From contig JBBTRK010000005.1 in NCBI GenBank assembly GCA_038065235.1, positions 22,389-86,388 of the forward strand: a stretch of DNA of 64,000 bases, in the 5' to 3' direction. Origin of the DNA: Patescibacteria group bacterium (GTDB taxonomy: Bacteria > Patescibacteriota > Patescibacteriia > PEXW01). This document shows, piece after piece, positions 1-64,000 of the stretch. The notes beneath the pieces are model-generated. The model saw nothing but the letters and a program-made list of their open reading frames with translations. It was not told the origin of the DNA and did not search any database. Position numbers and translations under genes: made by a program. Position 1 is the first letter of the stretch, and the number at the start of each line of letters is the position of its first letter.

Positions 1-35
1 AGGCAAGTTCAGAGACCCAAAGCATTTTTGATCAG

Positions 36-3000
36 GTGCTCAAGAACCTCAAGTTCAACGAAATTATACCCACCCCTCTGCCCTTGCCGCTGCTCACCAA
101 CCTGCGCGCCGACCTAAAGCGCATTCACGCCATGCAGGAGCTGGTCTTCGGCCTGGCGGACTACTATCAAGTGAAAAAAGCAAATCCTACGTTGGACACC
201 GGATCGTACATTAAGAATATGTCGTTCTCCGCCTGGCCATCTTGGCAGTCTTTGGGCAGTACGCTGGGCATTACCATGCCGCAAGATCCCGAAGTGCTGT
301 GGAAACCATCGTCAACCCTCTGCGGCACTGGGTTTGACCAGGGGTCGTGCTGGAATCAGGTGAGCAAAGTTATGCAGTTCCCCAGCGACAGCGCTGACCC
401 GCCCGAGTCGCACGGATTCGCCTATAAGTACGTCCCCGGCAACCCGCCGCTCGTCCCACCCAGCGTGCAGCTGTACGGCACAGGCAGTGCGAACATCCAA
501 AATCATGACACGACTCTCATTAGCTTCCCCAGTCCGGCGACAAGTATCTGTCCTACTACTTTGCCTCCTGCACCTGTGAATTCTTGCTTGGGCTTCAACT
601 TTGGCGTCAACGCGTCGAACTTTGGTCAGATGAGCGACTGGCGGTTGCCCAGTGCCGCAGACACGACGGCTCCAACGCCTGTAACCATCGATTCGCCCGT
701 GAATAATGACACAGTGTCTGGGGCAGTGCCATTCGTCATAACCGCCAGTGACGAAACCGGTGGCAGCGGCATGCAGCGGGTTGACGTGCAGATAAAGCGC
801 GGTACTACTATCGTGGCCTCAACCTCCATTGGCGCACCAGACAAAGATGGCAAGTACCGCTGGACCTGGAGTTCGCGCCTAGCGCTCAACAGTCCGCCCG
901 ATTACGACGTCACCGTCACCGCCTTTGACAAGGCCGGCAACAGCCAGGCTGCTCCAAATTTGCAGCTGACGCTCACCAACCCCCCTGCCGACAGCGAACC
1001 GCCAATAATTACCGCTTCGGCGCCGTCAACCACCTGGAATGGCAGCGCCAGCATTGTGGTTTCCGCTACAGCCACAGACGTCCACCCCACAGCCACGAAC
1101 AACACCAAAGTTGTGAAAATAGAGTTCTACCTTGGGAGTTCGAAGCTTGGGCAAGCACCAGACCCAATGTGTGCAGCCAATTGCCCCGATAGCTACACAG
1201 CAAACGTCACCATACCGGCCACAACCATTCGAGGATTTCCGAACGGGTCGTACACCTACTCAGTGGTGGCCTATGACGGCTTTGGTAATACGAGCATTAA
1301 GAACTATCCGGTTACTATCGACAAAACTAGCCCCGATTCCACCCCACCGCAGATACTTATTACGTTGCCAACGGGAACAGTGAGCGGGGCAAATACCGAT
1401 GTCGTTGCAACCGCAACTGATGCCAGCGGCATTGACCGCGTAGAGTTCTTAATTGATGGGATTCCCAAAACAGTAGACTTCAGCGGGCCGTACAGTTTTT
1501 CTTGGCTACTCAATGGTTACGCAGAAGGTCCACATACTATTACCGCCGTGGCGTACGATCGGTATGGCAACCAGGCCACTGCCACGCAGACCGTCACCTA
1601 TATGGTCGTCACCGGGCCAGATACGCAACGGCCGACCATTACTGATGTTACGGCCACGCTCGATACGAACGTTAGCATTCCGCTGGAAGGAGCTCAGTTA
1701 AGTAACAGAGTCACACTCAATGCCACACTCACCGACAACGTCGCCATACATAGAGCTGAGCTGCGTATTGATGGGGTGAAAATCCCGCTCATTGGTGGCG
1801 CGTACTACTGCGACACGCCCCAAAATTGTATCTTGGCGTACAGCTGGGATACGTTGCCCGAAACTGTGGGTCAACACACGGTAAGTATTACGGCATACGA
1901 TACCGCAGGATACGTCGTGACGGTGACGCAGATAGTGAACGTCGTCAACCAGGTAATTATGACCATCAGTTCGCCGCAGTCGGGCACGACGGTGAAAGAT
2001 TTACCTGCCGGTAGCACCTGTTCGAATAATCCGACGAAAACCTGTACGACCAATAGAGACTGTCCATTGGTTAAAGTTGGTTCGTGTGAATTGACCGGTA
2101 TAAAGTGCTATAATGACCCAATATGTGCTGGTGCTAATCCTGGAGACTTTTGTAACCGCCCGCTCGGCTCATGCAACGCCACGCCGGCGGGTATCCCGGT
2201 GGTCATTGACGTGACGCGGACGTGTAGTACAGATCTGACTCTCTCGAGCGTTCAGTTCTTCCTCGACAGCAGCCCCACCCCATTACCCGGCTCGGCAACT
2301 TGCACGTCTGGACGTTGCACCTACACTTGGAATTCCAAGACTACGACTTCAAATGGCTCGCATGTGTTAACCGCAATTGGGCAAGCAACACCTGCTAGCT
2401 GTAGAGGTGGGGCGAAGTCAACCATCGTGGTAAACAATGACGTCGTTGACACAACTCCGCCGGTGATAGACAGTTTCCAGTTCGGCGCCCAGACGTGGGG
2501 CTCTGCTCTGCCTAGGATTATTAACCGTGCAGGGAATATTACCGTAATAGCTAGTGACCCCGCGGGTGGCAGCGGCCTAGCGCAAATCACCATTGCCATA
2601 AACGGCACAACAGTGACAACCTGCAATACTGCGCCTATTGGCACTTGTCAGTACTTCTGGAGCCCTACTGACGGTGCGAACAACACGGTCACCATAGGCG
2701 TAACCGACGTCGCGGGGAACAGTGCGCCGGGCCAGAGCCAGATGGTGAACGTGGATACGACGCCACCAGATACTTCGACCTGGCAGTCACCTGCCACTAG
2801 TAGTATCGTCACGTCGCCGCCAGACGTCACTATGCAGGTCGCGGCGAGCGATCCTCAGATCAACGGGTACGCCTCGGGCATAGCTTCGGTGATTTTCTAC
2901 TATGTCGACACTGATGGTCTTATGTTCCCCCCCGATAGTACTGGATCGGGCGGAGTCTACTCATGGGTTGGGCAACCACCGGTTGGCACCGCAGAGTACT

Positions 3001-3488
3001 TTGCCGAAGTGAGAGACAACGCTGGAAATGTATTCACGACTACGCCGGTAGTAAGTATCACCGTTGTTGCACCCGATACTCGGGCACCGTGGGTGAATAT
3101 CACAATTCCTGACGGTGATGGTTATTACGTTAGCGGGATTTTCAACCCTCAAGCGTCCGCGGGCGATTGGGGTGGCACCGGTATCCGTGACGTGCAACTC
3201 TATCTGGATGGTGCCCCGCTCGGGGGTCCAGATGCGACGTCGCCGTACAACGCCAGTAGTGTTAACACCGCAGCAATGGCGGATTTGAGTTCTCACTCCT
3301 TGTACGCTGTGGCGTGTGATAGGGCAACCCCAACGAACCTGTGCACCACGTCAGCGACCCGTACGTTTCTGGTGAATAATGGCCCGGGGAGTAACTGTGG
3401 CCCACTCATTTGCAGCGGCGCCACGCCAGATTGTTGCGGTGGACCGCCCTTCTCGTGCATTACCCCTACCAGTCTTTGTTCAATATAG
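36..3488 (+). CDS. Giant secreted or surface protein with multiple bacterial Ig-like (group 3-like) repeats and Cys-rich segments. Possibly 5'-partial, because the frame is open to the window start.
   Basis: Recurrent V-T-A-x-D-x-A/G-G-N motifs (VTVTAFDKAGNSQA, VVAYDGFGNTS, ITAVAYDRYGNQAT, ITAYDTAGYVV, IGVTDVAGNSAP, EVRDNAGNVFT). Cys-rich insert (aa ~650-720) and Cys-rich C-terminus. GTG start at 36 with no upstream in-frame stop. Confidence 0.6.
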   Translation: MLKNLKFNEIIPTPLPLPLLTNLRADLKRIHAMQELVFGLADYYQVKKANPTLDTGSYIKNMSFSAWPSWQSLGSTLGITMPQDPEVLWKPSSTLCGTGFDQGSCWNQVSKVMQFPSDSADPPESHGFAYKYVPGNPPLVPPSVQLYGTGSANIQNHDTTLISFPSPATSICPTTLPPAPVNSCLGFNFGVNASNFGQMSDWRLPSAADTTAPTPVTIDSPVNNDTVSGAVPFVITASDETGGSGMQRVDVQIKRGTTIVASTSIGAPDKDGKYRWTWSSRLALNSPPDYDVTVTAFDKAGNSQAAPNLQLTLTNPPADSEPPIITASAPSTTWNGSASIVVSATATDVHPTATNNTKVVKIEFYLGSSKLGQAPDPMCAANCPDSYTANVTIPATTIRGFPNGSYTYSVVAYDGFGNTSIKNYPVTIDKTSPDSTPPQILITLPTGTVSGANTDVVATATDASGIDRVEFLIDGIPKTVDFSGPYSFSWLLNGYAEGPHTITAVAYDRYGNQATATQTVTYMVVTGPDTQRPTITDVTATLDTNVSIPLEGAQLSNRVTLNATLTDNVAIHRAELRIDGVKIPLIGGAYYCDTPQNCILAYSWDTLPETVGQHTVSITAYDTAGYVVTVTQIVNVVNQVIMTISSPQSGTTVKDLPAGSTCSNNPTKTCTTNRDCPLVKVGSCELTGIKCYNDPICAGANPGDFCNRPLGSCNATPAGIPVVIDVTRTCSTDLTLSSVQFFLDSSPTPLPGSATCTSGRCTYTWNSKTTTSNGSHVLTAIGQATPASCRGGAKSTIVVNNDVVDTTPPVIDSFQFGAQTWGSALPRIINRAGNITVIASDPAGGSGLAQITIAINGTTVTTCNTAPIGTCQYFWSPTDGANNTVTIGVTDVAGNSAPGQSQMVNVDTTPPDTSTWQSPATSSIVTSPPDVTMQVAASDPQINGYASGIASVIFYYVDTDGLMFPPDSTGSGGVYSWVGQPPVGTAEYFAEVRDNAGNVFTTTPVVSITVVAPDTRAPWVNITIPDGDGYYVSGIFNPQASAGDWGGTGIRDVQLYLDGAPLGGPDATSPYNASSVNTAAMADLSSHSLYAVACDRATPTNLCTTSATRTFLVNNGPGSNCGPLICSGATPDCCGGPPFSCITPTSLCSI

Positions 3489-3516
3489 GTGACGGTGGTG
3501 GGTAACAATATTCAAT

Positions 3517-4143
3517 ATGCCAGATCAACCAAAAGATATTTTCCAAGAGGTCGAGCCCGCAGCAGATGCGCAACCGGTTCGCCGTGCAGTTCCGGCAGCC
3601 CCGGTTATCCCGTCGGTTGTACCAACCCCAGAAATTCGGGGTGTACAACCTGCCCGCTATGACTCGCAGCGCGTGGCAGGCGGGCCGCGACGTTCACGCA
3701 TGCCTTTTCTGGTCGGTGGGGCAGTCGTGCTGCTCATCGGCATTGTGGCAGTTGTGGTACTGGTGCGCCGACAAACCCCAGCACCTGTGGTCCAGAGTAA
3801 TGTGCAAAATAGCAATACAACAACGAATGCCGCAGCAGCCACGACGAACACCCAACCTGCGCCGGTAGTGGTTCAGCCAGAGGTTGTTGCGAACGATGCG
3901 GACCGCGATGGCCTGACCACCGATGAGGAGCAGAAGCTAGGAACCAAGGATACGCTGGCAGATACCGATGGTGACGGCTTGAGTGACTGGGACGAGGTGA
4001 AAGTGTACAAGACCAACCCGCTGAAGCCGGATACGGATGGCGATGGGAACGCCGATGGCGCTGAAGTAAAAAAAGGGTATAATCCAAATGGTTCTGGCCT
4101 GCTCCTAGATTTTGAGGCCGCCAAGCAGAAGCTCACCAAGTAA
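3517..4143 (+). CDS. Membrane-anchored protein with thrombospondin type-3-like Ca-binding repeats.
   Basis: Pro-rich N-terminus, one TM helix, then DxDxDG repeats (DADRDGLTTDEE, DTDGDGLSDWDE, DTDGDGNADGAE). Confidence 0.65.
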   Translation: MPDQPKDIFQEVEPAADAQPVRRAVPAAPVIPSVVPTPEIRGVQPARYDSQRVAGGPRRSRMPFLVGGAVVLLIGIVAVVVLVRRQTPAPVVQSNVQNSNTTTNAAAATTNTQPAPVVVQPEVVANDADRDGLTTDEEQKLGTKDTLADTDGDGLSDWDEVKVYKTNPLKPDTDGDGNADGAEVKKGYNPNGSGLLLDFEAAKQKLTK

Positions 4144-5341
4144 TTTTTCTTCTCCTTCACGCCACACGCGTATGTTCGAATCTGTTACCCCCTCGGGAGC
4201 GAATACCCCAGCAACCCAAGTTCCGGCCCCACCTACCACGCCACTAGAAATACACAGCATGCCTGAGCGCTTCCTGGGGAGTAAATCCCCGTTAGGCAAA
4301 GCGCCGGTGCCAGGCGGAAAGGGGAGTAGCAAGAAGCTCATTATTGCTATTGGCATTATCGTCGTGGTTGCGCTTGGTGCCGCCGCCGCGCTTATGTTTA
4401 CCGGCGTGCTGAATAAAAACGCCGCGAATACGAATAACGCTAATTTGGTGACGAACGCACCGGCAACCAACACGAATAAGAATGTAAACCTGAACGGGAA
4501 TAAGAATACCAACGGGAATAGCAATGCCAACGTTAATGCCAATTCGAATGCTAATGCAAATGGAAACACGAACGTTAACGTGAATGCAAATAGTAACGCC
4601 AATACGAATGCGAATCAAAACGTGAATAGCAACCCAACAGCAGCCTCCAGCGCCGACGCCGACAAAGACGGCCTCACCGATGCAGAGGAGACATTATTCA
4701 CCACTAACCCAAGTGTCGCAGATACCGATGGTGATGGTTTCACCGATAGCAGCGAAGTGAAGTTTGGGTACAATCCTAAAGGCAGCGGGAGACTCGTGGC
4801 CAGTAATCTCATTTCCACATTCACGAACTCGCTCTATGGGGCAAGCGTGTTGTACCCCAAAGGCTGGTTAAGCGTAGCTCGCAGCAGCACCGAGCAGCTT
4901 ATCTCTAACCCAACCGGTGATGAAACTGTAACGGTTGCGGTGGAAGACAACCTCGCCCGGCTCACGGCGAAGCAGTGGTACATTACCAAAGCGCCGAGTG
5001 CAGACATCGCGTCACTGGTGGATGCGGCGGCGTGGGATGGGAAGAGCACAGGGGTCATTAGTCCAGATGGTTTGGCTTACTACTTTGCCAACGGCAATCA
5101 GGTGTTCGTCATCTCCCTTAGCTATGGTTTGAAGCCAACAGTGGATTCCCGAACAACCTTCGAGATGATTGCACGTAGTCTTGTGGTGGATTCGACAAAA
5201 GTGAACGTCAACGTGAATACGAATACGGCAAACCTAAATTTCAATGTGAACACCACGTTGAATACTAATTCTAATGCAAACACAAATCTTAATAGCAACC
5301 TAAACACCAACAGCGCGACGAATCTCAACGTGACTCCGTAA
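4112..5341 (+). CDS. Paralogous membrane-anchored TSP3-repeat protein with Asn-rich low-complexity linkers. The start is uncertain; ATG at 4172 or 4259 are alternatives.
   Basis: TM helix, then NANSNANANGNTN-type tract, then DADKDGLTDAEE and DTDGDGFTDSSE repeats. C-terminal NVNTN tract. Overlaps the upstream gene by 32 nt if the start is taken at 4112. Confidence 0.6.
   Translation: MRPPSRSSPSNFSSPSRHTRMFESVTPSGANTPATQVPAPPTTPLEIHSMPERFLGSKSPLGKAPVPGGKGSSKKLIIAIGIIVVVALGAAAALMFTGVLNKNAANTNNANLVTNAPATNTNKNVNLNGNKNTNGNSNANVNANSNANANGNTNVNVNANSNANTNANQNVNSNPTAASSADADKDGLTDAEETLFTTNPSVADTDGDGFTDSSEVKFGYNPKGSGRLVASNLISTFTNSLYGASVLYPKGWLSVARSSTEQLISNPTGDETVTVAVEDNLARLTAKQWYITKAPSADIASLVDAAAWDGKSTGVISPDGLAYYFANGNQVFVISLSYGLKPTVDSRTTFEMIARSLVVDSTKVNVNVNTNTANLNFNVNTTLNTNSNANTNLNSNLNTNSATNLNVTP
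4425..4640 (+). repeat. Tandem AAT/GCN/AAC codon repeats encoding a poly-(N-x) low-complexity linker. A second tract lies at about 5200-5335.
   Basis: Visible aatgccaat, aatgcgaat and aacgtgaat iterations in the sequence. Confidence 0.7.
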
Positions 5342-5344
5342 GGC

Positions 5345-5749
5345 ATGGAGTTTCGGGTAATAAACGAAACTGGGCGGCGTCTGCCGGCTGTCCAGTGGGC
5401 GCTGCTCTTCGAGCGCGTCCAACGGGGCGAGCGCGCCGCTGTGGCGACGAGTGTTGCACTAATCCTCACATCGCCGTCGCGAATTTCTGTGCTGAACCGG
5501 CAGTACCACCACGGCAGTGGACCCACTGACGTTTTAGCCTTTCCTGCACCCCAGCATCGGCAACACGATGGTAGCGGGGATATCGTCATCTGTCCGTTCA
5601 TCCTGCGGAAGCGTTACCCTCAAGCATCCCAGCCTGCCTTGCTCCAGCATCGTTTCGTCCACGCCCTCTTGCACCTACACGGCTACCAGCATGCCACCGA
5701 TCGAGCTGCAGCCAGCATGGAAGCACGCACGCTAAAGTACCTAGCATAA
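5345..5749 (+). CDS. ybeY: rRNA maturation endoribonuclease YbeY.
   Basis: TDVLAFP, DIVICP and the HxxLHLHGYQH metal-binding motif. Confidence 0.85.
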   Translation: MEFRVINETGRRLPAVQWALLFERVQRGERAAVATSVALILTSPSRISVLNRQYHHGSGPTDVLAFPAPQHRQHDGSGDIVICPFILRKRYPQASQPALLQHRFVHALLHLHGYQHATDRAAASMEARTLKYLA

Positions 5750-5760
5750 TCCACGCACCA

Positions 5761-6135
5761 ATGGTCGTTATTACCCCCCAGAGCCTTCGCAATAGCTTCC
5801 GCTACGCCCTCCGTGGGTTGCGGCACACATTCCGCACCCAGCAGAGCTTCCGCATTCAGGTCTTTGCGGCTGCGGTCGTCATCGTCGCCATGCTGCTGCT
5901 GCAGGTTAGCACCCGAGATACCGTCGTTCTCATTGTCATGGTGGCGGCAGTTCTGGTCCTGGAACTCATAAATACCGTCGTGGAACATCTAACCGATTTG
6001 GTAAGTGCCCGGCTTTCACCCGTCGCCCAAGCCGTGAAAGATGCTATGGCTGCCGCGGTTTTCGTCGCCTCACTCATTGCCCTGGTGGTTGGTTTACTCA
6101 TCTTCTGGCCCTACCTCGCATCGGCCGCCTTGTAA
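5761..6135 (+). CDS. dgkA: Diacylglycerol kinase / undecaprenol kinase family (DgkA).
   Basis: NSFRYALRGL, TQQSFRIQ, ELINTVVEHLTDLVS. Three TM helices and the typical ~120-aa size. ybeY-dgkA adjacency is common. Confidence 0.75.
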   Translation: MVVITPQSLRNSFRYALRGLRHTFRTQQSFRIQVFAAAVVIVAMLLLQVSTRDTVVLIVMVAAVLVLELINTVVEHLTDLVSARLSPVAQAVKDAMAAAVFVASLIALVVGLLIFWPYLASAAL

Positions 6136-6176
6136 TTGTCCTGAAGGCCATTTTTCTGTATACTTAAAGCCTATTT

Positions 6177-7415
6177 ATGTCACGTGAAGCTCCACTCGTA
6201 GGCCTTGATCTTGGTTCGACGACCGTCCGCGTCGTTGTTGCGACCCCGACCGAAGGTGGTTCGGAACTTCAGATTCTCGGCGTCGGGGAGCACAGTGCAG
6301 ACGGCATTAGTAAGGGCGCAATCACGAGCATCGAAGATGCAATCTCGTCAATTTCTGGCGCACTGGAGCAAGCCGAGCGCATGACCGGCATCCCCGTGAC
6401 ACATGCGTACGTCGGTATCAACGGCACCCACATTTCGTCGCAAGAAGTGCACGGCGTCGTTGCCGTAGCCAAGGCTGATGGCGAGATACGCGAAGAAGAC
6501 GTCGAACGCGTCATCGAAGCCTCCCAGACAATGGTGAGCCCATCAAATGTGGAAATCCTTCACGTTATCCCGCGTACCTTCACCGTTGATAACCAGAAAG
6601 GTGTCAAAGACCCCATCGGCATGTCCGGTATCCGGCTAGAAGTTGACGCGCAGGTCATTCAGGGGCTCACCGCCCAGGTGAAGAACCTCACGAAGTGCGT
6701 GTACCGCACCGGGGTGGAAATTGACGAGTTGGTTCTGGGCGTCCTGGCTGCTTCGGAAGCCGTCCTCACCAAGCGTCAGAAAGAAATTGGCGTTGCCCTG
6801 TTAAATATCGGTGCTTCCACGTCTAGTCTCATGGTGTTCGAAGAGGGCGATGTATTGCATGCTGGTATTATTCCGGTTGGGGCTGGACATATCACGAACG
6901 ATATTGCCATAGGCCTGCGAACCTCTATTGATGTTGCGGAGCGGGTAAAGATAGAATTTGGTACAGCCATGCCAGAAGAGGTTGGTAAGCGCGATGAAAT
7001 AAACCTTGCGGACATAGATCCCAAGGAATCGGGTGTCGTCTCGCGCAAACACGTCGCCGAGATTATTGAAGCTCGGGTCGCCGAAATCTTCAGCATGGTC
7101 GATAAAGAACTTCAGAAAGTCGATCGGTCTGGATTGTTGCCGGCTGGGATCGTGCTCATCGGCGGAGGCGCTAAGCTCTCTGGCATCATCGAAGTGGCTA
7201 AGCGTGAGTTCCGCTTGCCGGCCGCCGTTGGGAACCCACTCAACCTCATTACCGCAATCGACAAAGTGCACGAACCCGAGTACGCTACGGCAGTCGGCCT
7301 CGCTGCGTGGGGCGCCGCCCTTCAGCATGGCGGGGGCACACGCACATCGAAGTTTTCGACGGTGAACGTTGTTCTTGGTAAGCTACGTGGGTGGGTGAAG
7401 AACATTACTTCCTAA
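6177..7415 (+). CDS. ftsA: Cell division protein FtsA.
   Basis: Actin-like ATPase signature ([24 protein letters not shown]) directly upstream of ftsZ. Confidence 0.93.
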
Positions 7416-7422
7416 TATCGTC

Positions 7423-8625
7423 ATGGCCCGAAGCACTATGGAAATAAAGCCAGATATCGAAACCTTTGCGAAGATCAAAGTCGTCGGCGTGGGCGGTTCT
7501 GGTGGCTCGGCTGTAGACCGCATGATCACCTCGAAAATTCGCGGGGTGGAGTTTATTGTAATCAACACCGACGCACAGGCGCTGCACCACTCCAAAGCCC
7601 CGACCAAGATTCACATTGGCAAAACCGTCACACGTGGGCTTGGTGCGGGTATGGATCCCGAGCTTGGACGGAAAGCTGCGGAAGAGAGCCAGGATGAAAT
7701 TCATGAAGCATTGAAAGGCGCAGACATGGTCTTCATTACCTGTGGCCTCGGTGGCGGTACGGGTACGGGTGCGGCGCCAGTCGTTGCGGAAATCGCCAAA
7801 GACGTGGGTGCACTCACGGTAGCTGTCGTCACTAAGCCGTTCGCTTTCGAAGGTGCCCAGCGAAAGGGGATTGCCGACGGGGGTCTGGGCGACCTCGGCG
7901 ATCGCGTCGATACACTCATCACTATCCCGAATGACCGGTTGCTGCAGATCATCGACAAGAAGACTAGTCTCTTGGACGCGTTCGGCACGGTCGATGAGGT
8001 GCTTCGCCAAGGGGTGCAGGGGATTAGCGAACTCATCACTATTCCCGGGCTCATCAACGTCGATTTCGCGGACGTGAAATCCATCATGGCCGATGCCGGC
8101 TCCGCGCTCATGGGTATTGGCAAGGCGACCGGGGATAACCGTGCCGTGGATGCCGCCAAGGCCGCTATCGACAGCCCTCTCTTGGAACTCTCTATTGATG
8201 GCGCCAAGGGCATTCTTTTCACGGTGACGGGTGGTCCAGACCTTGGGATGTATGAGGTAAATGAAGCCGCTAGGGTTATTACTGCCTCGGTTGATCCAAA
8301 TGCCAAGGTTATTTTCGGCACGGTCATTGATGAGACTTTGAAAGGTGAGGTTCGCATTACCGTAATTGCCACTGGGTTTGGTAAAGGTCCACTGGCAACC
8401 CCTCGACCCCTGCCGAAGAAGATCACCCCCACCGGCTTCGATACCTATGAACCCGTGAAGGAGCCCGAAAGACGTCCCCAGCCCCGGCCAATCGCGTCAC
8501 AGCGCCCAGCCGCACCAGTGATGCCGCCAGCACGCCCAGCCGCAGCAGAGCCAAAACCGGTGATGCCGAAGAAGCCAGAAGATGACCTGGAAATTCCCGC
8601 CTTCATCCGGCGGAAGATGATGTGA
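7423..8625 (+). CDS. ftsZ: Cell division GTPase FtsZ.
   Basis: [13 protein letters not shown] and the tubulin signature [17 protein letters not shown]. Pro/Ala-rich C-terminal linker. Confidence 0.97.
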
Positions 8626-8732
8626 GAAGATCTCCACAGGTTTTTTTGGTGTCGGGATTGCGTTCCTAAAGCGACACCGGGATACCCCAGTAATCATGCG
8701 GCTCAACACGAGGCGCCGTTTTTAGGTTTAGG

Positions 8733-8786
8733 TTGACAACACTACATGTAGTGGTATACTACCCTCTAGTAACACTACATCTAGTA
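8733..8786 (+). promoter_or_regulatory. Sigma70-like promoter (TTGACA at 8733-8738, TATACT at 8755-8760) with NrdR box 1 (ACACTACATGTAGTG, 8739-8753) in the spacer and NrdR box 2 (ACACTACATCTAGTA, 8772-8786) 33 bp downstream.
   Basis: Two palindromes match the NrdR-box consensus (acaCwAtATaTwGtgt) in tandem, upstream of nrdR and the RNR gene. Confidence 0.75.
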
Positions 8787-9090
8787 TTGACTAGGGCGTT
8801 GAGCCTTAGCCTCCGCCAGAGGCGGAGGGGAGCGTGACCGCTTGTCACACGCCTCTTTCACAAAAGCAACACCACGTTTTGCTGTTCGCCTGCATTCGTA
8901 AGGTGTCCAGCCCGCCCGCCTCCGCCTAGTGCTCGGCATTGGCGGGCAGGCCCGCCGTTGCCTCCCGCACCAGTCCTGTCGCCCCCTAGGCGAGAGGTCA
9001 ACATCGTTGTACGATGGTGACCCCGCCCGCCACGCGTTGCCGCGAGGCATTGCGGGCAGGCTCAGCGGCTGCTGCTTTCTCGTCCACGCT

Positions 9091-9627
9091 ATGAAGTGCC
9101 CTGCCTGCCACAAACTTGATACTCGGGTCATGGATTCCCGGCTCATTGAGGATGGAATGGCAATTCGCCGACGCCGCGAGTGTGCCCGCTGTGATTTTCG
9201 CTTCTCGACCATCGAAGAGACGGAAATTCTGAACCTCACGGTCATCAAGCGGGATGGTCGGCACGAGCCATATAGTAGGGAGAAGATGGAGACAGGCCTC
9301 CGCCGCTCATTCCAGAAATTACCGATCACGCAGGATGAATTGAAACGTCTGGTTAACCACATTGAGCGGGATATCCAGATCACTGGTCGACAAGAGATAA
9401 AGAGCGCTGACATTGGGGACATCCTAATGAAGCACCTGAAGCGGGCGAATCACGTTGCGTACATTCGCTTCGCCTCGGTGTACCGGTCATTTAAAGACGT
9501 TGAGACCTTCCAGCGTGAACTCCACAGCCTGCTGAAGCCCGCCCGGCACCGGCCCGACACGCTGCGCGAGTCGAAGCGGGCGGGACGCCGTCTGGCGGAC
9601 GAGCCCGCCCGTCGAGCTAAGCGCTAA
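9091..9627 (+). CDS. nrdR: Transcriptional repressor NrdR (Zn ribbon + ATP cone).
   Basis: Starts MKCPACHK...ECARC (zinc ribbon), followed by an ATP-cone. The longer GTG-initiated ORF from 8929 is rejected because NrdR begins at the zinc ribbon. Confidence 0.88.
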   Translation: MKCPACHKLDTRVMDSRLIEDGMAIRRRRECARCDFRFSTIEETEILNLTVIKRDGRHEPYSREKMETGLRRSFQKLPITQDELKRLVNHIERDIQITGRQEIKSADIGDILMKHLKRANHVAYIRFASVYRSFKDVETFQRELHSLLKPARHRPDTLRESKRAGRRLADEPARRAKR

Positions 9628-9666
9628 ATTAATAAATTACCCTTCGCTCTTAAAGACTCTGCGACC

Positions 9667-12600
9667 ATGCCGCACGTCACCCTCCGCGATCCTGCTACCC
9701 AAACTGCCACGGGCAACTATCCCGCGCATGGTTTGCGTATTACGCGTCGTCATACAACCGTGGGGGTGGACCCGCTCGAGCAGCTGACTTATGAGAAGCG
9801 TTCCTCGGTCATCAAGAATCCGGACGGCCGCATCGTCTACGAGATCACCGACGTGGAAGTCCCCACCAGCTGGTCGCAGGTTGCCACAGATATTTTGGCG
9901 CAAAAGTACTTCCGCAAGGCGGGTGTGCCGGTGCTCGACGAGCAGGGGCAGCCGATGCTGGATGGACAGGGGAACGTTGTCACCGGCTCGGAGAAGAGCG
10001 CTAGGCAAGTCGTTCGGCGCATGACCATGTGCTGGCGCTGGTGGGGTGAGCAGTATGGCTACTTCGCCTCGCCCGAGGATGCGCAGGCGTACCAAGATGA
10101 AATGGCGTACTTCCTCATCCACCAGATGAGCGCGCCGAATTCCCCGCAGTGGTTCAACACCGGCCTGCACACGGCCTACGGCATCACTGGCCGACCGCAG
10201 GGGCACTACTACGTCGTCCCCGAAACTGGCGAAGTGGTGAAGTCCGAGGATGCCTACACCCACCCCCAGCCGCACGCGTGCTTCATCCAGAGTGTCTCGG
10301 ACGACCTGGTTGGTGAAGGTGGCATCTTTGACCTTATGACCCGCGAAGCGCGACTCTTCAAGTTTGGCTCTGGCACGGGCAGCAACTTCTCGAGCCTTCG
10401 TGGTCGGGGTGAAAAGCTCGGTGGCGGTGGGACGTCGTCGGGCATGATGTCGTTCCTGAACGTCTTCGACCGTGCCGCGGGCGCCATTAAGAGCGGCGGC
10501 ACCACGCGGCGGGCAGCCAAGATGGTCATTGTGAACGTCGACCATCCCGACGTGGAAGAGTTTATCAGCTGGAAGGTTAAGGAGGAGCAGAAGGTGGCAG
10601 ACCTCGTCACCGGCAGCAAACTTAACGCCAAATATCTGAACGCAATCATGACCACGGCCCATGCCGAAGGGGCCACCGCCCTCACCCAGTCACCCGCGCT
10701 CAAGGCGCTTGTGCGCAAAGCCGTCGCTCACGAGGTGCCGCTTAACTACATTGCCCGCGCACTGGACTTGGTTCGCCAAGGCAAGACGTCAATCGATTTC
10801 CACATCCTCGACACGCATTTCGAAGGCGACGCGTACAATACCGTTTCGGGCCAGAACAGCAACAACACCGTGCGCGTCACCAACGAGTACATGGACGCGG
10901 TGCGAGTGAACGCCCCATGGAACCTCACTGCGCGCGTCACTGGCGATGTCGTGAAGACCATCCCGGCGCGTGAGCTGTGGGATACAATTGGTTACGCCGC
11001 GTGGTCCTGCGCTGACCCAGGCTTGCAATTCGACACGACGATCAATGAGTGGCACACCTGCCCGGTGGACGGCCGCATCAATGGTTCGAACCCATGCAGC
11101 GAGTACATGTTCCTGGATGACACGGCCTGCAACCTCGCTTCTATGAACTTGGCCAAGTACCTCGACGCCGATACCGGCACCTTCGACGTGGATAGCTACC
11201 GTCACAGCATTCGGCTGTGGACCGTCACGCTCGAGCTCTCGGTGCTCATGGCACAGTTCCCAGGCAAGGAGATTGCGCGCCGCAGCTACGCCTACCGTAC
11301 ACTCGGCTTGGGGTACGCCAACCTCGGTACCGTGCTCATGACCATGGGCATTCCGTACGACTCTGACGAAGCCCGCGCCATTGCCGGCAGCCTCACCGCC
11401 ATTATGACCGGCGAGTCCTACGCCACCAGCGCCGAAGTGGCCAGCGTCGTCGGGGCATTCCCAGCCTACGAGCGGAACAAGCGCCACATGCTCCGTGTTA
11501 TCCGCAACCACCGTCGCGCCGCCTACAATGCACCCGCCGATGAGTACGAAGGCCTCTCCATCACCCCGCAGGGCATCAACCACAGTGCTGTCCCGCCCTA
11601 CCTGGGTGACGCCGCCAAGCTGGCCTGGGATCGAGCTATTACCCTGGGCGAGCAGCACGGTTTCCGGAACGCACAGACCACAGTTATTGCACCCACTGGC
11701 ACGATTGGCCTCATCATGGATTGTGACACCACCGGCATCGAGCCAGACTTCGCACTCGTGAAGTTCAAGAAGCTCGCTGGCGGGGGATTCTTCAAGATCG
11801 TGAACCAGTCCATGGACAAAGCCTTGCGCCATTTGGGTTACACCGAGCCGCAGGTGAGAGACATTGAGAATTTCGCCAAGGGTCACGGTACGCTCGTGGG
11901 TTGCCCTGCCATAAACCCGCAAGAGCTCCGTGAGAAAGGTTTCACCGACGCTGACCTAGCAAAGGTCGAGGCCAACCTGAAGACTGCCTTTGACCTCCGT
12001 TTCGCTTTCACCCCTTTCGCGCTCGGGGCCGAAGCACTGACGCGCGCTGGCCTCACCGACGTACAGGTTGCAGACCGTGAGCTTAACGTCCTGGGTGCGC
12101 TCGGCTTCACCGATAGGCAGGTCTCGGAAGCCAACGAGTACGTCTGTGGCACCATGACCATCGAAGGTGCTCCACACCTGAAGCCCGAGCACCTGCCGGT
12201 GTTTGACTGCGCCAACCGCTGTGGTGCCAAGGGGAAGCGCTTCATCGCCTACGACGCGCACCTGCAGATGATGGCGGCAGCCCAGCCATTCATTTCTGGC
12301 GCAATTTCCAAGACCATCAACATGCCTAACGAGGCCACGCTCGTCGACATCGAGCAGGCGTACCAGAAGAGCTGGAAGCACATGCTGAAGGCCGTGGCTC
12401 TCTACCGCGACGGCTCCAAGCTCTCCCAGCCGCTCAACACCATTGCCGGTCTGGATGACCTGGGTCAAGCCGAGACCACCGCGGAAGAGACTAACGAGCA
12501 GGTCACGCCCAAGCAGGTGAATGATGCTACGGCTGCGCAAGCTGCCGGTCAGGCCATCCGCCATGCCTTGCCGAACAAACGCCACGGCTTCGTGCAGAAG

Positions 12601-13179
12601 GCGTACGTCGGCGGGCACAAAGTCTACCTCCGCACCGGCGAGTACGATAACGGCCAGATCGGCGAGATCTTCGTGGACATGTACAAAGAGGGGACTGCCT
12701 ACCGCAGTCTACTCTCTATGTTCGCCATTTCTATTTCCAAAGGTTTGCAGTACGGCATTCCGCTAGAGGAGTACGTCGACACCTTCACCTACACGCGTTT
12801 CGAGCCGGCTGGCACGGTCCAGGGTCACGAGAACGTGAAGATGGCCACATCCATCCTAGACTACGTGTTTCGCGTGTTGGGCTTCGAGTACCTAGGCCGC
12901 ACAGACCTGGTGCACATTAAGCCCCAACTGAAAGTCGATGAGAAAGAACTCCATGTTCCGGCACCGATCCAGCAAGCGACGCTACCCATGAATGTCCAGA
13001 CGACCGCGCAGCGAGATGCCACGAAGAGCAACGTGAGCTTCGGCATGCAGGACAAGGACGAAGCGCGCCAGCAGGGCTTCACCGGCGACCAGTGCGTGGC
13101 CTGCGGGAGCATGAAGATGAAGCGCAACGGCACCTGCATCCTCTGCCTGGACTGCGGCGAGACAACGGGGTGTAGCTAG
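9667..13179 (+). CDS. nrdJ: Class II adenosylcobalamin-dependent ribonucleotide reductase (NrdJ-like, long form).
   Basis: Active-site region SNPCSEYMFLDDTACNLASMNL. C-terminal CxxC...CxxC zinc finger (CVACGS...CILCLDCG). ~1170 aa is typical of long NrdJ. Confidence 0.82.
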   Translation: MPHVTLRDPATQTATGNYPAHGLRITRRHTTVGVDPLEQLTYEKRSSVIKNPDGRIVYEITDVEVPTSWSQVATDILAQKYFRKAGVPVLDEQGQPMLDGQGNVVTGSEKSARQVVRRMTMCWRWWGEQYGYFASPEDAQAYQDEMAYFLIHQMSAPNSPQWFNTGLHTAYGITGRPQGHYYVVPETGEVVKSEDAYTHPQPHACFIQSVSDDLVGEGGIFDLMTREARLFKFGSGTGSNFSSLRGRGEKLGGGGTSSGMMSFLNVFDRAAGAIKSGGTTRRAAKMVIVNVDHPDVEEFISWKVKEEQKVADLVTGSKLNAKYLNAIMTTAHAEGATALTQSPALKALVRKAVAHEVPLNYIARALDLVRQGKTSIDFHILDTHFEGDAYNTVSGQNSNNTVRVTNEYMDAVRVNAPWNLTARVTGDVVKTIPARELWDTIGYAAWSCADPGLQFDTTINEWHTCPVDGRINGSNPCSEYMFLDDTACNLASMNLAKYLDADTGTFDVDSYRHSIRLWTVTLELSVLMAQFPGKEIARRSYAYRTLGLGYANLGTVLMTMGIPYDSDEARAIAGSLTAIMTGESYATSAEVASVVGAFPAYERNKRHMLRVIRNHRRAAYNAPADEYEGLSITPQGINHSAVPPYLGDAAKLAWDRAITLGEQHGFRNAQTTVIAPTGTIGLIMDCDTTGIEPDFALVKFKKLAGGGFFKIVNQSMDKALRHLGYTEPQVRDIENFAKGHGTLVGCPAINPQELREKGFTDADLAKVEANLKTAFDLRFAFTPFALGAEALTRAGLTDVQVADRELNVLGALGFTDRQVSEANEYVCGTMTIEGAPHLKPEHLPVFDCANRCGAKGKRFIAYDAHLQMMAAAQPFISGAISKTINMPNEATLVDIEQAYQKSWKHMLKAVALYRDGSKLSQPLNTIAGLDDLGQAETTAEETNEQVTPKQVNDATAAQAAGQAIRHALPNKRHGFVQKAYVGGHKVYLRTGEYDNGQIGEIFVDMYKEGTAYRSLLSMFAISISKGLQYGIPLEEYVDTFTYTRFEPAGTVQGHENVKMATSILDYVFRVLGFEYLGRTDLVHIKPQLKVDEKELHVPAPIQQATLPMNVQTTAQRDATKSNVSFGMQDKDEARQQGFTGDQCVACGSMKMKRNGTCILCLDCGETTGCS

Positions 13180-13297
13180 ATGTAACGACAACTTCCCCCT
13201 GCCCCCTCCTTGGTAAGGAGGGGGTTTCGTGTAGACCAGCTTCCTCCCTCCCCTTGAGAAGGGGAGGGTTGGGGTGGAGTTGGAGTATACTCGGGGT

Positions 13298-13660
13298 ATG
13301 ACTCGCCTCATCAACCGAAGCACGGAAAAAGCAAAGCGCCGGACGTTGCGAAATGCGATGCCAAAAGCGGAATATATCCTCTGGCAGCAGTTGCGTCGAA
13401 AGCAAATTGCAGGAGTGACGTTTCGCCGTCAGGTAAGTGTTGGGAAGTACGTCGTGGATTTCTACTGCTCCGCAAGGCGATTGGCAATTGAAGTAGATGG
13501 CGAAACACATATTGGAAAAGAAGCGGAGGCATATGACGCTGAGCGACAAAAATATCTAGAAGACCTAGGTATTCGCGTTATCCGTTTCTGGAATACTGAT
13601 GTGTATAAAAATTTGGCGGGTGTGATTGATGAGGTACTCCACGTTGTTAGAAAGATATGA
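13298..13660 (+). CDS. DUF559 endonuclease-domain protein (Vsr-like fold).
   Basis: YVVDFYC, LAIEVDGETH, RQKYLEDLGIRVIRFWNTDV. Start chosen at the internal ATG; ATG at 13274 is also possible. Confidence 0.7.
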   Translation: MTRLINRSTEKAKRRTLRNAMPKAEYILWQQLRRKQIAGVTFRRQVSVGKYVVDFYCSARRLAIEVDGETHIGKEAEAYDAERQKYLEDLGIRVIRFWNTDVYKNLAGVIDEVLHVVRKI

Positions 13661-14120
13661 AAAACGAGCGGGCCGGGGGTGGTCGTCAATAGAAAAGCCC
13701 TCCGGTGGTGTGCGGAGGGCGGGTTCGATCATGGAAACACGATTTCCAGATGCGCGTCCTCAAGCTCGGTAACGTGCGGCATGTTCCGGAGCACGTACTC
13801 ACGGGTTGCAGCCCAGGCGAGTGGTATAGCGTAGGGTCCGCGCGGGATGTGAAATTCATCCCAGCGTACCTCGAGCTTCTCCCAACGTCTGCCGTCGACA
13901 ACTGCGTTCACGAGTGTGAGGGTATAAAATACTCGCATAGATATGCGCCTTTCTACAGATTGGCGCTTCCTATTCGAGGTGATGCCTGGTGGTCCTATGC
14001 CAGGCAAAAGAGCATGAGCAGGGGGAGCCGGCAAACCTACCGCGACAGCTTTCGGCTGTCAAGAAGAAGAACTCCCGAAGAAGAACTCCCGACCAGGTGG
14101 ACGGGAGTTAGGTGCATGTA

Positions 14121-14390
14121 TTATTTTCGGTGACGGTCCAGATTTCGGTAGAGTTTTTTCGCGAGGTCTGCACGGCGGTGTATTTTTAAAATCATGCACA
14201 TTTCATATTTTTCCGCATTGGTCAGCTGCACTCCTTCACGTTTGATATCCATAATATACGCGAGGATGTGCTGGTCGGTGACAGTCACATCTGCACACTT
14301 TGAACGAAAAATCTCTAGGTTCATTGTACTTCTCATTTCTCGAGTTATTTTTTGTTTCTGCAGCGTAGCCAAATTTAACAGAAAGAGCAA
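14121..14390 (-). CDS. Small hypothetical protein in a lower-GC patch.
   Basis: ORF only; no recognisable motif. Confidence 0.25.
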   Translation of the reverse strand: MLFLLNLATLQKQKITREMRSTMNLEIFRSKCADVTVTDQHILAYIMDIKREGVQLTNAEKYEMCMILKIHRRADLAKKLYRNLDRHRK

Positions 14391-14733
14391 CTCTGGTCTT
14401 GCGACGGCTTTATTGCGGTGGCCATAGGCAGTAGCTATTCGCTGGATTTTTCTAGGTCTAGGTGCAACTTTGAGATTGCATAGATAACCTCAAGGGCATT
14501 GAGTTCAGGGCGGTCTTCGGTGAGTTGATCAGTGTAGTCGATGGGGTGTTTCATAGAGTATGAAAAGTTAACCCAGGACTTTAGCATTGGTAACCCGCTA
14601 TGTCAACCAAAGAAAAAAGGCCCCGCAGGAGCCTTGCCAGGGGGGGAGGAAATCTGGCTCAGCATCCCAGAGCGGGGCCGAAGATCAAGACGAAAGATTG
14701 TATTTTTGTGTCGGTTTCCGTACTCTACATGGC

Positions 14734-15321
14734 ATGGTCAAAGCAGTCAAGCGTATAGCCCCAAAGAAGCTCCGTCCCTTCCCCCACGGCATCACCGTGG
14801 CGTACATTGGCGATGGCAAAGGCAAGACCACAGCTGCGGTTGGGGCAGCCACTCGAGCCGCTGGCTACGGCTGGAAGGTGCTCTTTTTGCAGTTTTACAA
14901 AAGTATCGATTGGCCATCCGGTGAACGCGAGGCACTGCGCAAGCTCGGCGTGGACGTCGAGGTACACGGCGCAGGGTTTGTTGGAATCCTCGGTGATCGG
15001 AAGCATCTGCGTGAACACCAGCAAGCTGCTCAACGTGCGTTGCGTGTAGCGTGGGCACACATCCTCTCGGGCAAGTACAAGCTCGTCGTGCTGGATGAAG
15101 TGATTTCTTGCCTCGAACAGAAACTCTTTCCGGTCAGCACGCTCGTACAGTTTTTTCAGAAGCGTCTGCAACACGCCAAAGCCAAGAACGTACACCTCGT
15201 CCTCACCGGTCATCAACAGTTCCCTGCAATCCTCAAGTACTGCGATGTGGTGACAGAGATGAATATGCTGAAGCATCCGTACTATAAAGGCTTCATTGCC
15301 GTGAAGGGGATTGATTTTTAA
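14734..15321 (+). CDS. cobO: Cob(I)alamin (corrinoid) adenosyltransferase, CobA/CobO/BtuR family.
   Basis: P-loop GDGKGKTTAAVGAATRAAGYG, KVLFLQFYK, and overall collinearity with CobO. The 5' extension to 14587 is judged non-coding. Confidence 0.85.
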   Translation: MVKAVKRIAPKKLRPFPHGITVAYIGDGKGKTTAAVGAATRAAGYGWKVLFLQFYKSIDWPSGEREALRKLGVDVEVHGAGFVGILGDRKHLREHQQAAQRALRVAWAHILSGKYKLVVLDEVISCLEQKLFPVSTLVQFFQKRLQHAKAKNVHLVLTGHQQFPAILKYCDVVTEMNMLKHPYYKGFIAVKGIDF

Positions 15322-15334
15322 TTGGTGGTGTGTT

Positions 15335-15545
15335 CGGCATGTGCTATAGTCAGAAAGCTTTGAAAATCAGCAAGGCAAACCGGTGTGAATCCGGTACGGT
15401 CCCGCCATGGTATCTCGACGCCTAGTCCTTTGGACAGGGCAGACGAGTAGTCCAACGCCTATTCTGCCCACCTGGGCAGGATGAAGACAAATCCTTCGGG
15501 AAAAGGTCGAACAAGGATGGAACCTGTCCTGCGACTGCCCTGATG
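15335..15545 (+). ncRNA. Cobalamin (B12) riboswitch.
   Basis: Core GGTGTGAATCCGGTACGGTCCCGCCATGGTA matches the conserved GGUGnnAAUCCgg...GGUCCCGCCACUG B12-box region. Lies 5' of a DUF4430/ECF-S operon. Confidence 0.65.
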
Positions 15546-15577
15546 TCGTAGGCATTTCGTATTTAAGAAATTATTAT

Positions 15578-16027
15578 ATGGATCAACAACAGCCAGTTCA
15601 GCCTGTCTCAAATAAAAAACCAGAAGTGCAAAAATCTCCTCGCGTCCTGTGGTGGCTTGTGGTCATGATCGTTGTCGCCTTGGGGTTGGGCGTGTGGTCA
15701 CGAGTGAGTAAGTACAAGGCGAACACGAACGGGAATACGCCAACTGCGAATACGAACGTCGCCGTAAACACGAATGCTGCTACGAGTTACCTGTATTCTG
15801 GTCAGGATGGGAAGACCGCCTTGGAACTCCTGAAGACTGCCTACCCGAATACGACGACCAAGTCATCAGGGAGCCTCGGTGAACAGGTCATGAGCATAAA
15901 TGGGAAAGAAGCCAAGTCCAATGAGTACTGGCAGTTCCTCGTGAACGGCACAGCAGCGACCGTTGGTGCGGGTTCCTACGTAACTAAGTCCACGGACATG
16001 ATTGAGTGGAGGCTTACTTCGTTCTAA
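15578..16027 (+). CDS. Membrane-anchored DUF4430 protein (transcobalamin-like B12-binding fold, as found in B12 uptake loci).
   Basis: TM anchor, poly-N linker, then GKTALELL...YWQFLVNG...GAGSYVTKSTDMIEWR, characteristic of DUF4430. Confidence 0.6.
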   Translation: MDQQQPVQPVSNKKPEVQKSPRVLWWLVVMIVVALGLGVWSRVSKYKANTNGNTPTANTNVAVNTNAATSYLYSGQDGKTALELLKTAYPNTTTKSSGSLGEQVMSINGKEAKSNEYWQFLVNGTAATVGAGSYVTKSTDMIEWRLTSF

Positions 16028-16037
16028 CTTCATACTC

Positions 16038-16577
16038 ATGCGCCTCCGTCAGCACCTTACGATAACGAACGGAATACTCGTCCTGCTCATTGCCTTTGCG
16101 GCGGCGGCACGGTTCTGGCCCCACCCGGCGAATTTCGCGCCGGTGGCCGCCGTGGCACTTTTCAGCGGCGTGTACCTGGGCAAGCGTGCGTCGATCGTTG
16201 CGCCGGTCATCGCCATGGTCATTTCGGATATGTTCCTGGGCATGCATAATCTCGTTTTCTTTACGTGGGGGAGCATGGCACTCGTGGGTGTCATTGGTTG
16301 GTGGGTGCGGGAGAAGAAGAATCCCGGCAGAATTGTACTCGGTGCGCTCGCTGGTTCGGCGCTGTTCTACTTCATTACAAATGGCGCGGTCTGGGCAATT
16401 GGGCAAGGCGCAAGTTACGCACACAACCTTACCGGGCTCACCCAGGCGTACGTTGCCGGGTTGCCGTTTCTGCGTAATACCCTAGCGGGTGACATGGTGT
16501 ACGTCGGCGTATTCTTCGGCATTGCCGAGCTTGCCTTTGCCTGGGAGCGGCGACGGTTGCGGGCACCAGCGGCGTAA
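16038..16577 (+). CDS. ECF-transporter S-component-like membrane protein. The B12 specificity (CbrT-like) is inferred from context.
   Basis: ~180 aa with 5-6 TM helices and a NFAPVAAVALFSG motif. Sits in the riboswitch operon. Start at 16038, just after the upstream stop. Confidence 0.5.
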   Translation: MRLRQHLTITNGILVLLIAFAAAARFWPHPANFAPVAAVALFSGVYLGKRASIVAPVIAMVISDMFLGMHNLVFFTWGSMALVGVIGWWVREKKNPGRIVLGALAGSALFYFITNGAVWAIGQGASYAHNLTGLTQAYVAGLPFLRNTLAGDMVYVGVFFGIAELAFAWERRRLRAPAA

Positions 16578-16656
16578 AATTTGACCGTTTTTTAACCACC
16601 CCCGCAGATGCGGGGGTGCGTTGCTTTCCTAATGGTTTGGGCGTACACTAGCCGCC

Positions 16657-17586
16657 ATGCGTAACTACCGACGCTATACAGGCGGGAGTGTTCGTTCCCT
16701 TGGTTCCCGGCGGCAATCTGGGTCTCGCCGACGGCCTTTCACCGTGGTACTCATCCTCGTTGCTCTGGTGCTGCTCTTCGTGGCGTACATGAAAGCCGGG
16801 AAAAAGGTGACGAATTTGAATTCGGCACTTTCGAATCAGAACACGAATGTTTCAGTGACTCTCCCCAAGCCTGCCGCGCTCACGACCGCAATATGTCCGA
16901 GTAGTATTAGCATTGTGGCGACGACGCAGAAAATTGTTGCACTCACCTACGATGTTGGTACTACTCCTGGTGATCTTGCAAAAACCATACCAGCAGCAAA
17001 AGCGGCGAACGTACCAGCAGCGTTCTTCATTACGGGTAAGCTCGTGGAGAAGGAGAAAGTAGTGGTGCAGCAGATCCACGATGCGGGTTTTCCCATCTAC
17101 AACCACACCTACGATAATTTAAAATTCACCACGCTTACCCCTACGGAAGTGCAAGCGCAACTTTTGGCTGCAGATGATCTCATCCGCAGCGTAACGAATG
17201 TGACCACGAAACCCTATGCACGTATCCCCTACGGCGCGAGTACACCCGAGGCGCTCACTGCTATGCGCGAAGCCGGGTACTGCGGCATTACCTGGACGGT
17301 GGATGGGCTGGACATTGAGAGCACCGCATCGACCGAGAGCGTGACAAACCGGGTAACCCGGTTTGCGAAACCTGGCGCAATTATTCTCCTTCATGCCGGC
17401 AGCGACCTTGCTGCCACAGCGACCCCCCGTATCGTTGCTGCGTTGCAACAAGCAGGGTACCGTTTCGTCTCACTCGATGAGCTCTTCCGCGCCGCGACAA
17501 CGGTGCCCGGCGGAGCCGGGTCCGGCTCTGCCGGAAACACCAATACTCCAGCGGCTTCTGTGAGTTCTCCTAACGGGAACGCGTAA
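16657..17586 (+). CDS. Polysaccharide deacetylase (NodB homology) family, membrane-anchored.
   Basis: TM anchor plus VALTYDVGTTPGD and NHTYDN motifs. Confidence 0.6.
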   Translation: MRNYRRYTGGSVRSLGSRRQSGSRRRPFTVVLILVALVLLFVAYMKAGKKVTNLNSALSNQNTNVSVTLPKPAALTTAICPSSISIVATTQKIVALTYDVGTTPGDLAKTIPAAKAANVPAAFFITGKLVEKEKVVVQQIHDAGFPIYNHTYDNLKFTTLTPTEVQAQLLAADDLIRSVTNVTTKPYARIPYGASTPEALTAMREAGYCGITWTVDGLDIESTASTESVTNRVTRFAKPGAIILLHAGSDLAATATPRIVAALQQAGYRFVSLDELFRAATTVPGGAGSGSAGNTNTPAASVSSPNGNA

Positions 17587-17740
17587 ACCCACATGTGGTA
17601 CTGCGAGGCCGTCTTTGGTTTTTCAGGATATTTTCAGGGTACGAGTTTTTACTCAGCATGTGCGCGCCGTATCGTTTTTTGATGTACCTACTACGGCCTG
17701 TGGTATACTGATGTCAGTATTCTCTTAATCGATTAATTGT

Positions 17741-19018
17741 ATGTCCGATACACCTATGACTCCTGCCCCTGCCCGCCATGCTTCGCAAGGCGAGGCAGGC
17801 GGGCCGAAACCTCAGCCACGCTACACGCAGTCGGCGTTGACCGTGGCGGTCATCCTTAGTCTTATCTTTGGTACCATTGGTGGGGCACTCGGCGGCGCGC
17901 TCGCCTCGGGGAATTTCGATTCGTGGTTCAACCGGACATTCCAGAAGACCTTTGTTGCCTCATCCACGAGTGGCAGCTCGACCACGTTGAAAGTCGAGGA
18001 GGAATCTGCAACCATTGACGTCGTAAAGAAGGTTCAGAAATCTGTCGTCAGTATTATTATCACTAAAGACTTAAGTAAAGTATATAACCAATCGGGAGGT
18101 TCGCCGTTCGATTTCTTTTTCGGTACGGGTCAGCAACAGCCGCAGCAAGGCACGAAAGAAATTGGGGGCGGTTCCGGGTTCATACTTTCGGCTGACGGGT
18201 ACATCATGACGAACAAGCACGTCGTTGACGACACCCAGGCTGACTACACCGTACTGACGAACGACGCGAAGAGTTACTCAGCGAAAGTTATTGCGAGCGA
18301 CCCGGTGAATGACCTGGCTGTGCTGAAGATCGAGTCGAAAGATTTGCCGGCAATTGAATTTGGCGACTCAGAGAACCTTCAAATAGGCCAGACCGTAATT
18401 GCCATTGGTAATGCGCTCGGTGAGTATCGAAACACCGTGACCAAAGGTGTCGTGTCGGGTCTCGCCCGGCGTATCACCGCTGGCGATGGGCAATCGTCTG
18501 AGACGTTAGAGAACGCCATTCAAACTGATGCTGCTATTAATCCTGGGAATTCTGGTGGTCCGCTGCTCAACCTGGCTGGTCAAGTCATTGGCGTCAACGT
18601 CGCGGTGAGCCAGCAGGGCCAGCTCATCGGCTTCGCTATCCCGGCGAACCAAGCGAACACGGTGTATGAAAGCGTGAGAAAGACTGGGAAAATTGTTCGA
18701 CCCTACCTGGGCGTGCGGTACATGCCCATAACAAAAGCGCTTAAGGAGCAGAATAAACTTTCCGTTGACTACGGCGTCCTTATCCAACGCGGGACGACTT
18801 CGGGCGAGCTAGCGATTATCCCGGGTGGCCCAGCCGATAAAGCCGGGCTGCAGGAGAACGATATTATTTTGGAATTGAACGGGGTGAAACTGGACACCGA
18901 ACATAGCTTGGCCGGTGAAATTCAAAAGCACGCCCCCGGCGACACTATTACCCTTAAAGTCTTGAGCAAGGGCAAGGAGAAGTCGGTTACGGCCACGCTT
19001 GCAGAGCTGAAGCCGTAA
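17741..19018 (+). CDS. htrA: HtrA/DegP-family serine protease with a C-terminal PDZ domain.
   Basis: Trypsin-like GNSGGPLLN and a catalytic-triad context. PDZ-like C-terminus. Confidence 0.85.
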   Translation: MSDTPMTPAPARHASQGEAGGPKPQPRYTQSALTVAVILSLIFGTIGGALGGALASGNFDSWFNRTFQKTFVASSTSGSSTTLKVEEESATIDVVKKVQKSVVSIIITKDLSKVYNQSGGSPFDFFFGTGQQQPQQGTKEIGGGSGFILSADGYIMTNKHVVDDTQADYTVLTNDAKSYSAKVIASDPVNDLAVLKIESKDLPAIEFGDSENLQIGQTVIAIGNALGEYRNTVTKGVVSGLARRITAGDGQSSETLENAIQTDAAINPGNSGGPLLNLAGQVIGVNVAVSQQGQLIGFAIPANQANTVYESVRKTGKIVRPYLGVRYMPITKALKEQNKLSVDYGVLIQRGTTSGELAIIPGGPADKAGLQENDIILELNGVKLDTEHSLAGEIQKHAPGDTITLKVLSKGKEKSVTATLAELKP

Positions 19019-19053
19019 GTTGCTCATGTACGGCAGCATGCTACACTCTGCCC

Positions 19054-20149
19054 ATGCCTAGTTTGGCTGACCAAATCCGCGGCCTCCAGTTGAAGCTTGC
19101 TTCAACTTGGAGGTTACTTTGACCTCGACCAGCGCAGACAGAAGCTCGGCGAACTTGACGACCAAATGGCGCAAGTCGATTTTTGGGATGACCAGGAACA
19201 CGCCCGCAGTGTAAGCCAGCAAGCCGAAGCCTTACGTAAAGAAGTGGGGGAGTGGCAGCAGCTCAAGGCGAATCTTGATGACCTTGGACACCTTGCCGAG
19301 GATACTAGTGGAGACGCTAAGCTTACGAAGGAAATTACCGAGCAGTTCAGCCAATTGCAAAAGCAGTTTGACGGTTTGGAGTTTCAAGTGTTGCTCGCTG
19401 GCGCCTACGACGATAAGGATGCCATCTTCGCCGTGCACGCCGGCACGGGCGGCACCGACGCGCAGGATTGGGCCGAGATGCTGCTGCGCATGCTGTTGCG
19501 ATTTTGCGAACGGAAGAAGTGGAGCGCGCAAGTTGTAGATGAATCGAAAGGCCAAGAAGCGGGTATTAAGAGTGCCACGGTCATTGTCCGTGGCCGCTGG
19601 GCATATGGTTATTTGAAAGCGGAAGCCGGTGTGCATCGCTTGGTTCGTATCTCGCCATTCGACGCCGAGAAGATGCGGCACACGTCATTCGCGCTCGTGG
19701 AAGTGCTGCCCGAGTTTGCCGATGTGGCGGAGCAACCAATTGATGAGAAAGATTTGCGCATCGATACGTACCTTTCATCCGGCCACGGCGGGCAGAGTGT
19801 TCAGACAACGTACTCGGCTGTCCGCATCGTGCACATTCCTACAGGTATAACCGTCGCGTGCCAGAACGAACGGTCGCAGAAGCAGAACAAGGAGACGGCA
19901 ATGAAAATCTTGCGCGCCAAACTGCACCAAATCGACATTGCCAAGCAGCAGGATGAGAAGCAAGCCTTACGCGGGGCGTACAGCGAGGCAGCCTGGGGTA
20001 ATCAGATCCGCAGCTACGTGCTGCAGCCATACCAGCTGGTGAAAGATCACCGGACCAAAGTGGAGACCACGGATCCTGACGCTGTGCTCAACGGCAACCT
20101 TGAACCATTCATTGAAGGCTATTTGCGGTGGCACAGAGGGAAAAAATAA
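19054..20149 (+). CDS. prfB: Peptide chain release factor 2 with a programmed +1 frameshift. Coding is join(19054..19119, 19121..20149).
   Basis: SPF and GGQ motifs. Frame 1 reads MPSLADQIRGLQLKLASTWRLL and ends at CTT TGA C (19117-19123), which is preceded by GGAGG. The main frame continues DLDQRRQKL. Confidence 0.88.
19111..19123 (+). promoter_or_regulatory. RF2 autoregulatory frameshift site (internal SD GGAGG plus CUU UGA C).
   Basis: ttGGAGGttaCTTTGAC, the textbook prfB shift motif. Confidence 0.85.
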
Positions 20150-20157
20150 AGGAGCAG

Positions 20158-20817
20158 TCAGCGTGACTGCTCCATGACGTCTTTGCTACCGAAGGTCTGT
20201 TGGATTTGCGCACTGAAGTAATCTACATGTTCCACCACCTGCCCTGCTTTTTCGAATATGATGATTTTGCGTTGGTCTTCCTCGCTCACCGTATGGCCAA
20301 GGTAATGCTGGAGGGTATCGAGGCTCCACTGGTTCGTGCTGCCAGGCACCGCAAGTGCGTCGGCCCAGATAAGAATTTTTCGTGGGACGGTGCGTAAACC
20401 CTGCACCTCCTGGAGCTCTTGGCCGAGTGCGTACAAGGTGTTGAGGAGCAGACCGACGCTGCGTCGATTGAGTGCCAGGAAGACCAGCACGGGTGTGGCT
20501 TCCAAGTGGTGCAGACGTTCGAGCGGGTCGGTGTACTGCAGCGTGTAGTATCCATTCGATTGGTTTCGATTGCGTACCACATCTGGGTGTGGCGGACCAA
20601 GCGAGTGCGTGTCCACGCGTTTGACAAGGCATCGGTCGGCACCACGACGGACCGCTTCGGCCGTACCCGTGGGTGAGGCCGTGACCATGAGCTGGTGGAA
20701 AGGTTTGCCCCGCCTGGAGTCACTCGACACTTTCGTGCAGAGTTGTACGGCCAGCTCTTCCGCCAAGCGGTCTGACTGCTCGTTGGGATGGGTGTCACCG
20801 AGAATGCAAATGAGCAT
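20158..20817 (-). CDS. Hypothetical protein (Rossmann-like?).
   Basis: GGAGG RBS followed by ATG at 20817. No recognisable family from sequence alone. Confidence 0.4.
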   Translation of the reverse strand: MLICILGDTHPNEQSDRLAEELAVQLCTKVSSDSRRGKPFHQLMVTASPTGTAEAVRRGADRCLVKRVDTHSLGPPHPDVVRNRNQSNGYYTLQYTDPLERLHHLEATPVLVFLALNRRSVGLLLNTLYALGQELQEVQGLRTVPRKILIWADALAVPGSTNQWSLDTLQHYLGHTVSEEDQRKIIIFEKAGQVVEHVDYFSAQIQQTFGSKDVMEQSR

Positions 20818-20922
20818 GTTTCCTCCTTCACTAGAATTTTTCTTTGTCCTGACCCTAGCAATGCCCCGGGCTTTTGACAAGCAGAGGTGTCTGTGGGTAT
20901 CCTATGACTGACAAGCGGACGG

Positions 20923-22056
20923 ATGTCACCCATGACCCCGTCGCGTTGGCTTTTCATAACTACCCTTGCTGCAAGTACTGGCATTACCCTGGTGACGCCA
21001 GGTGTTGGTTCGTTGGGGAAAAGTATTTTCCTTGCAGTACTCCTAGCGATTTTACTCATATGGCGCGTAGGCGTGCGAGGTTTTGCGCTTGCCGTTCTCC
21101 TCGTCACGAGTATGGCTATTCGTAGCCTTGGTGCTGTTCCCATCTCAATCCCACAACCGACTTGGCTAGTGAGTGCTCGGGACACGTTCGTGCAGGCACT
21201 CACCCGCGCAATCCCAGACCGTGAAGCTCAGCTCGGCGCCGGCATGCTGCTGGGCGTGACTGATGGTATCGACAAGCAAACCATCAAAAACTTCCGCACC
21301 GATGGCGTCACGCACGTGGTGGCAGTTTCCGGCTCAAACCTCTCGCTCATCCTCACGGCGCTTTCCATGTTCGGCATCACCATGCTCTCACGGCGCTGGC
21401 GCGTCGTCATCACCGTGAGCGTCGCATTTGGTTTCACCATTTTCACGGGCGGGGAACCTTCGATGATTCGCGCTGCGGTCATGGCGTTTCTTGCTGTACT
21501 CGTTATGGCTCAAGGTCGCAAGGCGGCTGGGACAAATACCCTCTGCGCGGCCGCGCTGCTCATGATTATCTGGGATCCCACATTGCTGTGGGAGAGTGTT
21601 GGCTTTCAGCTCTCGGCTGGTGCGACGTTCGGGCTCGTGGCGTTCAGCGAACCCATTGCTGATTTTCTACGTCGTCTACGTATCCCCGGTGCGTTGCTGC
21701 TTGGTGCGACCCTCGGGGCAACGCTCACGACCATGCCGCTTATACTCCTCACCTTTCAGCAGGTCTCGCTGGTTGGGCCGCTCGCAAATCTTCTCGTGGT
21801 GCCGCTCGTACCTTTCATCATGGTGAGTGTTGCTATCACCGGCCTAGCAGGATTACTCGTGCCGTTCCTTGGTCAAGTTGCTGGTATAGCTGCCTGGGTT
21901 TTGCTCCGAATTGTTGAGTGGCTCACCATGACGGCCGCACGTTTACCAGCGGCAAGTCTCACGCTGGCACGACGGGATGCTATACTCCTGACCTTGCTCA
22001 CAACATTTTTTTTGATTCTGTACGGCCGTCGCCATGCCCGCCAGCTCTTCGACTAA
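20923..22056 (+). CDS. comEC: ComEC/Rec2 competence channel, N-terminal part (DUF4131 plus competence domain).
   Basis: Multi-TM with the HVVAVSGSNLSLIL motif. Confidence 0.8.
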   Translation: MSPMTPSRWLFITTLAASTGITLVTPGVGSLGKSIFLAVLLAILLIWRVGVRGFALAVLLVTSMAIRSLGAVPISIPQPTWLVSARDTFVQALTRAIPDREAQLGAGMLLGVTDGIDKQTIKNFRTDGVTHVVAVSGSNLSLILTALSMFGITMLSRRWRVVITVSVAFGFTIFTGGEPSMIRAAVMAFLAVLVMAQGRKAAGTNTLCAAALLMIIWDPTLLWESVGFQLSAGATFGLVAFSEPIADFLRRLRIPGALLLGATLGATLTTMPLILLTFQQVSLVGPLANLLVVPLVPFIMVSVAITGLAGLLVPFLGQVAGIAAWVLLRIVEWLTMTAARLPAASLTLARRDAILLTLLTTFFLILYGRRHARQLFD

Positions 22057-22894
22057 ACGCATTGTCCTGCTCGCGTGTGGAGTATTTCTTCTCATTGGGA
22101 GTATTGGCTTTTGGTCGTCACGTGAACCCGAGGTGCTGCGCGTGTGGTTTGCCGATGTGGGGCAAGGTGATGGTACGATCATCCGCACACCGAGCCACGA
22201 GACGATTGTCGTTGATGGCGGGAAGCAAAATGATTTTCTCCAAGAAGTTGATGACCACGTACCCATCACCGATCGGACGGTAGATCTGGTCGTGGTTACG
22301 CACGCCGATGCCGACCACGTGACTGGGCTTACCAACCTTATTGCGAGCGGGCGGGTGCAGGCAGTGCTAATGAACCGCGATTCCACGGTGACGACGAAAA
22401 CGTACGCGCGGCTCCTTGCGGCAATCGAAAGTCAGCACGTGCCAGTTATCGAAGCGTATGCCGGGCAAGAGTATACCTACGGAGCAGTTCACCTGAAGGT
22501 GCTCTGGCCAACAGTGGGAGGATTAGCAAAGGCTAAAACGACCAACGAACGTTCTGTTGTGGTGAAAGTCACTTACGGGAATGAAGATATTCTCCTCACG
22601 GGTGATGCGCCGGACACCGTTGAGAAGCAATTGCTCCAGCAGGGGAGTGACGTCGCTGCAGAAGTATTGAAAGTCGGCCACCACGGGAGCGGTCATTCGA
22701 CAACATTGAATTTATTACAAGCAGTGCACCCAGAGATTGCCACTATTTCGGTCGGGGCGAAGAATACGTACGGCCACCCGGCTACGCGGGTGTTGAATGA
22801 CCTGGAAAAATTAGGTCTCGAGGTACTTCGAACAGACGTGCTCGGCGACATTTTGGTGGAGTGTTCATTAGTTATTTGTAAGGTGTATAAATAA
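22034..22894 (+). CDS. comEC: ComEC C-terminal metallo-beta-lactamase domain, encoded as a separate, overlapping ORF.
   Basis: TM helix, then VWFADVGQGDG, VVTHADADHVTGL and KVGHHGSGHS. Overlaps the previous ORF by 23 nt in the +1 frame. Confidence 0.8.
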   Translation: MPASSSTKRIVLLACGVFLLIGSIGFWSSREPEVLRVWFADVGQGDGTIIRTPSHETIVVDGGKQNDFLQEVDDHVPITDRTVDLVVVTHADADHVTGLTNLIASGRVQAVLMNRDSTVTTKTYARLLAAIESQHVPVIEAYAGQEYTYGAVHLKVLWPTVGGLAKAKTTNERSVVVKVTYGNEDILLTGDAPDTVEKQLLQQGSDVAAEVLKVGHHGSGHSTTLNLLQAVHPEIATISVGAKNTYGHPATRVLNDLEKLGLEVLRTDVLGDILVECSLVICKVYK

Positions 22895-22895
22895 A

Positions 22896-22925
22896 AAGCT
22901 CCACATCATTTGTGGAGCTTACAGG
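22896..22925. terminator. Bidirectional hairpin terminator between convergent genes.
   Basis: aagctccaca tcat ttgtggagctt is a perfect 10-bp stem flanked by A/T. Confidence 0.6.
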
Positions 22926-22938
22926 AAAATAATGAGCG

Positions 22939-23961
22939 TCAAGCAACTTTTTCGGTCGATGTTGGCGGGGGAGACCCTGGGACGGTAATGTTAACAATGG
23001 GCGACATGACGCCTCGGAGTTGCTCGAAAAATTGACTTGCAAACAACCCATGGTCTGCTGCCTTCCCTTGGTTGGAGAGGCCGACTTCCATTGCGTAGGC
23101 GAGCATCCACTGCTCGTGCGTTGGCTTCGTGCTAGTTGCTTCGAACATGAGGTTCACTTTCGTCACTATCGCTGACATGTCGATAGCGACACGCTGCTTG
23201 TGGAGCGTCGCAGCAGAGAGTGCCTGCAATTCCTGGATGATGACCGGGTCTGGATCGATGTCACCAATTGGGACGGCAGTTGCTTCTATGCCCCAGACCG
23301 CTATGTTCTTGTTGATCTCTTCCAGAATGCGCTGGTCGATCTCCCGTCGAACGCGTCCGCGCTCTTCGGGTGATACCAGTTCACCATTCATCTTCACGTT
23401 CAGGTGAACAATTTTCTGGTATGGGTAATCGCCAATGACCTGACGTAGGTACCGCAGCACAGCATCAACGATACGCTTGTCGACTTCTGCCCTGGCGATA
23501 CTCGTGTAGGCCAAGAGCAAGTTGCCACGCTTCCAGCCTATGAAGCGGAAGATTTTCCACCAACCATCCGGCCAGCCTGATTCGTGTTTGATGATGTGGA
23601 ATTGCACGGAGACGTTGCTCACATGGACGAAAACCGCGCCTTCGCCGTTTCCGTCAGGTACCAAAATAGTTTCGACTGTTTGGTGCGGCGCCTCATGCGT
23701 TGGGGCGCTGTCATCGGGCTGCGTGTAATCGCGTTTCTTGACGAGTACTTCAATCCGACGCTCAATCGTTGACTCTTCGATGTAGGTGAACAACCACCTG
23801 GGTAGCCAGATGAGCCCTTCATCGAATCTGATGGGTAGCCGTTGGCCAAAGAGGACAGGTATCCACTGGGTATTGGTCGGTACGACCCGAATCCCAATGC
23901 CTACCAACCCTCCAATGAGGATGATTAGAATACTCAGGAACATGGTAACCTCCTTTGTCAC
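22939..23961 (-). CDS. SPFH/band-7 domain membrane protein.
   Basis: N-terminal TM, then VVPTNTQWIPVLFGQ...RFDEGLIWLPRW, resembling the SPFH core. Confidence 0.55.
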   Translation of the reverse strand: MTKEVTMFLSILIILIGGLVGIGIRVVPTNTQWIPVLFGQRLPIRFDEGLIWLPRWLFTYIEESTIERRIEVLVKKRDYTQPDDSAPTHEAPHQTVETILVPDGNGEGAVFVHVSNVSVQFHIIKHESGWPDGWWKIFRFIGWKRGNLLLAYTSIARAEVDKRIVDAVLRYLRQVIGDYPYQKIVHLNVKMNGELVSPEERGRVRREIDQRILEEINKNIAVWGIEATAVPIGDIDPDPVIIQELQALSAATLHKQRVAIDMSAIVTKVNLMFEATSTKPTHEQWMLAYAMEVGLSNQGKAADHGLFASQFFEQLRGVMSPIVNITVPGSPPPTSTEKVA

Positions 23962-24192
23962 CTAGTTATTGTTGTTAATGTGCAACGCCTGACCCTAGCA
24001 CGCCATGTTTCCCGCGTCAAGGCAAGTACGGCGGGATGTAGCGAATGTTGAGACCCCCAGACATTGACAAAAACCCCAGTGAATGCTATCCTGCGACGTT
24101 ATGACCATGGGCTCCTCCTGTGGTAATAGCTCCACCCCAAAAGTGGACGAACATTGAAAAATGAATAACAGCTATAACGAAAAGGAGCCAGC

Positions 24193-25158
24193 ATGACACA
24201 GAGAAAAGACAGAGAAAATGAGCCAAAACCTTCACGGTTTGGGCTTGGGAAAAAAGAATGGTTATTCGTGAACGGATTGCTCACGTTACGACTTTGGTTC
24301 AACATACCGAGAGGCGCAACAGAGCTTACCGGCACGATCTACGGCCAAACCATTACTTCAACTCCTACTGCCACAGGACTCACCATGGTTGATGTACCAG
24401 GTGTCGATCCTCAACTCTCACCCCGTCTCGATGTGACGTGCACAACAGGTACGGGCGAAGTGTTAACGCACACGCAGGATATTACAGCGGAGCAGCCCAC
24501 CAATTCTGAGCAGATGAACGTTCAGTGGCGTGATTTTCAAGTAGACAGACAGTTGTTTTTGGAAGTTGGTGCCCGCGTGCTCTCGCTTGCTGGCCGGGTC
24601 ATCCCGCCAGTACCCGTGCGTTTCATGCTGGGCAATGATAAGCGTGACCCAATTCCGACGGATGCGAAAGGTATTGCTCAAACGACCTTCGGGCCGCTTG
24701 AGTATAACCGGACGTACATACTCTTAGTAGCAACGCCATCTAGTGGCGAGCGGACGACGCCAATTACCATTAAGCCAGCGCGCGCAGTTAAATATGACAT
24801 TCGTGAACTGGTGGTTAAGACACGGAGACCACGACCGGTGATGTTTCAATTGCGAATCAATGTTTGGGACGACGTCAAAGGAATTCCACTCAGCGGATTG
24901 CACGTGAACGTACACGTCGGAGCAGTACATCAGTCAGCTATCACTGACGACAATGGCATTGCGGAAATCACGTGCCCTTTTGATGAGGGCAGTGACGTTA
25001 CGCACTACCGTATCATTGTCGAAGATGGCAAAGACAAGAAGAGCTACATTCGTAGACCGACTGCAGCTCGATCCACGGTTGCAACGCCTACAGATGCACC
25101 ACGGAGTTTCCGTGAAGCGTTTCGTGCGGCACGTAACCCACAACGTAGGAAGGAGTAA
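24193..25158 (+). CDS. Hypothetical protein (soluble). First gene of a three-gene operon.
   Basis: AAAGGAG RBS 6 nt upstream. No recognised domain. Confidence 0.5.
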   Translation: MTQRKDRENEPKPSRFGLGKKEWLFVNGLLTLRLWFNIPRGATELTGTIYGQTITSTPTATGLTMVDVPGVDPQLSPRLDVTCTTGTGEVLTHTQDITAEQPTNSEQMNVQWRDFQVDRQLFLEVGARVLSLAGRVIPPVPVRFMLGNDKRDPIPTDAKGIAQTTFGPLEYNRTYILLVATPSSGERTTPITIKPARAVKYDIRELVVKTRRPRPVMFQLRINVWDDVKGIPLSGLHVNVHVGAVHQSAITDDNGIAEITCPFDEGSDVTHYRIIVEDGKDKKSYIRRPTAARSTVATPTDAPRSFREAFRAARNPQRRKE

Positions 25159-25161
25159 ACA

Positions 25162-26091
25162 ATGTTTTTCTGGATTGATTTTAGTTCAGTATGGTCGTCG
25201 ATCCTAAGCATCTTTGGGATCGGTGTCCTAGCATGTGTCGCGTGGTGGGTTCTCTACATTGTGTGGAGAGCTATTACCGATAACCTGCATGGTGCTCAGC
25301 GCCAGTTCGTTGCACCAGGCGAAAGAAATGCCCTACAAGACACCCCCCAGGGTGTCCTTGGTCGCTTGATGATTTTTTTTGGTACCACCCTTGGTGGCAT
25401 GTGGTATTGGTGGCTGCAGACGAACAACCGACGTGCGCGGGTAATCCTGATCATGCTCACGTTGGGCACGCTTGCCTTTACCTTCATCTACCTACCGTAC
25501 GCGTATCGCCAAGCGCAGCCAAACGGTTTGCGCGATGCCGTACTGACGGAGACGTTTGGGCAACAGCCGTTGTCTGGTAAATCAATGGTTCGTTCCGCCT
25601 ATATCCCTAATCCGGATGAGTTTTATGGGACGGCAAAGCCACAGAAATCAGCATCGGTGAAAACACATCCCGTAACGAGCATCCTCTGGTTGTTTTTCTG
25701 GATGTTTGCATTTTTGCCGTTTGCCTGGACGTGTGCAATTCTCTATGCGGTTATTTCACTCCGTGAGGAAACGTGGAAAGGTGCGCAGAATATGGTTGGC
25801 AAAATTCGCGACTGGATTAGCAACCTGAGCGAGTCTGGGATTAGCGGTACACGCAGTGCGGGTGGTGCGCAAGGTGGCCTCACCTTCAGTGCGCCGGTAA
25901 TTATTACCAGCACTGGCGCGGCTGCTGTAGACGTTGAAAAATCAACAGCGAAAGTGCCTTGGGTCAAGATCATGTCATGGCTGAAGCGGAACAGCGGTGA
26001 AATCATCGCTGGACTCTTCGTCATTGATGAAGTATTGGAACTCGGCATGGCGCGCCGGGGCAAAAAAAACCAAAAAAGAGAGGTTGAATAA
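25162..26091 (+). CDS. Hypothetical integral membrane protein (~4 TM).
   Basis: GGAAGGAG RBS. Tightly coupled to the neighbouring genes. Confidence 0.5.
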   Translation: MFFWIDFSSVWSSILSIFGIGVLACVAWWVLYIVWRAITDNLHGAQRQFVAPGERNALQDTPQGVLGRLMIFFGTTLGGMWYWWLQTNNRRARVILIMLTLGTLAFTFIYLPYAYRQAQPNGLRDAVLTETFGQQPLSGKSMVRSAYIPNPDEFYGTAKPQKSASVKTHPVTSILWLFFWMFAFLPFAWTCAILYAVISLREETWKGAQNMVGKIRDWISNLSESGISGTRSAGGAQGGLTFSAPVIITSTGAAAVDVEKSTAKVPWVKIMSWLKRNSGEIIAGLFVIDEVLELGMARRGKKNQKREVE

Positions 26092-26092
26092 T

Positions 26093-27136
26093 ATGTGGGA
26101 AGCAATCAAAAAACTCCCGGGTACCGTGGTCATCCTCATTGCCACGCTGCTGGGAATCGTTGTGCTCTCAATCATGTTTCCGGAGCGTGCGCAGATCCTG
26201 GCCATCCTTGGCATTTGCGCCTTGGTTTCGGTCGGAGCATTCCGGGCAAAACCAGTTGCTGGATTTATCGTTACCAGTCTCATGATTGTTGCGTTCGTGT
26301 TCTGGGGGCCGAGCATTGTGCAGGAGTTCAATCGGGCGAATGATCCGAATGGTACATTTGCTAGTTTCTTCGCAAAAGCGAAGGAGCAAACGATCAACGC
26401 CAACCGTGACTATGCGTCAGGAGCAATTAGTCAGGCTTCAGCCCTCGCAGGAGTGATGGCTGTCGATGCGAAGTTGAGCGCCAATCTCGAGGTGAATATC
26501 ATGCGTACGGGGTCGACGATTGACAGTGCTCAGCTTACGTTGCGTCCAGAGCAGGTCGACAGCTTAGTATTGGCAGCATCAACTATAAAGGAGAACCAAT
26601 TGGTTCTCCAAAACATTCTCGCTGTTGCTGGTATTACCAATGTAGAGCCTACGAAGGCCGCAGACTCGCTAGATACTCTCGTCGTTGACGTCGCCAACGA
26701 AGACGGCGCAACGTACAAGATTCCGCGTGGGAAGACTGCGGAGGTCAGCATTGATTCGGCTTGGTATACCTGCAAGTTTACCAGGATCGAAAAGTATGAA
26801 AAATCTTGGTGCGATGGCGATGGCTACACCATTGCGCCGAAGAAATCTGTTAGTGGGGCGGCATTTTCTCAACGATTCCTAAATCCCAATGAATCGATGG
26901 GAGCCGTATTGGTTTTTGACCAGAACAACCCTAAAGGGTATAGGCTCGCCATGGGCCAGACCATCGTCGTGCCAGGTGGCACCGTAACCATCGCAGTTAA
27001 TGACTGGCGTGGCGGAGTATTCGGTGGAATCGGGCTAGAAGGCATGGCGCTTTCTAGTAAACAAATACAACGTGGAGGTTTCTACGACAATCAGGGCTAC
27101 CTCCGCGTGCGTATTGTTCTGAATTCGAAATATTGA
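26093..27136 (+). CDS. Hypothetical membrane-anchored protein with a beta-rich C-terminal domain.
   Basis: Start ATG at 26093 after AGAGAGG. Two TM helices. Confidence 0.5.
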   Translation: MWEAIKKLPGTVVILIATLLGIVVLSIMFPERAQILAILGICALVSVGAFRAKPVAGFIVTSLMIVAFVFWGPSIVQEFNRANDPNGTFASFFAKAKEQTINANRDYASGAISQASALAGVMAVDAKLSANLEVNIMRTGSTIDSAQLTLRPEQVDSLVLAASTIKENQLVLQNILAVAGITNVEPTKAADSLDTLVVDVANEDGATYKIPRGKTAEVSIDSAWYTCKFTRIEKYEKSWCDGDGYTIAPKKSVSGAAFSQRFLNPNESMGAVLVFDQNNPKGYRLAMGQTIVVPGGTVTIAVNDWRGGVFGGIGLEGMALSSKQIQRGGFYDNQGYLRVRIVLNSKY

Positions 27137-27240
27137 ACCTTTTTACCGGGCGGCACACACTTCTGTGGCCGCCCTTTCTTTTTGTCTGCGAATGTGCTAC
27201 AATACATTCAGAAATAAAATTCCCAATTAAACATTCATCT

Positions 27241-29604
27241 ATGCACACATCCTTTCGTTTGCGCGTGCACATTGTCACCGCCCTGGTTATCAGCGCGGCG
27301 TTTTTGTTTGCCCCGGCAGTACGGGCTGCATACGGCGATGTTTCCACTTTCCTCGGCAAGATTTACAGCGGTGATGGCGGTACCCGCACCGATGCCCTTC
27401 TCGACTTCCCCGAAGATCTGGAAATTGCCAGTGACGGCAGCTTCTACATTGCCGATACCTACAACAACGTTATTCGGAAAGTAACCACCGCTGGTGTGGT
27501 ATCGACCCTGGCCGGTACAGGGGAGTACGGGAACAAGGATGGTGCTGGCGCTAATGCAACGTTCGCTCTGCCGCGAGGCGTCGCCCTGGATGACGACGGG
27601 AATGTGTATGTAGCAGATTCGGCCAACAACCGCATTAGAAAAATTACCCCGCTCGGTGTCGTAAGTACTCTTGTGAAGACTGTCTTAAAATCTCCTCAGG
27701 GCGTGATCGTAAGTGGAACAACTCTCTATATTGCGGATACCGAAGGCAATGCGATTCGTAAAGTGAGCACGAGTGGTGGAGTTTTGAGCACGGTATCGAC
27801 GAACGTGAATAAACCGAAAAAGCTTGCCTTATCTGCTGACGGTGCTTCACTGTACGTCGCCGATAGCGGTTCATACCGCGTGCTCGAGGTGAGTATTGCC
27901 ACTGGCGCAGCGAGCGTCGTCGCTGGCTCGGGTGCGGCAGGGTACTGGGAAGGGACTGGGGCCGAAGCGCAGTTTCGTAATGTTTGGGGCGTTACCCGTG
28001 ACGGGAACACACTCTACATCAGTGACGGCAATGGCCTCACCGACTACATTCGCGCTATTGATATCCCGACGAAAGCGACGAGCTTATTCGCGACTGACTA
28101 CCGCATGCAGGATTTGAACCTGCCAGTTGGTCTGCGCGTGTATGGGGCGAACGTTTACGTTGCGAACTCAGGCATTGGCACTATTCATCGCTACAGCAAG
28201 GCAACCCCATCTGATGAGGGTGCATTTATTGGTTCTACTCGGTTCGGTAACGTGAATGGGACGAAAGCGAGTGTACTTCTTGGTCGTCCAGCATCTTTTG
28301 CTATCACCCATGATGGCACGACGATGTACGCGTCGGTGAACAACCACATTCGAAAAATTGTTCTTGCAACTGGTGAAACCTCAACGATAATTGGTGATAT
28401 GGTCGATGACTACGGTGAAGGGCCCGCTGACCAGGTGAGTCCACGGACTCGCTTCAGTACCATATCCTCAATAGTCTTAAGTCCAGATGAGACAGCACTC
28501 TACGTCGTCGACCGTTGGAACAATCGGGTACGAAAGGTGACACTCGGGTCAACGGCAGCATCCTCGATCGTCTCTGGTGCCGGGTTAATAAATTCTAACG
28601 GAAGTATGGATAATGGGTATCAAGATGGCGGACCGTGTGTTACAGAATCATTAGGGCAAAGTGGATGTGCGTACTTCCGTGGTCCACAGGGGATTGCTAT
28701 TTCCCCAGATGGTTCAACGTTGTACATAGCTGACTCTGGCAATAATCGAATTAGGACAGTGCGGGTGAGCGATGGGCAGACTGCGCTACTCGCAGGCTCG
28801 GGCGCAAGCAAGAGCACCGATGGCACCGGAGCACTAGCGAGCTTCAACCAACCTCGTCGTCTTGTAATTTCTAGTGATGGGCTTACTCTTTATGTTGCTG
28901 AACAGGGCGGGAATCGTATTCGGGCTATAGTAATTGCCAGTGGGAAGGTGACGACCCTCGCTGGCCACAACCTTGGCTACGCGGAAGGGAAAGGTGTAGA
29001 TGCTTCTTTCTCTCTCCCGGTTGGTTTAGCCATGGGTCCGAACAACCTCCTGTACGTTTCGAGTGCTGGCGCTGGCCGCATTATGGTTGTCGATACGCGC
29101 ACTGGCATTACGACGCTTGTCTCGGGCGCTGGGCAGACCGGCTACAAGGATGGCGTTCGGGCAATCGCGCGCTTCAATGGACTGGCGAGCCTCGCCGTTT
29201 CTCCTGACGGTAAGACGCTCTACGTTGCAGATAGCACGAACGACCTGATCCGGACCGTGGACATCGTCGGGGGGCCGAAGTTCAGCCAGCCCGCGCCGGT
29301 GTTCACGAAATTCCTCGTGAGCAAACTTAAGCAAACGACGAATGTGAAGGCTACGGCGTACCTCGACATTTTCGGCAAGAACTTCCGGAATGGCGTCTCG
29401 GTTACGCTCGGTTCAACGAAATTAAAGACTTTCATGAAGAAGACTACGAATGTCAACATGCTCATCCCGATTGGCAAGATGAAACCTGGGTACTACGATG
29501 TGAAGATCACCAACCGAGATACGCAGTCGGTCATAAAGAAAGCCGCCTTCGTCATCACCGATAGCAAAGGGAAGATCCCGAGGGTATACTTTCGGGTGAA
29601 ATAG
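27241..29604 (+). CDS. Secreted NHL-repeat beta-propeller protein with a C-terminal IPT/TIG-like domain.
   Basis: Signal peptide. Repeated YIADxxNNxIRK and ADSGNNRIR NHL motifs. Confidence 0.7.
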   Translation: MHTSFRLRVHIVTALVISAAFLFAPAVRAAYGDVSTFLGKIYSGDGGTRTDALLDFPEDLEIASDGSFYIADTYNNVIRKVTTAGVVSTLAGTGEYGNKDGAGANATFALPRGVALDDDGNVYVADSANNRIRKITPLGVVSTLVKTVLKSPQGVIVSGTTLYIADTEGNAIRKVSTSGGVLSTVSTNVNKPKKLALSADGASLYVADSGSYRVLEVSIATGAASVVAGSGAAGYWEGTGAEAQFRNVWGVTRDGNTLYISDGNGLTDYIRAIDIPTKATSLFATDYRMQDLNLPVGLRVYGANVYVANSGIGTIHRYSKATPSDEGAFIGSTRFGNVNGTKASVLLGRPASFAITHDGTTMYASVNNHIRKIVLATGETSTIIGDMVDDYGEGPADQVSPRTRFSTISSIVLSPDETALYVVDRWNNRVRKVTLGSTAASSIVSGAGLINSNGSMDNGYQDGGPCVTESLGQSGCAYFRGPQGIAISPDGSTLYIADSGNNRIRTVRVSDGQTALLAGSGASKSTDGTGALASFNQPRRLVISSDGLTLYVAEQGGNRIRAIVIASGKVTTLAGHNLGYAEGKGVDASFSLPVGLAMGPNNLLYVSSAGAGRIMVVDTRTGITTLVSGAGQTGYKDGVRAIARFNGLASLAVSPDGKTLYVADSTNDLIRTVDIVGGPKFSQPAPVFTKFLVSKLKQTTNVKATAYLDIFGKNFRNGVSVTLGSTKLKTFMKKTTNVNMLIPIGKMKPGYYDVKITNRDTQSVIKKAAFVITDSKGKIPRVYFRVK

Positions 29605-29608
29605 TAGA

Positions 29609-31684
29609 TTAGGTTTGCAGTTTCTGACGTCGACGTTCCAGAACGTACCCGGCAATAAGGATGACAATTGAAATACCACTCACGAGCCCGCCCATAGCGA
29701 GGCTCTTGGGTTGATACGAGAACGTCACGGTATGTGCACCCGTAGGCACAACTGCACCCAGGAATGTCGCATTTACTTGGAGTGGTTTAAATTTTTTTCC
29801 ATCCACGTTCACGTACCATCCTGGGTAAAACTGAAGGTTCGTTACGACGACCGTATTCCCCGTCGTGACGACGTTGAGCTTGAGGGCGGAGGTTTTACGA
29901 TGCACGACGCGGACGGTTGCCGTTGCGTTTGGGTCAATGACTGGGGGAATCCCAGCGACGAGTGCCTGAAATTTTAGATCGATTTCCTGTATTGCAGCAG
30001 GTCGAGTGGTTGCGACTAACTTCTGCACCGTATGGATCGGTTCTGGTTGATTGTTTGGTTTTGCCAACGTCCAAGACCCTTGTGTCGTGATTGCATGCCA
30101 ACCTGCAGGCAGTGGTTGGAGTGTGAGGAGGCTATCCACGCCAGTTACCTCTAGAACATTCGGGTTCGGATCGTGAATGACGAGTTGGTACTTCTTCACG
30201 ACAATGCTGTTCGTCCGCCATAGGTCGAGGTACAGCTGTGGGTAGAGCGAGTCGTAGCCAAGCACCGTTGGGATGTTGTATGGCATGAACTGGTCCAGAT
30301 CACTATCTTTTGCCCACATCCGGGATTGGGTTTGCAACGCCGCGTCGCGCAGGATAGAAGACTGCGGGTACAAGTTTGCAGCTGGTCCGAACGGGATCAC
30401 GTGTTGCCACTGCCAGAGCCCTGTGACGATGAGCCCGGTGACGGCTGCTGCACCGATCCACCGACGTTTCTGACCGAGCCATTCGATTCCCAATCCTGCT
30501 AGCACTGCCGCACCGAACGTGAGGAAGAACGAGAATCGCCAGACCGATGCGAGCGAGAGCGGGGGGATTGGCTTCCCGACAAGTAAGCCCTTTAGTGTTG
30601 GAAAGGCGATGAACAAACAGACAAGTATGACCATGCCTGCGGCGACACGCCACAGACGCCGGCGCCACATAACGAACGAGAGTAGACCGAGGAGTATAAC
30701 GACAGGACCCACGTAGAGGTTACCTTCGAGGTAGTTAGCCGGACCGCGGAAGTCTGAGTTGAAACCCAAGATGTTCGGGTCAACGACTGTTGCGAAGGCA
30801 CGGACGTTTCGGCTCTCAAGCTGGAAGAGATTTTTCGGATTGAGGAGGTAAGACCAGGTTTTGGGGCTGGCTTGGCGGTATGCTTGCTGCGATGCTTCGT
30901 AGTTCGGGATGAGCTGAACCGAAGCGAGGCCGAGGCCCAAGGCGAAGGCGAGCATGAAGAGTACCAGCCGTCTCTTCCATTGTGCCTTTTGCCAGAACGT
31001 GAGTGACCAAATGCCGGCAACGAGCAGCACGAGGAGTGCGACTTGGACTTGCCCACTGAGCACAGTCGCGGCGCAGAGTGCGGCGAGGCCAATGACCCAG
31101 CGCCAGGTGAGTGTGCGGTGTAGGCCATGAATTGCCCAGAGGAGCCACGGGAGGAACGCGACGACTGCGCTCATGATCCCAGTCGTGCTCCAGAGAATGA
31201 ATGGCGCACTGAGGATGAACGCAACTGCTGCGAAGAGGCGCGATGCGCGACGCCAGCCCCAGGCGCCGGCGCACAGGTAGAGCCCAAGCCCACCCAGGAG
31301 AAACTGTGAGAGGATGGTGAGCGTGAAGCTCACGGCTGGTGGGAATCCCCACCAGAGCGCCTTTACTGGTGAGAGGACGCCGGCTTGACCATTGGCGAAG
31401 AACGGAATCCCGCTGAAGGTGAGCGGGTTCCACAGTGGGAAGGTGCCCTGGTGAAGCATCGTGCTCGTGAATGCGTGGTACGGGTACGCTTGCACCAGTG
31501 CATCGCGGAGGAACGCCGTATCTACACTCGCCGTCGTCTGCAGGGGCATGAGCGTCGGGAGCGAGTCAACGGCAAGGGGTACGTACCCACGGAGCACTGG
31601 GCCGAAGAGGAAGAGCGTTACGCCGAGTATTACAACGACCGCAATGATTGGTCCGCGTCGGCAAAAGGTGATTAAGCGTGACAT
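29609..31684 (-). CDS. YfhO-family large membrane protein (putative glycosylation-related).
   Basis: ~690 aa with many TMs. N-terminal YPYHAF...FPLWNP...GQAGVLSP resembles YfhO. Confidence 0.45.
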   Translation of the reverse strand: MSRLITFCRRGPIIAVVVILGVTLFLFGPVLRGYVPLAVDSLPTLMPLQTTASVDTAFLRDALVQAYPYHAFTSTMLHQGTFPLWNPLTFSGIPFFANGQAGVLSPVKALWWGFPPAVSFTLTILSQFLLGGLGLYLCAGAWGWRRASRLFAAVAFILSAPFILWSTTGIMSAVVAFLPWLLWAIHGLHRTLTWRWVIGLAALCAATVLSGQVQVALLVLLVAGIWSLTFWQKAQWKRRLVLFMLAFALGLGLASVQLIPNYEASQQAYRQASPKTWSYLLNPKNLFQLESRNVRAFATVVDPNILGFNSDFRGPANYLEGNLYVGPVVILLGLLSFVMWRRRLWRVAAGMVILVCLFIAFPTLKGLLVGKPIPPLSLASVWRFSFFLTFGAAVLAGLGIEWLGQKRRWIGAAAVTGLIVTGLWQWQHVIPFGPAANLYPQSSILRDAALQTQSRMWAKDSDLDQFMPYNIPTVLGYDSLYPQLYLDLWRTNSIVVKKYQLVIHDPNPNVLEVTGVDSLLTLQPLPAGWHAITTQGSWTLAKPNNQPEPIHTVQKLVATTRPAAIQEIDLKFQALVAGIPPVIDPNATATVRVVHRKTSALKLNVVTTGNTVVVTNLQFYPGWYVNVDGKKFKPLQVNATFLGAVVPTGAHTVTFSYQPKSLAMGGLVSGISIVILIAGYVLERRRQKLQT

Positions 31685-31753
31685 ACAATAAGCCTAGGGG
31701 ATTTCTTACGCAGCGACAAACGATCAGTCGTCAGATAATGGCGACTATTCGTC

Positions 31754-31829
31754 TGGCGGACCCGAAGGGAATCGAACCCTCGATCTTCTCCGTGACAGGG
31801 AGACGTGTTAACCGCTACACTACGGGTCC
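31754..31829 (-). tRNA. tRNA-Asp (GUC), CCA-encoded.
   Basis: Reverse complement GGACCCGTAGTGTAGCGGTTAACACGTCTCCCTGTCACGGAGAAGATCGAGGGTTCGATTCCCTTCGGGTCCGCCA. Anticodon loop CTGTCAC. Confidence 0.93.
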
Positions 31830-31888
31830 AAATTTAAAGCTAGGCGATTGTAGCACGCTCACTTGAGCATGCCAAGTATAACCCTTAC

Positions 31889-33529
31889 TTACTCAGCATT
31901 CTGTAGTAATCGAAAATTTACTGAACGAAGGAGGATTCTCCCTGGGAGTGGTGGTATATCGCGTTTTACCCCTTCAAGCACCAGGGCGCCCTTTGGAATT
32001 TCTTTTGGTGCTCCTTGGAGCTTCGTCCCAGGTTCATTCCCAAGGTAGTAGAGGACGGTTGGCTCGTGGTCTAGGAAAATATTCTCGAGGTAGAGCGTTG
32101 CTGGTTTTTCCCGTTGGACTACAGTACGTGCTTCGCGCAGGAGGGGCTCACCTCGCGTAAGGGTGAATTCAGTTTTTTGGCCGAGGAGCGCGATGCACCC
32201 AATCCACAGGACGAGCGCGGTAACCATGGTACGCCACAGCCATAACCATTGGCGTTTGCGTGCAAGAACGGTAATTCCTATGACTGCGCCAACGGCGATT
32301 AGCGCTACGACCAGGCGCGTCGTGGTGTTCATCCAGCCGCCGACGTATTGCTCTGGCACGAGCCAGCGGCCAATGCCATTCCGGTCCACCATGCTCGGCA
32401 AGCGGCGAACGAACGTGAACACGCCCCAGCAAAGTAACCCGACGAATGGCCAACGAGTCGGCCAGCTGAACCATTTGGGAATCCACATGCCAATTATAAG
32501 TGCCAGGACAGGGTAGACCGGCAGTAGGTACCAGTCCGTTTTCGTGGCATTGATCGAGACGATCGCGGAGGTGACGACGAGGAAGAGCACCCAGAGGAGC
32601 ACGAGCTGGTCTCGCTTTTTCGCGAGTCGACCGAGTGACCAGACTAAAGCCGGGATGGCGAATGCAGCGAGTGGGAACGCGCGCTTCAGGAAGATGCCCC
32701 AGTACCAGTCTGGTCCGGCCGTGAAGCCGTAGAGGTTCTTCGATGCGCGAGTAATAATATCCTCGTTTACGTACTCCTGGATGAAGGCGCCGCCGCGAAT
32801 AGCAAGTTGTACCAGGATCCACGGTGCAACAATGAGGACGCCCAGGCCAATGGTTTGGAGCCAAACTTTTATGGGGTACAGTCGGAAGCGTTTGGTGAGC
32901 AGGAGGTGCAGGAGTATTGCCGCGCCCGCAAAGCCAACTGCCGTGAATTTCGTCAGGAAGGTGAGACCGAGCGCGATTGCCGTCAGCAAGAGCCAGCGGG
33001 GTTTCAACCAGCTGCGCCAGTACGACCACAGGGCGAGCAGGGAGAAGAACGTGAGCAAGCCGTCGGTCTCCCCAGTGCGGAAGGCGTGGTAGAAGAGGTA
33101 CCGGCCGCTCAGGAAAGCCAGCGTCGTAAACCACATTGCGGTATTCTTTTGCGTCGCCTGCCAGGCCCACAGCGCGATGAGCATGGTGGTGAGCACGCCT
33201 GCAGTCGCAGACCAGAAACGGATAGTCCACTCATTCTCACCGAACGCCGCGCTCACCACTCCCTGCAGCCAGAAGCGGAGCGGCGGCTTGCGAAAGTACG
33301 GTTCGTGGTTCCAGGTGAGCTCCAACCAGTCGCCAGACTGCAGCATCTCGTGTGTCACCTGTGCGTGGATGGCTTCGTCCCATTTTTCCAAGGGGTTGCT
33401 GCCAAGGCGCCAGAAGAAGAAACCGCCGGCCAATACGGCAATAGCGATGAAGGAGATTAGGGTATGGCGGGGGAGTGACATGGGGGAATTGTACCACTCC
33501 ATCATTGAATATAAACCAAGCGCACCCAC
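31889..33529 (-). CDS. GT-C fold glycosyltransferase (PMT/ArnT, GT39/83-like).
   Basis: WDEAIHAQVTHEM...YFRKPPLRFW first-loop motif plus >10 TM helices. Confidence 0.7.
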   Translation of the reverse strand: MGALGLYSMMEWYNSPMSLPRHTLISFIAIAVLAGGFFFWRLGSNPLEKWDEAIHAQVTHEMLQSGDWLELTWNHEPYFRKPPLRFWLQGVVSAAFGENEWTIRFWSATAGVLTTMLIALWAWQATQKNTAMWFTTLAFLSGRYLFYHAFRTGETDGLLTFFSLLALWSYWRSWLKPRWLLLTAIALGLTFLTKFTAVGFAGAAILLHLLLTKRFRLYPIKVWLQTIGLGVLIVAPWILVQLAIRGGAFIQEYVNEDIITRASKNLYGFTAGPDWYWGIFLKRAFPLAAFAIPALVWSLGRLAKKRDQLVLLWVLFLVVTSAIVSINATKTDWYLLPVYPVLALIIGMWIPKWFSWPTRWPFVGLLCWGVFTFVRRLPSMVDRNGIGRWLVPEQYVGGWMNTTTRLVVALIAVGAVIGITVLARKRQWLWLWRTMVTALVLWIGCIALLGQKTEFTLTRGEPLLREARTVVQREKPATLYLENIFLDHEPTVLYYLGNEPGTKLQGAPKEIPKGALVLEGVKRDIPPLPGRILLRSVNFRLLQNAE

Positions 33530-33563
33530 GGAGAGGTGCGCTCGGGCTAAAATTTAGGGTAAA

Positions 33564-33905
33564 TTACTTCGTTTCCTCGACGATCTTGGTGAATGCCTTG
33601 GGTTCGTGCTCGGCCAGGTAGGCCAGGATTTTCCGGTCCAGCTCCACGTGCGCCTGCTTCAGGCTGTGCATGAGTTTGGAATAAGTCGTGTCGTTCAAGC
33701 GGGCGGCGGCGTTGATCTTAATCTGCCACAGGCTGCGGGCTTCGCGCTTCTTCAGGCGGCGGTGGATGTAGGCGTAGCGGCCGGCTTTGCGGACGGCAAC
33801 TTTGGCCAGCTTGATGCTGGACTTGCGCTTCCAGCGGTAGCCCTTCGCTCGGGAGAGGAGGTTCTTGCGGTGCTTGACGTGGTGGGTGCCTCGTTTGACG
33901 CGCAT
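33564..33905 (-). CDS. rplT: 50S ribosomal protein L20.
   Basis: MRVKRGTHHVKHRK...INAAARLN. Confidence 0.95.
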   Translation of the reverse strand: MRVKRGTHHVKHRKNLLSRAKGYRWKRKSSIKLAKVAVRKAGRYAYIHRRLKKREARSLWQIKINAAARLNDTTYSKLMHSLKQAHVELDRKILAYLAEHEPKAFTKIVEETK

Positions 33906-33908
33906 AGG

Positions 33909-34106
33909 TTAGGCGTAGGGAGTGAGCTCACGAACTGCGCGCTCGTTGGTCTTGTGTGCCAACTTATCGCGGCGCTTGTTGCGGGTAATGTTGCCAGACT
34001 CACGGGCGTTGAAGTGGTCTTGGCCCGCGGCACGGCGAAGCAGCTTCCCCGTACCAGTCCGGCGGAAGCGCTTGGCTGTTGCTTTATGCGTCTTAATCTT
34101 CGGCAT
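33909..34106 (-). CDS. rpmI: 50S ribosomal protein L35.
   Basis: MPKIKTHKATAKRFRRTGTGK. Confidence 0.95.
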   Translation of the reverse strand: MPKIKTHKATAKRFRRTGTGKLLRRAAGQDHFNARESGNITRNKRRDKLAHKTNERAVRELTPYA

Positions 34107-34242
34107 AGGTATCGAATCTACCCCGTTTGGCGGGGTTCGTCAAGGGTGAGCGGAGAGATCCCGCCAGAAGCGTATTGCAGTGTGCCGGCGGGATGATGCT
34201 TCGGTCAGACTTTCATTCACAAAACGCTTTACCACCGAAGCA

Positions 34243-34755
34243 TCACTTCTTTCTCCGAATCAGGGCAGTGAGCCGCCCGCCCATGGAGCTCATGGGGGAA
34301 TCAACGACCACCCCTTCCCCGAGGCTGGTCACGAAGTCTTTCATGATTTGGCGAGCCAGGTCCATACGGGCTTTCTCGCGACCCCGCAGGATCATTTCCA
34401 GCTTCACTCGGTCACCTTGCTCGAAGAATTTCAGCGATTGGCTGCGGCGCATGTCCAGGTCGTGGGCGCCAATCTTCAAGGACAGGCGGATACCTTTAAT
34501 CTCCGATACCTTCATTTTCGCCTTCTGCTTCCGCTCAGCTTTCTCTTGCTGGTAGAGGTACGAGCCCCAGTCAATGATCTTACAGATCGGTGGGTTGGCC
34601 CGAGGGTTCACCTCAACCAGGTCGAGCTCTTGCTCTTTCGCTTGCCGAAGCGCTTGTTCGGTTGGCATTTTGCCAATGAACTTCCCCTCCGCATCAATAA
34701 TCTGGACTTCTGGTATACGAATTTGGAGATTGATGCGGAAACGTTTAGTACTAAT
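34243..34755 (-). CDS. infC: Translation initiation factor IF-3, probably AUU-initiated.
   Basis: The ATG ORF (34243..34668) lacks the IF3 N-domain. The frame stays open upstream and encodes STKRFRINLQIRIPEVQIIDAEGKFIGK, which matches the IF3 N-terminus. ATT at 34753-34755 is the first in-frame candidate after the stop at 34768-34770. Confidence 0.8.
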   Translation of the reverse strand: MSTKRFRINLQIRIPEVQIIDAEGKFIGKMPTEQALRQAKEQELDLVEVNPRANPPICKIIDWGSYLYQQEKAERKQKAKMKVSEIKGIRLSLKIGAHDLDMRRSQSLKFFEQGDRVKLEMILRGREKARMDLARQIMKDFVTSLGEGVVVDSPMSSMGGRLTALIRRKK

Positions 34756-34896
34756 ACGCGTCGGGGGTTAGGAAACGAGATGGATAGAGTATAGCAGAGA
34801 ACTGATACTTTTCGACAAGGCTGCTACCACAAAAATCTTTTTTCTGGATTGGAATAGAAAGACCCCGTGACAATTGTCATCGGGGTCAAAGGTGCT

Positions 34897-35121
34897 TTAC
34901 GCGGCGAATGTGTGTGTGCCGTACTTCGGACTGCAGTGCGGGCAACGGCGATGGATTATGCCATTACCCCAGCCCATTTTTTTCAAGAATTCAGCATGTT
35001 TTTCGTTGCGTATGCGGTCCTGCTCTTCCCTTGGAAGTTTTTGGAATGCCTCACATGCTTCTTGGAATTGTCTGATACAGGCACGAGTCGCCTCGTGTTC
35101 TTCCGGTGTTAATTCAGGCAT
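34897..35121 (-). CDS. Small CxxC-containing hypothetical protein.
   Basis: Strong AGGAGG RBS. 74 aa. Confidence 0.5.
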   Translation of the reverse strand: MPELTPEEHEATRACIRQFQEACEAFQKLPREEQDRIRNEKHAEFLKKMGWGNGIIHRRCPHCSPKYGTHTFAA

Positions 35122-35186
35122 TATTGCCTCCTTTGGTTTGTGACCTAAGTATACACCGGCTACAAAAAGACTTTAAGCGCAGTGAA

Positions 35187-35456
35187 TTATGCTTTACCCA
35201 ACGATTCCTTCAATATTGTCCGCAACGCGACTTTGCCTTTCGTCGTCTTGAAGTAGGCTTCGCGCCGTCGGGCTTCTGCGGCAGTTAGAAAACCTTCAAA
35301 GAAAATGAGTTTCAGTGGTCGGCGATTTGCCGTTGAAACGTTTTGGCCTGCGTTGTGGGCTTTCAGGCGTTCAGCCACGTCGCCGGTATATCCGATGTAG
35401 AGTTTTCGGTCCCTGAGGCTTTGGAGTACGTAGACGTAGCAAAAGTTTTCGTGCAT
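35187..35456 (-). CDS. GIY-YIG nuclease-domain protein.
   Basis: CYVYVLQS...LYIGYTGDVAERLKAHN. Confidence 0.7.
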   Translation of the reverse strand: MHENFCYVYVLQSLRDRKLYIGYTGDVAERLKAHNAGQNVSTANRRPLKLIFFEGFLTAAEARRREAYFKTTKGKVALRTILKESLGKA

Positions 35457-35622
35457 ACAAGCATTATAACGGAAGAGCCCCGCACCAGTCGCTACTCGCC
35501 TTGCGGCGAGGCTCCGGTGCAGGGCATGAACCACTCGTCACACTTTCATGGCTGGTCACTCTTCAGAAATTGGTACTGTACTAGAGTGGCTCGCCATGAA
35601 CCCGAGCGAAGCGAGTGGTTCA

Positions 35623-36026
35623 TGGTGGAGATGAGGGGTCTTGCGCCCCTGTCTAGAATGCGGCGGGCAGGTGGTCTACAGGTGTAGGGCGTTCACGGGT
35701 GTTTCGATTGTGCCGCATGGAGCGCCCAAGCTCGGCAGAATCTAGTGGAGGTGATTTTCGGTTGCGCTGTTACCACACCCACGCAACCTACGCCTGAATT
35801 ATGACACTCGCAATTCCCGCGCCAGGCCGCGGGGCGAATGGGTTATCGGTTTTTAAGCGAGAACCGGAGCAAAGCTGGGCATTGCGAACGCGTTAGCGAA
35901 CGCAGTCTTCACTTTGCTGACAATGTTATTGGCAGTTGTCAATTTGTCCAGCAGTTTCACGCCGTGCCGAACGAGGGCGACCCGCACACTTACCGTAATG
36001 CAATCTATCAACTAATGGACATCCCC
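35623..36026 (-). ncRNA. ssrA: tmRNA (ssrA).
   Basis: Lies immediately downstream of smpB. The 5' GGGGAUG pairs with 3' CAUCUCC-A-CCA to give a 7-bp acceptor stem with a G3-U70 wobble (the AlaRS identity element). A T-arm-like GGGG-CGCAAGA-CCCC sits before the 3' end. An internal tag frame reads ...ANAFAMPSFAPVLA with TAA at 35853-35855. Confidence 0.6.
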
Positions 36027-36163
36027 GAGGAGATTGTTAGTGATAACATGCTCTTCGTGGACGTTCAATGCTTATACTTTATGTTGCGCTGACAGAGAAC
36101 CAAGAACTGAGAACCGTGAACCAGAAAGTTCGGTTCTAAGTTCTTTGTTTTGTGTTCAAAGTT

Positions 36164-36616
36164 CTATCCCTTCTGCCGCATGGCGCGGGCGACGTCGCGG
36201 GCAACTTCACGTTTCTTTATGGACGACCGTTTATCGTGCGCTTTTTTTCCGCGCGCCAGGCCGACGCCGACTTTCACCAAACCTCGGTAGGTAAAGAATT
36301 TTAGCGGGATAAGCGTGCAGCCCGCGCTATGCATCTTGCCAATGAGGCTGGCAATCTCGTTGCGCTTCATGAGCAACCGACGATCACGATCTGGGACGTA
36401 GTGTGTCTGCACCGCGGCGGCCGGTTTGTATGGGCCGATGAACGCGTGCACCAGCCATAGGCTGCTCTCCCGTAAGCTCACATAGGCACCCTGCAGGCTC
36501 ACGTTGCCGCCCTTCACACTCTTCACCTCGGGGCCGGTTAGGGCAATACCCGCATCGTACGATTCCAGGATGTCGTAGTTAAAGGTAGCTTTTTTGTTGC
36601 GGGCGAGCTGGGGCAT
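36164..36616 (-). CDS. smpB: SsrA-binding protein SmpB.
   Basis: NKKATFNYDILESYDAGIALTGPEVKSVK. Start at MPQLARNKKA. Confidence 0.9.
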   Translation of the reverse strand: MPQLARNKKATFNYDILESYDAGIALTGPEVKSVKGGNVSLQGAYVSLRESSLWLVHAFIGPYKPAAAVQTHYVPDRDRRLLMKRNEIASLIGKMHSAGCTLIPLKFFTYRGLVKVGVGLARGKKAHDKRSSIKKREVARDVARAMRQKG

Positions 36617-36712
36617 AGAAGCAGTATAGCGCAGGTGTTCACGCCTGCGGGATAGAATAGCGGCCCGTGTCCTGGTGGGGAGCACGGGCCGACTGTTTAT
36701 TGTTTTTCTGCG

Positions 36713-37144
36713 TCAGGCGGCGATGGCACGATTGTGCAGAATGACCGGCGAGGAGTGGTTGCGCAACGTGCGCTCCAGGCTCCGTAGGTCGTCAGCGAAC
36801 TTGTACGCGGTGACGAATACTCCGTGGACATCGACTCCTAGATCTTCTTTGGCGTGCATACGGCACTGCGGTGATGCCTTACACTCCGCCGCAATGAGCA
36901 GGAGCTGGGCTCCAACCGGCTTACTATAGCCAAATGAGTGTAGGTAGATACGGTGGTCGTCACCAAGACAGGTTTTCGCCGTGTGCGTGAGGGCGAAGGT
37001 GGCGCGCTTCAGATCGATTGGATGCCCTTCGGTGCTGGGCTCAGGAAAATCTTCGTACTTTTCAAAACGGCAATTTCCATGATGTTGCATGTAGTTCCTG
37101 ATACCTTCGAAGAACTCCACAACGGATTGACGGTTTCTTGCCAA
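36713..37144 (-). CDS. Hypothetical protein.
   Basis: ORF with good coding appearance but no recognised motif. Confidence 0.4.
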   Translation of the reverse strand: MARNRQSVVEFFEGIRNYMQHHGNCRFEKYEDFPEPSTEGHPIDLKRATFALTHTAKTCLGDDHRIYLHSFGYSKPVGAQLLLIAAECKASPQCRMHAKEDLGVDVHGVFVTAYKFADDLRSLERTLRNHSSPVILHNRAIAA

Positions 37145-37247
37145 AACTGAACTCCTTTTGTTTTAGGTTTGGGCGTGACTGCGCACTTTAGGATATAGCT
37201 GTCGTCCTGTCAAGAGTCGAGTAACCTCTACGTGGTATACTCAGGCC

Positions 37248-38861
37248 ATGAACGTCCGCAAAGAACTACAAGAACTCATCACCAAGGTTGCCGGTGGTAC
37301 GCAAGCCAAAATTGAGCGCACGCCGCGACCAGATTTCGGCGACTATGCGACGAACGTTGCACTAGGATTGGCGAAGGTGGAAAATCAGAAGCCACATGAT
37401 ATTGCCGCAAAGCTCTCCGAGAAAGTTACTGCTCCGTACATCGCGAAGGTCAGTGTTGCTGGTCCGGGTTTCCTTAATATTACCCTGGACGACGCATGGC
37501 TTGTGGCGAAGGTAAAAGTGTTTGCGAAGTCTGCATCGTCACTCGTGAAGAGTACCGAGCATAAAGGCAAGCACGTGCACTTGGAGTTCATTTCTGCAAA
37601 CCCCACGGGTCCGTTGACCTTGGCGAATGCGCGCGGTGGCTTCCTGGGCGACGTGCTGGGTAACGTGCTACAACGTACCGGCTACAAAGTCTACCGCGAG
37701 TATTACGTCAACGACCGCGGTAACCAGGTGAGCGTGCTGGCCGAGTCTGTGCTGCGCCGGTACTTTCAGCAGCAGGGGATTACCATCGACTACCCGGAGA
37801 CGTGCTACCAGGGCGTGTACATCGACGAGCTCGCCCGCAAGCTGAAGCTGCCCAACTACAAGATGACGGACGTGGCCAAGCTCAACGATATCCGCGACAA
37901 GATAAAGGATAAGGTTGTGGCCATCATGCTCAAGGAGCTCCAGCGTGTTGTTGCAAAGAGTATGAGCATTACGTTCGATAATTGGCTTTCAGAAAAAGCC
38001 CTGGTTGCTACGGGCATCGTGGAAAAACTTTTGGCCACGTTCAAAGCCAAGGGTTTGATTTTTGAAAAAGACGGTGCCACATGGCTGGCCACGACAAAGT
38101 TCGGTGACGATAAAGATCGGGTGCTCATAAAAAAGGATGGTGAGATGACGTATTTCCCGCCGGACATTGCCAACCACTACTTAAAGTTCACCAAGCACAA
38201 GGCAGACGTTGCTATTAACATCCTGGGTGCAGACCACCACGGCTACATTGGCCGAATGGCTGCGGCGATTGCGGGTATGGGTATCGACCCCAAGAAATTC
38301 CAGCCAATCATCATTCAGTTCGTGCGGCTCATCCGCGACGGGCAAGAGGTGAAGATGTCCAAGCGGCGGGGGACGTACGTGGAAGCTGAGGAAATCGTGC
38401 AGGAGGTCGGCCTGGATGCCGCACGGTTCTTCTTCCTCATGTACGACGTGAATTCGCACATGGATTTCAACCTCGACGTGGCGAAGGAGCGGAGCGAGAA
38501 GAACCCGGTGTACTACGTGCAGTATGCCCACGCCCGCATCTGCAGCATCCTGGCCAAGGTGAAGGCACTGCCCGCGGCGAAATTAAAACCCGGAGCATTG
38601 CACCCCTCGGCGCGGAAGCTTATACTGGAACTCCTCCGTTGGCCTGAAGTGCTAGAAGACGTGAGCCGCGACTACGGCGCGCAACGCATCCCGCAGTACG
38701 CGCTCGACCTCGCCCGGACGTTCCACGATTTCTACACGCAAGTGCGGGTGATTGATAACGACAGAGTGCAACCATTGCCCCTCACGCTCACCCGCGCGAC
38801 GAAGAATGTGCTCGAAGATGTCCTCGAAACGCTCGGCATCACTGCGCCGGTGAAGATGTGA
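37248..38861 (+). CDS. argS: Arginine--tRNA ligase.
   Basis: ANPTGPL...ARGG (HIGH-region variant) and KMSKRRG. Confidence 0.9.
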   Translation: MNVRKELQELITKVAGGTQAKIERTPRPDFGDYATNVALGLAKVENQKPHDIAAKLSEKVTAPYIAKVSVAGPGFLNITLDDAWLVAKVKVFAKSASSLVKSTEHKGKHVHLEFISANPTGPLTLANARGGFLGDVLGNVLQRTGYKVYREYYVNDRGNQVSVLAESVLRRYFQQQGITIDYPETCYQGVYIDELARKLKLPNYKMTDVAKLNDIRDKIKDKVVAIMLKELQRVVAKSMSITFDNWLSEKALVATGIVEKLLATFKAKGLIFEKDGATWLATTKFGDDKDRVLIKKDGEMTYFPPDIANHYLKFTKHKADVAINILGADHHGYIGRMAAAIAGMGIDPKKFQPIIIQFVRLIRDGQEVKMSKRRGTYVEAEEIVQEVGLDAARFFFLMYDVNSHMDFNLDVAKERSEKNPVYYVQYAHARICSILAKVKALPAAKLKPGALHPSARKLILELLRWPEVLEDVSRDYGAQRIPQYALDLARTFHDFYTQVRVIDNDRVQPLPLTLTRATKNVLEDVLETLGITAPVKM

Positions 38862-39002
38862 CGTTTCGGTGCAACCAATGTTTTCTCCAAAGTGTACTAT
38901 TTCCCGAAACGTCATCCCGCAGGCAGCTTGATGCAAAAATTCTTGCGGGATCTCGGCCTGTGCTATCCTGAACTCATCCCTCGCAGCTCATCCGATAGAA
39001 GT

Positions 39003-40145
39003 ATGCGCATCGGCATCGACTGCAGAACCATCCTGAACCCACACTCCGGCGAACGCGCTGGCGTGGGGCATTACGTGGAAGGCCTCGTCTCTGCGCTCAT
39101 TGAGCGGTTCCCGAAAGAGGAATTCGTCTTGTACTTCGACTACCGCATTGGTGACCTTGCAGGTTTTACACGGCCGAATGTGAAGGTGAAGCACTTCCCC
39201 TTCTCCCAGTACGGCAAGTACCTCTCGTTCGGGTACTCGCACATGCTCATTACCGCGTACCTACTCAAGGAAGGTTTGGACGTACTGCACGTGCCTGCCG
39301 GATCCATCCCGCTGACGTACCCCAAGAAGGTGGTATACACCGTGCACGACTTGGCAATTTTCAAACACCCCGAGTGGTTCCCGTCGTCGTTCATCTCGCG
39401 GTCCGTGCTGGTGCCGCAGACCTTGCGGAAGGCAGATAACCTCATCGCGGTGTCGCAGAGCACAGCCAAAGACCTGCGGCAGCTCTTCAATATCAAGAGC
39501 TCGAAAATTTCCGTCATTCATCATGGTTTCGACGTAGCGAAGATCCCGCTGAAGCGCCGGGTGAGCGAGACGATTGAGAAGTACAAGTTACCGAAGCGCT
39601 ATGTGCTCTTCGTTGGGACAATTGAGCCACGGAAGAACGTAGAAGGCTTGATGCGCGCGTTCGTCGGCCTGCAAGAGAAAAATCCTGCCCTTGCCGATGT
39701 TGCCCTGGTCATCGCCGGGCAGGAAGGCTACCACTCGGAACAGGTGATGCAGACAATGACCGCATTGAAAGTGAAGCGGAGTATTCGGTACATTGGCTAC
39801 GTCACGCACAACGAGAAGGTAGAGTTACTTCGCCACGCTACGGCATTCGTCTTCCCGTCGTTCTACGAAGGTTTTGGTCTGCCTATTCTCGAAGCCATGG
39901 CTTTGAGCGTGCCGGTCATCACGAGTAAAACCACGTCTATGCCCGAGATCGCGGAGCGTGCCGCGCTTTTCGTCGACCCCACGAGCGTCACGGACATGAC
40001 CCGTGGCTTGCGTGAGGTACTCACCAAGCCCGACGTCGCCAAGCGCTTGCACGAAGCTGGGCCCAAGCAGGCGGCGAAGTTCTCATGGGAGCGCTGCGCG
40101 GACCAGACCATGGCGGTGTACAAGAAGGTTGTGGGGAAGAAGTAG
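39003..40145 (+). CDS. GT4-family glycosyltransferase.
   Basis: C-terminal GTIEPRKN...EGFGLPILEAMA. Confidence 0.8.
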   Translation: MRIGIDCRTILNPHSGERAGVGHYVEGLVSALIERFPKEEFVLYFDYRIGDLAGFTRPNVKVKHFPFSQYGKYLSFGYSHMLITAYLLKEGLDVLHVPAGSIPLTYPKKVVYTVHDLAIFKHPEWFPSSFISRSVLVPQTLRKADNLIAVSQSTAKDLRQLFNIKSSKISVIHHGFDVAKIPLKRRVSETIEKYKLPKRYVLFVGTIEPRKNVEGLMRAFVGLQEKNPALADVALVIAGQEGYHSEQVMQTMTALKVKRSIRYIGYVTHNEKVELLRHATAFVFPSFYEGFGLPILEAMALSVPVITSKTTSMPEIAERAALFVDPTSVTDMTRGLREVLTKPDVAKRLHEAGPKQAAKFSWERCADQTMAVYKKVVGKK

Positions 40146-40147
40146 GG

Positions 40148-40196
40148 GATTGACCCAGCACCACTTTTAGAGTCATAAAAAGTGGTGCTGGGTTGA
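40148..40196 (+). terminator. Long perfect hairpin after the GT4 gene.
   Basis: acccagcaccactttt ... aaaagtggtgctgggt, with a 16-bp stem. Confidence 0.55.
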
Positions 40197-40447
40197 CGTC
40201 AAACGTACCGCGTTGTACGCTTATTTGTAATTGGAAATTATGAACAACCAACTCCACAACTGGCACCAGCAAAAAACCGCAACCATTACGGTCGGTTTTT
40301 CCATGCCGCGTTACGATGCGGTCGCGAATGCTTTGCCTGCGCTGAGTTGGGATAGTCTGATGTAAGAAGGTTCACCCTTTCCATCAATCATGTATCTCGG
40401 CTGAGCAGAGGCCGAGATTTTTCGATTGAACTTTGAAAGGAGAATAT

Positions 40448-41638
40448 ATGGAACAGAAATTGATTTTGCGGAACCTGAAGCTCTACGCGTGGTTCCAAGC
40501 TTTACGCGAGCCGTTGTTCTGGGGGCCGGTGCTCATCACCTACATCCAGCAGATTGGCCGCATGAGCTTATCGCAGATTTACGTGATGGAGTCCATCGTG
40601 GTCGTGGCGGTCATGCTGCTGCAGATTCCGGGCGGCGCCATCGCGGACCGCATCGGGCGCAAGCGGACCATGGTCATTGGCATGAGCATCCTGGTGCTGG
40701 ACAGCGTGCTGTTCGGAATCGGGGATAGCCCAGCGTGGATGTGGGCGGCGAACCTAGCGTGGGCATTCGGGTACTCCCTGGTGAGTGGCGCCGACAGCGC
40801 CTTGCTCTACGACACGCTCGTCGCTGCCGGCCGCACTGACGACTTTAAACGTATCGAGGGGCGGACCATCGCGTACCGGCTGCTACTCATGGCGCTCACG
40901 TCGCTGAGCGTCGGCTACCTGGCGGGCGTGCACATGCGCCTACCAGTGCTGCTCGGCATTCCGGGCATCCTCGCCGCCGTTGCCGTGGTGGCGAACATGG
41001 TGGAGCCGCCGCGCACGAAGTCCACAGCCAAGCACTGGGACCTGATGAAGCTGTCCGTCCTGTTCGTAGCGAATAACCGTAAGGTGAAGTGGATCATTGC
41101 CTACGCCGTGCTGCTCACGGTCATCGGTAAGGTGTGGTTCTTCACTTACAACCCGTACTTCGAGCTAGTGCACTTGCCACTCGCAATGTACGGCTGGGTG
41201 TTCTTCGGGCTCAACCTGGTGGCGGCAATCTTCAGCTGGGGAGCGGCGTGGCTGGCCAAGCACGTGCCAGCGAGCACGAGCATCGCGAGCATGGTGGTAC
41301 TCACGGGCGTGCCGATTGTGCTCATGGCCCTCATCATTGCCGCACCCATGGTCGTTCTGGTACTCATGCAGAATGTCGTGCGTGGCTACCTGAAGCCGTT
41401 CATGGGACATTTCCTGCACGACCACCTGGATTCGGATAACCGCGCCACGGTCGCCTCCGTGCAGTCTGCCGTGGATGGCTTTGGGCAAGTTGTGCTCCTG
41501 GGGATTTTCGGCCTCGTCCTCCAGGTTGTCAGCTTACCTGCAAGCCTCTTGCTACTCGGCGTGTTCACGCTGGTGGCAGGTGGCGCGCTGCTTGTGGCGT
41601 ACCCCAGAGTATTCGGCAGGAGTACGTCAGTTCGCTAG
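40448..41638 (+). CDS. MFS transporter.
   Basis: 12 TM helices and a DRIGRKRTMVIGM motif. AAAGGAGA RBS. Confidence 0.75.
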   Translation: MEQKLILRNLKLYAWFQALREPLFWGPVLITYIQQIGRMSLSQIYVMESIVVVAVMLLQIPGGAIADRIGRKRTMVIGMSILVLDSVLFGIGDSPAWMWAANLAWAFGYSLVSGADSALLYDTLVAAGRTDDFKRIEGRTIAYRLLLMALTSLSVGYLAGVHMRLPVLLGIPGILAAVAVVANMVEPPRTKSTAKHWDLMKLSVLFVANNRKVKWIIAYAVLLTVIGKVWFFTYNPYFELVHLPLAMYGWVFFGLNLVAAIFSWGAAWLAKHVPASTSIASMVVLTGVPIVLMALIIAAPMVVLVLMQNVVRGYLKPFMGHFLHDHLDSDNRATVASVQSAVDGFGQVVLLGIFGLVLQVVSLPASLLLLGVFTLVAGGALLVAYPRVFGRSTSVR

Positions 41639-41802
41639 TACACCGAATGCTCTTTGCAACAACCCCGCGCCATATTGGTTCGGGGTTGTTTGTTCTGTAT
41701 GCTGGCGGGTTTGACGTATGCTGAAATACGCGCTACAATGCACTTCGACGAATGACAAACGTCCTCTCCTCGAGGGGAGTTTGTGCCATTGCTTTTCCTC
41801 CT

Positions 41803-43599
41803 ATGTCCCAACACACTTCCGCCACACTCCGCATCTACTGGCAGCACGTGAAACAGTACCCCTGGCTCACGGCGTCCGCGCTGGCCGCAATGCTACTCGC
41901 TTCAATCGAGGGCGTTGTCCTGCCACTCGTCTTCAAACGTTTTTTCGACACGCTCGCCCAGGCAGGATTGGATCGCGCGAGCACGGCAGCGTTGCTGCTC
42001 CACACGTTGCTCTTCATTGGCGCACTAGAATTTTTTGGCTGGGCTATGTTCCGCGTCGCAACCTTCACCAGCATTCAGGTGCAGGGCAAGGTAATGTACT
42101 CCTTAAGCACCATGTGCTTTAGCACATTGCACCGTCACGCCGTGAGTTTCTTCGCCAACAACTTCGTCGGCTCCTTGGTGAAGAAGGTGAAGTGGTTCTC
42201 CCGCGCCTTCGACAAAATTTCTGACGACATTTTCTGGCGCATCATCCCCATGGTCATCAGCTTGGTGGCTATCTGCGGTGTGCTCTTCGTGCGCAACGCC
42301 ACGCTCGGTTTGGTCGTTTCGCTTTGGCTCGTTGTCTTCCTAAGCGCGCAGGTATTCTTCATTCGGTACAAGCTGAAGTACGATCTTGCGCGTTCCGCAG
42401 CGGAAACCAAGTCCACGGCCGTGCTGGCAGACTCGATTACGAACTACAGCACTATTACACTCTTCGGCGGCTTCCTGCGGGAAGTGCAGCGCTTCGGTCG
42501 CGCCATGGCCGAGCAGCGCCGTCTCTTCCTGAAGAGCTGGAATATCAGCGGCATTTTTGACGCGATCCAGGGCTTCCTCATGGTATGCCTGGAGGTTGGT
42601 GGTTTTGTACTCGTCATTCACTTGTGGAAGCAAGGCAGACTCACGCTCGGTGATTTCGTGCTTTTTCAGTCGTACGTGCTGGTGCTCATCAATCGGCTGT
42701 GGGACTTTGGCCGCGTATCGCGGGATATCTATGAGAGTCTGGCCGACGCCGACGAGATGACCGTAATCCTCCAAACCCCGCGGGAAGTGAAAGATGTGCG
42801 TTCGGCACAACCTCTCACTGTACCGCATGGAATGGTGCATTTCGACAAGGTGGACTTCAACTACCACCAAACGCGGCGCGTGCTGCACCACTTCAGCCTG
42901 GACATTACACCGCGGGAGCATGTGGCACTGGTCGGCCCATCTGGCGCGGGGAAGTCCACTGTGGTCAAAGTGCTGCTTCGTTTGCACGACCTCTCGGGCG
43001 GACACATCAAGATTGACGGCCAGGACATTTCGAAAGTCACGCAGGAGAGTTTGCGCCACAGCATCAGCGTGGTGCCGCAGGACGTCGTGCTCTTCCACCG
43101 CACGCTCATGGAGAACATTCGCTACGGCAAGCCGGACGCCACGGACGAGGAAGTGATCGAAGCATCCAAGGCCGCGCACTGCCACGAATTCATCCAGACG
43201 TTCACCGACAAGTACGACACCTACGTCGGCGAACGAGGCGTGAAGCTCTCGGGTGGGGAGCGCCAGCGCGTGGCAATTGCGCGCGCCATGCTTGCGAATG
43301 CGCCTATTCTCGTGCTGGATGAAGCAACCTCTAGTTTGGACTCCGAATCCGAGCAGCTCGTCCAGGCTGCACTCGCCAAGCTCATGGCCGGCAAGACCGT
43401 GCTGGCAATTGCCCACCGGCTCTCCACCATCCGCGCCATGAATCGCATCGTCGTTCTCGACGGCGGCCGTATCATCGAGCAGGGGACGCATGACGCGCTG
43501 CTCGCGAACCCAGCCAACACCTACAGCAAGCTCTGGAACCTGCAGGTGGCAGGCACCGGCGTGCTGCCGAAGGTTACGGTCGAAGCAGAGGAGGAGTAA
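41803..43599 (+). CDS. ABC exporter (fused permease-ATPase, MsbA-like).
   Basis: 6 TM helices, Walker A GPSGAGKST, signature LSGGERQR, Walker B ILVLDEATS. Confidence 0.9.
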   Translation: MSQHTSATLRIYWQHVKQYPWLTASALAAMLLASIEGVVLPLVFKRFFDTLAQAGLDRASTAALLLHTLLFIGALEFFGWAMFRVATFTSIQVQGKVMYSLSTMCFSTLHRHAVSFFANNFVGSLVKKVKWFSRAFDKISDDIFWRIIPMVISLVAICGVLFVRNATLGLVVSLWLVVFLSAQVFFIRYKLKYDLARSAAETKSTAVLADSITNYSTITLFGGFLREVQRFGRAMAEQRRLFLKSWNISGIFDAIQGFLMVCLEVGGFVLVIHLWKQGRLTLGDFVLFQSYVLVLINRLWDFGRVSRDIYESLADADEMTVILQTPREVKDVRSAQPLTVPHGMVHFDKVDFNYHQTRRVLHHFSLDITPREHVALVGPSGAGKSTVVKVLLRLHDLSGGHIKIDGQDISKVTQESLRHSISVVPQDVVLFHRTLMENIRYGKPDATDEEVIEASKAAHCHEFIQTFTDKYDTYVGERGVKLSGGERQRVAIARAMLANAPILVLDEATSSLDSESEQLVQAALAKLMAGKTVLAIAHRLSTIRAMNRIVVLDGGRIIEQGTHDALLANPANTYSKLWNLQVAGTGVLPKVTVEAEEE

Positions 43600-43630
43600 A
43601 GGCGGCATTGCTACATATATCGTCAATCAT

Positions 43631-44038
43631 ATGAATTCCAAAAATATCATAAAATACATTTGCATAGTGATATTACTTTTCTTTGCGGTCATTGATATAG
43701 TCGCACTGTTTACCAGTATTACCTCTGGGTACCTTACTTGGTCATTCTCAAGCGAAACAAAATCTTTTGTTTTCACGTTGATAAGTTTGAGTTTGTATAT
43801 TCCAGTACTCTTTGGTATTTGGAATCTTAAGAAATGGGCAATCCTGCCGTTGGCTGGGCTAACTATATTTGGCCTCATTCTTGCCATAGCATATCCGCCG
43901 GCGTATCTCAGCGGAAATATTATTAATAAGTTGTCTAATCTACCACCAGATTTATTCATTGGTATAGTAGTCTTGGCAGTCTACTATTTTGTGCTACGGC
44001 AAAAAGTTGTTTCTAACCAACTCACTTCAAAATTATGA
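43631..44038 (+). CDS. Small 4-TM membrane protein in an AT-rich patch.
   Basis: GC content visibly lower than the flanks. Hydrophobic segments. Confidence 0.45.
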   Translation: MNSKNIIKYICIVILLFFAVIDIVALFTSITSGYLTWSFSSETKSFVFTLISLSLYIPVLFGIWNLKKWAILPLAGLTIFGLILAIAYPPAYLSGNIINKLSNLPPDLFIGIVVLAVYYFVLRQKVVSNQLTSKL

Positions 44039-44153
44039 CCACCCTCGTCCTTCGATGAAAGATGGCGCAGCAATCGTCTGGCCAGCCATGCTGGTGTACC
44101 ATGCCTTGCAATTCCTCTATACTCACTAAGCTTCACATTCACCCCGATCTCCT

Positions 44154-44780
44154 ATGGCAACGAATATCGTCGACTCTGGGAAAGCATTCCGTTACGGCTG
44201 GGAGTCCTTGAAGAAGGACTTCTGGTACTTCATTGGTATTTCGGTGCTCTACCTGGTTATTACCAATTTACCAAGTAGTGGGAAGGGGAATAGCTTGGGC
44301 ATTCTTGGTATCTTCATCAGTGCCTGGCTCGCAGGTGGCTTGTATCGCATCTTGCTAGATTACAAGGACGGCAAGAAGCCGGAGATCACCGTACTCTTCA
44401 CCCAGTTCAAGCAGTTCTGGCGCATCCTTTTGGGTATGCTTTTGCTGTTGCTCATCGTCGCCGGCGGGTTTATCCTGTTCATTGTGCCGGGCATTATTTT
44501 GGCCATCAAGTACCAGTTCACTATTTTACTCATCATCGATAAGGACATGCAGGTCATGGATGCCTTGCGTGCCAGCGGGGAGATGACCAAGGGCATCAAG
44601 AGTCAGCTCTTCATGTTCGGCCTGACGGCAATTGGCGTCATGATTCTTGGGTTCATTGCTTTGGGTGTGGGCGTTATAGTTGCCATGCCTGTGGTGTGGC
44701 TTGCGCAAGTGTGGGTATACCGCAGCTTGGCAGCACCAGCGGTCCCAACGCCAGATGTTCCAACACCAATAAAGGTCTAG
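44154..44780 (+). CDS. Integral membrane protein (DUF975-like?).
   Basis: Multiple TM helices. Confidence 0.45.
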   Translation: MATNIVDSGKAFRYGWESLKKDFWYFIGISVLYLVITNLPSSGKGNSLGILGIFISAWLAGGLYRILLDYKDGKKPEITVLFTQFKQFWRILLGMLLLLLIVAGGFILFIVPGIILAIKYQFTILLIIDKDMQVMDALRASGEMTKGIKSQLFMFGLTAIGVMILGFIALGVGVIVAMPVVWLAQVWVYRSLAAPAVPTPDVPTPIKV

Positions 44781-44938
44781 ATACTTCGTCTTTCCGCAAA
44801 ACCCGCCAGCCAGCGGGTTTTGTATTTCATCGGGGCAAGCTGGTATTCCTATTGTGTTTTTGCAGAAATTCAGTAGCATTATTGTCAGAAAAAGAAAACT
44901 AACTATCTTGAAAACCAAAAGGAAGGAGGGTAACCACC

Positions 44939-45316
44939 TTGAAAATACTTGGTAAACACCTGCTGGCAGAGCTCACCGGCTGCAATGTGGCGGTGCTGGA
45001 TGACCTGGAAAAACTCCAGAACATCTTCAAAACCGCTGCCGAAAAGGCTGGCGCGACTGTGGTGAACGCCACTGCGCACCGTTTCTCCCCGCACGGCGTG
45101 TCCGTGGTCGTGGTGATTTCCGAATCCCACGTCTCGGTGCACACCTGGCCAGAGTACGCCTTCGCGTCAGTAGACTTCTACACCTGCGGTGAGAAGGTTG
45201 ACCCCCACAAAGGGCTCGACTACATCCGGCAGGAGTTGGGTGCTACCGACGCGCACGTGCAAGAGATTGCACGGGGTATTCCTTCTTCTATTGAGGAGAA
45301 GCTTGCCCACAAGTAG
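44939..45316 (+). CDS. speH: S-adenosylmethionine decarboxylase proenzyme (class 1B, pyruvoyl).
   Basis: ESHVSVHTWPE (Ser cleavage site) and the typical ~125-aa size. Confidence 0.85.
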   Translation: MKILGKHLLAELTGCNVAVLDDLEKLQNIFKTAAEKAGATVVNATAHRFSPHGVSVVVVISESHVSVHTWPEYAFASVDFYTCGEKVDPHKGLDYIRQELGATDAHVQEIARGIPSSIEEKLAHK

Positions 45317-45509
45317 CTAGTGGTTCATTCAAAGGCTTGAACAATTTGTTCAGGCCTTTATTTTTACCCCCTTTCTAACCCCCACTCACACGAATGCGGG
45401 AATAAAAAGAGTGGGCATCCGTTTGGATACCCACGTTTGCCGAATGGCGCGGCTTCTTATCCGCATGCTCACTATGATGTGAGGCTATGCATTACACCGC
45501 GGTTCGGGT

Positions 45510-45764
45510 TTAGGAGCGCTTGGTGCGCTTGCGTTCATCTTTGGCCTTCAGGAAGGCCGGGAGATTCGCACACGCTTTTTCAAGCATTGCATGTACGTGC
45601 TGATCGTACTCATCGCTCGAATGCCCATTTTGGCCGAGAATGAACTTTTGATACTCACTGGTTCTCCGACCGATTTCGTTCAATCCATCCTCTACCATGA
45701 AGCTCATGATAGTGCTGACAACGAACAGTTCGGCCGCGGCTTCTCTTGTTATTGGCTTAGCCAC
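45510..45764 (-). CDS. Small hypothetical protein.
   Basis: ORF only. Confidence 0.35.
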   Translation of the reverse strand: MAKPITREAAAELFVVSTIMSFMVEDGLNEIGRRTSEYQKFILGQNGHSSDEYDQHVHAMLEKACANLPAFLKAKDERKRTKRS

Positions 45765-45832
45765 ACAATCACCTCCTTTCAGGCTGTTTTAGGTGACAGG
45801 AAAATCTATACCAAAATGTAGCATTTGTCAAT

Positions 45833-45897
45833 GCCAACCCCGCTTGCCGACCGAAGCTCTAATGAGCGAAGGCTGGGGGCAGAGGGGTGGGGGAATT
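45833..45897. repeat. GC-rich palindromic repeat, family A, copy 1.
   Basis: ccaacccc...ttgccgaccgaagc...gcgaaggctgggggcagaggggtggggg. Confidence 0.7.
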
Positions 45898-45932
45898 GTT
45901 AGTAAAGCAGTTGCGGCTAAGCGTAAACATTC

Positions 45933-46658
45933 TTGACGTTATGTGTGGAACCTGGTAATTTTTTCAACCACGTTCTTTCCCATAACCAATCAGTGAAACG
46001 GAGGTACCCGTTGAGCAATCGAATTCTTGGCATGTGGTTACGTTACCTGTGTATAATACCTGGCCTACCGCCACGTGGTGATCTATCGACCGCGGATGTG
46101 GTACTGGTGCAGGCTTTCGGTCGCAACCAGTACCCCGACAGCGAGCTCGATCACATTACTGATCTGCATGTTGCGTACGGTAAGCAGGATGCCGTAACGA
46201 TAGCAAAGTTACGCGAACAAGGCTTTGATCCTGGTCAACCAAACCGAGACCTCGCTCTGGCTTGCCAGCAGCTAGTGGACACGTATGGTATTGCAGCAAT
46301 TGTCCAGTGGGAGGTTACCGTCGCCTTTGATCCCGCGTGGTACGCCGCGCACCGCAACCGCATTGTCAGTCTGTGGCCGACGGCGGAGTACTTTTCTACT
46401 AGGCTGGTGCAAGAGCACAGCCTGCGGGTGATGCAAGAGCACGGGTGGACAAAGCCCATTGAGCTGGCGCATAGCTGGCAAATCGTTCGCGCCTTCCTCA
46501 TTGTGAGGAAATTATTTGGCCATGAACCTATGGTCAGCTCCGAAACCATACGATGCTTTGATTCGAAATCCGTCCAATGGTGGACGAGGTCCAAGGTTAA
46601 ATGGTTAGCATACGAGTGCTTGGCGCGTGTCCATCATGTGTTGTATCGCTGGGTGTAA
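45933..46658 (+). CDS. Hypothetical protein.
   Basis: ORF only. The start may be an internal ATG. Confidence 0.4.
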   Translation: MTLCVEPGNFFNHVLSHNQSVKRRYPLSNRILGMWLRYLCIIPGLPPRGDLSTADVVLVQAFGRNQYPDSELDHITDLHVAYGKQDAVTIAKLREQGFDPGQPNRDLALACQQLVDTYGIAAIVQWEVTVAFDPAWYAAHRNRIVSLWPTAEYFSTRLVQEHSLRVMQEHGWTKPIELAHSWQIVRAFLIVRKLFGHEPMVSSETIRCFDSKSVQWWTRSKVKWLAYECLARVHHVLYRWV

Positions 46659-46705
46659 CGGAAGGTCTTTGAAACCGGCCCCAATTTTGGAGCCGGTTTT
46701 TCTTT

Positions 46706-46784
46706 TCCCCCAACCCCCCCCCTATCGGCCGAAGTCCCGCGCATGCGGGACGAAGGCTGAAACCCCCCCCCGCCCCCGGGGTAG
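46706..46784. repeat. Family A-like GC palindrome with long C homopolymers and an inner tcccgcgcatgcggga palindrome.
   Basis: Seen directly in the sequence. Confidence 0.6.
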
Positions 46785-46861
46785 AGAATATTTTGGCATT
46801 GTATTCTTTGATTGGTACACTACTGTGCATCAACGCACTTCACACTTATGAGCGCATTATT

Positions 46862-48016
46862 ATGAATCCTATTCGTCGGTTTGGCGCTTTACTAGCGATC
46901 GTGGCTGCAGTAGCAGTCATGCTTTTCCCTTTGGCTAGCGTTCGAGCGCAAGCCAACGAAGAGTCGTTCAAAGCGAAAGTGGTGGAAGTCCTTGAGAACA
47001 AAACCACTCCAGAAGAAGAAGGTGCGGCCCTACCCCAGCAGAAGTTGCAGCTGCAAGGCCTTTCTGGTACCTGGAAAGGGAAGAGCATCATCTTCGACGG
47101 TACGAAGTATGAGGTCATGTCGGCGAGTAGGTACGAAGTCGGTGATGTCGTCATGGTTAATGTATCTGCAGACGCAGATGGGAATAAAGAATTCTTCGTC
47201 GTCGACTACGTCCGGCAGAACTCGCTCTACTGGCTCGCAGCACTTTTCGCATTAGTGGTTGTCGTTGTGGGCAGGCTCAAAGGCCTGCGCGCACTTGCCG
47301 TGCTGCTGCTGACTTTCGTGGTCATCCAGAAGTTCATCGTGCCAAGAATCCTCGCCGGTGATAACCCGCTCGTCATTAGCATTCTTGGTGCGTTGGTTAT
47401 CCTCGGCATTGCAATCTACATTACGGAAGGCTTCAAGCGTTCCTCTACTATTGCCATTGGCTCGGTCCTGCTCTCGCTCATTATCACCGGCCTGCTGTCT
47501 ATTGCGTTTACCGCCGCAGCGAAGCTCACGGGATTTGCAAGTGAAGAAGCCATTTACCTCAAAGGGCTCTCTGGGGTGGACATTAACGTGCATGGCTTAC
47601 TACTCGCCGGCATCATCATCGGTACCCTGGGGGTTTTGGATGATGTCATTATTTCTCAAGTGATGGTGGTAGAAGAATTGAAGCACGCAAACCGTAGCCT
47701 GACGAATCGCACCGTCTTCGCAAAAGCAATGCGGGTGGGCATTGGGCACATGAGCGCCTTGGTGAACACGCTCTTCCTCGCCTACGCCGGGGCATCGCTG
47801 CCACTCCTCTTGCTCTTCAGTGTTCGCGAGGAGCCGTTCCTGACGTTTAATCAGGTCATCAACAACGACATGATCGCTACAGAAATTGTCCGTACGCTCA
47901 CGGGCAGCATTGGCATTGTCCTCGCCGTACCGATTGCCACAGCACTAGCAGTAAAATTTATAAAAGCAAGTAAAGGTGGGGATACCGAGGTTGCCGACAG
48001 CACCCACCGGCACTAA
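46862..48016 (+). CDS. YibE/F-family membrane protein.
   Basis: Signal/TM, an extracellular domain, then multiple TMs with a GVLDDVIIS motif. Confidence 0.5.
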   Translation: MNPIRRFGALLAIVAAVAVMLFPLASVRAQANEESFKAKVVEVLENKTTPEEEGAALPQQKLQLQGLSGTWKGKSIIFDGTKYEVMSASRYEVGDVVMVNVSADADGNKEFFVVDYVRQNSLYWLAALFALVVVVVGRLKGLRALAVLLLTFVVIQKFIVPRILAGDNPLVISILGALVILGIAIYITEGFKRSSTIAIGSVLLSLIITGLLSIAFTAAAKLTGFASEEAIYLKGLSGVDINVHGLLLAGIIIGTLGVLDDVIISQVMVVEELKHANRSLTNRTVFAKAMRVGIGHMSALVNTLFLAYAGASLPLLLLFSVREEPFLTFNQVINNDMIATEIVRTLTGSIGIVLAVPIATALAVKFIKASKGGDTEVADSTHRH

Positions 48017-48047
48017 CTGAAACCTTTTTGGTTCGGGTTCCCCCCAA

Positions 48048-48127
48048 CCCCCTTGCCGACCGTAGCTTACTTGCCGTCCGAAGCTTTAGCGTAGGAAGGG
48101 GCGCAGGCTGGGGGCAGAGGGGTGGGT
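48048..48127. repeat. Family A repeat, copy 3.
   Basis: ttccccccaacccccttgccgaccgtagctt...ggctgggggcagaggggtggg. Confidence 0.7.
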
Positions 48128-48164
48128 TTTGGCGTTCACTTCTTCAGCCTGGTAGACTAGGGGC

Positions 48165-48655
48165 ATGACCCTATTGCCCGCGGAGACGATTAGGGTCAGA
48201 ATGTTATTTTTTTGGGTTATGTAAAAACCGCTCGGGGATTGAGCGGTTTTGAGTAATACGGTATTTGGGTTACTTTCACATTAGCCGGCGAAAGCTTGGA
48301 TGGCCGCAGCGCAGGCTGCAATAATGAGCATAATGGTTACGGAAATTGCAGAGCAAACAAAAAGGATCAGGGTTACGTGCAAGAGTTTTGCCCGATAGTA
48401 CTTCCCAGCGCTTTCGGCAGTAAAAAGTAAGGCCCAGCTTATCACGACTCCAGCGCAGCTAATGGGGATTAAGAACAGCCACGCCCACCAATAAGCAGAT
48501 ATAAAATTTATCAATGTTGCCTCCGTTGGTTTTCTCAAACCTACACCCCCAGCTTGAGTAGTCAATAGCTTGCACGTACAATACAGGTATGAACCTCATG
48601 TCATCTTTGAATAGTGAACAAAAACAGGCGGTTACGCATGCGTCCGGCCCGCTGT
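48165..48655. repeat. Left copy of a 491-bp perfect direct repeat.
   Basis: Identical to 53606-54096 (atgaccctattgcccgcggagacg ... gcgtccggcccgct). Confidence 0.9.
48281..48514 (-). CDS. Small 2-TM membrane protein, left duplicate copy. Probable TTG start after GGAGG; the ORF track extends it to 48565.
   Basis: MINFISAYWWAWLFLIPIS... A highly hydrophobic ~77 aa. Confidence 0.5.
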   Translation of the reverse strand: MINFISAYWWAWLFLIPISCAGVVISWALLFTAESAGKYYRAKLLHVTLILFVCSAISVTIMLIIAACAAAIQAFAG

Positions 48656-48671
48656 TAATCGTTGCTGGTGG
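48589..48671 (+). pseudogene. Duplicated 5' fragment of the UvrD-like helicase gene.
   Basis: MNLMSSLNSEQKQAVTHASGPLLIVAG is identical to the start of the 54031 gene, then diverges before Walker A. Confidence 0.75.
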
Positions 48672-48755
48672 AGAGATATTGTTAGGTAGGCCACGAAAGT
48701 CGACACACGAAAGTCGGCACTTGATATTCTGTATTACTTTGGGTAGAGTATCTCT

Positions 48756-49031
48756 ATGCTCTTACACGTAAATGTACCCCTCTCCATTTTCCGCGAAGGT
48801 AAGCGTTTTGTGGCCTTTACCCCAGCACTCGACCTCTCTACCTCTGGCAAGTCCCTTGCCGAGGCAAAGTCTCGTTTTTCCGAAGCCGTCCAGCTCTTCT
48901 TTGAAGAGTTAGAACGGATGGGGACAGTGGACGAAACACTTTCCGATCTCGGCTGGCACAAAGCCGAGCGGAAGTGGCAAGCGCCCCAGCCAATTTTTCA
49001 AGATACACAGCGGGTGCAAGTCGCGGTGTAA
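48756..49031 (+). CDS. hicB: HicB-family antitoxin (UPF0150 fold).
   Basis: FVAFTPALDLSTSGKSLAEAKSRFSEAVQLFFEELE matches the HicB N-domain pattern. Adjacent to hicA. Confidence 0.65.
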   Translation: MLLHVNVPLSIFREGKRFVAFTPALDLSTSGKSLAEAKSRFSEAVQLFFEELERMGTVDETLSDLGWHKAERKWQAPQPIFQDTQRVQVAV

Positions 49032-49035
49032 TTTT

Positions 49036-49266
49036 ATGCCGCGCGTCACGCCGGTACACTGGAAGCGCTTTGAGAAGTTTCTCCTCTACGTTGGTTGCAC
49101 GTTCGTTCGAGAGAAAGGTGACCACCGCATCTACACGCGGGATGGTTTATCGCGCCCGGTTGTTGTCCCCCGCGACACGCAGCTGCCGATATTCATTATA
49201 CGGAATAACTTACGCGTCCTTGGTATTTCGACGGACGACTACTTGCAAATTTTAGACCGCGTGTAG
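49036..49266 (+). CDS. hicA: HicA-family mRNA interferase toxin.
   Basis: WKRFEKFLLYVGCTFVREKGDHRIYTRDG...VVVP fits the K..L...GW...R.KGSH..F HicA pattern. Confidence 0.7.
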   Translation: MPRVTPVHWKRFEKFLLYVGCTFVREKGDHRIYTRDGLSRPVVVPRDTQLPIFIIRNNLRVLGISTDDYLQILDRV

Positions 49267-49352
49267 CAGGTTCCTCGTATGGCCCTATTGCCCATGCGCT
49301 AGGGGATTTGTTTATGCTTCCGAGCGCAGCATCTCCAAGCTGCGCTCTCTCC

Positions 49353-49392
49353 ATTCCCCCAACCCCCGCCCGCCCCAGGGGGCAGAGGGATT
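49353..49392. repeat. Family A repeat, short copy.
   Basis: cccccaacccccgcccgccccagggggcagaggg. Confidence 0.6.
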
Positions 49393-49481
49393 GACAAAGC
49401 GTAGTATTTCTAGTACATTGTATTGTTCCTAGAAAAAGTACAAAGTACCCTGACAATATTCACACAGAAAGGTGGAATTTC

Positions 49482-50468
49482 GTGCAAAAAGACCCAGTTG
49501 TTTACTTGGGCGAGGCATGGCGTGATGCACATGCCGTCGCGGTTCTGGATCATCAACGAGTCGTTGCAGAAAAGCAACTGGCTCGTACGCTCGTCCAAGA
49601 CGAAGATGTCATGGGCGAACGAGTTCTTTACGGTTGCACAGTGCAAGTGCCAGTTGGCATCGCACATGCAGATCGTGCTGTAGAATCTGCTTCTACCGAG
49701 TTTGAGCTTGTTCAAGCAGAGGCAGAACAGGCAAAAGCATTCGAATGCGAATGTCTGACGGAGACCGGTATAGCCCCGCTAGCAGTTGTACCGACGAATA
49801 TATGGGAACAGGTGACCAAGGCCTGGGGGTTGGTGAGGTTCGAATACCTGGAGCACTCCCGCGCCTACGCGCGTACTGTCAGCGAGCCGCCAATGCCTTC
49901 GGAGACTCGTAGAGCTGCGTGGATGTACTCCATTTCTGCTTGCATTGCACTGTGCATGGTCGCCATTCTGGCGATCGTTGCATCGGTATACTGGTGGGGT
50001 GCCGCATTCGTTGCTGTGTTTCTTTCCTGGTGTGCCTATGTTCTGGTTCGCGAGTACCGCACAAAGTCAAAAGCGCGTAGTGCATACGAGCAGCGTAAAC
50101 AGACACCGGGAGGGTTCGTTTCCGAGCTCTGGCCAGATGGGCATGACTATTACGAGTACCTCGTTCGAATGTCTGATTTCGGTGAGTTCTGCCAGCTTCC
50201 CGTAGCGTTTCCAAACGCACCCAAGAGCTTTGTTGAGAAGTTGCTTCGGTTAGAATCCAAGAGGGTACATTGCTGCATTGCCGCCGCCCCCGAAGCAATT
50301 CACGTCAAGCTTAGCGAAGCAAGACCGGCACCGAATGCCGATCCCATACTGTATATCAAGTCTCCATGCGGAGGCTTCGTAGCAGTCCTCGACCGCTTCG
50401 GTAACTTCGAAAATGAAGCGCGTGCCGTCCAGCAAGCGCAAGACATCACGGCACAGTACTACGCCTAA
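49482..50468 (+). CDS. Hypothetical protein with two central TM helices.
   Basis: GTG start after AAAGGTGG. Confidence 0.45.
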   Translation: MQKDPVVYLGEAWRDAHAVAVLDHQRVVAEKQLARTLVQDEDVMGERVLYGCTVQVPVGIAHADRAVESASTEFELVQAEAEQAKAFECECLTETGIAPLAVVPTNIWEQVTKAWGLVRFEYLEHSRAYARTVSEPPMPSETRRAAWMYSISACIALCMVAILAIVASVYWWGAAFVAVFLSWCAYVLVREYRTKSKARSAYEQRKQTPGGFVSELWPDGHDYYEYLVRMSDFGEFCQLPVAFPNAPKSFVEKLLRLESKRVHCCIAAAPEAIHVKLSEARPAPNADPILYIKSPCGGFVAVLDRFGNFENEARAVQQAQDITAQYYA

Positions 50469-50522
50469 CACCAACATTCGTTGTTTGATGACCAGCACCC
50501 TAAAAAGTGCTGGTTTTCTTTT

Positions 50523-50633
50523 TCCCCCAACCCCCTTGCCGTCCGTAGCTTTCTTGCCGACCGAAGCCTTGGCGAAGGTCGGAGCGTAGGACGGTGGCGT
50601 AGGTCGGTGCGCCCCGAGGGAGGGGGCAGCGGC
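50523..50633. repeat. Family A repeat, expanded copy with internal cgtaggWcgg sub-repeats.
   Basis: tttcccccaacccccttgccgtccgtagctttcttgccgaccgaagc...gagggagggggcagcggccc. Confidence 0.7.
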
Positions 50634-50678
50634 CCAGGTTGACGCCCACTTTCGGCTGGCGTACACTAGTTTTTACTT

Positions 50679-50951
50679 ATGTCTGCCCCAACTACTGAAT
50701 ACCTAGACCAGCGTTTTGAGCGCCTGGAATTAGCTACGCAATCTATTCTGACCGAAATGCGTCAGCGGTTTGCTGACCATGACGCCCGTTTCCAGCGTAT
50801 TGAAGCAACCTTAGCAACCCTTGTAGAATCCGTTGATCGTTTTGCAAAAATTTACACCGATCTAAACCAGGAAGTCGTGGTTATGCGGCAACAGCTTCGC
50901 GACGTGGAATCGCGTGTGGGGAAACTGGAGCTCAAGTTGAAGACAGCGTAA
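50679..50951 (+). CDS. Small coiled-coil hypothetical protein.
   Basis: ORF followed by a terminator hairpin. Confidence 0.45.
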   Translation: MSAPTTEYLDQRFERLELATQSILTEMRQRFADHDARFQRIEATLATLVESVDRFAKIYTDLNQEVVVMRQQLRDVESRVGKLELKLKTA

Positions 50952-51085
50952 TTATTCATTTTCTGGCAAACCCCGAGCATCCGCCCGGGGTTTTCTTTTT
51001 GCCGAATTTTCCCCCACCCCCAACCCCCGCGCCCCGGAACGTAAAACAAAAAGCCCAACTCTCGTGAGTTGGGCCAAAAGTAATT

Positions 51086-51313
51086 TTACTTTTTCGTATC
51101 GCCCTTCTTCGTGCATTCGACGCTAACCTTCAGCCGCCACTGTGCACCGCAGCGCGTGCAGGTAAAAGTCTTTTTGCCATCGACGAATACGACTGGCTTG
51201 CCACAGTGGCATGCCTGGGAGGGGATAGGCGTGAAGAGATGACCTATTTCCAGAATCAACCTCTCGCCGGCAGTTTGAATCACTTTTCTTAAAGAGCTAG
51301 TTTCGCTTGCCAT
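51086..51313 (-). CDS. Small zinc-ribbon protein.
   Basis: CHCG...CTRCG. Confidence 0.45.
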   Translation of the reverse strand: MASETSSLRKVIQTAGERLILEIGHLFTPIPSQACHCGKPVVFVDGKKTFTCTRCGAQWRLKVSVECTKKGDTKK

Positions 51314-51384
51314 GTAAATACCTCACTTTGTATGTGACTTTGTTTAACGGCTTACTGTAGCTAGGTAAGCTGCCTTTGTCAACC

Positions 51385-51466
51385 AAACCCCGCGCCCCCG
51401 CCCCAGGGGAGGGCAGAGGTCCGCCCGGCACGCCTACGGCGCAGCCGTGGCGGACGGGGGTGGGGG
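51385..51466. repeat. Family A repeat copy. A partial copy also lies at 51009-51037.
   Basis: caaaccccgcgcccccgccccaggggagggcagagg...gggggtgggggat. Confidence 0.65.
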
Positions 51467-51540
51467 ATAACCTGTTCACAAGCTAGCCCTTGCCGTTTGC
51501 TGTGGGAAAGCTAAAATAGTACTTATTTTAAAGTTATTGT

Positions 51541-52335
51541 ATGACTTCTGATAAAGAGTTTAATAAGGCAGCGCTGACAGCCGTAATATGCGCATTCATA
51601 ATCATGACATTTGTATTATTGTGGCGTTCTGGGGTGGATATAAGGTGGGCTGATGTACTAATTAATTTGTGTATAGCGTTACTTACAGCAATAATTTCAA
51701 TATTCGCCGCATTTGCTTTGTATAAGAGAGGGAAGAAAGCTGAGCAAAAAAGAGTGTTCGCAAACTTTAAACTGCTGTTTGCCGCATTTGTTTCAGAGAC
51801 TAATGACAATTTAGGTATACTAGTGTCATATCAAAAATCTGTAACGACAGATTCAATTTCGCATTTTAAAATGCTAACTGAAGTAATATCTAAAATAGTT
51901 ACTAACCATTTAATCTATAAACATTTAAGTGAGGAGCATGTAGTAGCAATTCGTTACGCACTTCATAAATACTTAGAGCTAAATAGCTATCTTGAAATTT
52001 TGATGCCGATTTTTTATGAGGGGAAAATTACTGAGCATTTAGTAAAACAGTTGCAGTTAGATGCAAAGAAAGTCAGGTATTATGCACTCGTTTTGCAGAA
52101 TTTAAACCAGGTTGCATTAAATGTGCTTGACGTTAGGTGGGTACCAAGTACAGATACTAAGTTGTTATATATGGATTTGTTGAAAAATGAGCCTAAGGAA
52201 GACGATCTTGAAAAATTTATTGATAAGTTGAAAAGCCATATAGAAATTGAGAAAAATATTAGCGCTCAACAAAAAGCGATTTCTAAAAAGAACTATTTAG
52301 CCGCAATGGAGAGGTACGAGAAAAAGTTAGAGTGA
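51541..52335 (+). CDS. AT-rich hypothetical protein with an N-terminal 2-TM anchor.
   Basis: Strongly AT-rich relative to the flanks. Confidence 0.55.
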   Translation: MTSDKEFNKAALTAVICAFIIMTFVLLWRSGVDIRWADVLINLCIALLTAIISIFAAFALYKRGKKAEQKRVFANFKLLFAAFVSETNDNLGILVSYQKSVTTDSISHFKMLTEVISKIVTNHLIYKHLSEEHVVAIRYALHKYLELNSYLEILMPIFYEGKITEHLVKQLQLDAKKVRYYALVLQNLNQVALNVLDVRWVPSTDTKLLYMDLLKNEPKEDDLEKFIDKLKSHIEIEKNISAQQKAISKKNYLAAMERYEKKLE

Positions 52336-52433
52336 ATCACGATACCTCACCTCAAGGGGCACATCAGTTACACCCGGCCATATGGTTTATTGTAAAGAGC
52401 TTAGAATATGAGCTCACATAACGCATAGATATT

Positions 52434-53180
52434 ATGAAGAAAGGGACAAAAATTTCGATACGTCTCAACCCCTACGTTTTTTTATATTCTGAAGCAAAGT
52501 TCTTTTTAGAGCACAGCAGTGTTAGTAGAGACTCTAAAAATGTGACCGATCTTATTAAGCGTTCAAAATTTGCAAGAACGAGCATAATTCTGTTCCAAGC
52601 TACGGTGGAATCAATACTTCGGTGGCTTCTTTTTAATGGCGCAATAAAAGGTATTTCAATGAGTTTAAAGAAAAAAATCGACCGAATGGATTTCAAGACC
52701 CGATTGGTTGAAATCACGAACGCTAATTGTAAAAAAATAAAGGTGTCTAATTTTCAGAAATACAATCACTTACTAGAAATGGCTGACCTAAGAAACAGCA
52801 TAATTCATCAAGAACATCTTCAAATGCAAGGCACCGTGGAAACTTTCGATAAAGTAAACAATAAAATAAAGATCCACCTAATTTCACGGAGTGAATTTTA
52901 TACTCATTCAAAACTCCAGAAGAATGTCAGACTCGTTGACTATTTTGATGCAATAAAAAGTAACGAAATTGTAGACGAGTTTGTTGATTGGTTGAAAATC
53001 AATCTTAAACGCCCAGAAGACTTTATCAACACGTTTAGCATTGTTGCCCATAATATAAAATCTAGAAGCCGGAAATTAAAAATCGGTTCAAGTTTACAGA
53101 TTGAAATTAAAGGTAGAGGAGAAGATCTCATCGATATGGCTAGCTATTGGCCAAATACAAAAATGACTTTTAGATTGTAA
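52434..53180 (+). CDS. AT-rich hypothetical protein with an RNxxxH (HEPN-like) motif.
   Basis: EMADLRNSIIHQEH. AT-rich. Confidence 0.55.
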   Translation: MKKGTKISIRLNPYVFLYSEAKFFLEHSSVSRDSKNVTDLIKRSKFARTSIILFQATVESILRWLLFNGAIKGISMSLKKKIDRMDFKTRLVEITNANCKKIKVSNFQKYNHLLEMADLRNSIIHQEHLQMQGTVETFDKVNNKIKIHLISRSEFYTHSKLQKNVRLVDYFDAIKSNEIVDEFVDWLKINLKRPEDFINTFSIVAHNIKSRSRKLKIGSSLQIEIKGRGEDLIDMASYWPNTKMTFRL

Positions 53181-53319
53181 TCTCACACCCTATTTTTTGG
53201 CATCTCCTATCCTGCCTGGTAGACTAGGTACATGACCCTATTGCCCCAAGAAAAATAGTTTTTGTTTGAAAAAAAGCCACCCGTAGAGAGTGGCTTGCAT
53301 TTTGCAACGATGTTTTTGC

Positions 53320-53532
53320 TCATGTCGCCGTGAGGGCGTGTACTCCTGCAATTATCAGTAGTACTACTGAGCTTGCACCGACCAGAAAGAACATAGAAAA
53401 AAGAAAACCCAGGAATCTTTGGTATTTTATACTCATCAGCGAGATGACGCTGAAGTACATTCCCAGTACGCCCAGTAACCCAATGATTCCCGTGAGAATC
53501 CAGACCCACCAAAGCGCTGTTATTAAATCCAC
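53320..53532 (-). CDS. Small 2-TM membrane protein, paralogous to the 48281/53723 genes.
   Basis: MDLITALWWVWILTG... AGGAGG RBS. The upstream region is similar to the paralog's upstream region. Confidence 0.55.
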   Translation of the reverse strand: MDLITALWWVWILTGIIGLLGVLGMYFSVISLMSIKYQRFLGFLFSMFFLVGASSVVLLIIAGVHALTAT

Positions 53533-53605
53533 ATTTTCCTCCTTGTGTTTTCTTCAACCTACACCAGCCGCTTGAGTAGTCAATGGCTAGCACCTGCAAT
53601 GAGGC

Positions 53606-54096
53606 TATGACCCTATTGCCCGCGGAGACGATTAGGGTCAGAATGTTATTTTTTTGGGTTATGTAAAAACCGCTCGGGGATTGAGCGGTTTTGAGTAATA
53701 CGGTATTTGGGTTACTTTCACATTAGCCGGCGAAAGCTTGGATGGCCGCAGCGCAGGCTGCAATAATGAGCATAATGGTTACGGAAATTGCAGAGCAAAC
53801 AAAAAGGATCAGGGTTACGTGCAAGAGTTTTGCCCGATAGTACTTCCCAGCGCTTTCGGCAGTAAAAAGTAAGGCCCAGCTTATCACGACTCCAGCGCAG
53901 CTAATGGGGATTAAGAACAGCCACGCCCACCAATAAGCAGATATAAAATTTATCAATGTTGCCTCCGTTGGTTTTCTCAAACCTACACCCCCAGCTTGAG
54001 TAGTCAATAGCTTGCACGTACAATACAGGTATGAACCTCATGTCATCTTTGAATAGTGAACAAAAACAGGCGGTTACGCATGCGTCCGGCCCGCTC
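53606..54096. repeat. Right copy of the 491-bp direct repeat. It carries the genuine 5' end of the helicase gene.
   Basis: See the left copy. Confidence 0.9.
53723..53956 (-). CDS. Small 2-TM membrane protein, right duplicate copy.
   Basis: Identical to the 48281..48514 copy. Confidence 0.5.
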   Translation of the reverse strand: MINFISAYWWAWLFLIPISCAGVVISWALLFTAESAGKYYRAKLLHVTLILFVCSAISVTIMLIIAACAAAIQAFAG

Positions 54097-57000
54097 CTTA
54101 TCGTTGCCGGCGCGGGGACGGGCAAGACCACCGTCGTCACCCAGCGCATTGCCTGGCTCATTGCCGAAAAGAAGATTAAGCCTGACCACATCCTCGGGTT
54201 AACGTTCACGGACAAAGCCGCCGGGGAACTGGAAGAGCGCGTGGACAAGCTGCTGCCCATGGGCTACGTGGATTTGTGGGTGAGCACGTTCCACAGCTTC
54301 TGCGAGCGCATCCTGCGGGATCACGCCCTGGACATTGGCCTTAGCCCCGACTTCACCTTGCTGGATGAGACGGACCAGGCCATTCTGATGCGCGAGCACC
54401 TGGAGCAATTCGACTTGAGCTACTACCGGCCGTTGGGCAACCCGACGAAGTTCGTGTCCAGCCTCATCAAGCACTTCAGCCGGTGCAAGGATGAAGCAAT
54501 TCGGCCAGAGGAATATCTGAAATACGCAGAAAAGTTACGGCTGGATTTGGATCAGGTGCATGGGCGCAAAAAGCATTCGCAGGATGAAGACAAGGATGAA
54601 ATCGTTGAAGTAGACAGGATAAACGAAATTGCGAACGCGTACCACACCTACCAGCAGCTCCTGTTCCAGAAGGGGAGCCTGGACTTCGGCGACCTCATCA
54701 CGCAGACGCTCTATCTCTTCCAGCAGCGGCCCAAGATTCTGGAGCGCTACCGCAAGCAGTTCGAGTACATCCTGGTGGACGAATTCCAGGACACGAACTG
54801 GGCGCAGTACGAGCTGGTGAAGTTGCTCGCTGCCCCGCAGAACAACCTGACCGTGGTGGGGGATGATGACCAGAGTATCTACAAGTTCCGCGGCGCCAGC
54901 GTGGCCAACATTCTGGCGTTCAAGACGGACTTCCCCAAAGCCAAAGAAGTGGTGCTCACCCAGAACTACCGCAGCACGCAAAACATTCTGGACTTGGCCT
55001 ACGACTTCATCCAGGCGAACAACCCGAATAGGTTAGAGGTGCAGCTTGGTAATACACCCCCCCTTACCCCCCCTTCGAAAGGGGGGGAGGGTGAGGGAGC
55101 CAAGAAGCGTGGGCGACGGAAAAATTCCGCACCCCAATTATCTCCCTCTTCACAAGGGGGAGAGGGAGGGGGTCGAGACAAGGCCTTTGCGATTAGCAAA
55201 AAGCTTTTTGCTCAAGAGCAAGGCACCGGTACAATAGAGTATTCCATTGCACCGATTCTGGAGCAGGAAGCCACTGGCGCAGTGGAGAAAATCCTGGAGC
55301 TCAAGAAGAAGAAAGGCACCAGCTACAACGATTTTGCCATTCTGGTGCGCGCCAATGATTCGGCGCAGCCCTTCATCCAGCGCCTGAAAGCCGCGGACGT
55401 GCCGTTCCAGTTCGTGGCCACGGCCGGGCTGTACCGCCAACCCATTGTGCTGGACATCCTCAACTACCTCAAGCTGCTAGATAACTTCCACGAGAGCGCC
55501 AGCTTGTACCGCATGCTCACCCTCCCATCCCTGTGCATTCCCTTGCAGGATGTGATGAGCATGATGGCTACAGCGCGGCGGGAGACCAAGTCGCTGTACG
55601 AAGTGTCCAAGAACGTCCGTGCGCTCACCGGGATGCAACCCGAGACAATCGCGGCTGTGGAAAAACTTCATGGGTGGCTCGAAGCGCACGGCCAACTGGC
55701 GCGCACGCAGCCCGTGGGTGAAGTGGCCTTGAAGTTCTTGGAAGACTCGGGTTTGATGAAAGACCTCACCAGCTCCACAGACGCTGACCACTTGGAAGTG
55801 GTGAACTACATGAACCAGCTGTTCCAAGTGTTCCAGAGCTTCCAGATGCGGCACGAAGAACCGACGGTGAAGAATTTTTTGCACGAATTAGCTTTCGCCC
55901 AAGACGCGGGCGATTCTGGAAGTCTGCGGCCGCCCGAATGGGAGCAAGGCCCAGAGGCTGTGAAGCTCATGACCATTCACAGCGCCAAAGGCTTGGAATT
56001 CCCGTACGTGTTCATTGCGAACTTGGTTGATAAGAGATTCCCCACAATCGAGCGCCGCGACGCCATTGAACTACCCGATGATCTCGTCAGAGAGAAACTT
56101 CCCGAAGGGGACTGGCACTTGCAAGAAGAGCGACGCCTCATGTATGTGGCCATCACCCGCGCCAAGCAAGGCGTGTTCTTCACGGCCGCGGAAGACTACG
56201 GCGGCACGCGCAAGAAAAAGCCCTCGCGCTTCATTGAAGAGCTTGGCCTCAAAGCCAAACCGTTCAAATTAAAGGGTGGATTGTTGGATAAGCAAAAGGC
56301 GCCTGCACGTCAAGAAAATGACGCCGAATTACTGCGTAAAGCACTGCCCCCGTACTTCAGCTTCACGCAGTTGAAGGCGTTTGAGAAATGCCCTAAGCAG
56401 TACAAGTACGCCCACTTGCTGAAGATCCCGGTGCCAGGGCATGCCACGTTGAGCTTTGGCCAAACCATTCATAACACCTTGCTCAACTTCTTCAAGCTGG
56501 CACGCGAGCGCGGCATGGCCGGTCAGGCTGATTTGTTCGGCAAGAAAGACCAGGCCACCAGCGGCCCGCCTGTTACCTGGGCCGAGCTGCAGCAAATTTA
56601 CCAAGCCAACTGGCAAGACATGTGGTACAGCAGCATGGCGCAGAAGACGGAGTACAAGCACCGCGGCGTAAAGTTCCTCAAAAACTTCTACGATTCTCTC
56701 CCAACACCGTGGCCACAACCAACCGAGCTGGAAAAAGGTTTTACCATTGTCATCAACGGCCATAAAGTAAAAGGCAAGATTGACCGCATTGACCCCAGCA
56801 CTGGCGGCATAGAAATTATTGACTACAAGACCAGCGAGAAACCGCCAGCAGAAAACAAAGCCGATTTGGAACAGCTGCACATTTACGCTATGGCCGCGCG
56901 CGAAGCGCTTGGACTCAATCCGGTGAAGCTCACCTTCATTTACCTGGCCGCCGAAAAACCCTTTAGCTACCCAATTGACGAAAAGGCCATTGAGAAAACC

Positions 57001-57123
57001 CGCGCCGAGATAGGGGAGACCATTGAGGCAATTTTGAAAAGTGACTTTGTTGCCACGCCGAGCAAGTTCACCTGCGTATCCTGCGATTTTCGAAATATCT
57101 GCGAGGATAGGTATAGAGGGTAA
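54031..57123 (+). CDS. UvrD/PcrA-like superfamily-1 helicase fused to a C-terminal RecB-family (PD-(D/E)xK, Cys-cluster) nuclease domain.
   Basis: Walker A AGAGTGKT, DEFQDTN, and the helicase motifs. C-terminal IIDYKTS and CVSCDFRNICEDR. Confidence 0.9.
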   Translation: MNLMSSLNSEQKQAVTHASGPLLIVAGAGTGKTTVVTQRIAWLIAEKKIKPDHILGLTFTDKAAGELEERVDKLLPMGYVDLWVSTFHSFCERILRDHALDIGLSPDFTLLDETDQAILMREHLEQFDLSYYRPLGNPTKFVSSLIKHFSRCKDEAIRPEEYLKYAEKLRLDLDQVHGRKKHSQDEDKDEIVEVDRINEIANAYHTYQQLLFQKGSLDFGDLITQTLYLFQQRPKILERYRKQFEYILVDEFQDTNWAQYELVKLLAAPQNNLTVVGDDDQSIYKFRGASVANILAFKTDFPKAKEVVLTQNYRSTQNILDLAYDFIQANNPNRLEVQLGNTPPLTPPSKGGEGEGAKKRGRRKNSAPQLSPSSQGGEGGGRDKAFAISKKLFAQEQGTGTIEYSIAPILEQEATGAVEKILELKKKKGTSYNDFAILVRANDSAQPFIQRLKAADVPFQFVATAGLYRQPIVLDILNYLKLLDNFHESASLYRMLTLPSLCIPLQDVMSMMATARRETKSLYEVSKNVRALTGMQPETIAAVEKLHGWLEAHGQLARTQPVGEVALKFLEDSGLMKDLTSSTDADHLEVVNYMNQLFQVFQSFQMRHEEPTVKNFLHELAFAQDAGDSGSLRPPEWEQGPEAVKLMTIHSAKGLEFPYVFIANLVDKRFPTIERRDAIELPDDLVREKLPEGDWHLQEERRLMYVAITRAKQGVFFTAAEDYGGTRKKKPSRFIEELGLKAKPFKLKGGLLDKQKAPARQENDAELLRKALPPYFSFTQLKAFEKCPKQYKYAHLLKIPVPGHATLSFGQTIHNTLLNFFKLARERGMAGQADLFGKKDQATSGPPVTWAELQQIYQANWQDMWYSSMAQKTEYKHRGVKFLKNFYDSLPTPWPQPTELEKGFTIVINGHKVKGKIDRIDPSTGGIEIIDYKTSEKPPAENKADLEQLHIYAMAAREALGLNPVKLTFIYLAAEKPFSYPIDEKAIEKTRAEIGETIEAILKSDFVATPSKFTCVSCDFRNICEDRYRG
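55055..55172 (+). repeat. In-frame GC-rich palindromic insertion within the helicase ORF.
   Basis: CCCCCCC-TTCGAAA-GGGGGGG and tccctct...agaggga hairpins. Encodes the low-complexity stretch NTPPLTPPSKGGEGEGAKKRGRRKNSAPQLSPSSQGGEGGG. Confidence 0.6.
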
Positions 57124-57200
57124 TTAAAGTTGTCATGCCGGACTCGATCCGGCATCTTGCCGCAAGGCCCCGGGTCTGACGCCCGGGGCGACATAAATGA

Positions 57201-57749
57201 GTGAAGCTTATGCAAGAAGAACTTTTCGACGCCTGCGACGAACAAGGCAACCCAAAGGGTGAGCGGGTAACCCGTGCAGACGCGCACACCAAAGGAATTT
57301 GGCACCACACCGTGCACCTGTACCTGGTACGGAAGGTGGGGGATGACTTCGCGTTCCTCATGCACCTTCGAGCAAAGACCAAAGACTTGAACCCGGACAA
57401 GTGGGACACGCGCTTCGGCGGACACGTGCTTGCGGGTATGAGCATCGCCGATACCGCTCGCCGAGAACTCAAAGAAGAAGTTGGTTTGAACTTGGAGTAC
57501 TATAAAATAGTTGAAGGTGTTGTAACGAAACGTGACAATTTTCCAAATAGGGAATTTACTCACACATTTTTTGTTGAGGTTCCAGAAGATGTCCCAGTAC
57601 AATTCGAAGACGGTGAAGTGCAGCGCGTGGAGTGGATGACGGCAAAGGAAATTATTGCTTCAATGCAAACCAAGTCTCGCCCGTGGGCCGGGAGTCTGCA
57701 AGGCTTCCAAGAAACGCTGAAGGTTTTGCAGGAGAGGTGGAAGGGGTAG
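57201..57749 (+). CDS. NUDIX hydrolase.
   Basis: Nudix box GGHVLAGMSIADTARRELKEEVGL. Confidence 0.8.
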   Translation: MKLMQEELFDACDEQGNPKGERVTRADAHTKGIWHHTVHLYLVRKVGDDFAFLMHLRAKTKDLNPDKWDTRFGGHVLAGMSIADTARRELKEEVGLNLEYYKIVEGVVTKRDNFPNREFTHTFFVEVPEDVPVQFEDGEVQRVEWMTAKEIIASMQTKSRPWAGSLQGFQETLKVLQERWKG

Positions 57750-58190
57750 TGTTATTTGTCATGCCGGAGAGCACATCCGGCATCTTGTAGTTGCACTGAA
57801 GTGCGACCTAATGTTTTCCAGTTGATGGTGTTCCATCACGTGAATGCCACCCTTTCTTGGTGGCAAGAAAGGATGTAGCCCAAAGAAGCCAGCAGGGGGA
57901 ATCGATTCGCACACGAGAAGCACGCCATCCCATTTGTTGGATGGGCTCAGCGATTCCCCCTGCACCCGAATGCTAAACAAGTTTTCTCTTTTCCCTTTGA
58001 TCAACCGTGATTCGATGACATGAACCGTATAAACGTTTGGTCGTTCACCCGTATAACCCAGAGATCCCGGATCGGAGTCCGGGATGACAGTAAATGAGCA
58101 TTGCGTTGTACTATAATTGACACTATTACAGGAGGAGTATACTAGGGCGACATGAGCGTACGTGCTGGGTGTGGCTAACCTTCCCGCACT

Positions 58191-58763
58191 ATGGCAGTTT
58201 TCCTCGGGGTCATTGTGGTCATAAGTCTCTTCGTCGCAGCGATTGCGCTGTGCACGGCGCTGGTTGGCTTTGGCGCATGGCTGCGGTGGCGCATTGCACT
58301 GCTGCCGCATATGCGCCAATCTTCCGACTTGCGTACGTGGTACAAGCGCGAGAAGGTGAAAGACGATGACCGCCGCAACATGCAGCGCATGGCATTCGGT
58401 ATGGTCTTCCTCATCGTGCAGGTTCCTTTTTTCATTTTCTTCGAGCAACGCACATGGCCATTCCGAACGGTGCTGCTCGGCCTTGGTGTCTACTTAGCAC
58501 TCCGGGGAGTGTACGGCCACTGGCTCGGTGGTCGAGCGCGGTTGGAGCGTCATGTCACAGAAAAAGCATCGACAGCACACCATGCATTTGATTTACTGAC
58601 GCCCGAGGAGGGTGCGCGCTCGAGAGAGATCATGATGCGGCTCTTCACCGCTGAGCGAATTATTCGCCTGGGCGGGTATACAATCTTGGGTGTAGGCTTC
58701 GTGGCAGCCTTAGTGTGGGACGCTGGGGCTGGTGGCGCCCTGCCTTCGCTCGTGCTACCGTAA
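58191..58763 (+). CDS. Hypothetical integral membrane protein.
   Basis: 4-5 TM helices. Confidence 0.5.
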   Translation: MAVFLGVIVVISLFVAAIALCTALVGFGAWLRWRIALLPHMRQSSDLRTWYKREKVKDDDRRNMQRMAFGMVFLIVQVPFFIFFEQRTWPFRTVLLGLGVYLALRGVYGHWLGGRARLERHVTEKASTAHHAFDLLTPEEGARSREIMMRLFTAERIIRLGGYTILGVGFVAALVWDAGAGGALPSLVLP

Positions 58764-58785
58764 CTATAGAAAGGAGACGGGGCGT

Positions 58786-59082
58786 ATGGGTTTTACCCCG
58801 ATTAAGTACACGCTAAACCGTAATATTCAATCCTCTGGCCTGCAGGATCAGGTTGACGGCGCTCGAGTCATTGAGCTCTTTTCTTCTATTGTGGCGGAGG
58901 TGATTGGCGAAGGTATTGCCCAGAAAGTGAAGGGCCTCTACCTGAAGAATCGGACACTCACCGTGTCGGTTCCATCCCCGGTCATCGGCCAAGAAATCAA
59001 ATTACACGAGAATGCGATTGTGGACGCGCTCAACAAGAAAATGGAGGTCGTGGTGGTCGAGCGGTTGAGGTTTTTGGCATGA
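58786..59082 (+). CDS. DUF721 (DciA/RemB-like) small protein.
   Basis: AAAGGAGA RBS. ARVIELFSSIV...LYLKNRTLTVSVPSPVIGQEI pattern. Confidence 0.45.
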   Translation: MGFTPIKYTLNRNIQSSGLQDQVDGARVIELFSSIVAEVIGEGIAQKVKGLYLKNRTLTVSVPSPVIGQEIKLHENAIVDALNKKMEVVVVERLRFLA

Positions 59083-59227
59083 TTGCCCCTCTCCCCAGCC
59101 CTCTCCCGCGAAGGGGAGAGGGAGATTTTTTATACCCTCTCCTCCAGCAGGAGAGGGTGGCCGAAGGCCGGGAGAGGAGGATTGCGAGAAATAATTCGAG
59201 TGGAAAAATGAGAAGAAATATGGTATA

Positions 59228-59656
59228 GTGAAGGTGTTCGCAGCACCTCATTTTTTATTCATGAGCCTGAAGAATTACCTCATACTCTTCGCCGTCGGTA
59301 CGTTGCTCTCGTGGGGGGCGTGGGCAATCGTCCTCACGCAAATGAACCCAGACGTGAACCGCGCAATGACCGTGACGGCCTTTGCCATGTCACTCGGTTT
59401 CGCCGTGGCTGGGACGTTCGCCCTGGCAGGATTTGGGGTGCGGGCGATGTTCGGCAAAGATCCCGTGCTCTTCCGCGTGTTGCGCACGTCCGTGCGGCAG
59501 GGCGTTGTGGTTGCTGTACTGCTAGAAGGCCTACTCGTCCTGCAAGCTATGCGCTGGTTCGCCTGGTGGAACGTCATGCCTTTGGTACTTTTCTTTATTT
59601 TACTCGAAGGCTTTTTCTTATCGCAGGAAGCATTGCGTGAACGCCAGACTCGATGA
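59228..59656 (+). CDS. Hypothetical membrane protein.
   Basis: 4 TM helices. Confidence 0.45.
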   Translation: MKVFAAPHFLFMSLKNYLILFAVGTLLSWGAWAIVLTQMNPDVNRAMTVTAFAMSLGFAVAGTFALAGFGVRAMFGKDPVLFRVLRTSVRQGVVVAVLLEGLLVLQAMRWFAWWNVMPLVLFFILLEGFFLSQEALRERQTR

Positions 59657-60669
59657 AATCTGCAATTGAACAGCTCCAAGCCGAAACCCTCGACGCCCTA
59701 CAGCACGTGCAAGACGTTGCTGCTGTGGATGCACTTGAAATTGCTGTCCTCGGTCGCAAAGGCAAGCTCGCGGCAATCCTCTCGCGCATTCCAACCTTGC
59801 CCCCTGCGGAGCGGGCTGGTATTGGCACGCTCGCGAATGAGGTAAAGCAAGCGTTGCAGCAGGCCTTCAACGATTGCCGGACGAAGTTTAGCGGCACCAG
59901 CGACCACAGCCACTTCGATCCCACGTGGCCGGGCGTGGCGCCGAGCATCGGCCACCTTCATCCGGTCACGGCGTTCGTCGAGAAAGCAGTGCAGTTCTTC
60001 ACTTCGTTGGGCTACGCCGTAGCGGACGGGCCAGAGGTAGAAACCGCAGTCTACAACTTCGACAAGCTCAACATTCCAGCGAATCACCCGGTCCGTGATT
60101 TGTGGGACACCTACTACCTCAACCCCGAACGTGAGGGGATACTACTGCGCACCCAAACATCGCCGGTTCAGTTGCGGTACATGGAAAAGCATCGGCCGCC
60201 AGCGTTTTTCGTTGCTCCGGGTCGGGTATACCGTCGCGAAGCTACGGATGCCAGTCATGACACCAACTTCACTCAGCTGGAAGGTTTAGCAATTGACCGC
60301 GACCTGCACATCACCGATCTCATTGGCACGCTCAAGGCGTTCATCACCCATACCTTCGGAAACGTGAAGATGCGCGTGCGACCAAGCTACTTCCCGTTCG
60401 TGGAGCCTGGTATTGAAGTCGACATGTCCTGCCTCATTTGCGCAGGCAAAGGCTGCTCGGTGTGCAAGCAGACGGGTTGGCTAGAAATGCTCGGCGCTGG
60501 CATGGTGCACCCCAAGGTGCTGACCAACATGAAAGTAGACCCCAAGAAGTTCTCGGGCTTCGCCTTTGGCATTGGCGTGGAGCGCATGGTTATGTTGCTG
60601 CACGGCATTCCCGAAGTTCGTTTGCTGTTGAGTGGTGACCAGAGATTTTTAGAACAATTTCACTACTAA
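59653..60669 (+). CDS. pheS: Phenylalanine--tRNA ligase alpha subunit.
   Basis: NHPVRDLWDTYY, FTQLEGL and the class II motifs. Confidence 0.95.
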   Translation: MKSAIEQLQAETLDALQHVQDVAAVDALEIAVLGRKGKLAAILSRIPTLPPAERAGIGTLANEVKQALQQAFNDCRTKFSGTSDHSHFDPTWPGVAPSIGHLHPVTAFVEKAVQFFTSLGYAVADGPEVETAVYNFDKLNIPANHPVRDLWDTYYLNPEREGILLRTQTSPVQLRYMEKHRPPAFFVAPGRVYRREATDASHDTNFTQLEGLAIDRDLHITDLIGTLKAFITHTFGNVKMRVRPSYFPFVEPGIEVDMSCLICAGKGCSVCKQTGWLEMLGAGMVHPKVLTNMKVDPKKFSGFAFGIGVERMVMLLHGIPEVRLLLSGDQRFLEQFHY

Positions 60670-60679
60670 CGAACTTCAT

Positions 60680-61165
60680 ATGGAAAAAGTGCATGAAGCA
60701 GTCGACGAGCCAGACGAAATTGAAGCGCGGATAGAGAAGCAAGGTGTGTACGATGAGACGCCGAATGAAGTTTTGAATAAAGAAAAGGAAGATGAGGTTG
60801 AAGTACAAGTCGAGCCGACCGCCGAAGATTTACAAGTCGAAGAGGAGATGAAGCTCACGGGCAGTGAGGAGAAATGGTTGCAAGATTTGAAGCTCCGCGT
60901 GAAAGAGTGGAAAGCAAGTAAATCCACCTACCCACACGATGCACAAGATGCCATGGGGAATATTCATGCGGAAGATTTTGACGGCGTGGATGTTCGGCTC
61001 TACCACGTTTTTCAGCAACTGCAGAAAAGTCCTAGCCCGTACTTCAAGCAACGGTTCGGTCGGCTGCTGCGCAAGCAGGTTCGCGATACCCAGAACAATA
61101 CCGAATCTACTGGCTACCAGCTGACGAAGATACTGGATGCACTCGCCAACGCTGAACAAGAATAA
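60680..61165 (+). CDS. Acidic hypothetical protein located between pheS and pheT.
   Basis: Glu-rich ORF. Confidence 0.45.
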   Translation: MEKVHEAVDEPDEIEARIEKQGVYDETPNEVLNKEKEDEVEVQVEPTAEDLQVEEEMKLTGSEEKWLQDLKLRVKEWKASKSTYPHDAQDAMGNIHAEDFDGVDVRLYHVFQQLQKSPSPYFKQRFGRLLRKQVRDTQNNTESTGYQLTKILDALANAEQE

Positions 61166-61168
61166 TTC

Positions 61169-63523
61169 ATGAAGCTCCCGCTCACCTGGCTCAAAGACTT
61201 CGTCACCGTCCGTACTAGCCCAGAGAAACTGGCGCAGCTGCTGACGTTGTCGGGATCGGAAGTGGAGAAAATTGAACGTGGGCCAGAGGTGAGCGGCATC
61301 ATCGTTGGTTTGGTAGAAGAGGTGAAGCAGCACCCGAACGCCGATCGTTTGAAAGTCTGTAAGGTTCGAGTTGAGCCAGATGGAGAGCTGCGGACAATCG
61401 TCTGCGGCGCGCCGAACGTTGCCGTTGGTCAGAAAGTTCCGGTTGCTTTGCCAGGCACGGTTTTGCCGAACGGCGTGGAGCTGGGGAAGGCGACGATTCG
61501 CGGGGTGGAATCCAGCGGCATGATTTGTGCAGCAGATGAGCTCGCCTTAGGCAACGACCACAGCGGTATCATTGTCCTCGATCCGAAAGCAGAAGTCGGC
61601 ACACCGGCAGCGAAGTGGCTGGGCGCGGCAGACACGACGTTCGACGTGAAGGTCACACCAAACCGCGGGGACTGCCTCTCCATTCGCGGCCTGGCCCGGG
61701 AAGTTGCCATCCTCACCAAGCAGAAGGTGAAAGTTGTCGAACCGATGCTTGTGGAGGGAAAATCACGCAACACCGTTAAAGTGAAAATCCAAGATACCAA
61801 AGGCTGCAGCCAGTACGTGGCGCGGCTCGTGGAAGGCATCACCATAAAGCCGTCGCCATTGGAAGTGCAGGAACGTCTGCGCAGCGTTGGGGTGCGCCCC
61901 ATCAACGCCGTGGTGGATGCAACCAACTACGTCATGTTGGAGCTCGGCCAACCCTTGCACGCATTCGATGCGGACACGGTGAAGCAGATTGTCGTCCGCA
62001 GCGCCAAGCCCAACGAGCAGCTCGTCACCTTGGATGGCGAGAAGCGCAATCTCCTAACGGCCGACCTCGTCATTGCAGACAAGCAGAAAGCTATTGCGCT
62101 GGCTGGCGTTATGGGCGGCCAAGCCACTGAAGTGAGCGAGCACACGACCCGCGTCATTATTGAGTCAGCACGCTTCGATCCCATCCGCGTGCGACTCACG
62201 GCGCAGCGTTTGCGTTTGCGCTCCGAAGCCTCGAGCCGGTTCGAGAAGGGGATAGACCCCAATCTCGCAATCGAAGCAGCTGACCGGTGCGCGGCGTACA
62301 TTGCGCAATGGGCAGACGGTGTCGTGGCGAAAGGCCGCATTGTCGCTGGGAAGAAACCATCAGCGCCAAAAGCCATCAGTCTACCGCTCGCAGAAGTGGA
62401 GCGACTCCTCGGCACACGCATTGCCGCAACCAAAGTGAAAGCGACACTCGTCAGCTTGGGGTGCCTCGTATCGGGTACGAAAACTGCGCTGCGCGTCATC
62501 CCGCCATCGTGGCGCTTGGATCTTTGTATTCCAGCAGACCTTGTAGAAGAGGTTGGTCGGCTCATGGACTACAACACCCTCACACCAACGTTGCCGCGAA
62601 TCCCGCAGCGATCACCCGAACCATCCAGCACGTTCACGTTCACCTCGACTGTTCGGCACCGCTTGGTGGCTGCTGGCCTTACCGAGACACCAACGTACAG
62701 CTTCTACAGCAAGCAGCTCGCGGCAGACTTCGATTTAGCCGACCAGCCGCACTCGGAACTCGCAAACCCGCTCAACCCCGACCAAGCGTTGCTGCGCCGC
62801 TCGCTCATGCCGCAGCTCCTCACCGTGGCAGGCAAGCAGAGTGCCACGCGCGATACGCTGCGCATCTTCGAAGTTGGCCGCGCGTTCTGGCCAGCGAACA
62901 AGACTATGCCCGAGGAGCGCACCATGCTGGGCATCGTGGACGTACGTAAAGTCGGCCTGCCCGCCAGCGCCTCGGCGCAGCCGTGGCAGGCGGGTGACCC
63001 CTTCCTTGCCGTGAAAGGCGTGGTGGAAGCACTGTGCCGAAGCCTCGGCTTGCATGACGTGCGCTACCACGGTTCAACCTCAACCGCAGCGCGCATCACC
63101 GTGGGCACGGAAGCCATTGGCATCATCGGCAGCGTGCGGCAGAAGTACGCTGACGCGGTGAAGCTGCGCAAGCCTGCAGCGTTCGCTGAGATCGACCTGT
63201 CGCTGCTCATGGAGCAGCCGCGACACGTGACGAAAGCACAGCCGCTTCCCGTCTACCCGTCGGTGGAGCGCGACCTCTCATTCGCCCTGCCCCACCCTGT
63301 AGCGCATGCCGAGCTCATACGGGAAGTGCGCAGCGTGGACCCGCTCGTGCTGAAGGTGCAGGGGATTGACCGGTTCAGCCTGCCCGGCGGCAAGGTGAGT
63401 ATCACCCTCCGCGTGACGTTCCAGAGCCCGGGAACCACGTTGACCAGCGATGACGTGCAAGGTATCGTAGAGAGGATCGCCCAGCGCATGGACGAGGTAT
63501 TCTCCGCTGAATTCCGCAGGTAA
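61169..63523 (+). CDS. pheT: Phenylalanine--tRNA ligase beta subunit.
   Basis: N-terminal tRNA-binding domain [12 protein letters not shown]. ~784 aa. Confidence 0.95.
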
Positions 63524-63537
63524 TTCCACCATTCCGT

Positions 63538-64000
63538 ATGCCGAAGAAAGCCGCCAGTTCCGAATACTCCGCCAAGCAAATTACCGTCCTCGAAGGCCTG
63601 GACCCGGTGCGCAAGCGCCCGGGTATGTACATTGGCAACACTGCCAGTGAGGGTTTGCATCACCTGGTGTGGGAGGTCGTGGACAACTCCATTGACGAAG
63701 CTATGGCTGGCCACGCCAAACGCATTGTAGTCACCATGCACTCTGGCAACCGCGTGTCTGTGGAAGATGATGGCCGCGGCATTCCGGTGGACATCCATAA
63801 GACCACGAAGAAGTCTGCCCTGGAAACCGTGCTCACCGTGCTCCACGCTGGCGGTAAGTTCGGCGAAGGCGGGTACAAAGTTTCTGGCGGCCTGCACGGC
63901 GTAGGTGTTTCCGTGGTCAATGCACTGTCCGTCTACGTAAAGGCTGAGGTGAAGCGCGACGGCAAGCTGTGGCAGCAGGAGTACACCCGCGGCAAAGCAC
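63538..64000 (+). CDS. gyrB: DNA gyrase subunit B, N-terminal part (3' end lies beyond the window).
   Basis: [24 protein letters not shown]...[15 protein letters not shown]. Confidence 0.95.

Follow-up and report, generated by a model that had tools for sequence, protein, structure and literature searches.

Why should a small gene for a hydrophobic protein lie beside one rearranged junction after another? The question is raised by a 64,000-nucleotide stretch of a Patescibacteria (Kerfeldbacteria-like) chromosome, here called the window, in which an initial annotation had described three small genes for proteins with two transmembrane (TM) segments, one immediately upstream of each junction, and had suggested that they were holin-like, toxin-like or simply passengers. 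All three were recovered as intact minus-strand ORFs: A (48281-48514, 77 amino acids, two TM segments, WWAW, with a TTG start 5 nt after GGAGG), C (53320-53532, 70 amino acids, WWVW, with a GTG start 5 nt after AGGAGG) and B (53723-53956), which is identical to A. The proposal that two copies are identical through duplication was borne out, both A and B being contained in an exact 489-bp direct repeat (48165-48653 and 53607-54095). ORF C is the diverged paralog it was taken for, with 26% identity to A in a pairwise protein comparison (E 9e-5) and E 2.6e-11 against other members of the family, and the upstream likeness also held, as an 80-nt intergenic segment (D2) is 78% identical between A and C. 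A second conserved block (D4), 79% identical, lies 3' of each small ORF. This family likeness is beyond chance, because a profile search of 1.84e9 proteins matched the relative P0003 at E 4.6e-8 and a 32-mer of D4 occurs twice in the window against an expectation of 0.

The small ORFs are real genes. An alignment of six alleles showed invariant M1, I5, A7, W9, W10, W12 and L63, confirming the N-terminal WW(A/V)W motif, and every allele keeps a length of 69-77 amino acids, a C-terminal LLxIxxG.HxL pattern despite wide divergence, and a ribosome-binding site of the GGAGG type, 5-6 nt before the start (6/6). The predicted two-TM topology was supported both by hydropathy, in all three alleles tested, and by AlphaFold2, which gave two helices (residues 3-36 and 39-76, pLDDT 74); the architecture is that of a membrane hairpin of 69-77 amino acids in which the aromatic WW(A/V)W belt opens the first helix. 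The loop between the helices carries K/R residues and therefore both termini are predicted to face outward. Between P0001 and P0002 there are 12 synonymous and 12 nonsynonymous codon changes, giving a dN/dS of about 0.3 as a rough estimate from counts. The family is tiny, with 3 relatives only in an exhaustive profile search of 1.84 billion representative proteins; a word-based search gave no match, no Pfam, NCBIfam, PHROG or PADLOC family matched, and no relative was encoded on any viral contig searched. It is thus a lineage-restricted family of helical-hairpin membrane proteins, carried by about five lineages, so that comparative power is low.

What these genes have in common is their neighbour. 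The whole arrangement is anchored by a core gene, an intact UvrD-type helicase with a fused PD-(D/E)XK nuclease (54031..57123, plus strand, 1030 amino acids; Pfam-type domains UvrD-helicase at 8.5e-85, UvrD_C and PDDEXK_1). Of 600 stretches that matched its pattern, 583 were confirmed as relatives, and the helicase loci kept were nearly all labelled as, or consistent with, Patescibacteria. A search of the contexts of the homologs found every one divergent from this same helicase gene, usually across a back-to-back promoter, at 76-130 nt from the helicase start in loci L086, L087 and L006 and at 1.7 kb in L081-85, where inserted modules lie between. The three compact loci represent the undisturbed state, in which the small gene is the divergent upstream neighbour of the helicase and shares its promoter region. 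The contrary view, that the homologs are ubiquitous core genes adjacent to the helicase in all relatives, was right about the linkage but not about ubiquity: the small ORF is absent from L001 and L004 (88% best-segment helicase identity) and from L002 and L003 (72-73%), the remaining four loci of close relatives whose sequence extends upstream of the helicase, and from every more distant Patescibacteria locus that was retrieved.

The space between ORF A and the helicase start that faces it (48515..48588) is predicted, from a promoter scan and by eye, to hold two back-to-back promoters: TTGAGT-17-TACAAT on the plus strand (scan, 48554-48582), followed after 6 nt by the helicase ATG, and TTGACT-16-TAGGTT on the minus strand (by eye), followed by the ribosome-binding site of the small ORF. 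This divergent region is conserved in unit C (53533..53621, ending in ATGACCCTATTGCCC) and in L086, and its minus-strand part alone is conserved in L006, L087 and L081. The copy called active lies beside the intact helicase (53957..54030; scan 53996-54024), and the helicase promoter looks like a leaderless-type promoter-plus-start module, the -10 box being exactly 6 nt before the ATG, which would imply leaderless expression of the helicase. On the other side of ORF A, a hairpin read from the sequence (AAAACCGCTC-GGGGATT-GAGCGGTTTT, 48224..48250; in copy B 53666-53692) is likely to be a bidirectional intrinsic terminator; it is absent from the list of a simple hairpin scan, which did list the terminator-like hairpin 3' of C (53274..53296, minus strand). 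A similar hairpin was read by eye 3' of the ORF in L086, and L006, L081 and L087 carry sequence homologous to it. These promoters, leaderless starts and terminators are putative, called at the level of consensus.

By alignment, each junction is a broken-off 5' end of the helicase gene. D4(1) (48127..48179, plus strand) is a relic helicase promoter (TTGGCG, an 18-nt spacer, TGG-TAGACT, then 6 nt) with the codons ATG ACC CTA TTG CCC (MTLLP), whose ATG at 48165 also marks the left end of the 489-bp repeat; the block recurs in L001, L004 and L086. D4(2) (53194..53246, plus strand) has TTGGCA-17-TAGACT with TG and the same five codons, and was detected by the promoter scan, as were the active promoters. 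Base by base, D4 lines up with the true helicase starts of L081 and L004, with a common pattern of -35 box, 17-18 nt, -10 box, 6 nt and ATG (A/C)CC CTx xTG CCx. Broken-off starts of promoter plus 5 codons number three in the window, and a longer relic (48589..48675, plus strand) keeps 28 codons (MNLMSSLNSEQKQAVTHASGPLLIVAGG), the last 22 nt of which have diverged from the resident helicase gene; it runs on into a 60-amino-acid chimeric ORF ending at 48771. The 22 nt beyond the 489-bp repeat are 15/22 identical and encode the same helicase residues. A junction beside each small gene, as had been claimed, is found for A and C but not on the helicase side of B, which adjoins the intact helicase gene. 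Five D4 relics stop at the same nucleotide, after TTG(C/T)CC, and the break at codon 28-29 is found in two lineages; a single ancestral event with later allele exchange and a site-specific mechanism fit this regularity equally well.

The promoter and 28 codons are followed by 4.5 kb of cargo (48676..53193, from ORF and domain calls), comprising a degenerate REP-like remnant, a putative antitoxin (48756-49031) with a HicA toxin (49036-49266), a 328-amino-acid membrane ORF, a coiled-coil ORF, a REP-like repeat (50521-50603), a Zn-finger ORF (51086-51313, minus strand) and a low-GC pair (51541-52335 and 52434-53180). The GC content shifts sharply inside the cargo, to 38% against 54% for the window, and no integrase or replication-protein domain was found in it with Pfam, NCBIfam or PADLOC. 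The region is a recombination hotspot with toxin-antitoxin cargo.

The same pattern recurs in a second, unrelated lineage. Loci L081-83 have an 8-codon relic beside the small ORF and also a 29-codon relic, behind which come an antitoxin-like gene with Fic and then the intact helicase, and these loci and the window are the only ones with a second helicase 5' fragment among the 87 loci and the window compared. The content between D4 and the helicase is ORF A or C in the window, the small ORF P0004 in L086, 87 nt in L001 and a called ORF of 107 amino acids (114-codon open frame) in L004. Between unit A and L086, the closest relative, identity is 97% for D4, 84% for the promoter segment and, for the helicase, 92% over the first 300 nt and 87% over 496 codons (24% divergence at 4-fold sites), whereas the ORF body with its terminator is 57% identical in nucleotides, against 53 +/- 1.4% for shuffled sequence. 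The ORF body is hypervariable, at 57% versus 84-97% in its flanks.

Our preferred reading, to which we give a probability of about 0.6, is that the small gene hitch-hikes with the helicase start module as this is displaced by successive recombination, and has no causal role in the junctions. It would be found at them because it is the immediate upstream neighbour of a helicase whose start was repeatedly copied or displaced; the passenger option of the initial annotation is favoured by this tie. The 5' end of the helicase would be a recombination hotspot in the clade, where incoming or ectopic DNA with its own helicase promoter and start joins the 5' coding region of the resident gene behind codon 5, 8 or 28-29, and where homology with either the body of the helicase or an older relic supplies the other join. 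The old promoter, first codons and attached small gene would be shifted upstream as an orphan while the helicase remains intact. Repeated rounds could then have built the array of a D4 relic, ORF A with promoter and 28 codons, the cargo, a second D4 relic, ORF C with promoter and 5 codons, and ORF B with promoter and helicase. The exact 489-bp repeat would be the latest event, its left join a homeologous crossover within roughly the first 22 helicase codons and its right join, that of unit C to unit B, lying within the 8-nt ATGACCCT (53607-53614) common to the helicase start and the D4 relic, and we infer that the mechanism is homology-facilitated or microhomology-mediated.

Orphan arrays arising by sequential displacement have been described for T6SS and Rhs loci, as orphan immunity-gene arrays of the Vibrio cholerae T6SS and as C-terminal displacement in Rhs/CDI, with homology-facilitated illegitimate recombination as the proposed mechanism (Kirchberger et al. 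2017, PMC5361080, which cites Jackson et al. 2009). The array in the window looks like a 5' mirror image of such C-terminal displacement, with the conserved gene body as homology anchor, the old variable end displaced by one incoming module after another, orphaned gene ends left in a row with a small gene beside each, heterogeneous arrays of divergent alleles rather than simple duplications, and the same kind of recombination proposed. It differs in that the 5' end (promoter and first 5-29 codons) is displaced upstream, not a 3' toxin domain downstream, in that the anchor is a housekeeping helicase and not a polymorphic toxin, in that the small gene is divergently transcribed and without a known partner toxin, and in that the orphan pieces are just 15-87 nt of coding sequence.

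Other explanations were weighed against this displacement. The small protein might be the membrane-damaging toxin of a type I toxin-antitoxin-like module, in which D4, a co-opted relic start, would drive an RNA of about 90 nt, convergent with the toxin mRNA, whose 3' end it would overlap at the bidirectional terminator that the two share. Convergent transcription with a shared bidirectional terminator is the arrangement of the type I loci par/fst (fst/RNAII) and bsrG/SR4, and the likeness extends to the conserved promoter that points at the 3' end of a small hydrophobic ORF, with a hairpin terminator between them. D4 faces the 3' ends of A, B, C and P0004 with the hairpin between, and seems promoter-like under selection, its -35 box, extended -10 box (TGGTAGACT) and ATG being conserved in five contexts while the spacer varies; intact orphan copies are kept, and toxin-antitoxin cargo is close by. 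We nevertheless consider this unlikely, as the small ORF lacks a downstream D4-type promoter in L006, L087 and L081, half of the family's lineages, D4 occurs without the small ORF in L001 and L004, a longer protein of 69-77 amino acids with two TM helices and a strong ribosome-binding site is atypical of type I toxins, the predicted RNA overlap is the terminator hairpin alone (about 35 nt), and there was no Rfam match. The notion that the small ORFs are non-coding, being chance open frames upstream of the helicase, draws on their shortness, the lack of a database family and a body whose nucleotides are essentially unalignable between close relatives; it is scarcely credible given the frame, ribosome-binding site, start position and terminal motifs kept by six alleles, the two-TM hydropathy of those tested and the excess of synonymous changes between P0001 and P0002.

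Genomic islands such as those with dusA-specific integrases insert themselves at the 5' end of their target gene, which they also restore, and by similar logic a mobile promoter cassette (terminator, small ORF, divergent promoter and new helicase start) could be inserted after helicase codon 5 by a recombinase encoded elsewhere, with a second site at the Walker-A codons 28-29. As in dusA-type islands, the insert supplies a replacement promoter and 5' codons, the target is intact and the original 5' end is left as a far-side relic; the break after ATGACCCTATTGCCC is identical in five relics, that at codon 28-29 is independent in the window and L081 with differing cargo, and the A/B unit occurs twice at 100% identity. 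Such site-specific insertion is improbable, however, since neither the cargo proteins nor the neighbouring genes scanned (41.7-63.5 kb) showed an integrase or transposase domain, the Y1 transposase-like gene of L081 has no counterpart in the window, the cassette is not bounded by terminal inverted or direct repeats, and the third break, that of L081 at 8 codons, is unlike the others; the identical breaks can be explained by a single ancestral event and later homologous exchange of alleles, with D4 and helicase as flanks. Inserts down to about 1 kb (L081, the Fic module), several break points and relics stacked in tandem are further differences from dusA-type islands. The 489-bp repeat lies in a probable metagenome assembly, and so a mixture of co-assembled strains, or a 5,442-bp circle sharing 489 bp with the chromosome and threaded into it (5.44 kb), might mean that the repeat and the tandem C-B arrangement are not on one chromosome. 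The 100% identity of the repeat, the GC shift in the cargo and the precise geometry that a circle taken in through one crossover would leave favour this, but we think it quite improbable. Each of the two novel junctions, of the 28-codon relic with the cargo and of the unit C promoter with the ATGACCCTATTGCCC cassette, has to be present in a real molecule; a k-mer misjoin cannot arise from 8 nt of microhomology; relics stacked in this way are seen in L081, L082, L083 and L085, which are four different assemblies/samples; and the cargo yielded no replication gene.

As for what the small gene does, the holin-like option is not supported. Class II holins and pinholins share its small size and two TM helices but are N-in/C-in, the opposite of the N-out/C-out topology predicted here, and the small gene is chromosomal, beside a core gene. 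Its surroundings are not those of a phage and hold neither endolysin nor other lysis genes, PHROG and Pfam gave no holin match, no viral contig among those searched encodes it, and its sequence lacks a charged C-terminal tail. For a toxin-like role the evidence points neither way. The small gene may rather encode a strain-variable accessory membrane protein, immunity- or exclusion-like in its role rather than a lytic toxin.

Three intact minus-strand ORFs, reported by the initial annotation as a family of small two-TM proteins, were borne out by the ORF listing and by direct reading: ORF A (48281-48514; 77 amino acids, TTG start with GGAGG 5 nt before it), ORF C (53320-53532; 70 amino acids, GTG start with AGGAGG 5 nt before it) and ORF B (53723-53956), which has the same sequence as A. 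The identity of A and B was attributed to a duplication, and both do lie within an exact 489-bp direct repeat (48165-48653 and 53607-54095), beyond which 15 of the next 22 nt are identical and the helicase residues LLIVAG are still encoded in both copies. ORF C is indeed a diverged paralog (26% identity to A, E 9e-5), and the resemblance seen upstream of the copies was also found, as the non-coding blocks flanking A and C, which we call D2 (the intergenic segment upstream of the small ORF) and D4 (the block at its 3′ side), are 78-79% identical.

Two transmembrane helices were predicted for these proteins both by hydropathy, which gave two hydrophobic spans with Lys and Arg only in the loop between them, and by AlphaFold2 on a six-member alignment, which gave helices at residues 3-36 and 39-76 (pLDDT 74). 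The proteins are 69-77 amino acids long with a GRAVY of 1.5-1.9, and the positive-inside rule predicts a cytoplasmic loop with both termini facing outward (N-out/C-out). Residues M1, I5, A7, W9, W10, W12 and L63 are invariant in the six alleles. Between two family members, P0001 and P0002, 12 codon changes are synonymous and 12 nonsynonymous, a synonymous excess expected of a translated gene, and we conclude that the small ORFs are real genes encoding a membrane hairpin of very restricted lineage range. An exhaustive search of 1.84 billion representative proteins with a three-member profile gave three matches only (P0002, P0003 and P0004), a word-indexed homolog search with ORF A gave no candidates, and the small proteins of the window were absent, by exact look-up, from a collection of 15 billion proteins. 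They could be placed in no family of Pfam, NCBIfam, PHROG or PADLOC, even at permissive thresholds, and a Foldseek comparison of the AlphaFold2 model with the PDB found generic helical hairpins only (best E 1.6). A metagenome scan with the six-member alignment gave 85 pattern matches and no confirmed relative; confirmation used the divergent first sequence (A), and this, we believe, accounts for the failure to recover the known relatives.

Holin-like or toxin-like functions had been suggested for the small proteins, as well as a role as simple passengers. Class II holins and pinholins are encoded in phage lysis cassettes by the endolysin gene, and have two TM helices in an N-in/C-in arrangement with a charged cytoplasmic C-terminal tail. 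The N-out/C-out orientation predicted here argues against a holin, as does a C-terminus that bears no charge, or in some alleles only that of a single His. The neighbouring genes (helicase, YibE/F, HicA and ORFs of unknown function) offer no lysis-cassette context; PHROG found no lysis or other phage function in the neighbours tested, with only weak matches for a coiled-coil ORF (E at least 0.0015). None of the six family members had a Pfam match up to E 5 or a PHROG match, and none of 42 pattern matches in a viral contig scan with the family alignment was confirmed, so that no viral contig was found to encode a relative. Type I toxins are small and hydrophobic, typically of fewer than 60 amino acids with one TM helix, and an antisense or convergent RNA overlaps the toxin mRNA. 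It is conceivable that the small ORF is such a toxin in the units that bear D4, where, in the window and in the related locus L086, the conserved D4 promoter points towards the ORF from its 3′ side, across a hairpin; however, a D4-type facing promoter was not seen in the relatives L006, L087 and L081, and there this reading fails.

The window is a chromosomal segment with genes for an ABC transporter, DUF975, AdoMet decarboxylase, YibE/F, a NUDIX protein and PheS/PheT, and downstream of copy B it encodes a 1030-amino-acid UvrD-type helicase fused to a PD-(D/E)XK nuclease. When species-representative genomes were searched with the helicase, 583 of 600 stretches that matched the pattern proved to be relatives, and nearly all the loci kept were labelled as, or resembled, Patescibacteria, which makes the helicase a core gene of the phylum; the closest helicases (72-91% best-segment identity) are in Kerfeldbacteria-like MAGs. 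Within the window helicase, a low-complexity insert rich in Gly, Glu, Pro and Ser (PPLTPPSKGGEGEGAKKRGRRKNSAPQLSPSSQGGEGGG; approximately 54930-55290, codons ~300-420) has 71-75% nucleotide identity to L086, compared with ~90% elsewhere. The small ORF is divergent from the helicase gene and 76-130 nt from it in L086, L087 and L006, and lies 1.7 kb from it, with other modules between, in L081-L085 (five assemblies, one a 1-Mb contig). It is absent from L001 and L004 (helicase 88% best segment), from L002 and L003 (72-73%) and from all other loci fetched. The possibility that its homologs are ubiquitous genes linked to a core helicase therefore holds in part: the linkage was found wherever the gene exists, but the gene is not ubiquitous.

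The D4 block is present at 48127-48179 and 53194-53246, 3′ of ORFs A and C respectively, and also in L001, L004 and L086, and consists of a -35 box (TTGGCx), 17-18 nt, TGG-TAGACT, 6 nt and then ATG ACC CTA TTG CCC. It matches genuine helicase starts base for base, namely those of L081 (TGGTAGACT...ATGCCCCTGTTGCCA) and L004 (ATGACCCTTCTGCCA-TCTCTGAAT), and so D4 is an orphaned helicase promoter with the first five codons. The -10 box stands exactly 6 nt before the ATG in all relics and all true helicase starts, a spacing which suggests that the helicase is expressed from a leaderless mRNA; such a design would explain how promoter and start act as one module of ~45 nt. Along the window, D4(1) is followed by a terminator and ORF A (minus strand), a back-to-back promoter with 28 helicase codons (48589-48672), 4.5 kb of cargo, D4(2), a terminator and ORF C (minus strand), a promoter with ATGACCCTATTGCCC, a terminator and ORF B (minus strand), and a promoter with the intact helicase. 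In all, the window carries four relic helicase 5′ ends, one with 28 codons and the other three with 5 each, all of which align with true starts, and the join from C to B falls within an 8-nt sequence (ATGACCCT) common to helicase starts (compare ATGACCCTCATG in L086) and the D4 relic.

Several further features of these starts were observed. The partner gene of HicA in the cargo (48721-48758) has the layout TTGATA-17-TAGAGT-ATCTCT-ATG, again with 6 nt between the -10 box and the ATG and without a Shine-Dalgarno sequence, and recurrence of this design suggests that leaderless mRNAs are common in the organism; the small ORFs, unlike the helicase and HicA-partner starts, have strong GGAGG sites. 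At 48554-48571 and 53996-54013 the -35 boxes of the divergent promoters abut, giving a near-palindrome (CTTGAGT|AGTCAAT) which is invariant in units A, B and C and in L086 and could be an operator for a dimeric regulator. In L001 (8887-8969) the ATG of the D4 relic opens a 25-codon upstream ORF that ends in a TAG stop 2 nt short of the current helicase ATG, and here D4 may still drive the helicase gene, perhaps with coupled translation. The idea of a palindromic core at the D4/helicase start was dropped as the dyad was too weak, and a 5′ stem sequestering the relic AUG (5-7 bp of complementarity per allele, by eye) was statistically unconvincing. A metagenome scan with the D4 DNA pattern gave 45 loci, of which only two were true relatives, both duplicates of other loci in the comparison (L112 of L001 and L092 of L082).

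Comparable stacks, built from other parts, recur independently in relatives. In L081-L083 a first unit comprises the small ORF on the opposite strand, a promoter and 8 helicase codons (MPLLETLN, the true start of L006 and L087), and a second comprises a terminator, an unrelated 96-amino-acid ORF on the opposite strand, a promoter and 29 helicase codons ending in LIVAGAG; an antitoxin-like gene and a Fic gene follow, and then a D4-type promoter with the intact helicase. The two-TM ORF and the 96-amino-acid ORF in these orphan modules are open and have ribosome-binding sites. Among 87 loci and the window, a second helicase 5′ fragment was found only in L081-L083 and the window. The Fic-domain gene (L081 4319-5393, minus strand; also in L082, L083 and L085) has an upstream partner of 64-68 amino acids, and this module was inserted after helicase codon 29 (LIVAGAG, the start of Walker A), in parallel with the window junction at codon 28. 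In these loci the 87-nt helicase 5′ segment is duplicated (93% identity, 6 differences in 87 nt, by eye).

L086 represents the single-unit state, in the order D4, small ORF, promoter, helicase, while L001 has just 87 nt between D4 and the helicase, and L004 has there a called ORF of 107 amino acids inside a 114-codon open frame. When window unit A was compared with L086, nucleotide identity was 97% for the D4 core, 84% for the WW codons, RBS and promoter, 92% for the first 300 nt of the helicase and 87% for 496 helicase codons (4-fold sites 24% diverged), but only 57% for the body of the small ORF and its terminator, against 53 ± 1.4% in a shuffled control for the ORF body. Between conserved flanks, then, the body of the ORF has either been exchanged or diverged by far more than neutral change would predict, and the locus has the character of an idiomorphic cassette with D4 and the helicase as its borders.

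The cargo itself includes a HicA_toxin domain (49036-49266; 38.2 bits, compared to a Pfam cut-off of 27), preceded by a 91-amino-acid ORF with no Pfam match, an antitoxin by position only, as well as membrane and coiled-coil ORFs, a Zn-finger ORF and a gene pair at 35-38% GC. No recombinase or replication domain was found in the cargo ORFs scanned. The HicA module with its partner ORF (48708-49266) is 93% identical to L001 5862-6420, where REP-like repeats flank it 2.5 kb upstream of the helicase, and thus the same cassette occupies different island positions in the two genomes. These GC-rich palindromic intergenic repeats (core CCCTTGCCGACCG.AGC...GCGAAGGTCGG...GGGGCAGAGGGGTGGG) occur at 45861-45891, 48038-48126 and 50521-50603 in the window and at 5789-5874 and 6438-6503 in L001; they bracket gene cassettes, such as the HicA module in L001, and a degenerate copy opens the window cargo directly after the truncated helicase. 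The Zn-finger ORF (51086-51313, minus strand; 75 amino acids, SQACHCG...FTCTRCG) has weak matches to the TNB domain of Cas12f1/TnpB (Pfam E 0.022) and to Cas12u1 in PADLOC (E 0.0058), and may represent what is left of the C-terminal part of a TnpB gene. The low-GC pair (51541-53180; adjacent ORFs of 264 and 248 amino acids in a genome of 54% GC) has weak matches only (PycTM, E 0.0023; BT_3535-like, E 0.0021) and has the look of a two-gene module of recent acquisition, perhaps for defence. A GC-rich direct repeat of 41 nt and 76% identity (GGTCCGCCCGGCACGCC...GCAGCCGTGGCGGACGGG), at 51418-51458 in the cargo and 62954-62994 inside pheT, may be due to chance. An Rfam search of 47900-54300 gave one sub-threshold chance match and no family.

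Several kinds of mobile element were considered. An island of the dusA-integrase type finds no support, as the cargo ORFs and neighbouring genes that were scanned include no tyrosine or serine recombinase, and the L081 insert contains an antitoxin-like gene and Fic only. In integrons each cassette bears its own attC site, and an intI integrase accompanies attI; here no inverted repeats bound the units, no integrase was found, and the REP-like palindromes (D3/D7), which fold weakly (z 0.7 to -2.3), flank genes other than the small ORFs. Transposition of the IS200/IS605 kind makes no gene-end duplications, and a Y1 transposase-like gene was seen near L081; that gene (L081 7949-8542, minus strand), with a faint Y1_Tnp (IS200/RAYT-like) match, lies in the same variable island, between DUF975 and the helicase, and has no window counterpart.

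The passenger reading is the one that the data favour: the small gene naturally sits beside the helicase promoter/start module, facing the other way, and travels with it. Its repeated association with the junctions, noted initially, is real, but in place of a causal role we see hitch-hiking with the helicase start. Each displacement of the promoter/start module would carry the small gene along, leaving behind a relic of promoter and first codons with its divergent neighbour. As the helicase must stay intact, only insertions supplying a new promoter and start would survive, and hence every surviving insert would end in a helicase start. The nearest known parallel is the successive displacement seen in Rhs, CDI and T6SS loci, where a conserved gene body anchors incoming DNA while old variable ends pile up with small immunity genes (PMC5361080). 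The present locus resembles such arrays in having a conserved anchor gene beside strings of orphaned gene-end fragments (four in the window; two, of 8 and 29 codons, in L081) and heterogeneous divergent alleles (as between A and C) in place of simple copies, with the small genes intact. It differs in that the displaced end is the 5′ rather than the 3′ end, the anchor is a housekeeping helicase and no toxin domain adjoins the small ORFs, and for the last two reasons we claim only the array-forming logic and not membership of a toxin/immunity system. Displacement arrays at the 3′ ends of polymorphic toxin genes are well described; to our knowledge, and from a limited literature check, 5′-end displacement at a housekeeping helicase, or in the little-studied Patescibacteria, has no previous description.

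The shared break points, with one common to five D4 relics and another at codon 28-29 in two lineages, could result from one ancestral event followed by allele exchange, or from a site-specific recombinase acting in trans, although none was found among the ORFs scanned. A mixture of strains, or a 5.44-kb circle, could lie behind the exact 489-bp repeat in the assembly; even so, some real molecules must contain the novel junctions, and comparable stacks are present in four L081-type assemblies that are independent of one another. A more elaborate proposal, which we think improbable, is that the helicase start is a landing pad at which a selected D4 would serve both as portable homology, by which new cassettes of promoter and small gene are captured, and as a convergent-RNA promoter controlling a hypervariable two-helix membrane protein, allowing integrase-free exchange of toxin/immunity or exclusion-like cassettes. 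For the small protein we favour a strain-variable accessory membrane protein.

The initial interpretation is thus partly supported, as to the passenger and not the holin, for a phenomenon in a rare lineage where the depth of evidence is modest. Annotators should take the truncated helicase ORFs of this region, and its duplicated small ORFs, as stacks of relics and not as independent mobile elements; an orphan, hypervariable family of two-helix membrane proteins with no database home is now flagged, and the natural promoter/start modules described (-10, 6 nt, ATG) form a compact collection. If the landing-pad proposal were true, the locus would be a strain-specific 5′ counterpart of Rhs/T6SS arrays on a core DNA-repair gene in Patescibacteria. 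On the passenger reading, the small genes recur as a side effect of an unusual form of genome plasticity, the sequential 5′-end displacement of an intact core gene.

What the first reader, a model, noticed from the sequence alone, without database searches (positions are those of the whole stretch)
51541..53180. AT-rich two-gene cassette (2-TM protein + RNxxxH/HEPN-like protein) inside the duplicated-junction insertion: a candidate uncharacterised defence/abortive-infection module
These two co-directional genes are AT-rich by eye. The rest of the window is GC-rich, which makes recent horizontal acquisition likely. They sit in a segment bracketed by a perfect 491-bp direct repeat and share that segment with a HicB/HicA toxin-antitoxin pair. 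The second protein has an LRNSIIHQ (R-N-x3-H) motif, the canonical HEPN RNase signature. The first protein has an N-terminal 2-TM anchor and a helical cytoplasmic domain with no motif I recognise. A membrane-sensor protein paired with a HEPN effector is a common logic for abortive-infection systems, but this particular pair does not match any family I can name.
Basis: partly seen in the sequence, partly recalled or inferred. Interest (0 to 1): 0.8.

Follow-up and report, generated by a model that had tools for sequence, protein, structure and literature searches.

The report
Acquired HEPN nuclease gene with membrane partner
A foreign, AT-rich two-gene insert in a groundwater Patescibacteria genome encodes a new small family of HEPN-type (RNA-cutting) toxin protein next to an orphan membrane protein, and it sits in a genomic slot that holds known anti-phage systems in related bacteria; it is a plausible but fairly ordinary kind of defence or toxin module.

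Summary
Two co-directional ORFs (51541-52335, 264 aa; 52434-53180, 248 aa) have 34% GC against 54.6% elsewhere (-7.3 SD), with sharp edges. They lie between exact 489-bp direct repeats, downstream of hicBA. Independent Illumina contigs from several samples of one aquifer well confirm both junctions.

ORF2 is a HEPN-domain protein. Only 8 distant homologues exist among 1.84 billion representatives, and all keep E..RNSxxH. [quoted passage not shown] No Pfam, NCBIfam, PADLOC or PHROG model reaches threshold, so it is an unannotated HEPN family.

ORF1 is a real orphan with two N-terminal TM helices. I found no homologue outside this population, and no ORF2 homologue has an ORF1-like neighbour. The "membrane sensor + HEPN effector" pairing is therefore inferred only from co-acquisition and apparent co-transcription.

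A defence role has contextual support. One homologue sits in a dense defence island. In relatives, the same slot, bounded by a conserved motif, carries a type I CBASS or another RNxxxH protein.

Verdict: a new member of a known kind, of moderate interest.

The parts
51375..51480 (.). GC-rich (71%) palindromic REP-like element; left edge of the AT-rich cargo
   Evidence: GC steps from 0.71 (51400-51499) to 0.35 (51500-51599). RNAfold gives a strong hairpin (-72 kcal/mol for 51370-51545). It is related to the CCCCAACCCC elements at 46708, 48042, 49357, 50525 and 51018.
51490..51517 (+). Promoter-like site TTGCCG-16-TAAAAT, 24 nt upstream of the ORF1 ATG (candidate only)
   Evidence: Consensus scan, 9/12 matches. 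Not evidence of function.
51541..52335 (+). ORF1: 264-aa orphan protein with two N-terminal TM helices (about 7-34 and 34-63) and a ~200-aa predicted cytoplasmic domain. GC 0.340.
   Evidence: No family hit. No homologue outside the same population. NCBI MEK7639691.1, hypothetical protein.
52248..52252 (+). Poly-A tract whose length differs between assemblies (A5 vs A4), switching the ORF1 C-terminus between 264 and 252 aa
52336..52433 (+). 98-nt spacer between ORF1 and ORF2. No terminator-like site, no repeats, no Rfam match.
52434..53180 (+). ORF2: 248-aa HEPN-domain protein, founding member of a tiny unannotated family. GC 0.340.
52791..52808 (+). Codons for R120-N-S-I-I-H125, the Rx4H catalytic-type HEPN motif
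   Evidence: Sequence read directly; invariant in alignment A1. In the model it lies at the end of helix 110-124 and the start of the following loop, as described for HEPN helix 3 (PMC3710099).
53194..53246 (+). Conserved ~50-nt motif (TTGGCA-17-TAGACT promoter-like, then CATGACCCTATTGCCC); right edge of the AT-rich cargo
   Evidence: 79% identical to 48127-48179. Core found 4 times against 0.37 expected. Promoter-like. Same motif at the right edge of different AT-rich cargo in relatives L020, L021 and L022.
53274..53296 (.). Hairpin flanked by an A-run and a T-run: probable bidirectional terminator closing ORF1-ORF2 and the convergent 70-aa gene
   Evidence: sequence.
53320..53532 (-). 70-aa small membrane protein, a diverged paralogue of the 94-aa gene in the repeat; part of a 78%-identical third copy (53194-53614) of the region upstream of the helicase
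48165..48653 (.). Left copy of the exact 489-bp direct repeat (94-aa membrane protein gene on the - strand, helicase promoter region, first 65 nt of the helicase gene)
   Evidence: Junction confirmed by independent contigs.
53607..54095 (.). Right copy of the 489-bp repeat, continuing into the intact UvrD/PD-(D/E)XK helicase-nuclease gene (54031-57123)
48756..49266 (+). hicB-like (48756-49031) and hicA (49036-49266) toxin-antitoxin pair in the same inserted segment, at host-like GC
   Evidence: HicA PF07927 E 1.6e-9. 96-99% identical proteins at the equivalent place in relative L021.
49482..51313 (.). Three further unannotated genes of the inserted segment: 328-aa protein with central TM helices (49482-50468, +), 90-aa coiled-coil protein (50679-50951, +), 75-aa zinc-ribbon protein (51086-51313, -)
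   Evidence: no family above threshold.

Best explanation
The 1.7-kb AT-rich segment (about 51500-53200) is horizontally acquired cargo. It occupies a variable slot just upstream of a UvrD/PD-(D/E)XK helicase-nuclease gene in a ~1.09-Mb groundwater Patescibacteria genome.

ORF2 is a member of a very small, previously unannotated family of ~250-aa HEPN-domain proteins. It has the catalytic-type signature: an acidic residue in helix 2 (E59, Ex3R) and an invariant R120-N-S-x-x-H125 at the end of helix 3. It most likely acts as a metal-independent endoribonuclease, dimerising so that two Rx4H motifs form the active cleft. Its likely role is a growth-arresting effector of an abortive-infection or toxin-type module.

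ORF1 is a co-acquired and probably co-transcribed orphan 2-TM protein with a cytoplasmic helical domain. It is most likely ORF2's locus-specific partner, either holding the RNase inactive at the membrane or relaying an envelope signal. It is not a conserved component of the ORF2 family.

Shown: composition, gene reality, HEPN fold and motif, rarity of the family, defence-type neighbourhoods, and a hotspot with exchangeable cargo.
Inferred: RNase activity, toxicity, dimerisation, co-transcription, any ORF1-ORF2 interaction, and the anti-phage role.
For: Composition and boundaries.

HEPN assignment:
- Alignment A1 has invariant E115, R120, N121, S122, H125 and D172, plus a conserved E/D at position 59.
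- AF2 model with pLDDT 82.9 and pTM 0.79. Helix 110-124 ends in the motif, followed by a beta-hairpin and helix 170-190.
- The motif position, the polar residue after R and the helix-2 acidic residue match the published definition (PMC3710099).
- Three family members give weak hits to PF18735 RiboL-PSP-HEPN over the motif region.

Conflict context:
- P0004 lies directly after a CBASS cyclase (PADLOC 4.5e-117) and a 2TM effector (2.9e-21), within a dense defence island.
- P0008 lies next to a Panacea-domain TA pair.
- Family genes are AT-richer than their flanks in 6 of 8 loci.

Hotspot:
- The motif GGTAGACTAGGnnCATGACCCTATTGCCC marks the right edge of different AT-rich cargo in relatives.
- That cargo is a type I CBASS in L022 (cyclase 1.8e-95, 2TM effector 8.7e-58) and an RNLIVH protein plus two unknowns in L020.
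- In L021 it is membrane proteins, downstream of 96-99% identical HicBA.

Pairing: both genes have GC 0.340, sit in one cargo segment between the same two boundary elements, and have no terminator-like site between them.
Against: - No ORF2 homologue has an ORF1-like neighbour. P0003 is monocistronic, so the family can evidently work without ORF1.
- ORF1 has no detectable homologues or domains, and its structure was not predicted.
- The model was built from only 9 sequences.
- No PADLOC model matches, so there is no link to any experimentally validated system.
- L021's cargo in the same slot is not recognisably defensive, so slot occupancy alone does not prove defence.
- No experiment of any kind.
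Confidence: 0.5

Rival explanations
1. ORF2 is a self-contained single-gene HEPN abortive-infection protein or toxin, like AbiD/F, ApeA, HepS or mycobacteriophage gp57r. It would be auto-inhibited until triggered. ORF1 would be an unrelated membrane protein that arrived on the same piece of DNA, for example a surface or exclusion function of the donor element.
For: - Family members occur with entirely different neighbours. P0003 stands alone between divergent and convergent genes.
- ORF1 is absent from all family loci.
- The 98-nt spacer shows no translational coupling.
Against: - Both genes have identical, extreme composition (GC 0.340 each) and sit within one sharply bounded cargo unit.
- No terminator-like site lies between them.
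- In one relative the same slot holds a complete multi-gene system (CBASS in L022), which suggests that cargo can arrive as a functional unit.
Confidence: 0.33
2. ORF1-ORF2 is primarily an addiction-type toxin-antitoxin pair that stabilises the inserted segment, alongside hicBA. The upstream membrane protein would neutralise the HEPN toxin, with no dedicated anti-phage role.
For: - Gene order (putative antitoxin first), two-gene size, and a neighbouring HicBA.
- The closest structural matches are HepT toxins of MNT-HEPN TA systems.
- Homologue P0008 sits next to a Panacea TA pair.
Against: - ORF1 has no nucleotidyltransferase or DNA-binding domain and is a 264-aa membrane protein, which is atypical for antitoxins.
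- The partner is not conserved in the family.
- The hotspot and defence-island context fit defence at least as well.
Confidence: 0.12
3. ORF2's HEPN domain is non-catalytic, acting as a ligand- or RNA-binding or regulatory module as in sacsin or NTase-fused HEPNs. On this view the segment is neutral foreign cargo with no toxin or defence function.
For: - Non-catalytic HEPN domains exist (PMC3710099).
- No biochemical data are available.
- Foldseek was not significant.
Against: - Per PMC3710099, non-catalytic HEPNs typically lose the Rx4-6H motif.
- Here R, the following N, H and the upstream acidic residues are invariant across homologues of 24-38% identity.
Confidence: 0.04
4. The cassette, or the duplication around it, is an assembly chimera or contamination from an AT-rich organism.
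For: - The composition is extremely discordant.
- The raw long-read contig L002 carries homopolymer errors.
- Short-read contigs break at the repeat edges.
Against: - Seven independent contigs from several samples and assemblers are 100% identical over the cassette and its GC-rich flanks.
- They cross both junctions, and one is a 90-kb scaffold.
Confidence: 0.01

Closest known systems
HEPN superfamily, standalone Abi-type members (AbiD/F, AbiU2, AbiV, ApeA, HepS, mycobacteriophage Butters gp57r)
   Same: Single HEPN domain with a conserved Rx4H motif; ~200-300 aa; AT-rich, mobile, associated with defence islands; family members often lack a conserved partner.
   Different: No sequence-level match to any of their Pfam or PADLOC models. 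Own conserved signature ELxELRNSFxHP, a beta-hairpin after the motif, and a C-terminal GxGE segment. No phenotype known.
HepT/MntA (HEPN-MNT) type II/VII toxin-antitoxin systems (e.g. SO_3166/SO_3165, PDB 5yep)
   Different: No MNT nucleotidyltransferase partner. The motif is RNSIIHQE, not Rx4HxY. ORF2 is twice the size of HepT and has inserts.
Pfam PF18735 RiboL-PSP-HEPN and PF22095 BT_3535-like
   Same: The only Pfam models giving any signal over the motif region (E 0.02-0.05 for three homologues; E 0.002 for ORF2).
   Different: All scores (14-18.5 bits) are well below the gathering cut-offs (28.4 and 27 bits), so ORF2 is not a member by Pfam's criterion.
Membrane-associated HEPN proteins (TM-HEPN fusions of Anantharaman et al. 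2013) and Cas13b-Csx28
   Different: Here TM and HEPN are on separate polypeptides and the association is not conserved. There is no CRISPR array or Cas13. ORF1 shows no HEPN signal.
SLATT / CBASS / Pycsar 2TM effectors
   Same: ORF1 has two TM helices plus helical regions. A SLATT_4 2TM effector lies immediately upstream of ORF2 homologue P0004, and a SLATT effector occupies the same slot in relative L022.
   Different: ORF1 gives no SLATT hit, only a weak PycTM hit (E 0.0023) over the TM region. BLASTP against the L006 SLATT finds nothing. The TM helices are at the extreme N-terminus and there is no cyclase nearby.
Defence hotspots / variable slots at conserved chromosomal positions
   Same: A fixed flanking landmark (conserved motif upstream of the helicase gene) with exchangeable, compositionally foreign cargo that includes known defence systems in relatives.
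   Different: Seen here in only four loci of one Patescibacteria lineage. There is no integrase or phage/satellite backbone. Boundaries are a short promoter-like motif and GC-rich REP-like elements.

Membership tests
HEPN superfamily (ORF2) | Four-helix up-down core fold | tested here: met
HEPN superfamily (ORF2) | [quoted passage not shown] | tested here: met
   R120-x4-H125 is invariant in all 9 sequences. The model helix 110-124 ends in the motif. Definition from PMC3710099.
HEPN superfamily (ORF2) | Polar residue (N/D/H) immediately after the conserved R | tested here: met
   N121 is invariant.
HEPN superfamily (ORF2) | Second conserved acidic residue in helix 2, typically Ex3[KR] | tested here: met
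   E59-S-I-L-R63 in ORF2; E (D in P0004) in all 8 sequences that cover the column, within model helix 37-68.
HEPN superfamily (ORF2) | Metal-independent endoribonuclease activity; dimer with composite active site | not testable with these tools
   Needs biochemistry or a multimer model; structure-prediction cap reached.
Pfam PF18735 RiboL-PSP-HEPN / PF22095 BT_3535-like (ORF2) | Score at or above the curated gathering threshold | tested here: not met
   14-15 bits against 28.4 (three homologues), and 18.5 bits against 27 (ORF2).
HepT-MntA (HEPN-MNT) toxin-antitoxin | Adjacent minimal nucleotidyltransferase antitoxin | tested here: not met
   ORF1 and all other neighbours lack any NTase hit.
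HepT-MntA (HEPN-MNT) toxin-antitoxin | Rx4HxY motif (the tyrosine that is AMPylated) | tested here: not met
   ORF2 reads RNSIIHQE; the family consensus is RNSFxHP[KQ]. The Rx4HxY definition is from my own knowledge of the HepT literature.
SLATT / CBASS-type 2TM effector (ORF1) | Match to SLATT or 2TM-effector profiles | tested here: not met
   No Pfam SLATT hit. The only PADLOC hit is PycTM at E 0.0023 over the TM helices. By contrast, the true effectors in L006 and L022 score 2.9e-21 and 8.7e-58.
SLATT / CBASS-type 2TM effector (ORF1) | Adjacent nucleotide cyclase (SMODS/CD-NTase) | tested here: not met
   None in 48000-57000.
Cas13b-Csx28-type HEPN plus membrane pore | CRISPR array and a two-HEPN Cas13 effector | tested here: not met
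   No repeat array. ORF2 is a 248-aa single-HEPN protein.
HicAB toxin-antitoxin (neighbouring genes 48756-49266) | HicA toxin domain with an upstream or adjacent HicB antitoxin | tested here: inconclusive
   HicA meets the Pfam threshold (38.2 bits against 27). The partner ORF has no Pfam hit at E<=1, but it overlaps in operon fashion and is conserved with HicA in relative L021.
Integron-type cassette array (for the slot) | Integron integrase and attC sites (RYYYAAC ... GTTRRRY) | tested here: not met
   No integrase or recombinase in +/-10 kb. The REP-like elements carry CCCCAAC but no matching GTTRRRY end on inspection of alignment A4. No attC covariance model was run.

The most novel reading that the evidence does not exclude
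ORF1 and ORF2 are a genuinely new two-component abortive-infection system of candidate-phyla-radiation bacteria. An orphan membrane-anchored protein would gate a new-family HEPN RNase. The system would be delivered into a recombinase-free cassette slot whose conserved ~50-nt motif and flanking REP-like elements act as exchange sites for defence cargo among Patescibacteria.
Probability: 0.15. Interest if true: 0.65.

Novelty: new member of a known kind. Interest (0 to 1): 0.4.

Why it matters
Patescibacteria (CPR) have tiny genomes, and little is known of how they resist phages.

- This locus adds an unannotated HEPN family, with 9 clusters among 1.84 billion representative proteins.
- It also shows that a fixed position upstream of a helicase-nuclease gene behaves as an exchangeable slot. 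In close relatives the slot carries a complete CBASS or other cargo.
- If ORF2 is an active RNase, it is a compact new toxin or effector scaffold.
- If ORF1 really controls it, that would be an example of a membrane-linked trigger for a HEPN effector on separate polypeptides.

Neither point overturns current understanding, because HEPN effectors in mobile defence cargo are a familiar theme.

Tried and rejected
- Profile searches of both proteins against Pfam, NCBIfam, PADLOC and PHROGs found nothing above threshold.
- phmmer and profile searches against PDB sequences found nothing.
- A single-sequence AF2 model of ORF2 was useless (pLDDT 31.6) and cost one of the two structure jobs. ORF1 therefore could not be modelled.
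- Foldseek against PDB and BFVD gave no significant hits. afdb50 was not available.
- Homologue searches for ORF1 found only the same population. These covered the word-indexed 5.8-billion-cluster database, phage and plasmid tblastn, IMG/VR, and GTDB representatives.
- ORF2-family pattern scans of GTDB representatives and IMG/VR found nothing. ORF2 tblastn against phages and plasmids found nothing.
- I tested whether ORF1 is a diverged SLATT or a second HEPN. BLASTP against the L006 SLATT found nothing, and hhalign against the ORF2 family profile gave probability 0.2%. Its AIRYALHKY stretch has Rx3H spacing, one residue short of Rx4-6H. I do not count it as HEPN.
- I tested whether any neighbour of ORF2 homologues resembles ORF1 or the other island genes. 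None does. Five of seven informative loci do have an upstream co-directional protein with N-terminal TM helices, but these are mutually unrelated. One is clearly the CBASS effector, so I treat the pattern as suggestive at most.
- I looked for antitoxin RNA repeats, CRISPR arrays and known ncRNAs in 48000-54200 and found none.
- hhalign of the L020 RNLIVH protein against the ORF2 family showed no relationship.
- The integron hypothesis for the REP-like elements was rejected for lack of an integrase and attC-type ends.
- The assembly-artefact hypothesis was rejected.
Full report
**1. Observation**

- The segment has 34.5% GC, against 54.6 +/- 2.8% for equal-sized windows elsewhere in the 64 kb. 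That is -7.3 SD, and the lowest other window is 47.6%.
- The composition steps sharply at about 51500 and about 53200.
- Third-position GC is 0.34/0.35, against 0.54-0.72 for neighbouring genes.
- With about 7% stop codons expected at this composition, open frames of ~250 codons do not arise by chance (my arithmetic, p about 1e-9).

The flanking direct repeat is exact but 489 bp, not 491: 48165-48653 = 53607-54095. It contains a 94-aa membrane-protein gene on the minus strand. It also contains the region upstream of a UvrD/PD-(D/E)XK helicase-nuclease gene and that gene's first 65 nt. The intact helicase gene is 54031-57123.

HicA is confirmed (PF07927, E 1.6e-9). The ORF in front of it is HicB-like only by position, with no Pfam hit.

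**2. Is it real DNA, and whose?**

Exact-sequence look-ups show the two proteins are deposited as hypothetical proteins MEK7639691.1 and MEK7639692.1 of a "Patescibacteria group bacterium" MAG.
- They occur on 15 contigs. Contig names (Hain_H52...) point to well H52 of the Hainich groundwater observatory.
- A raw long-read contig of 1.09 Mb (L002) is the same genome with homopolymer errors.
- Independent Illumina contigs are 100% identical to the window. L014 runs from the end of the left repeat through the whole insert, the right repeat and 8 kb beyond. L013 is a 90-kb scaffold that crosses the left repeat and junction and resumes after a gap inside the right repeat.

The cassette and the duplicated structure are therefore not assembly artefacts.

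The only variation is the length of a poly-A tract at 52248-52252 (A5 or A4). It changes the last ~26 residues of ORF1.

**3. ORF2 is a HEPN-domain protein of a very small, unannotated family**

No curated library recognises it. Pfam's best hit is PF22095 at 18.5 bits against a 27-bit cut-off. PADLOC and NCBIfam return nothing, and PHROGs only chance-level hits (E about 0.4-0.5).

The word-indexed search of 5.8 billion clusters found only the protein itself. An exhaustive phmmer scan of 1.84 billion representatives found eight distant homologues of 24-38% identity.

In their alignment the invariant positions are E115, R120, N121, S122, H125 and D172, within a consensus ELxELRNSFxHP. An acidic residue at position 59 (E; D in one sequence) is conserved in all sequences that cover it.

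An AlphaFold2 model built on this 9-sequence alignment has mean pLDDT 82.9 and pTM 0.79. Its elements are:
- helices at 14-28 and 37-68;
- a short helical insert;
- helix 110-124, ending in the RNS residues, with H125 opening the following loop;
- a beta-hairpin (132-150);
- helix 170-190.

- These are HepT toxins 5yep_B, 7ae2 and 8xdj, plus AF0298, TT1696, TTHA0636, HI0074, ST0689, sacsin and 4nqf. They align over nearly the whole target length.
- AbiA, HepS, LsoA and Csm6 follow further down the list.

The published definition of the superfamily (PMC3710099) is met on every point I could test:
- a polar residue, mostly N, after the R;
- a second acidic residue in helix 2, typically Ex3[KR].

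ORF2 even reads E59-S-I-L-R63.

Weak hits of three homologues to PF18735 (RiboL-PSP-HEPN, E 0.02-0.05) fall on the motif region. They are far below threshold.

Caveats:
- Foldseek against PDB and BFVD gave nothing significant, although HEPN entries are among the weak hits.
- The alignment is shallow.
- I could not inspect coordinates to measure R/H geometry or model a dimer.

**4. ORF1 is a real but orphan membrane protein**

Hydropathy gives two TM helices at the extreme N-terminus (about 7-34 and 34-63). The strongly basic stretch after TM2 places the ~200-residue C-terminal domain in the cytoplasm (inference from the positive-inside rule).

Nothing was found in Pfam, NCBIfam, PADLOC, PHROGs or PDB sequences. 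The only signal is a weak PycTM hit over the TM helices.

No homologue turned up in the 5.8-billion-cluster search, phage or plasmid records, IMG/VR or GTDB representatives. All cluster members are identical apart from the poly-A frameshifts.
- It is not similar to the SLATT effector of L006 or to the ORF2 family profile.
- Its AIRYALHKY stretch has Rx3H spacing, one residue short of the HEPN rule. I do not count it.

**5. Are the two genes a system?**

For:
- They have the same extreme composition (0.340 each).
- They lie in one cargo segment between the same boundary elements.
- They have a promoter-like site 24 nt before ORF1, no terminator-like site in the 98-nt spacer, and a bidirectional hairpin terminator after ORF2.

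Against:
- None of the eight homologue loci encodes anything like ORF1.
- The neighbours differ each time:

| Homologue (locus) | Context |
|---|---|
| P0004 (L006/L007) | CBASS cyclase plus 2TM SLATT effector directly upstream |
| P0008 (L004) | Panacea-domain pair downstream |
| P0005 (L008) | 134-aa single-TM protein upstream; diversity-generating retroelement nearby |
| P0007 (L010) | 392-aa coiled-coil protein upstream |
| P0010 (L003) | 104-aa protein upstream; 558-aa protein ending in LRKIDAH downstream |
| P0003 (L005) | No co-directional neighbour |

Five of seven informative loci have an upstream co-directional protein with N-terminal TM helices. These proteins are mutually unrelated, and one is clearly the CBASS effector, so this is a hint and not evidence.

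The ORF2 family evidently does not need ORF1. If ORF1 is a partner, it is a locus-specific one.

**6. Context supports a conflict or defence role**

P0004 lies in a dense defence island. The island holds:
- two Bil-like ubiquitin-type systems and BubE genes;
- a CBASS type I system;
- a Ppl-like ABC ATPase and a PD-Lambda-3-like protein;
- NYN, a serine recombinase, and XamI/Eco57I restriction-modification genes.

Family genes are AT-richer than their flanks in 6 of 8 loci.

A ~50-nt motif immediately after ORF2 (53194-53246) gave a further test.
- It is a promoter-like TTGGCA-17-TAGACT followed by CATGACCCTATTGCCC.
- It is 79% identical to the sequence after the YibE_F gene at 48127-48179.
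- Its 15-nt core occurs four times, only in this region.

An exact scan of JGI metagenome contigs with this motif found three related loci. In each, the motif is the right-hand edge of compositionally foreign cargo:

| Locus | Cargo to the left of the motif |
|---|---|
| L022 | Complete type I CBASS (cyclase, PADLOC E 1.8e-95; 2TM SLATT effector, 8.7e-58) |
| L020 | 216-aa protein with an RNLIVH motif (weak RTasHEPN hit) plus two unknown genes; followed, as in the window, by the small membrane gene and the helicase start |
| L021 | 165-aa protein, AT-rich multi-TM protein and a TSP3-repeat protein, downstream of HicB/HicA 99%/96% identical to the window's. From a neighbouring well; helicase 89% identical. 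The motif lies ~60 nt before the helicase start. |

The left edges are GC-rich elements containing TTTTCCCCCAACCCCC. In the window these occur five times, only between 46.7 and 51.0 kb, and they separate every gene module.

The position upstream of the helicase gene is therefore a variable slot with exchangeable cargo in this lineage. Known defence systems are among that cargo. There is no integrase, transposase or phage gene within 10 kb. The motif and the family are also absent from IMG/VR.

**7. How the locus was built**

This part is only partly resolved. The window reads as three pieces:
- a recipient-type unit (YibE_F, REP, motif A, small TM gene, helicase nt 1-65);
- a donor-type unit (hicBA, three unknown genes, ORF1-ORF2, motif B, a 78%-diverged small TM gene, and a diverged helicase promoter up to its ATG);
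- the recipient-type unit again, from the core motif onward.

The joints are at 48653/48654 and inside ATGACCCT at 53600-53607. A Campbell-type integration of a 5442-bp circle and an unequal exchange between divergent versions of the locus both fit. I could not decide between them.

**8. Mechanism I commit to**

ORF2 is a HEPN endoribonuclease-type effector. It would arrest growth when active, as an abortive-infection or toxin function. It was acquired together with ORF1 as one AT-rich cargo unit in a defence-type slot.

My estimates:

| Claim | Probability |
|---|---|
| ORF2 is a HEPN-fold protein with a catalytic-type site | about 0.85 |
| It serves a conflict function (defence, toxin or addiction) | about 0.65 |
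| ORF1 is its functional partner | about 0.45 |
| ORF2 acts alone and ORF1 is unrelated co-transferred cargo | about 0.35 |

RNase activity, toxicity, dimerisation, co-transcription and the ORF1-ORF2 interaction are all inferred. None is shown.

**9. Comparison and novelty**

It works like standalone HEPN Abi proteins or HepT-type toxins, and by fold and motif it belongs to the HEPN superfamily.

It is not a member of any defined HEPN family or system that I could test:
- Pfam thresholds are not met.
- There is no MNT partner and no Rx4HxY motif.
- There is no cyclase, CRISPR array or TM fusion.

It is therefore a new member (family) of a known kind. The pairing with an orphan membrane protein and the recombinase-free cargo slot in Patescibacteria add moderate interest. 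I score interest 0.4.

The most novel reading not excluded is a new membrane-gated HEPN system delivered into a motif-defined cassette slot. I give it a probability of about 0.15.

Noticed in passing
window 48127-48179, 49278-49293, 53194-53246, 53606-53621; L020, L021, L022: A 15-nt core ATGRCCCTATTGCCC occurs four times, only in this region (0.37 expected). With a promoter-like TTGGCx-17-TAGACT in front, it forms a ~50-nt motif conserved in related Patescibacteria. There it always marks the right edge of AT-rich cargo. In L021 it lies ~60 nt upstream of the helicase start, so it may be the ancestral helicase promoter or a recombination landmark.
   Followed up: partly
window 46708, 48042, 49357, 50525, 51018 (and a variant at 51375-51480): GC-rich REP-like elements sharing TTTTCCCCCAACCCCC occur only between 46.7 and 51.5 kb of the 64-kb window. 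They separate every gene module of the variable region. They have no integrase and no attC-type ends.
   Followed up: partly
window 53194-53614: A third, 78%-diverged copy of the region upstream of the helicase, including a 70-aa paralogue (53320-53532, -) of the 94-aa membrane protein. It shows the insert came from a divergent version of the same locus. The right joint falls inside ATGACCCT (53600-53607).
   Followed up: partly
window 52248-52252: The poly-A tract length differs between assemblies of the same population (A5 vs A4, and a further variant in P0016), giving ORF1 C-termini of 264, 252 or other lengths. This is either sequencing error or slipped-strand variation.
   Followed up: partly
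window 49482-51313: Three unannotated genes share the inserted segment at host-like GC: a 328-aa protein with central TM helices, a 90-aa coiled-coil protein, and a 75-aa zinc-ribbon protein on the opposite strand with weak hits to the Cas12f/TnpB zinc-finger region (E about 0.006-0.02).
   Followed up: no
L006/L007 1-20750: A dense defence island around ORF2 homologue P0004. It holds two ubiquitin-like (Multi_ubiq/E2/ThiF) systems, BubE genes, a type I CBASS, a Ppl-like ABC ATPase, and a PD-Lambda-3-like protein. It also holds NYN, a serine recombinase, and XamI/Eco57I restriction-modification genes.
   Followed up: partly
L003 10726-12402: The 558-aa gene directly downstream of ORF2 homologue P0010 ends with LRKIDAH (Rx4H), possibly a second HEPN domain. 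It has no family hit.
   Followed up: no
L012 4399-5137: ORF2 homologue P0009 is split by a frameshift into 72-aa and 179-aa ORFs. This is either a pseudogene or a sequencing error.
   Followed up: no
L020 (reverse strand) 592-2354: In a relative, the slot holds a 216-aa AT-rich protein with ALAVRNLIVH (weak PADLOC RTasHEPN hit, E 0.016) plus overlapping 139- and 140-aa genes of unknown function. This is another candidate HEPN module, unrelated in sequence to ORF2.
   Followed up: partly
window 48756-49031: The ORF preceding hicA has a HicB-like N-terminal pattern but no Pfam hit at E<=1. It is 98.9% identical in relative L021, whose helicase DNA is only ~89% identical.
   Followed up: no

Follow-up and report, generated by a model that had tools for sequence, protein, structure and literature searches.

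We analysed a 64-kb stretch of DNA from an uncultured groundwater bacterium, referred to below as the window, and within it a helicase-nuclease gene that contains a GC-rich palindromic insert. The gene (54031–57123, forward strand) is an intact open reading frame for 1030 amino acids, in which a UvrD/PcrA-type SF1 helicase is followed by a C-terminal PD-(D/E)XK nuclease of the Cas4-like type with a cysteine cluster. Pfam assigns UvrD-helicase to residues 7–302, UvrD_C to 307–721 and PDDEXK_1 to 776–1025. Structure comparison gave PcrA, UvrD and Rep as the best solved relatives of the helicase, and its named homologues belong to the Patescibacteria (CPR). Between the conserved blocks NPNRLEVQL and ISKKL a hypervariable segment (55048–55191, forward strand, codons 340–387) encodes a loop of 48 amino acids, and it is here that we find an element of 118 nt at 55055–55172 (no strand is assigned to it, its parts or its relatives). 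The insert is translated as GNTPPLTPPSKGGEGEGAKKRGRRKNSAPQLSPSSQGGEGGGRDKAFA, and all helicase motifs and the reading frame are intact despite its presence. The site lies ~35 residues past the boundary of the two Pfam helicase halves and, when matched to the solved relatives, falls where domain 2A begins, in the interval bounded by PcrA residues ~309 and 331. In the AlphaFold model pLDDT falls below 50 in one long stretch only, residues 344–384. A sequence-only reading had reported an in-frame GC-rich hairpin segment at these positions, translating to a Pro/Gly/Glu/Lys stretch between conserved helicase blocks, and both observations are borne out by sequence and folding. It had also placed the segment in a surface loop, with domain 2B as the candidate; the loop stands, but the domain has to be corrected to 2A.

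The element is made up of two hairpins and a spacer within outer C-rich and G-rich arms. Unit 1 (55055–55097) comprises CACCCCCCCTTA, the core CCCCCCCTT-CGA-AAGGGGGGG (55067–55087) and AGGGTGAGGG, and encodes TPPLTPPSKGGEGEG. Unit 2 (55130–55172) comprises CACCCCAATTAT, the core TCTCCCTCTT-CAC-AAGGGGGAGA (55141–55163, with one T-G pair) and GGGAGGGGG. The spacer between them (55098–55129) holds a small hairpin, GGAA-AAA-TTCC, at 55118–55128. The units are 43-nt direct repeats with 72% identity. In the middle of both lies a hairpin whose 5' arm is rich in C and T and whose 3' arm is rich in G and A, and as in REPs and REPINs the unit is a short (20–40 bp) GC-rich imperfect palindrome. The two hairpins had been described as perfect, which is true of the first, though with a stem of 9 bp and a loop of 3 nt instead of the claimed 7 bp and 7 nt; it extends imperfectly to arms of 20 nt (55057–55096, 75% complementary). 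The second is imperfect, with 10 pairs including the T-G pair, or alternatively a perfect 8-bp stem around an 11-nt loop. Because the outer ends of the element (55059–55073 and 55158–55172) are 73% complementary, the whole 118 nt are able to close on themselves. The RNA fold of 55050–55176 reaches −68.4 kcal/mol (z = −4.75; none of 200 dinucleotide shuffles was equal), and the lowest-energy 120-nt segment of the whole helicase gene is the insert (−62.5 kcal/mol; mean −33.7, sd 8.2; z −3.8 after correction for GC). A T-run is absent after both in-gene hairpins and a terminator scan made no call within 55055–55172, hence transcription should read through them. With Rfam 15 at gathering score, the window matches were the tmRNA and one tRNA only, and at permissive E-values the element and 13 related loci gave sub-threshold noise only (miRNA, and whalefall-1 at the element). 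As a side observation, the G-rich arms suggest G-quadruplex potential (G7AG3TGAG3).

Comparison with 114 orthologs shows that the element is extra sequence relative to them, as had been proposed: the loop is a single residue in 33/114 and 15 residues in 22/114, its length ranges from 1 to 75 residues, and the 48 residues found here make it the third longest. Against close orthologs the flanking 600-nt blocks show 87–93% identity with at most 6 gap columns, and the loop 15–58% identity with 29–120 gap columns. An assembly artefact had been named as the alternative. An artefact of assembly or sequencing, such as a chimeric join or an error in poly-G and poly-C tracts, has in its favour that palindromes rich in homopolymers are prone to errors and that the window comes from a short-read metagenome contig with ~18x coverage. 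However, four proteins from separate assemblies (P0001, P0121, P0127 and P0123) have exactly this insert; their sources are ENA, Logan and an NCBI MAG with a 177-kb contig. P0123 represents a variant strain and differs by two substitutions in other parts of the protein. A diverged homologous insert, again in-frame, occurs in an ortholog from another sample (L003, JGI 3300037810). Taken together with the intact frame and motifs, this makes an artefact extremely improbable.

In orthologs that are 94–98% identical outside the loop, its content is either the element, a form of it in which another hairpin is nested, a palindrome of unrelated sequence, or no more than 8 residues. The loop is therefore a hotspot of turnover, and these four contents among such close sequences give an unusually fine view of its speed. 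At least three unrelated inserts occupy the loop among close orthologs, and in one pair (P0004 and P0002) it measures 8 versus 36 residues at 1.5% divergence outside the loop. In L003 both hairpins have been kept, and the spacer is 21 nt shorter than in the window and has diverged. The ortholog in L004 has unit 1 with an extra hairpin of 27 nt (CCAATGACC...) nested between core and 3' flank, and its loop shows an outer stem enclosing hairpins, as in the intergenic elements described below. The palindrome in the loops of L005 and L006 is a series of AGCC-NNAA octamer repeats followed by an inverted copy. Neither the nested hairpin nor the octamer arms had a further copy in the sampled loci, and the octamer palindrome looks as if it had been generated locally. 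The loop of L212 holds only the left arm of such a palindrome (AGCCGTAA-like octamer repeats), from which it follows that growth in place does occur in the helicase loop. The loop of the likely ancestor contained a different palindrome. The start of the spacer, GGGAGCCAAGAAGCGT, which overlaps the end of unit 1, resembles GGGAGCCAGAAAGCCGT, with which the other type of loop begins in L005, and judging from the sequence the spacer may be a relic of the older loop.

Could the element itself have been made in place? In such a scenario slippage and inverted duplication by template switching in an indel-prone, unconstrained linker would create palindromes de novo, and the intergenic hairpins would look alike through convergence in composition. 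This would agree with the wide range of loop lengths and with the octamer repeats, and the difference between P0004 and P0002 fits easy deletion of palindromes. It would also agree with our failure to find a target-site duplication at the borders in an alignment of filled and short loops. Among the orthologs we found no clean pair of empty and filled sites for the helicase copy, and in a search of genome contigs for close orthologs the relatives among the matches listed were all at most 50% identical and uninformative on recent gain or loss. We nevertheless consider a local origin of the element rather unlikely. The CTT-NNN-AAG apex between its poly-C and poly-G arms, together with flanks that match, is found again elsewhere in the window: the pattern YCYCCYCTTNNNAAGRGGRGR with up to two mismatches has four matches there, at 13203, 13247, 55067 and 55142, where 0.07 would be expected by chance. 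Such hairpins are also present 3' of the helicase gene in L008 and L009 and in many unrelated contigs and genes, which is hard to explain by independent growth.

The closest intergenic sibling in the window (type A, 13190–13280; z −2.8) has an outer stem around hairpins at 13202–13224 and 13246–13268, both with the CTT-NNN-AAG apex. It begins ~11 nt past the stop codon of a class II ribonucleotide reductase gene (9667–13179; Pfam), its first hairpin 23 nt past it, and L008 and L009 have a related copy immediately past the 3' end of the helicase gene. A second relative (type C, 59083–59185; z −5.2) lies directly 3' of dciA and has an outer stem, CCCCTCTCCCC / GGGAGAGGAGG, with hairpins at 59099–59122, 59134–59158 and 59159–59169. 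The first of these is followed by a T-run and was the top terminator-like match of the scan; other terminator-like hairpins of the window are mostly of unrelated sequence. In the pair at 59099–59158 the C-first, G-last style is that of the helicase element, but loops and apex differ. The similarity to intergenic hairpins that had been noted earlier therefore holds most clearly for 13190–13280, whereas the hairpins at 59091–59200 are related but of a distinct type. Both types start within ~11 nt of the upstream stops with first hairpins 17–23 nt downstream, a position 3' of genes that is typical of REPs. Type C also occurs in opposite orientation at a different site, the pheT-gyrB spacer of L005 and L009, and this spacer is empty (14 nt) in the window, L001 and L004. 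Related element types thus occur either way round and at non-orthologous sites, which can be empty in sister genomes. With regard to the terminal inverted repeats of a MITE, the outer stems are clearer at 13190–13280 and 59083–59185 than in the helicase element, where the outer arms show the 73% complementarity given above. In total three loci with six hairpins were counted in the 64 kb of the window. We found no second copy of the full 118-nt element, and at E <1e-3 its one BLAST match is the orthologous insert of L003; the likeness to other copies resides in short hairpins of low complexity. A repeat of 83 nt at 48038 and 50521 was considered as a fourth element type and rejected, since it folds no better than its shuffles.

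The core with recurrent C-rich and G-rich flanks was found in many metagenome contigs; 108 of 139 matches are preceded by CCCC or followed by GGGG at a distance of up to 16 nt. The chance rate of the scan pattern, a rough estimate not computed by a tool, is ~6e-11 per site, and some matches are expected by chance because the pattern is short. Several matches lie inside domains verified with Pfam, namely Aminotran_5 (L113), the AcrB family (L159, with a 21-mer identical to the core of unit 1), Glyco_transf_9 (L118), LplA-B_cat (L106) and NB-ARC (L098), whereas in L127, L116 and L171 the match is in a linker between domains. L113 comes from Patescibacteria of the same aquifer, and its copy again occupies a variable loop, one that is absent from many orthologs. 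Since the module is translated in three frames within proteins (PPLxKGG, NPPLSRGG and SPPSKGGE), we are dealing with a repeat at the DNA level and not with a peptide motif.

In our view the segment is probably a copy, two units long, of a palindromic repeat that is rich in GC and dispersed in the manner of REP or RPE, and it would be carried as a tolerated passenger in a permissive, disordered loop at the beginning of domain 2A. Each unit is a long imperfect palindrome, in which a C-rich flank and a C-rich arm run up to CTT, followed by a loop of 3 nt, AAG with a G-rich arm, and a G-rich flank. As the arms are homopyrimidine and homopurine, stop codons can arise only at loops and junctions, and hence any copy that lands in a loop with a net length divisible by three can be read through, here as a linker of 48 residues rich in Pro, Gly, Lys and Glu. 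The copies just past stop codons would form hairpins at transcript ends, and might terminate or stabilise the transcripts. We infer that the helicase element arrived by transposition or copy-insertion rather than by growth in place, and that it is neutral for the enzyme. The earlier idea of a miniature palindromic element that landed and was tolerated thus keeps its support in the hairpin style shared with the intergenic copies, but a single clean landing, with target duplication or empty site, was not recovered. The helicase loop would show both palindromes that were acquired and palindromes that were built in place.

It might also be possible that the insert is kept for a function in cis, as a structured RNA or DNA that slows the ribosome after the N-terminal RecA-like half has emerged and so assists co-translational folding, that protects or processes the mRNA, or that forms a G-quadruplex or i-motif in DNA. 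The insert is indeed the strongest structure in the gene, its position relative to the Pfam halves would suit such a role, and both hairpins persist between the window and L003 while the spacer diverged. The loops of L003, L004, L005 and L006 are significantly structured as well (z −2.6 to −4.1), and a second helicase loop, in domain 1B, contains inserted hairpins in both L008 and L010 (z about −3.3). However, the loop is a single residue in 33 of the 114 orthologs, and a sister pair with 98.5% identity differs between presence and near absence. Nor are all inserts in the helicase loop hairpins, as we had considered: those of L008 and L010 in the 2A loop are unstructured (z 0.1 and −0.8). No Rfam family was matched either. 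We therefore regard a cis-acting function as quite improbable.

No Y1/RAYT or other transposase is encoded in the 64-kb window. RayT-like genes are present in sister genomes, one of them in L005 (NF047646, 77.6 bits, cutoff 80), where a different GC-rich inverted repeat flanks the gene. Around the RayT loci of L212 and L213 such hairpins were absent, and no Y1 genes were found near the metagenome matches. Taken together, these results do not support a link to RAYT. In the sampled loci there was likewise no insertion sequence with matching ends, the IS200 copy of L005 having unrelated hairpins at its ends.

By analogy, the element would represent a known kind of insertion, with precedents in the RPE of Rickettsia and in REPs within repair genes of other bacteria. 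REPs are short GC-rich palindromes, mostly located just 3' of genes; some lie wholly within ORFs as singles, dimers or clusters and add 20–80 residues (PMC3733652). Genes with an internal REP include those for UvrD/Rep helicase, recBCD and uvrABC, and often no other gene of the genome is tagged in this way; in Xanthomonas, recB has different REPs at about the same position (Di Nocera et al. 2013, PMC3733652). Likewise, a UvrD-type helicase-nuclease is the sole gene with such hairpins in ~250 kb sampled from the clade, and our case fits the reported, unexplained preference of REPs within genes for those of the UvrD/RecB type. It differs from REPs in the homopyrimidine and homopurine arms, the patescibacterial host, the lack of a linked RAYT and the presence of at least three unrelated inserts in one loop. 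There is also no consistent GTAG/CGTC tag: none of GTAG, CTAC, CGTC or GACG abuts the six stems, and one GTAG lies 7 nt 3' of 13224. The RPE (Ogata et al. 2000, 2002), in the part of the review PMC10969869 that deals with them, are palindromes of ~100–150 bp in-frame in housekeeping genes, compatible with folding and found in non-coding DNA as well, and each family encodes a conserved peptide. Compared with RPE by description, our element is similar as a 118-nt palindromic element in-frame in a disordered loop, but its module is read in three frames, its units measure 21–45 nt and are GC-rich, and it is not confined to one genus. REPINs are dispersed hairpin doublets that fold into a larger structure and are mobilised by RAYT (Bertels and Rainey 2011, PMC3116915). 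Doublets, dispersed copies, presence or absence between relatives and RayT-like genes in sister genomes are found here too, but the units are direct instead of inverted, the window has no RAYT, and the RayT-bearing L212 and L213 lack hairpins nearby. The intergenic copies, a few to ~20 nt past stops and with a T-run at 59099–59122, are reminiscent of intrinsic terminators and of SPRITE, a terminator-like miniature element of S. pneumoniae (PMC10969869), from which the in-gene hairpins differ by having no T-run.

A bolder proposal, which we make tentatively and would ourselves sooner doubt than accept, is that the unit belongs to an unclassified superfamily that spans phyla, with the form ACCCCCCC - 2 to 4 nt - CCCCCCCTT NNN AAGGGGGGG - 2 to 6 nt - GGGGGGGT, which occurs once or twice in a copy and in variants with T for C or A for G, devoid of a GTAG/CGTC tag or linked RAYT, and repeatedly colonising protein loops in any frame. 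If this were so, its largely stop-free arms would give rise to PPLxKGG, PPLxRGG and PPxKGGE stretches in Patescibacteria and other bacteria, and certain loops, such as those of the helicase and of a NifS-like desulfurase, would be recurrent sites of landing and turnover. Modules would also nest together and so build intergenic elements with several hairpins. Possibly mobile repeats of ~20 nt that nest in one another and sometimes lie in genes were reportedly described by Elhai and colleagues in 2008 in heterocystous cyanobacteria. The genomes of Patescibacteria (CPR) are tiny, and one might have expected them to have no room for repeats; the helicase gene offers an independently assembled case in which such 'selfish' or repeat DNA is translated as part of a conserved repair enzyme. 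Inserts of this type inflate protein length, produce low-complexity 'PPL..KGG' annotations and can mislead the placement of domain boundaries by homology.

The best-supported reading of the 118-nt GC-rich element (window 55055-55172), and in our judgement a reasonably probable one, is that of a dispersed palindromic repeat, similar to REP or RPE elements, which a permissive protein loop harbours as a tolerated passenger. Its host ORF (54031-57123, plus strand) encodes a 1030-aa SF1 helicase with UvrD-helicase (residues 7-302), UvrD_C (307-721) and C-terminal PD-(D/E)XK nuclease (776-1025) domains in Pfam; the best solved relatives are PcrA, UvrD and Rep. The contig behind the window derives from Hainich groundwater metagenomes and belongs to Patescibacteria (CPR); homologues of the helicase carry Patescibacteria names, and the helicase protein is 100% identical to P0001 (ENA assembly ERZ1292622, contig Hain_H52..., 90 kb). 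A sequence-only reading had proposed an in-frame insertion in a loop of domain 2B. That the segment is extra sequence is borne out by an alignment of 114 orthologs, where conserved NPNRLEVQL and ISKKL are separated by one residue in 33 proteins, by a conserved 15 residues in 22, and by 48 residues in the window helicase, the third-longest spacing. The loop is supported as well: in an AlphaFold2 model built on this alignment (mean pLDDT 83.5, pTM 0.76) the insert, residues 344-384, is the sole long low-confidence stretch, flanked by helix 335-341 and strand 401-409, and is thus predicted to sit in a disordered loop. The domain was wrong. A phmmer alignment to PcrA stops at query 337 (PcrA 309) and picks up again at query 412 (PcrA 331), and the published PcrA/UvrD boundaries of UvrD domain 2A are 281-377 and 551-647; hence the insert lies in the first domain 2A loop to follow motif IV.

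An assembly artefact had been named as the alternative. We regard it as hardly conceivable, since four proteins, obtained from separate assemblies and sources, contain exactly this insert: P0001, P0121 (from an NCBI MAG whose contigs reach 177 kb), P0127 (Logan/ENA) and P0123, the last being a strain variant that differs by two substitutions outside the insert. Moreover, the orthologous locus L003 (JGI sample 3300037810) carries a diverged homologous insert, in frame, with a shorter spacer and both hairpins retained.

The element consists of two direct-repeat units of 43 nt each (72% mutual identity), each centred on a hairpin with a C/T-only 5' arm and a G/A-only 3' arm. Both hairpins had been described as perfect, which holds for the 9-bp stem of hairpin 1 (55067-55087, CCCCCCCTT-CGA-AAGGGGGGG), extended imperfectly to 20-nt arms, and not for hairpin 2 (55141-55163, TCTCCCTCTT-CAC-AAGGGGGAGA), which has one T-G pair. 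The outer ends of the element are complementary to each other. The segment folds at -68.4 kcal/mol (z -4.75; none of 200 shuffles was as good) and is the most structured 120-nt window in the helicase gene (GC-corrected z -3.8). It is quite improbable, in our view, that this RNA or DNA structure is itself selected within the gene. No T-run was found 3' of the in-gene hairpins, which gives no reason to expect premature intrinsic termination. An arm of pyrimidines or purines only cannot harbour a stop codon, so that stops can arise at loops and junctions only; three of the six frames of the element copy are open. For a passenger repeat, selection would keep only copies of net length 3n that fall in loops. 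Intergenic copies occupy the positions of transcript-end hairpins.

This loop is a hotspot of turnover. Outside variable loops, six close orthologs show 94-98.5% identity (P0005 about 90%), and four differing loop contents were found among these and P0005: the two-hairpin element in the window and L003; unit 1 with another 27-nt hairpin nested between core and 3' flank in L004; an unrelated 81-nt palindrome of AGCC-NNAA octamers plus inverted copy in L005 and L006; and 8 residues only in L001, whose protein shares 98.5% identity with the L004 protein. Flanking blocks of 600 nt keep 87-93% identity with at most 6 gap columns, whereas the loop shows 15-58% identity and 29-120 gap columns against the close orthologs. 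The octamer palindrome is probably the ancestral state, because L005 and the earliest-branching L006 share it, and the window spacer appears still to resemble its first 17 nt. In L212, a more distant relative, only the left arm of this palindrome is present; in-place inverted duplication therefore also occurs in the loop. That the element itself is such in-place growth of an unconstrained linker seems unlikely to us. A second loop, in domain 1B, has hairpin-rich in-frame inserts in L008 (2177-2270), L009 (10523-10616) and L010 (10517-10618), absent at window 54547-54615; they are made of CGCCCCG...CGGGGCG and GCTCCAC...GTGGAGC hairpins (RNA fold z -3.4, -1.5 and -3.3, respectively).

Related hairpins outside the gene bear on the repeat reading. 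Scanning the window for a C/T-rich arm, CTT NNN AAG and a G/A-rich arm (at most 2 mismatches) gave matches only at 13203, 13247, 55067 and 55142 (expected 0.07), confirming a suspected intergenic relative near 13190-13260. This element (13190-13280), an outer stem around two hairpins, lies just past the stop of a class II (B12-dependent) ribonucleotide reductase gene with a TSCPD domain (9667-13179, plus strand), and a DUF559 endonuclease-like ORF (13274-13660, plus strand) follows directly. The very similar hairpins claimed at 59091-59200 share the design, but their loops differ and they fall outside the four matches; this element (59083-59185) comes immediately 3' of dciA, and its first hairpin, with a T-run behind it, is the best terminator-like site of the region. 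It is kept 3' of dciA in L001, L003 and L005, and in L005 and L009 it recurs, in reverse orientation, between pheT and gyrB, where the window, L001 and L004 have an empty spacer of 14 nt. Hence these elements are dispersed and are gained or lost among close relatives. Nearly all remaining strong hairpins of the window are found at 3' ends of genes, with unrelated sequences. An 83-nt repeat (48038-48120 and 50521-50603; 81% identity, C-rich 5' end, G-rich 3' end), both copies just 3' of a plus-strand ORF, folds no better than shuffled sequence.

The same module is found in other metagenome contigs, where at least 120 stretches match CCYCCCCTTNNNAAGGGGRGG; the chance rate is about 6e-11 per site by our own rough estimate, and some chance matches are expected. 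Among the matches listed, 108 of 139 are accompanied, within 16 nt, by CCCC on the upstream or GGGG on the downstream side. In the recurring design, single or doubled, the core hairpin stands between ACCCCCCC on its 5' side and GGGGGGGT on its 3' side, separated from each by a few nt. Several copies among the matches listed lie deep within long ORFs and are spanned by real Pfam domains: aminotransferase class V (L113), AcrB family (L159, with a 21-mer identical to window hairpin 1), heptosyltransferase (L118), lipoyl ligase (L106) and NB-ARC (L098); those in L127, L116 and L171 lie in inter-domain linkers. The host gene decides whether the DNA is translated as PPLxKGG, NPPLSRGG or SPPSKGGE, and these readings of one DNA in all three frames indicate that the conserved entity is a DNA or RNA palindrome and not a peptide. 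L113 is likewise a Patescibacteria contig from the Hainich aquifer, and its module occupies a variable loop absent from many orthologs. We tentatively entertain the possibility that the poly-C/poly-G module represents an unclassified, widely distributed repeat superfamily. The core hairpin also forms regular arrays, in L107 (13654-13890, four copies, 72-nt spacing) and L131 (32-290, three copies, 119-nt spacing), which could be CRISPR-like or tandem-repeat arrays and not dispersed elements.

The closest precedents are Rickettsia palindromic elements, which are in-frame palindromes within housekeeping genes (as summarised in PMC10969869), and intragenic REPs, for which UvrD/Rep helicase, recBCD and uvrABC were named specifically as host genes; REP-tagged repair genes are often the sole tagged genes in a genome, and in Xanthomonas recB different REPs occupy about one site (PMC3733652). 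The helicase element behaves like both, yet it lacks the features by which their members are recognised: the GTAG or CGTC tag and linked RAYT of REP/REPIN, the fixed reading frame of the Rickettsia elements, and a target duplication. Neither such a duplication nor a clean empty site appeared in the loop alignment of close orthologs, and no second full-length copy of the 118 nt was found among the loci sampled. No Y1 transposase was found within the 64-kb window. Three sister genomes have a RayT-like gene in the syntenic region, some kilobases upstream of the helicase (L005 3402-3956, L212 10001-10594, L213 1304-1840), without association to these hairpins; the 64 kb of the window contain no such gene. 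An IS200-type element of L005 (6165-6569) carries matching hairpins, GCCCCACGTGCT(C/T)GGCACTGGGG, at its ends. The searchable literature, itself incomplete, yielded no account of palindromic repeats like the helicase element in Patescibacteria.

A perfectly identical 489-bp direct repeat (48165-48653 and 53607-54095) includes in its second copy the helicase start codon (54031) and first 65 nt, so that the first copy carries a duplicated helicase 5' end, which then degenerates. The intervening 4953 bp (GC 0.46, falling to 0.39 at 52-54 kb) hold small ORFs, among them a HicA-like toxin and ORFs of 328, 264 and 248 aa, the latter two without Pfam match. The region resembles an islet that has integrated at the 5' end of the helicase; possibly it is an assembly duplication. 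At this position relatives carry different genes of defence type (SMODS in L001, TIR_2 in L004, AAA_15/21 in L006, HicA in L005). Downstream, a NUDIX gene (57201-57749) is bracketed by near-identical hairpins, ATGCCGGA-(5 to 7 nt)-TCCGGCAT, at 57135-57155 and 57761-57783. The window and L005 have this gene but L001, L003, L004 and L006 do not, which may reflect cassette-like gain or loss; L004 has one hairpin of this type in the corresponding spacer, without the gene. The window further contains, both on the minus strand, a tmRNA (35623-36026) and a tRNA-Asp(GTC) (31754-31829).
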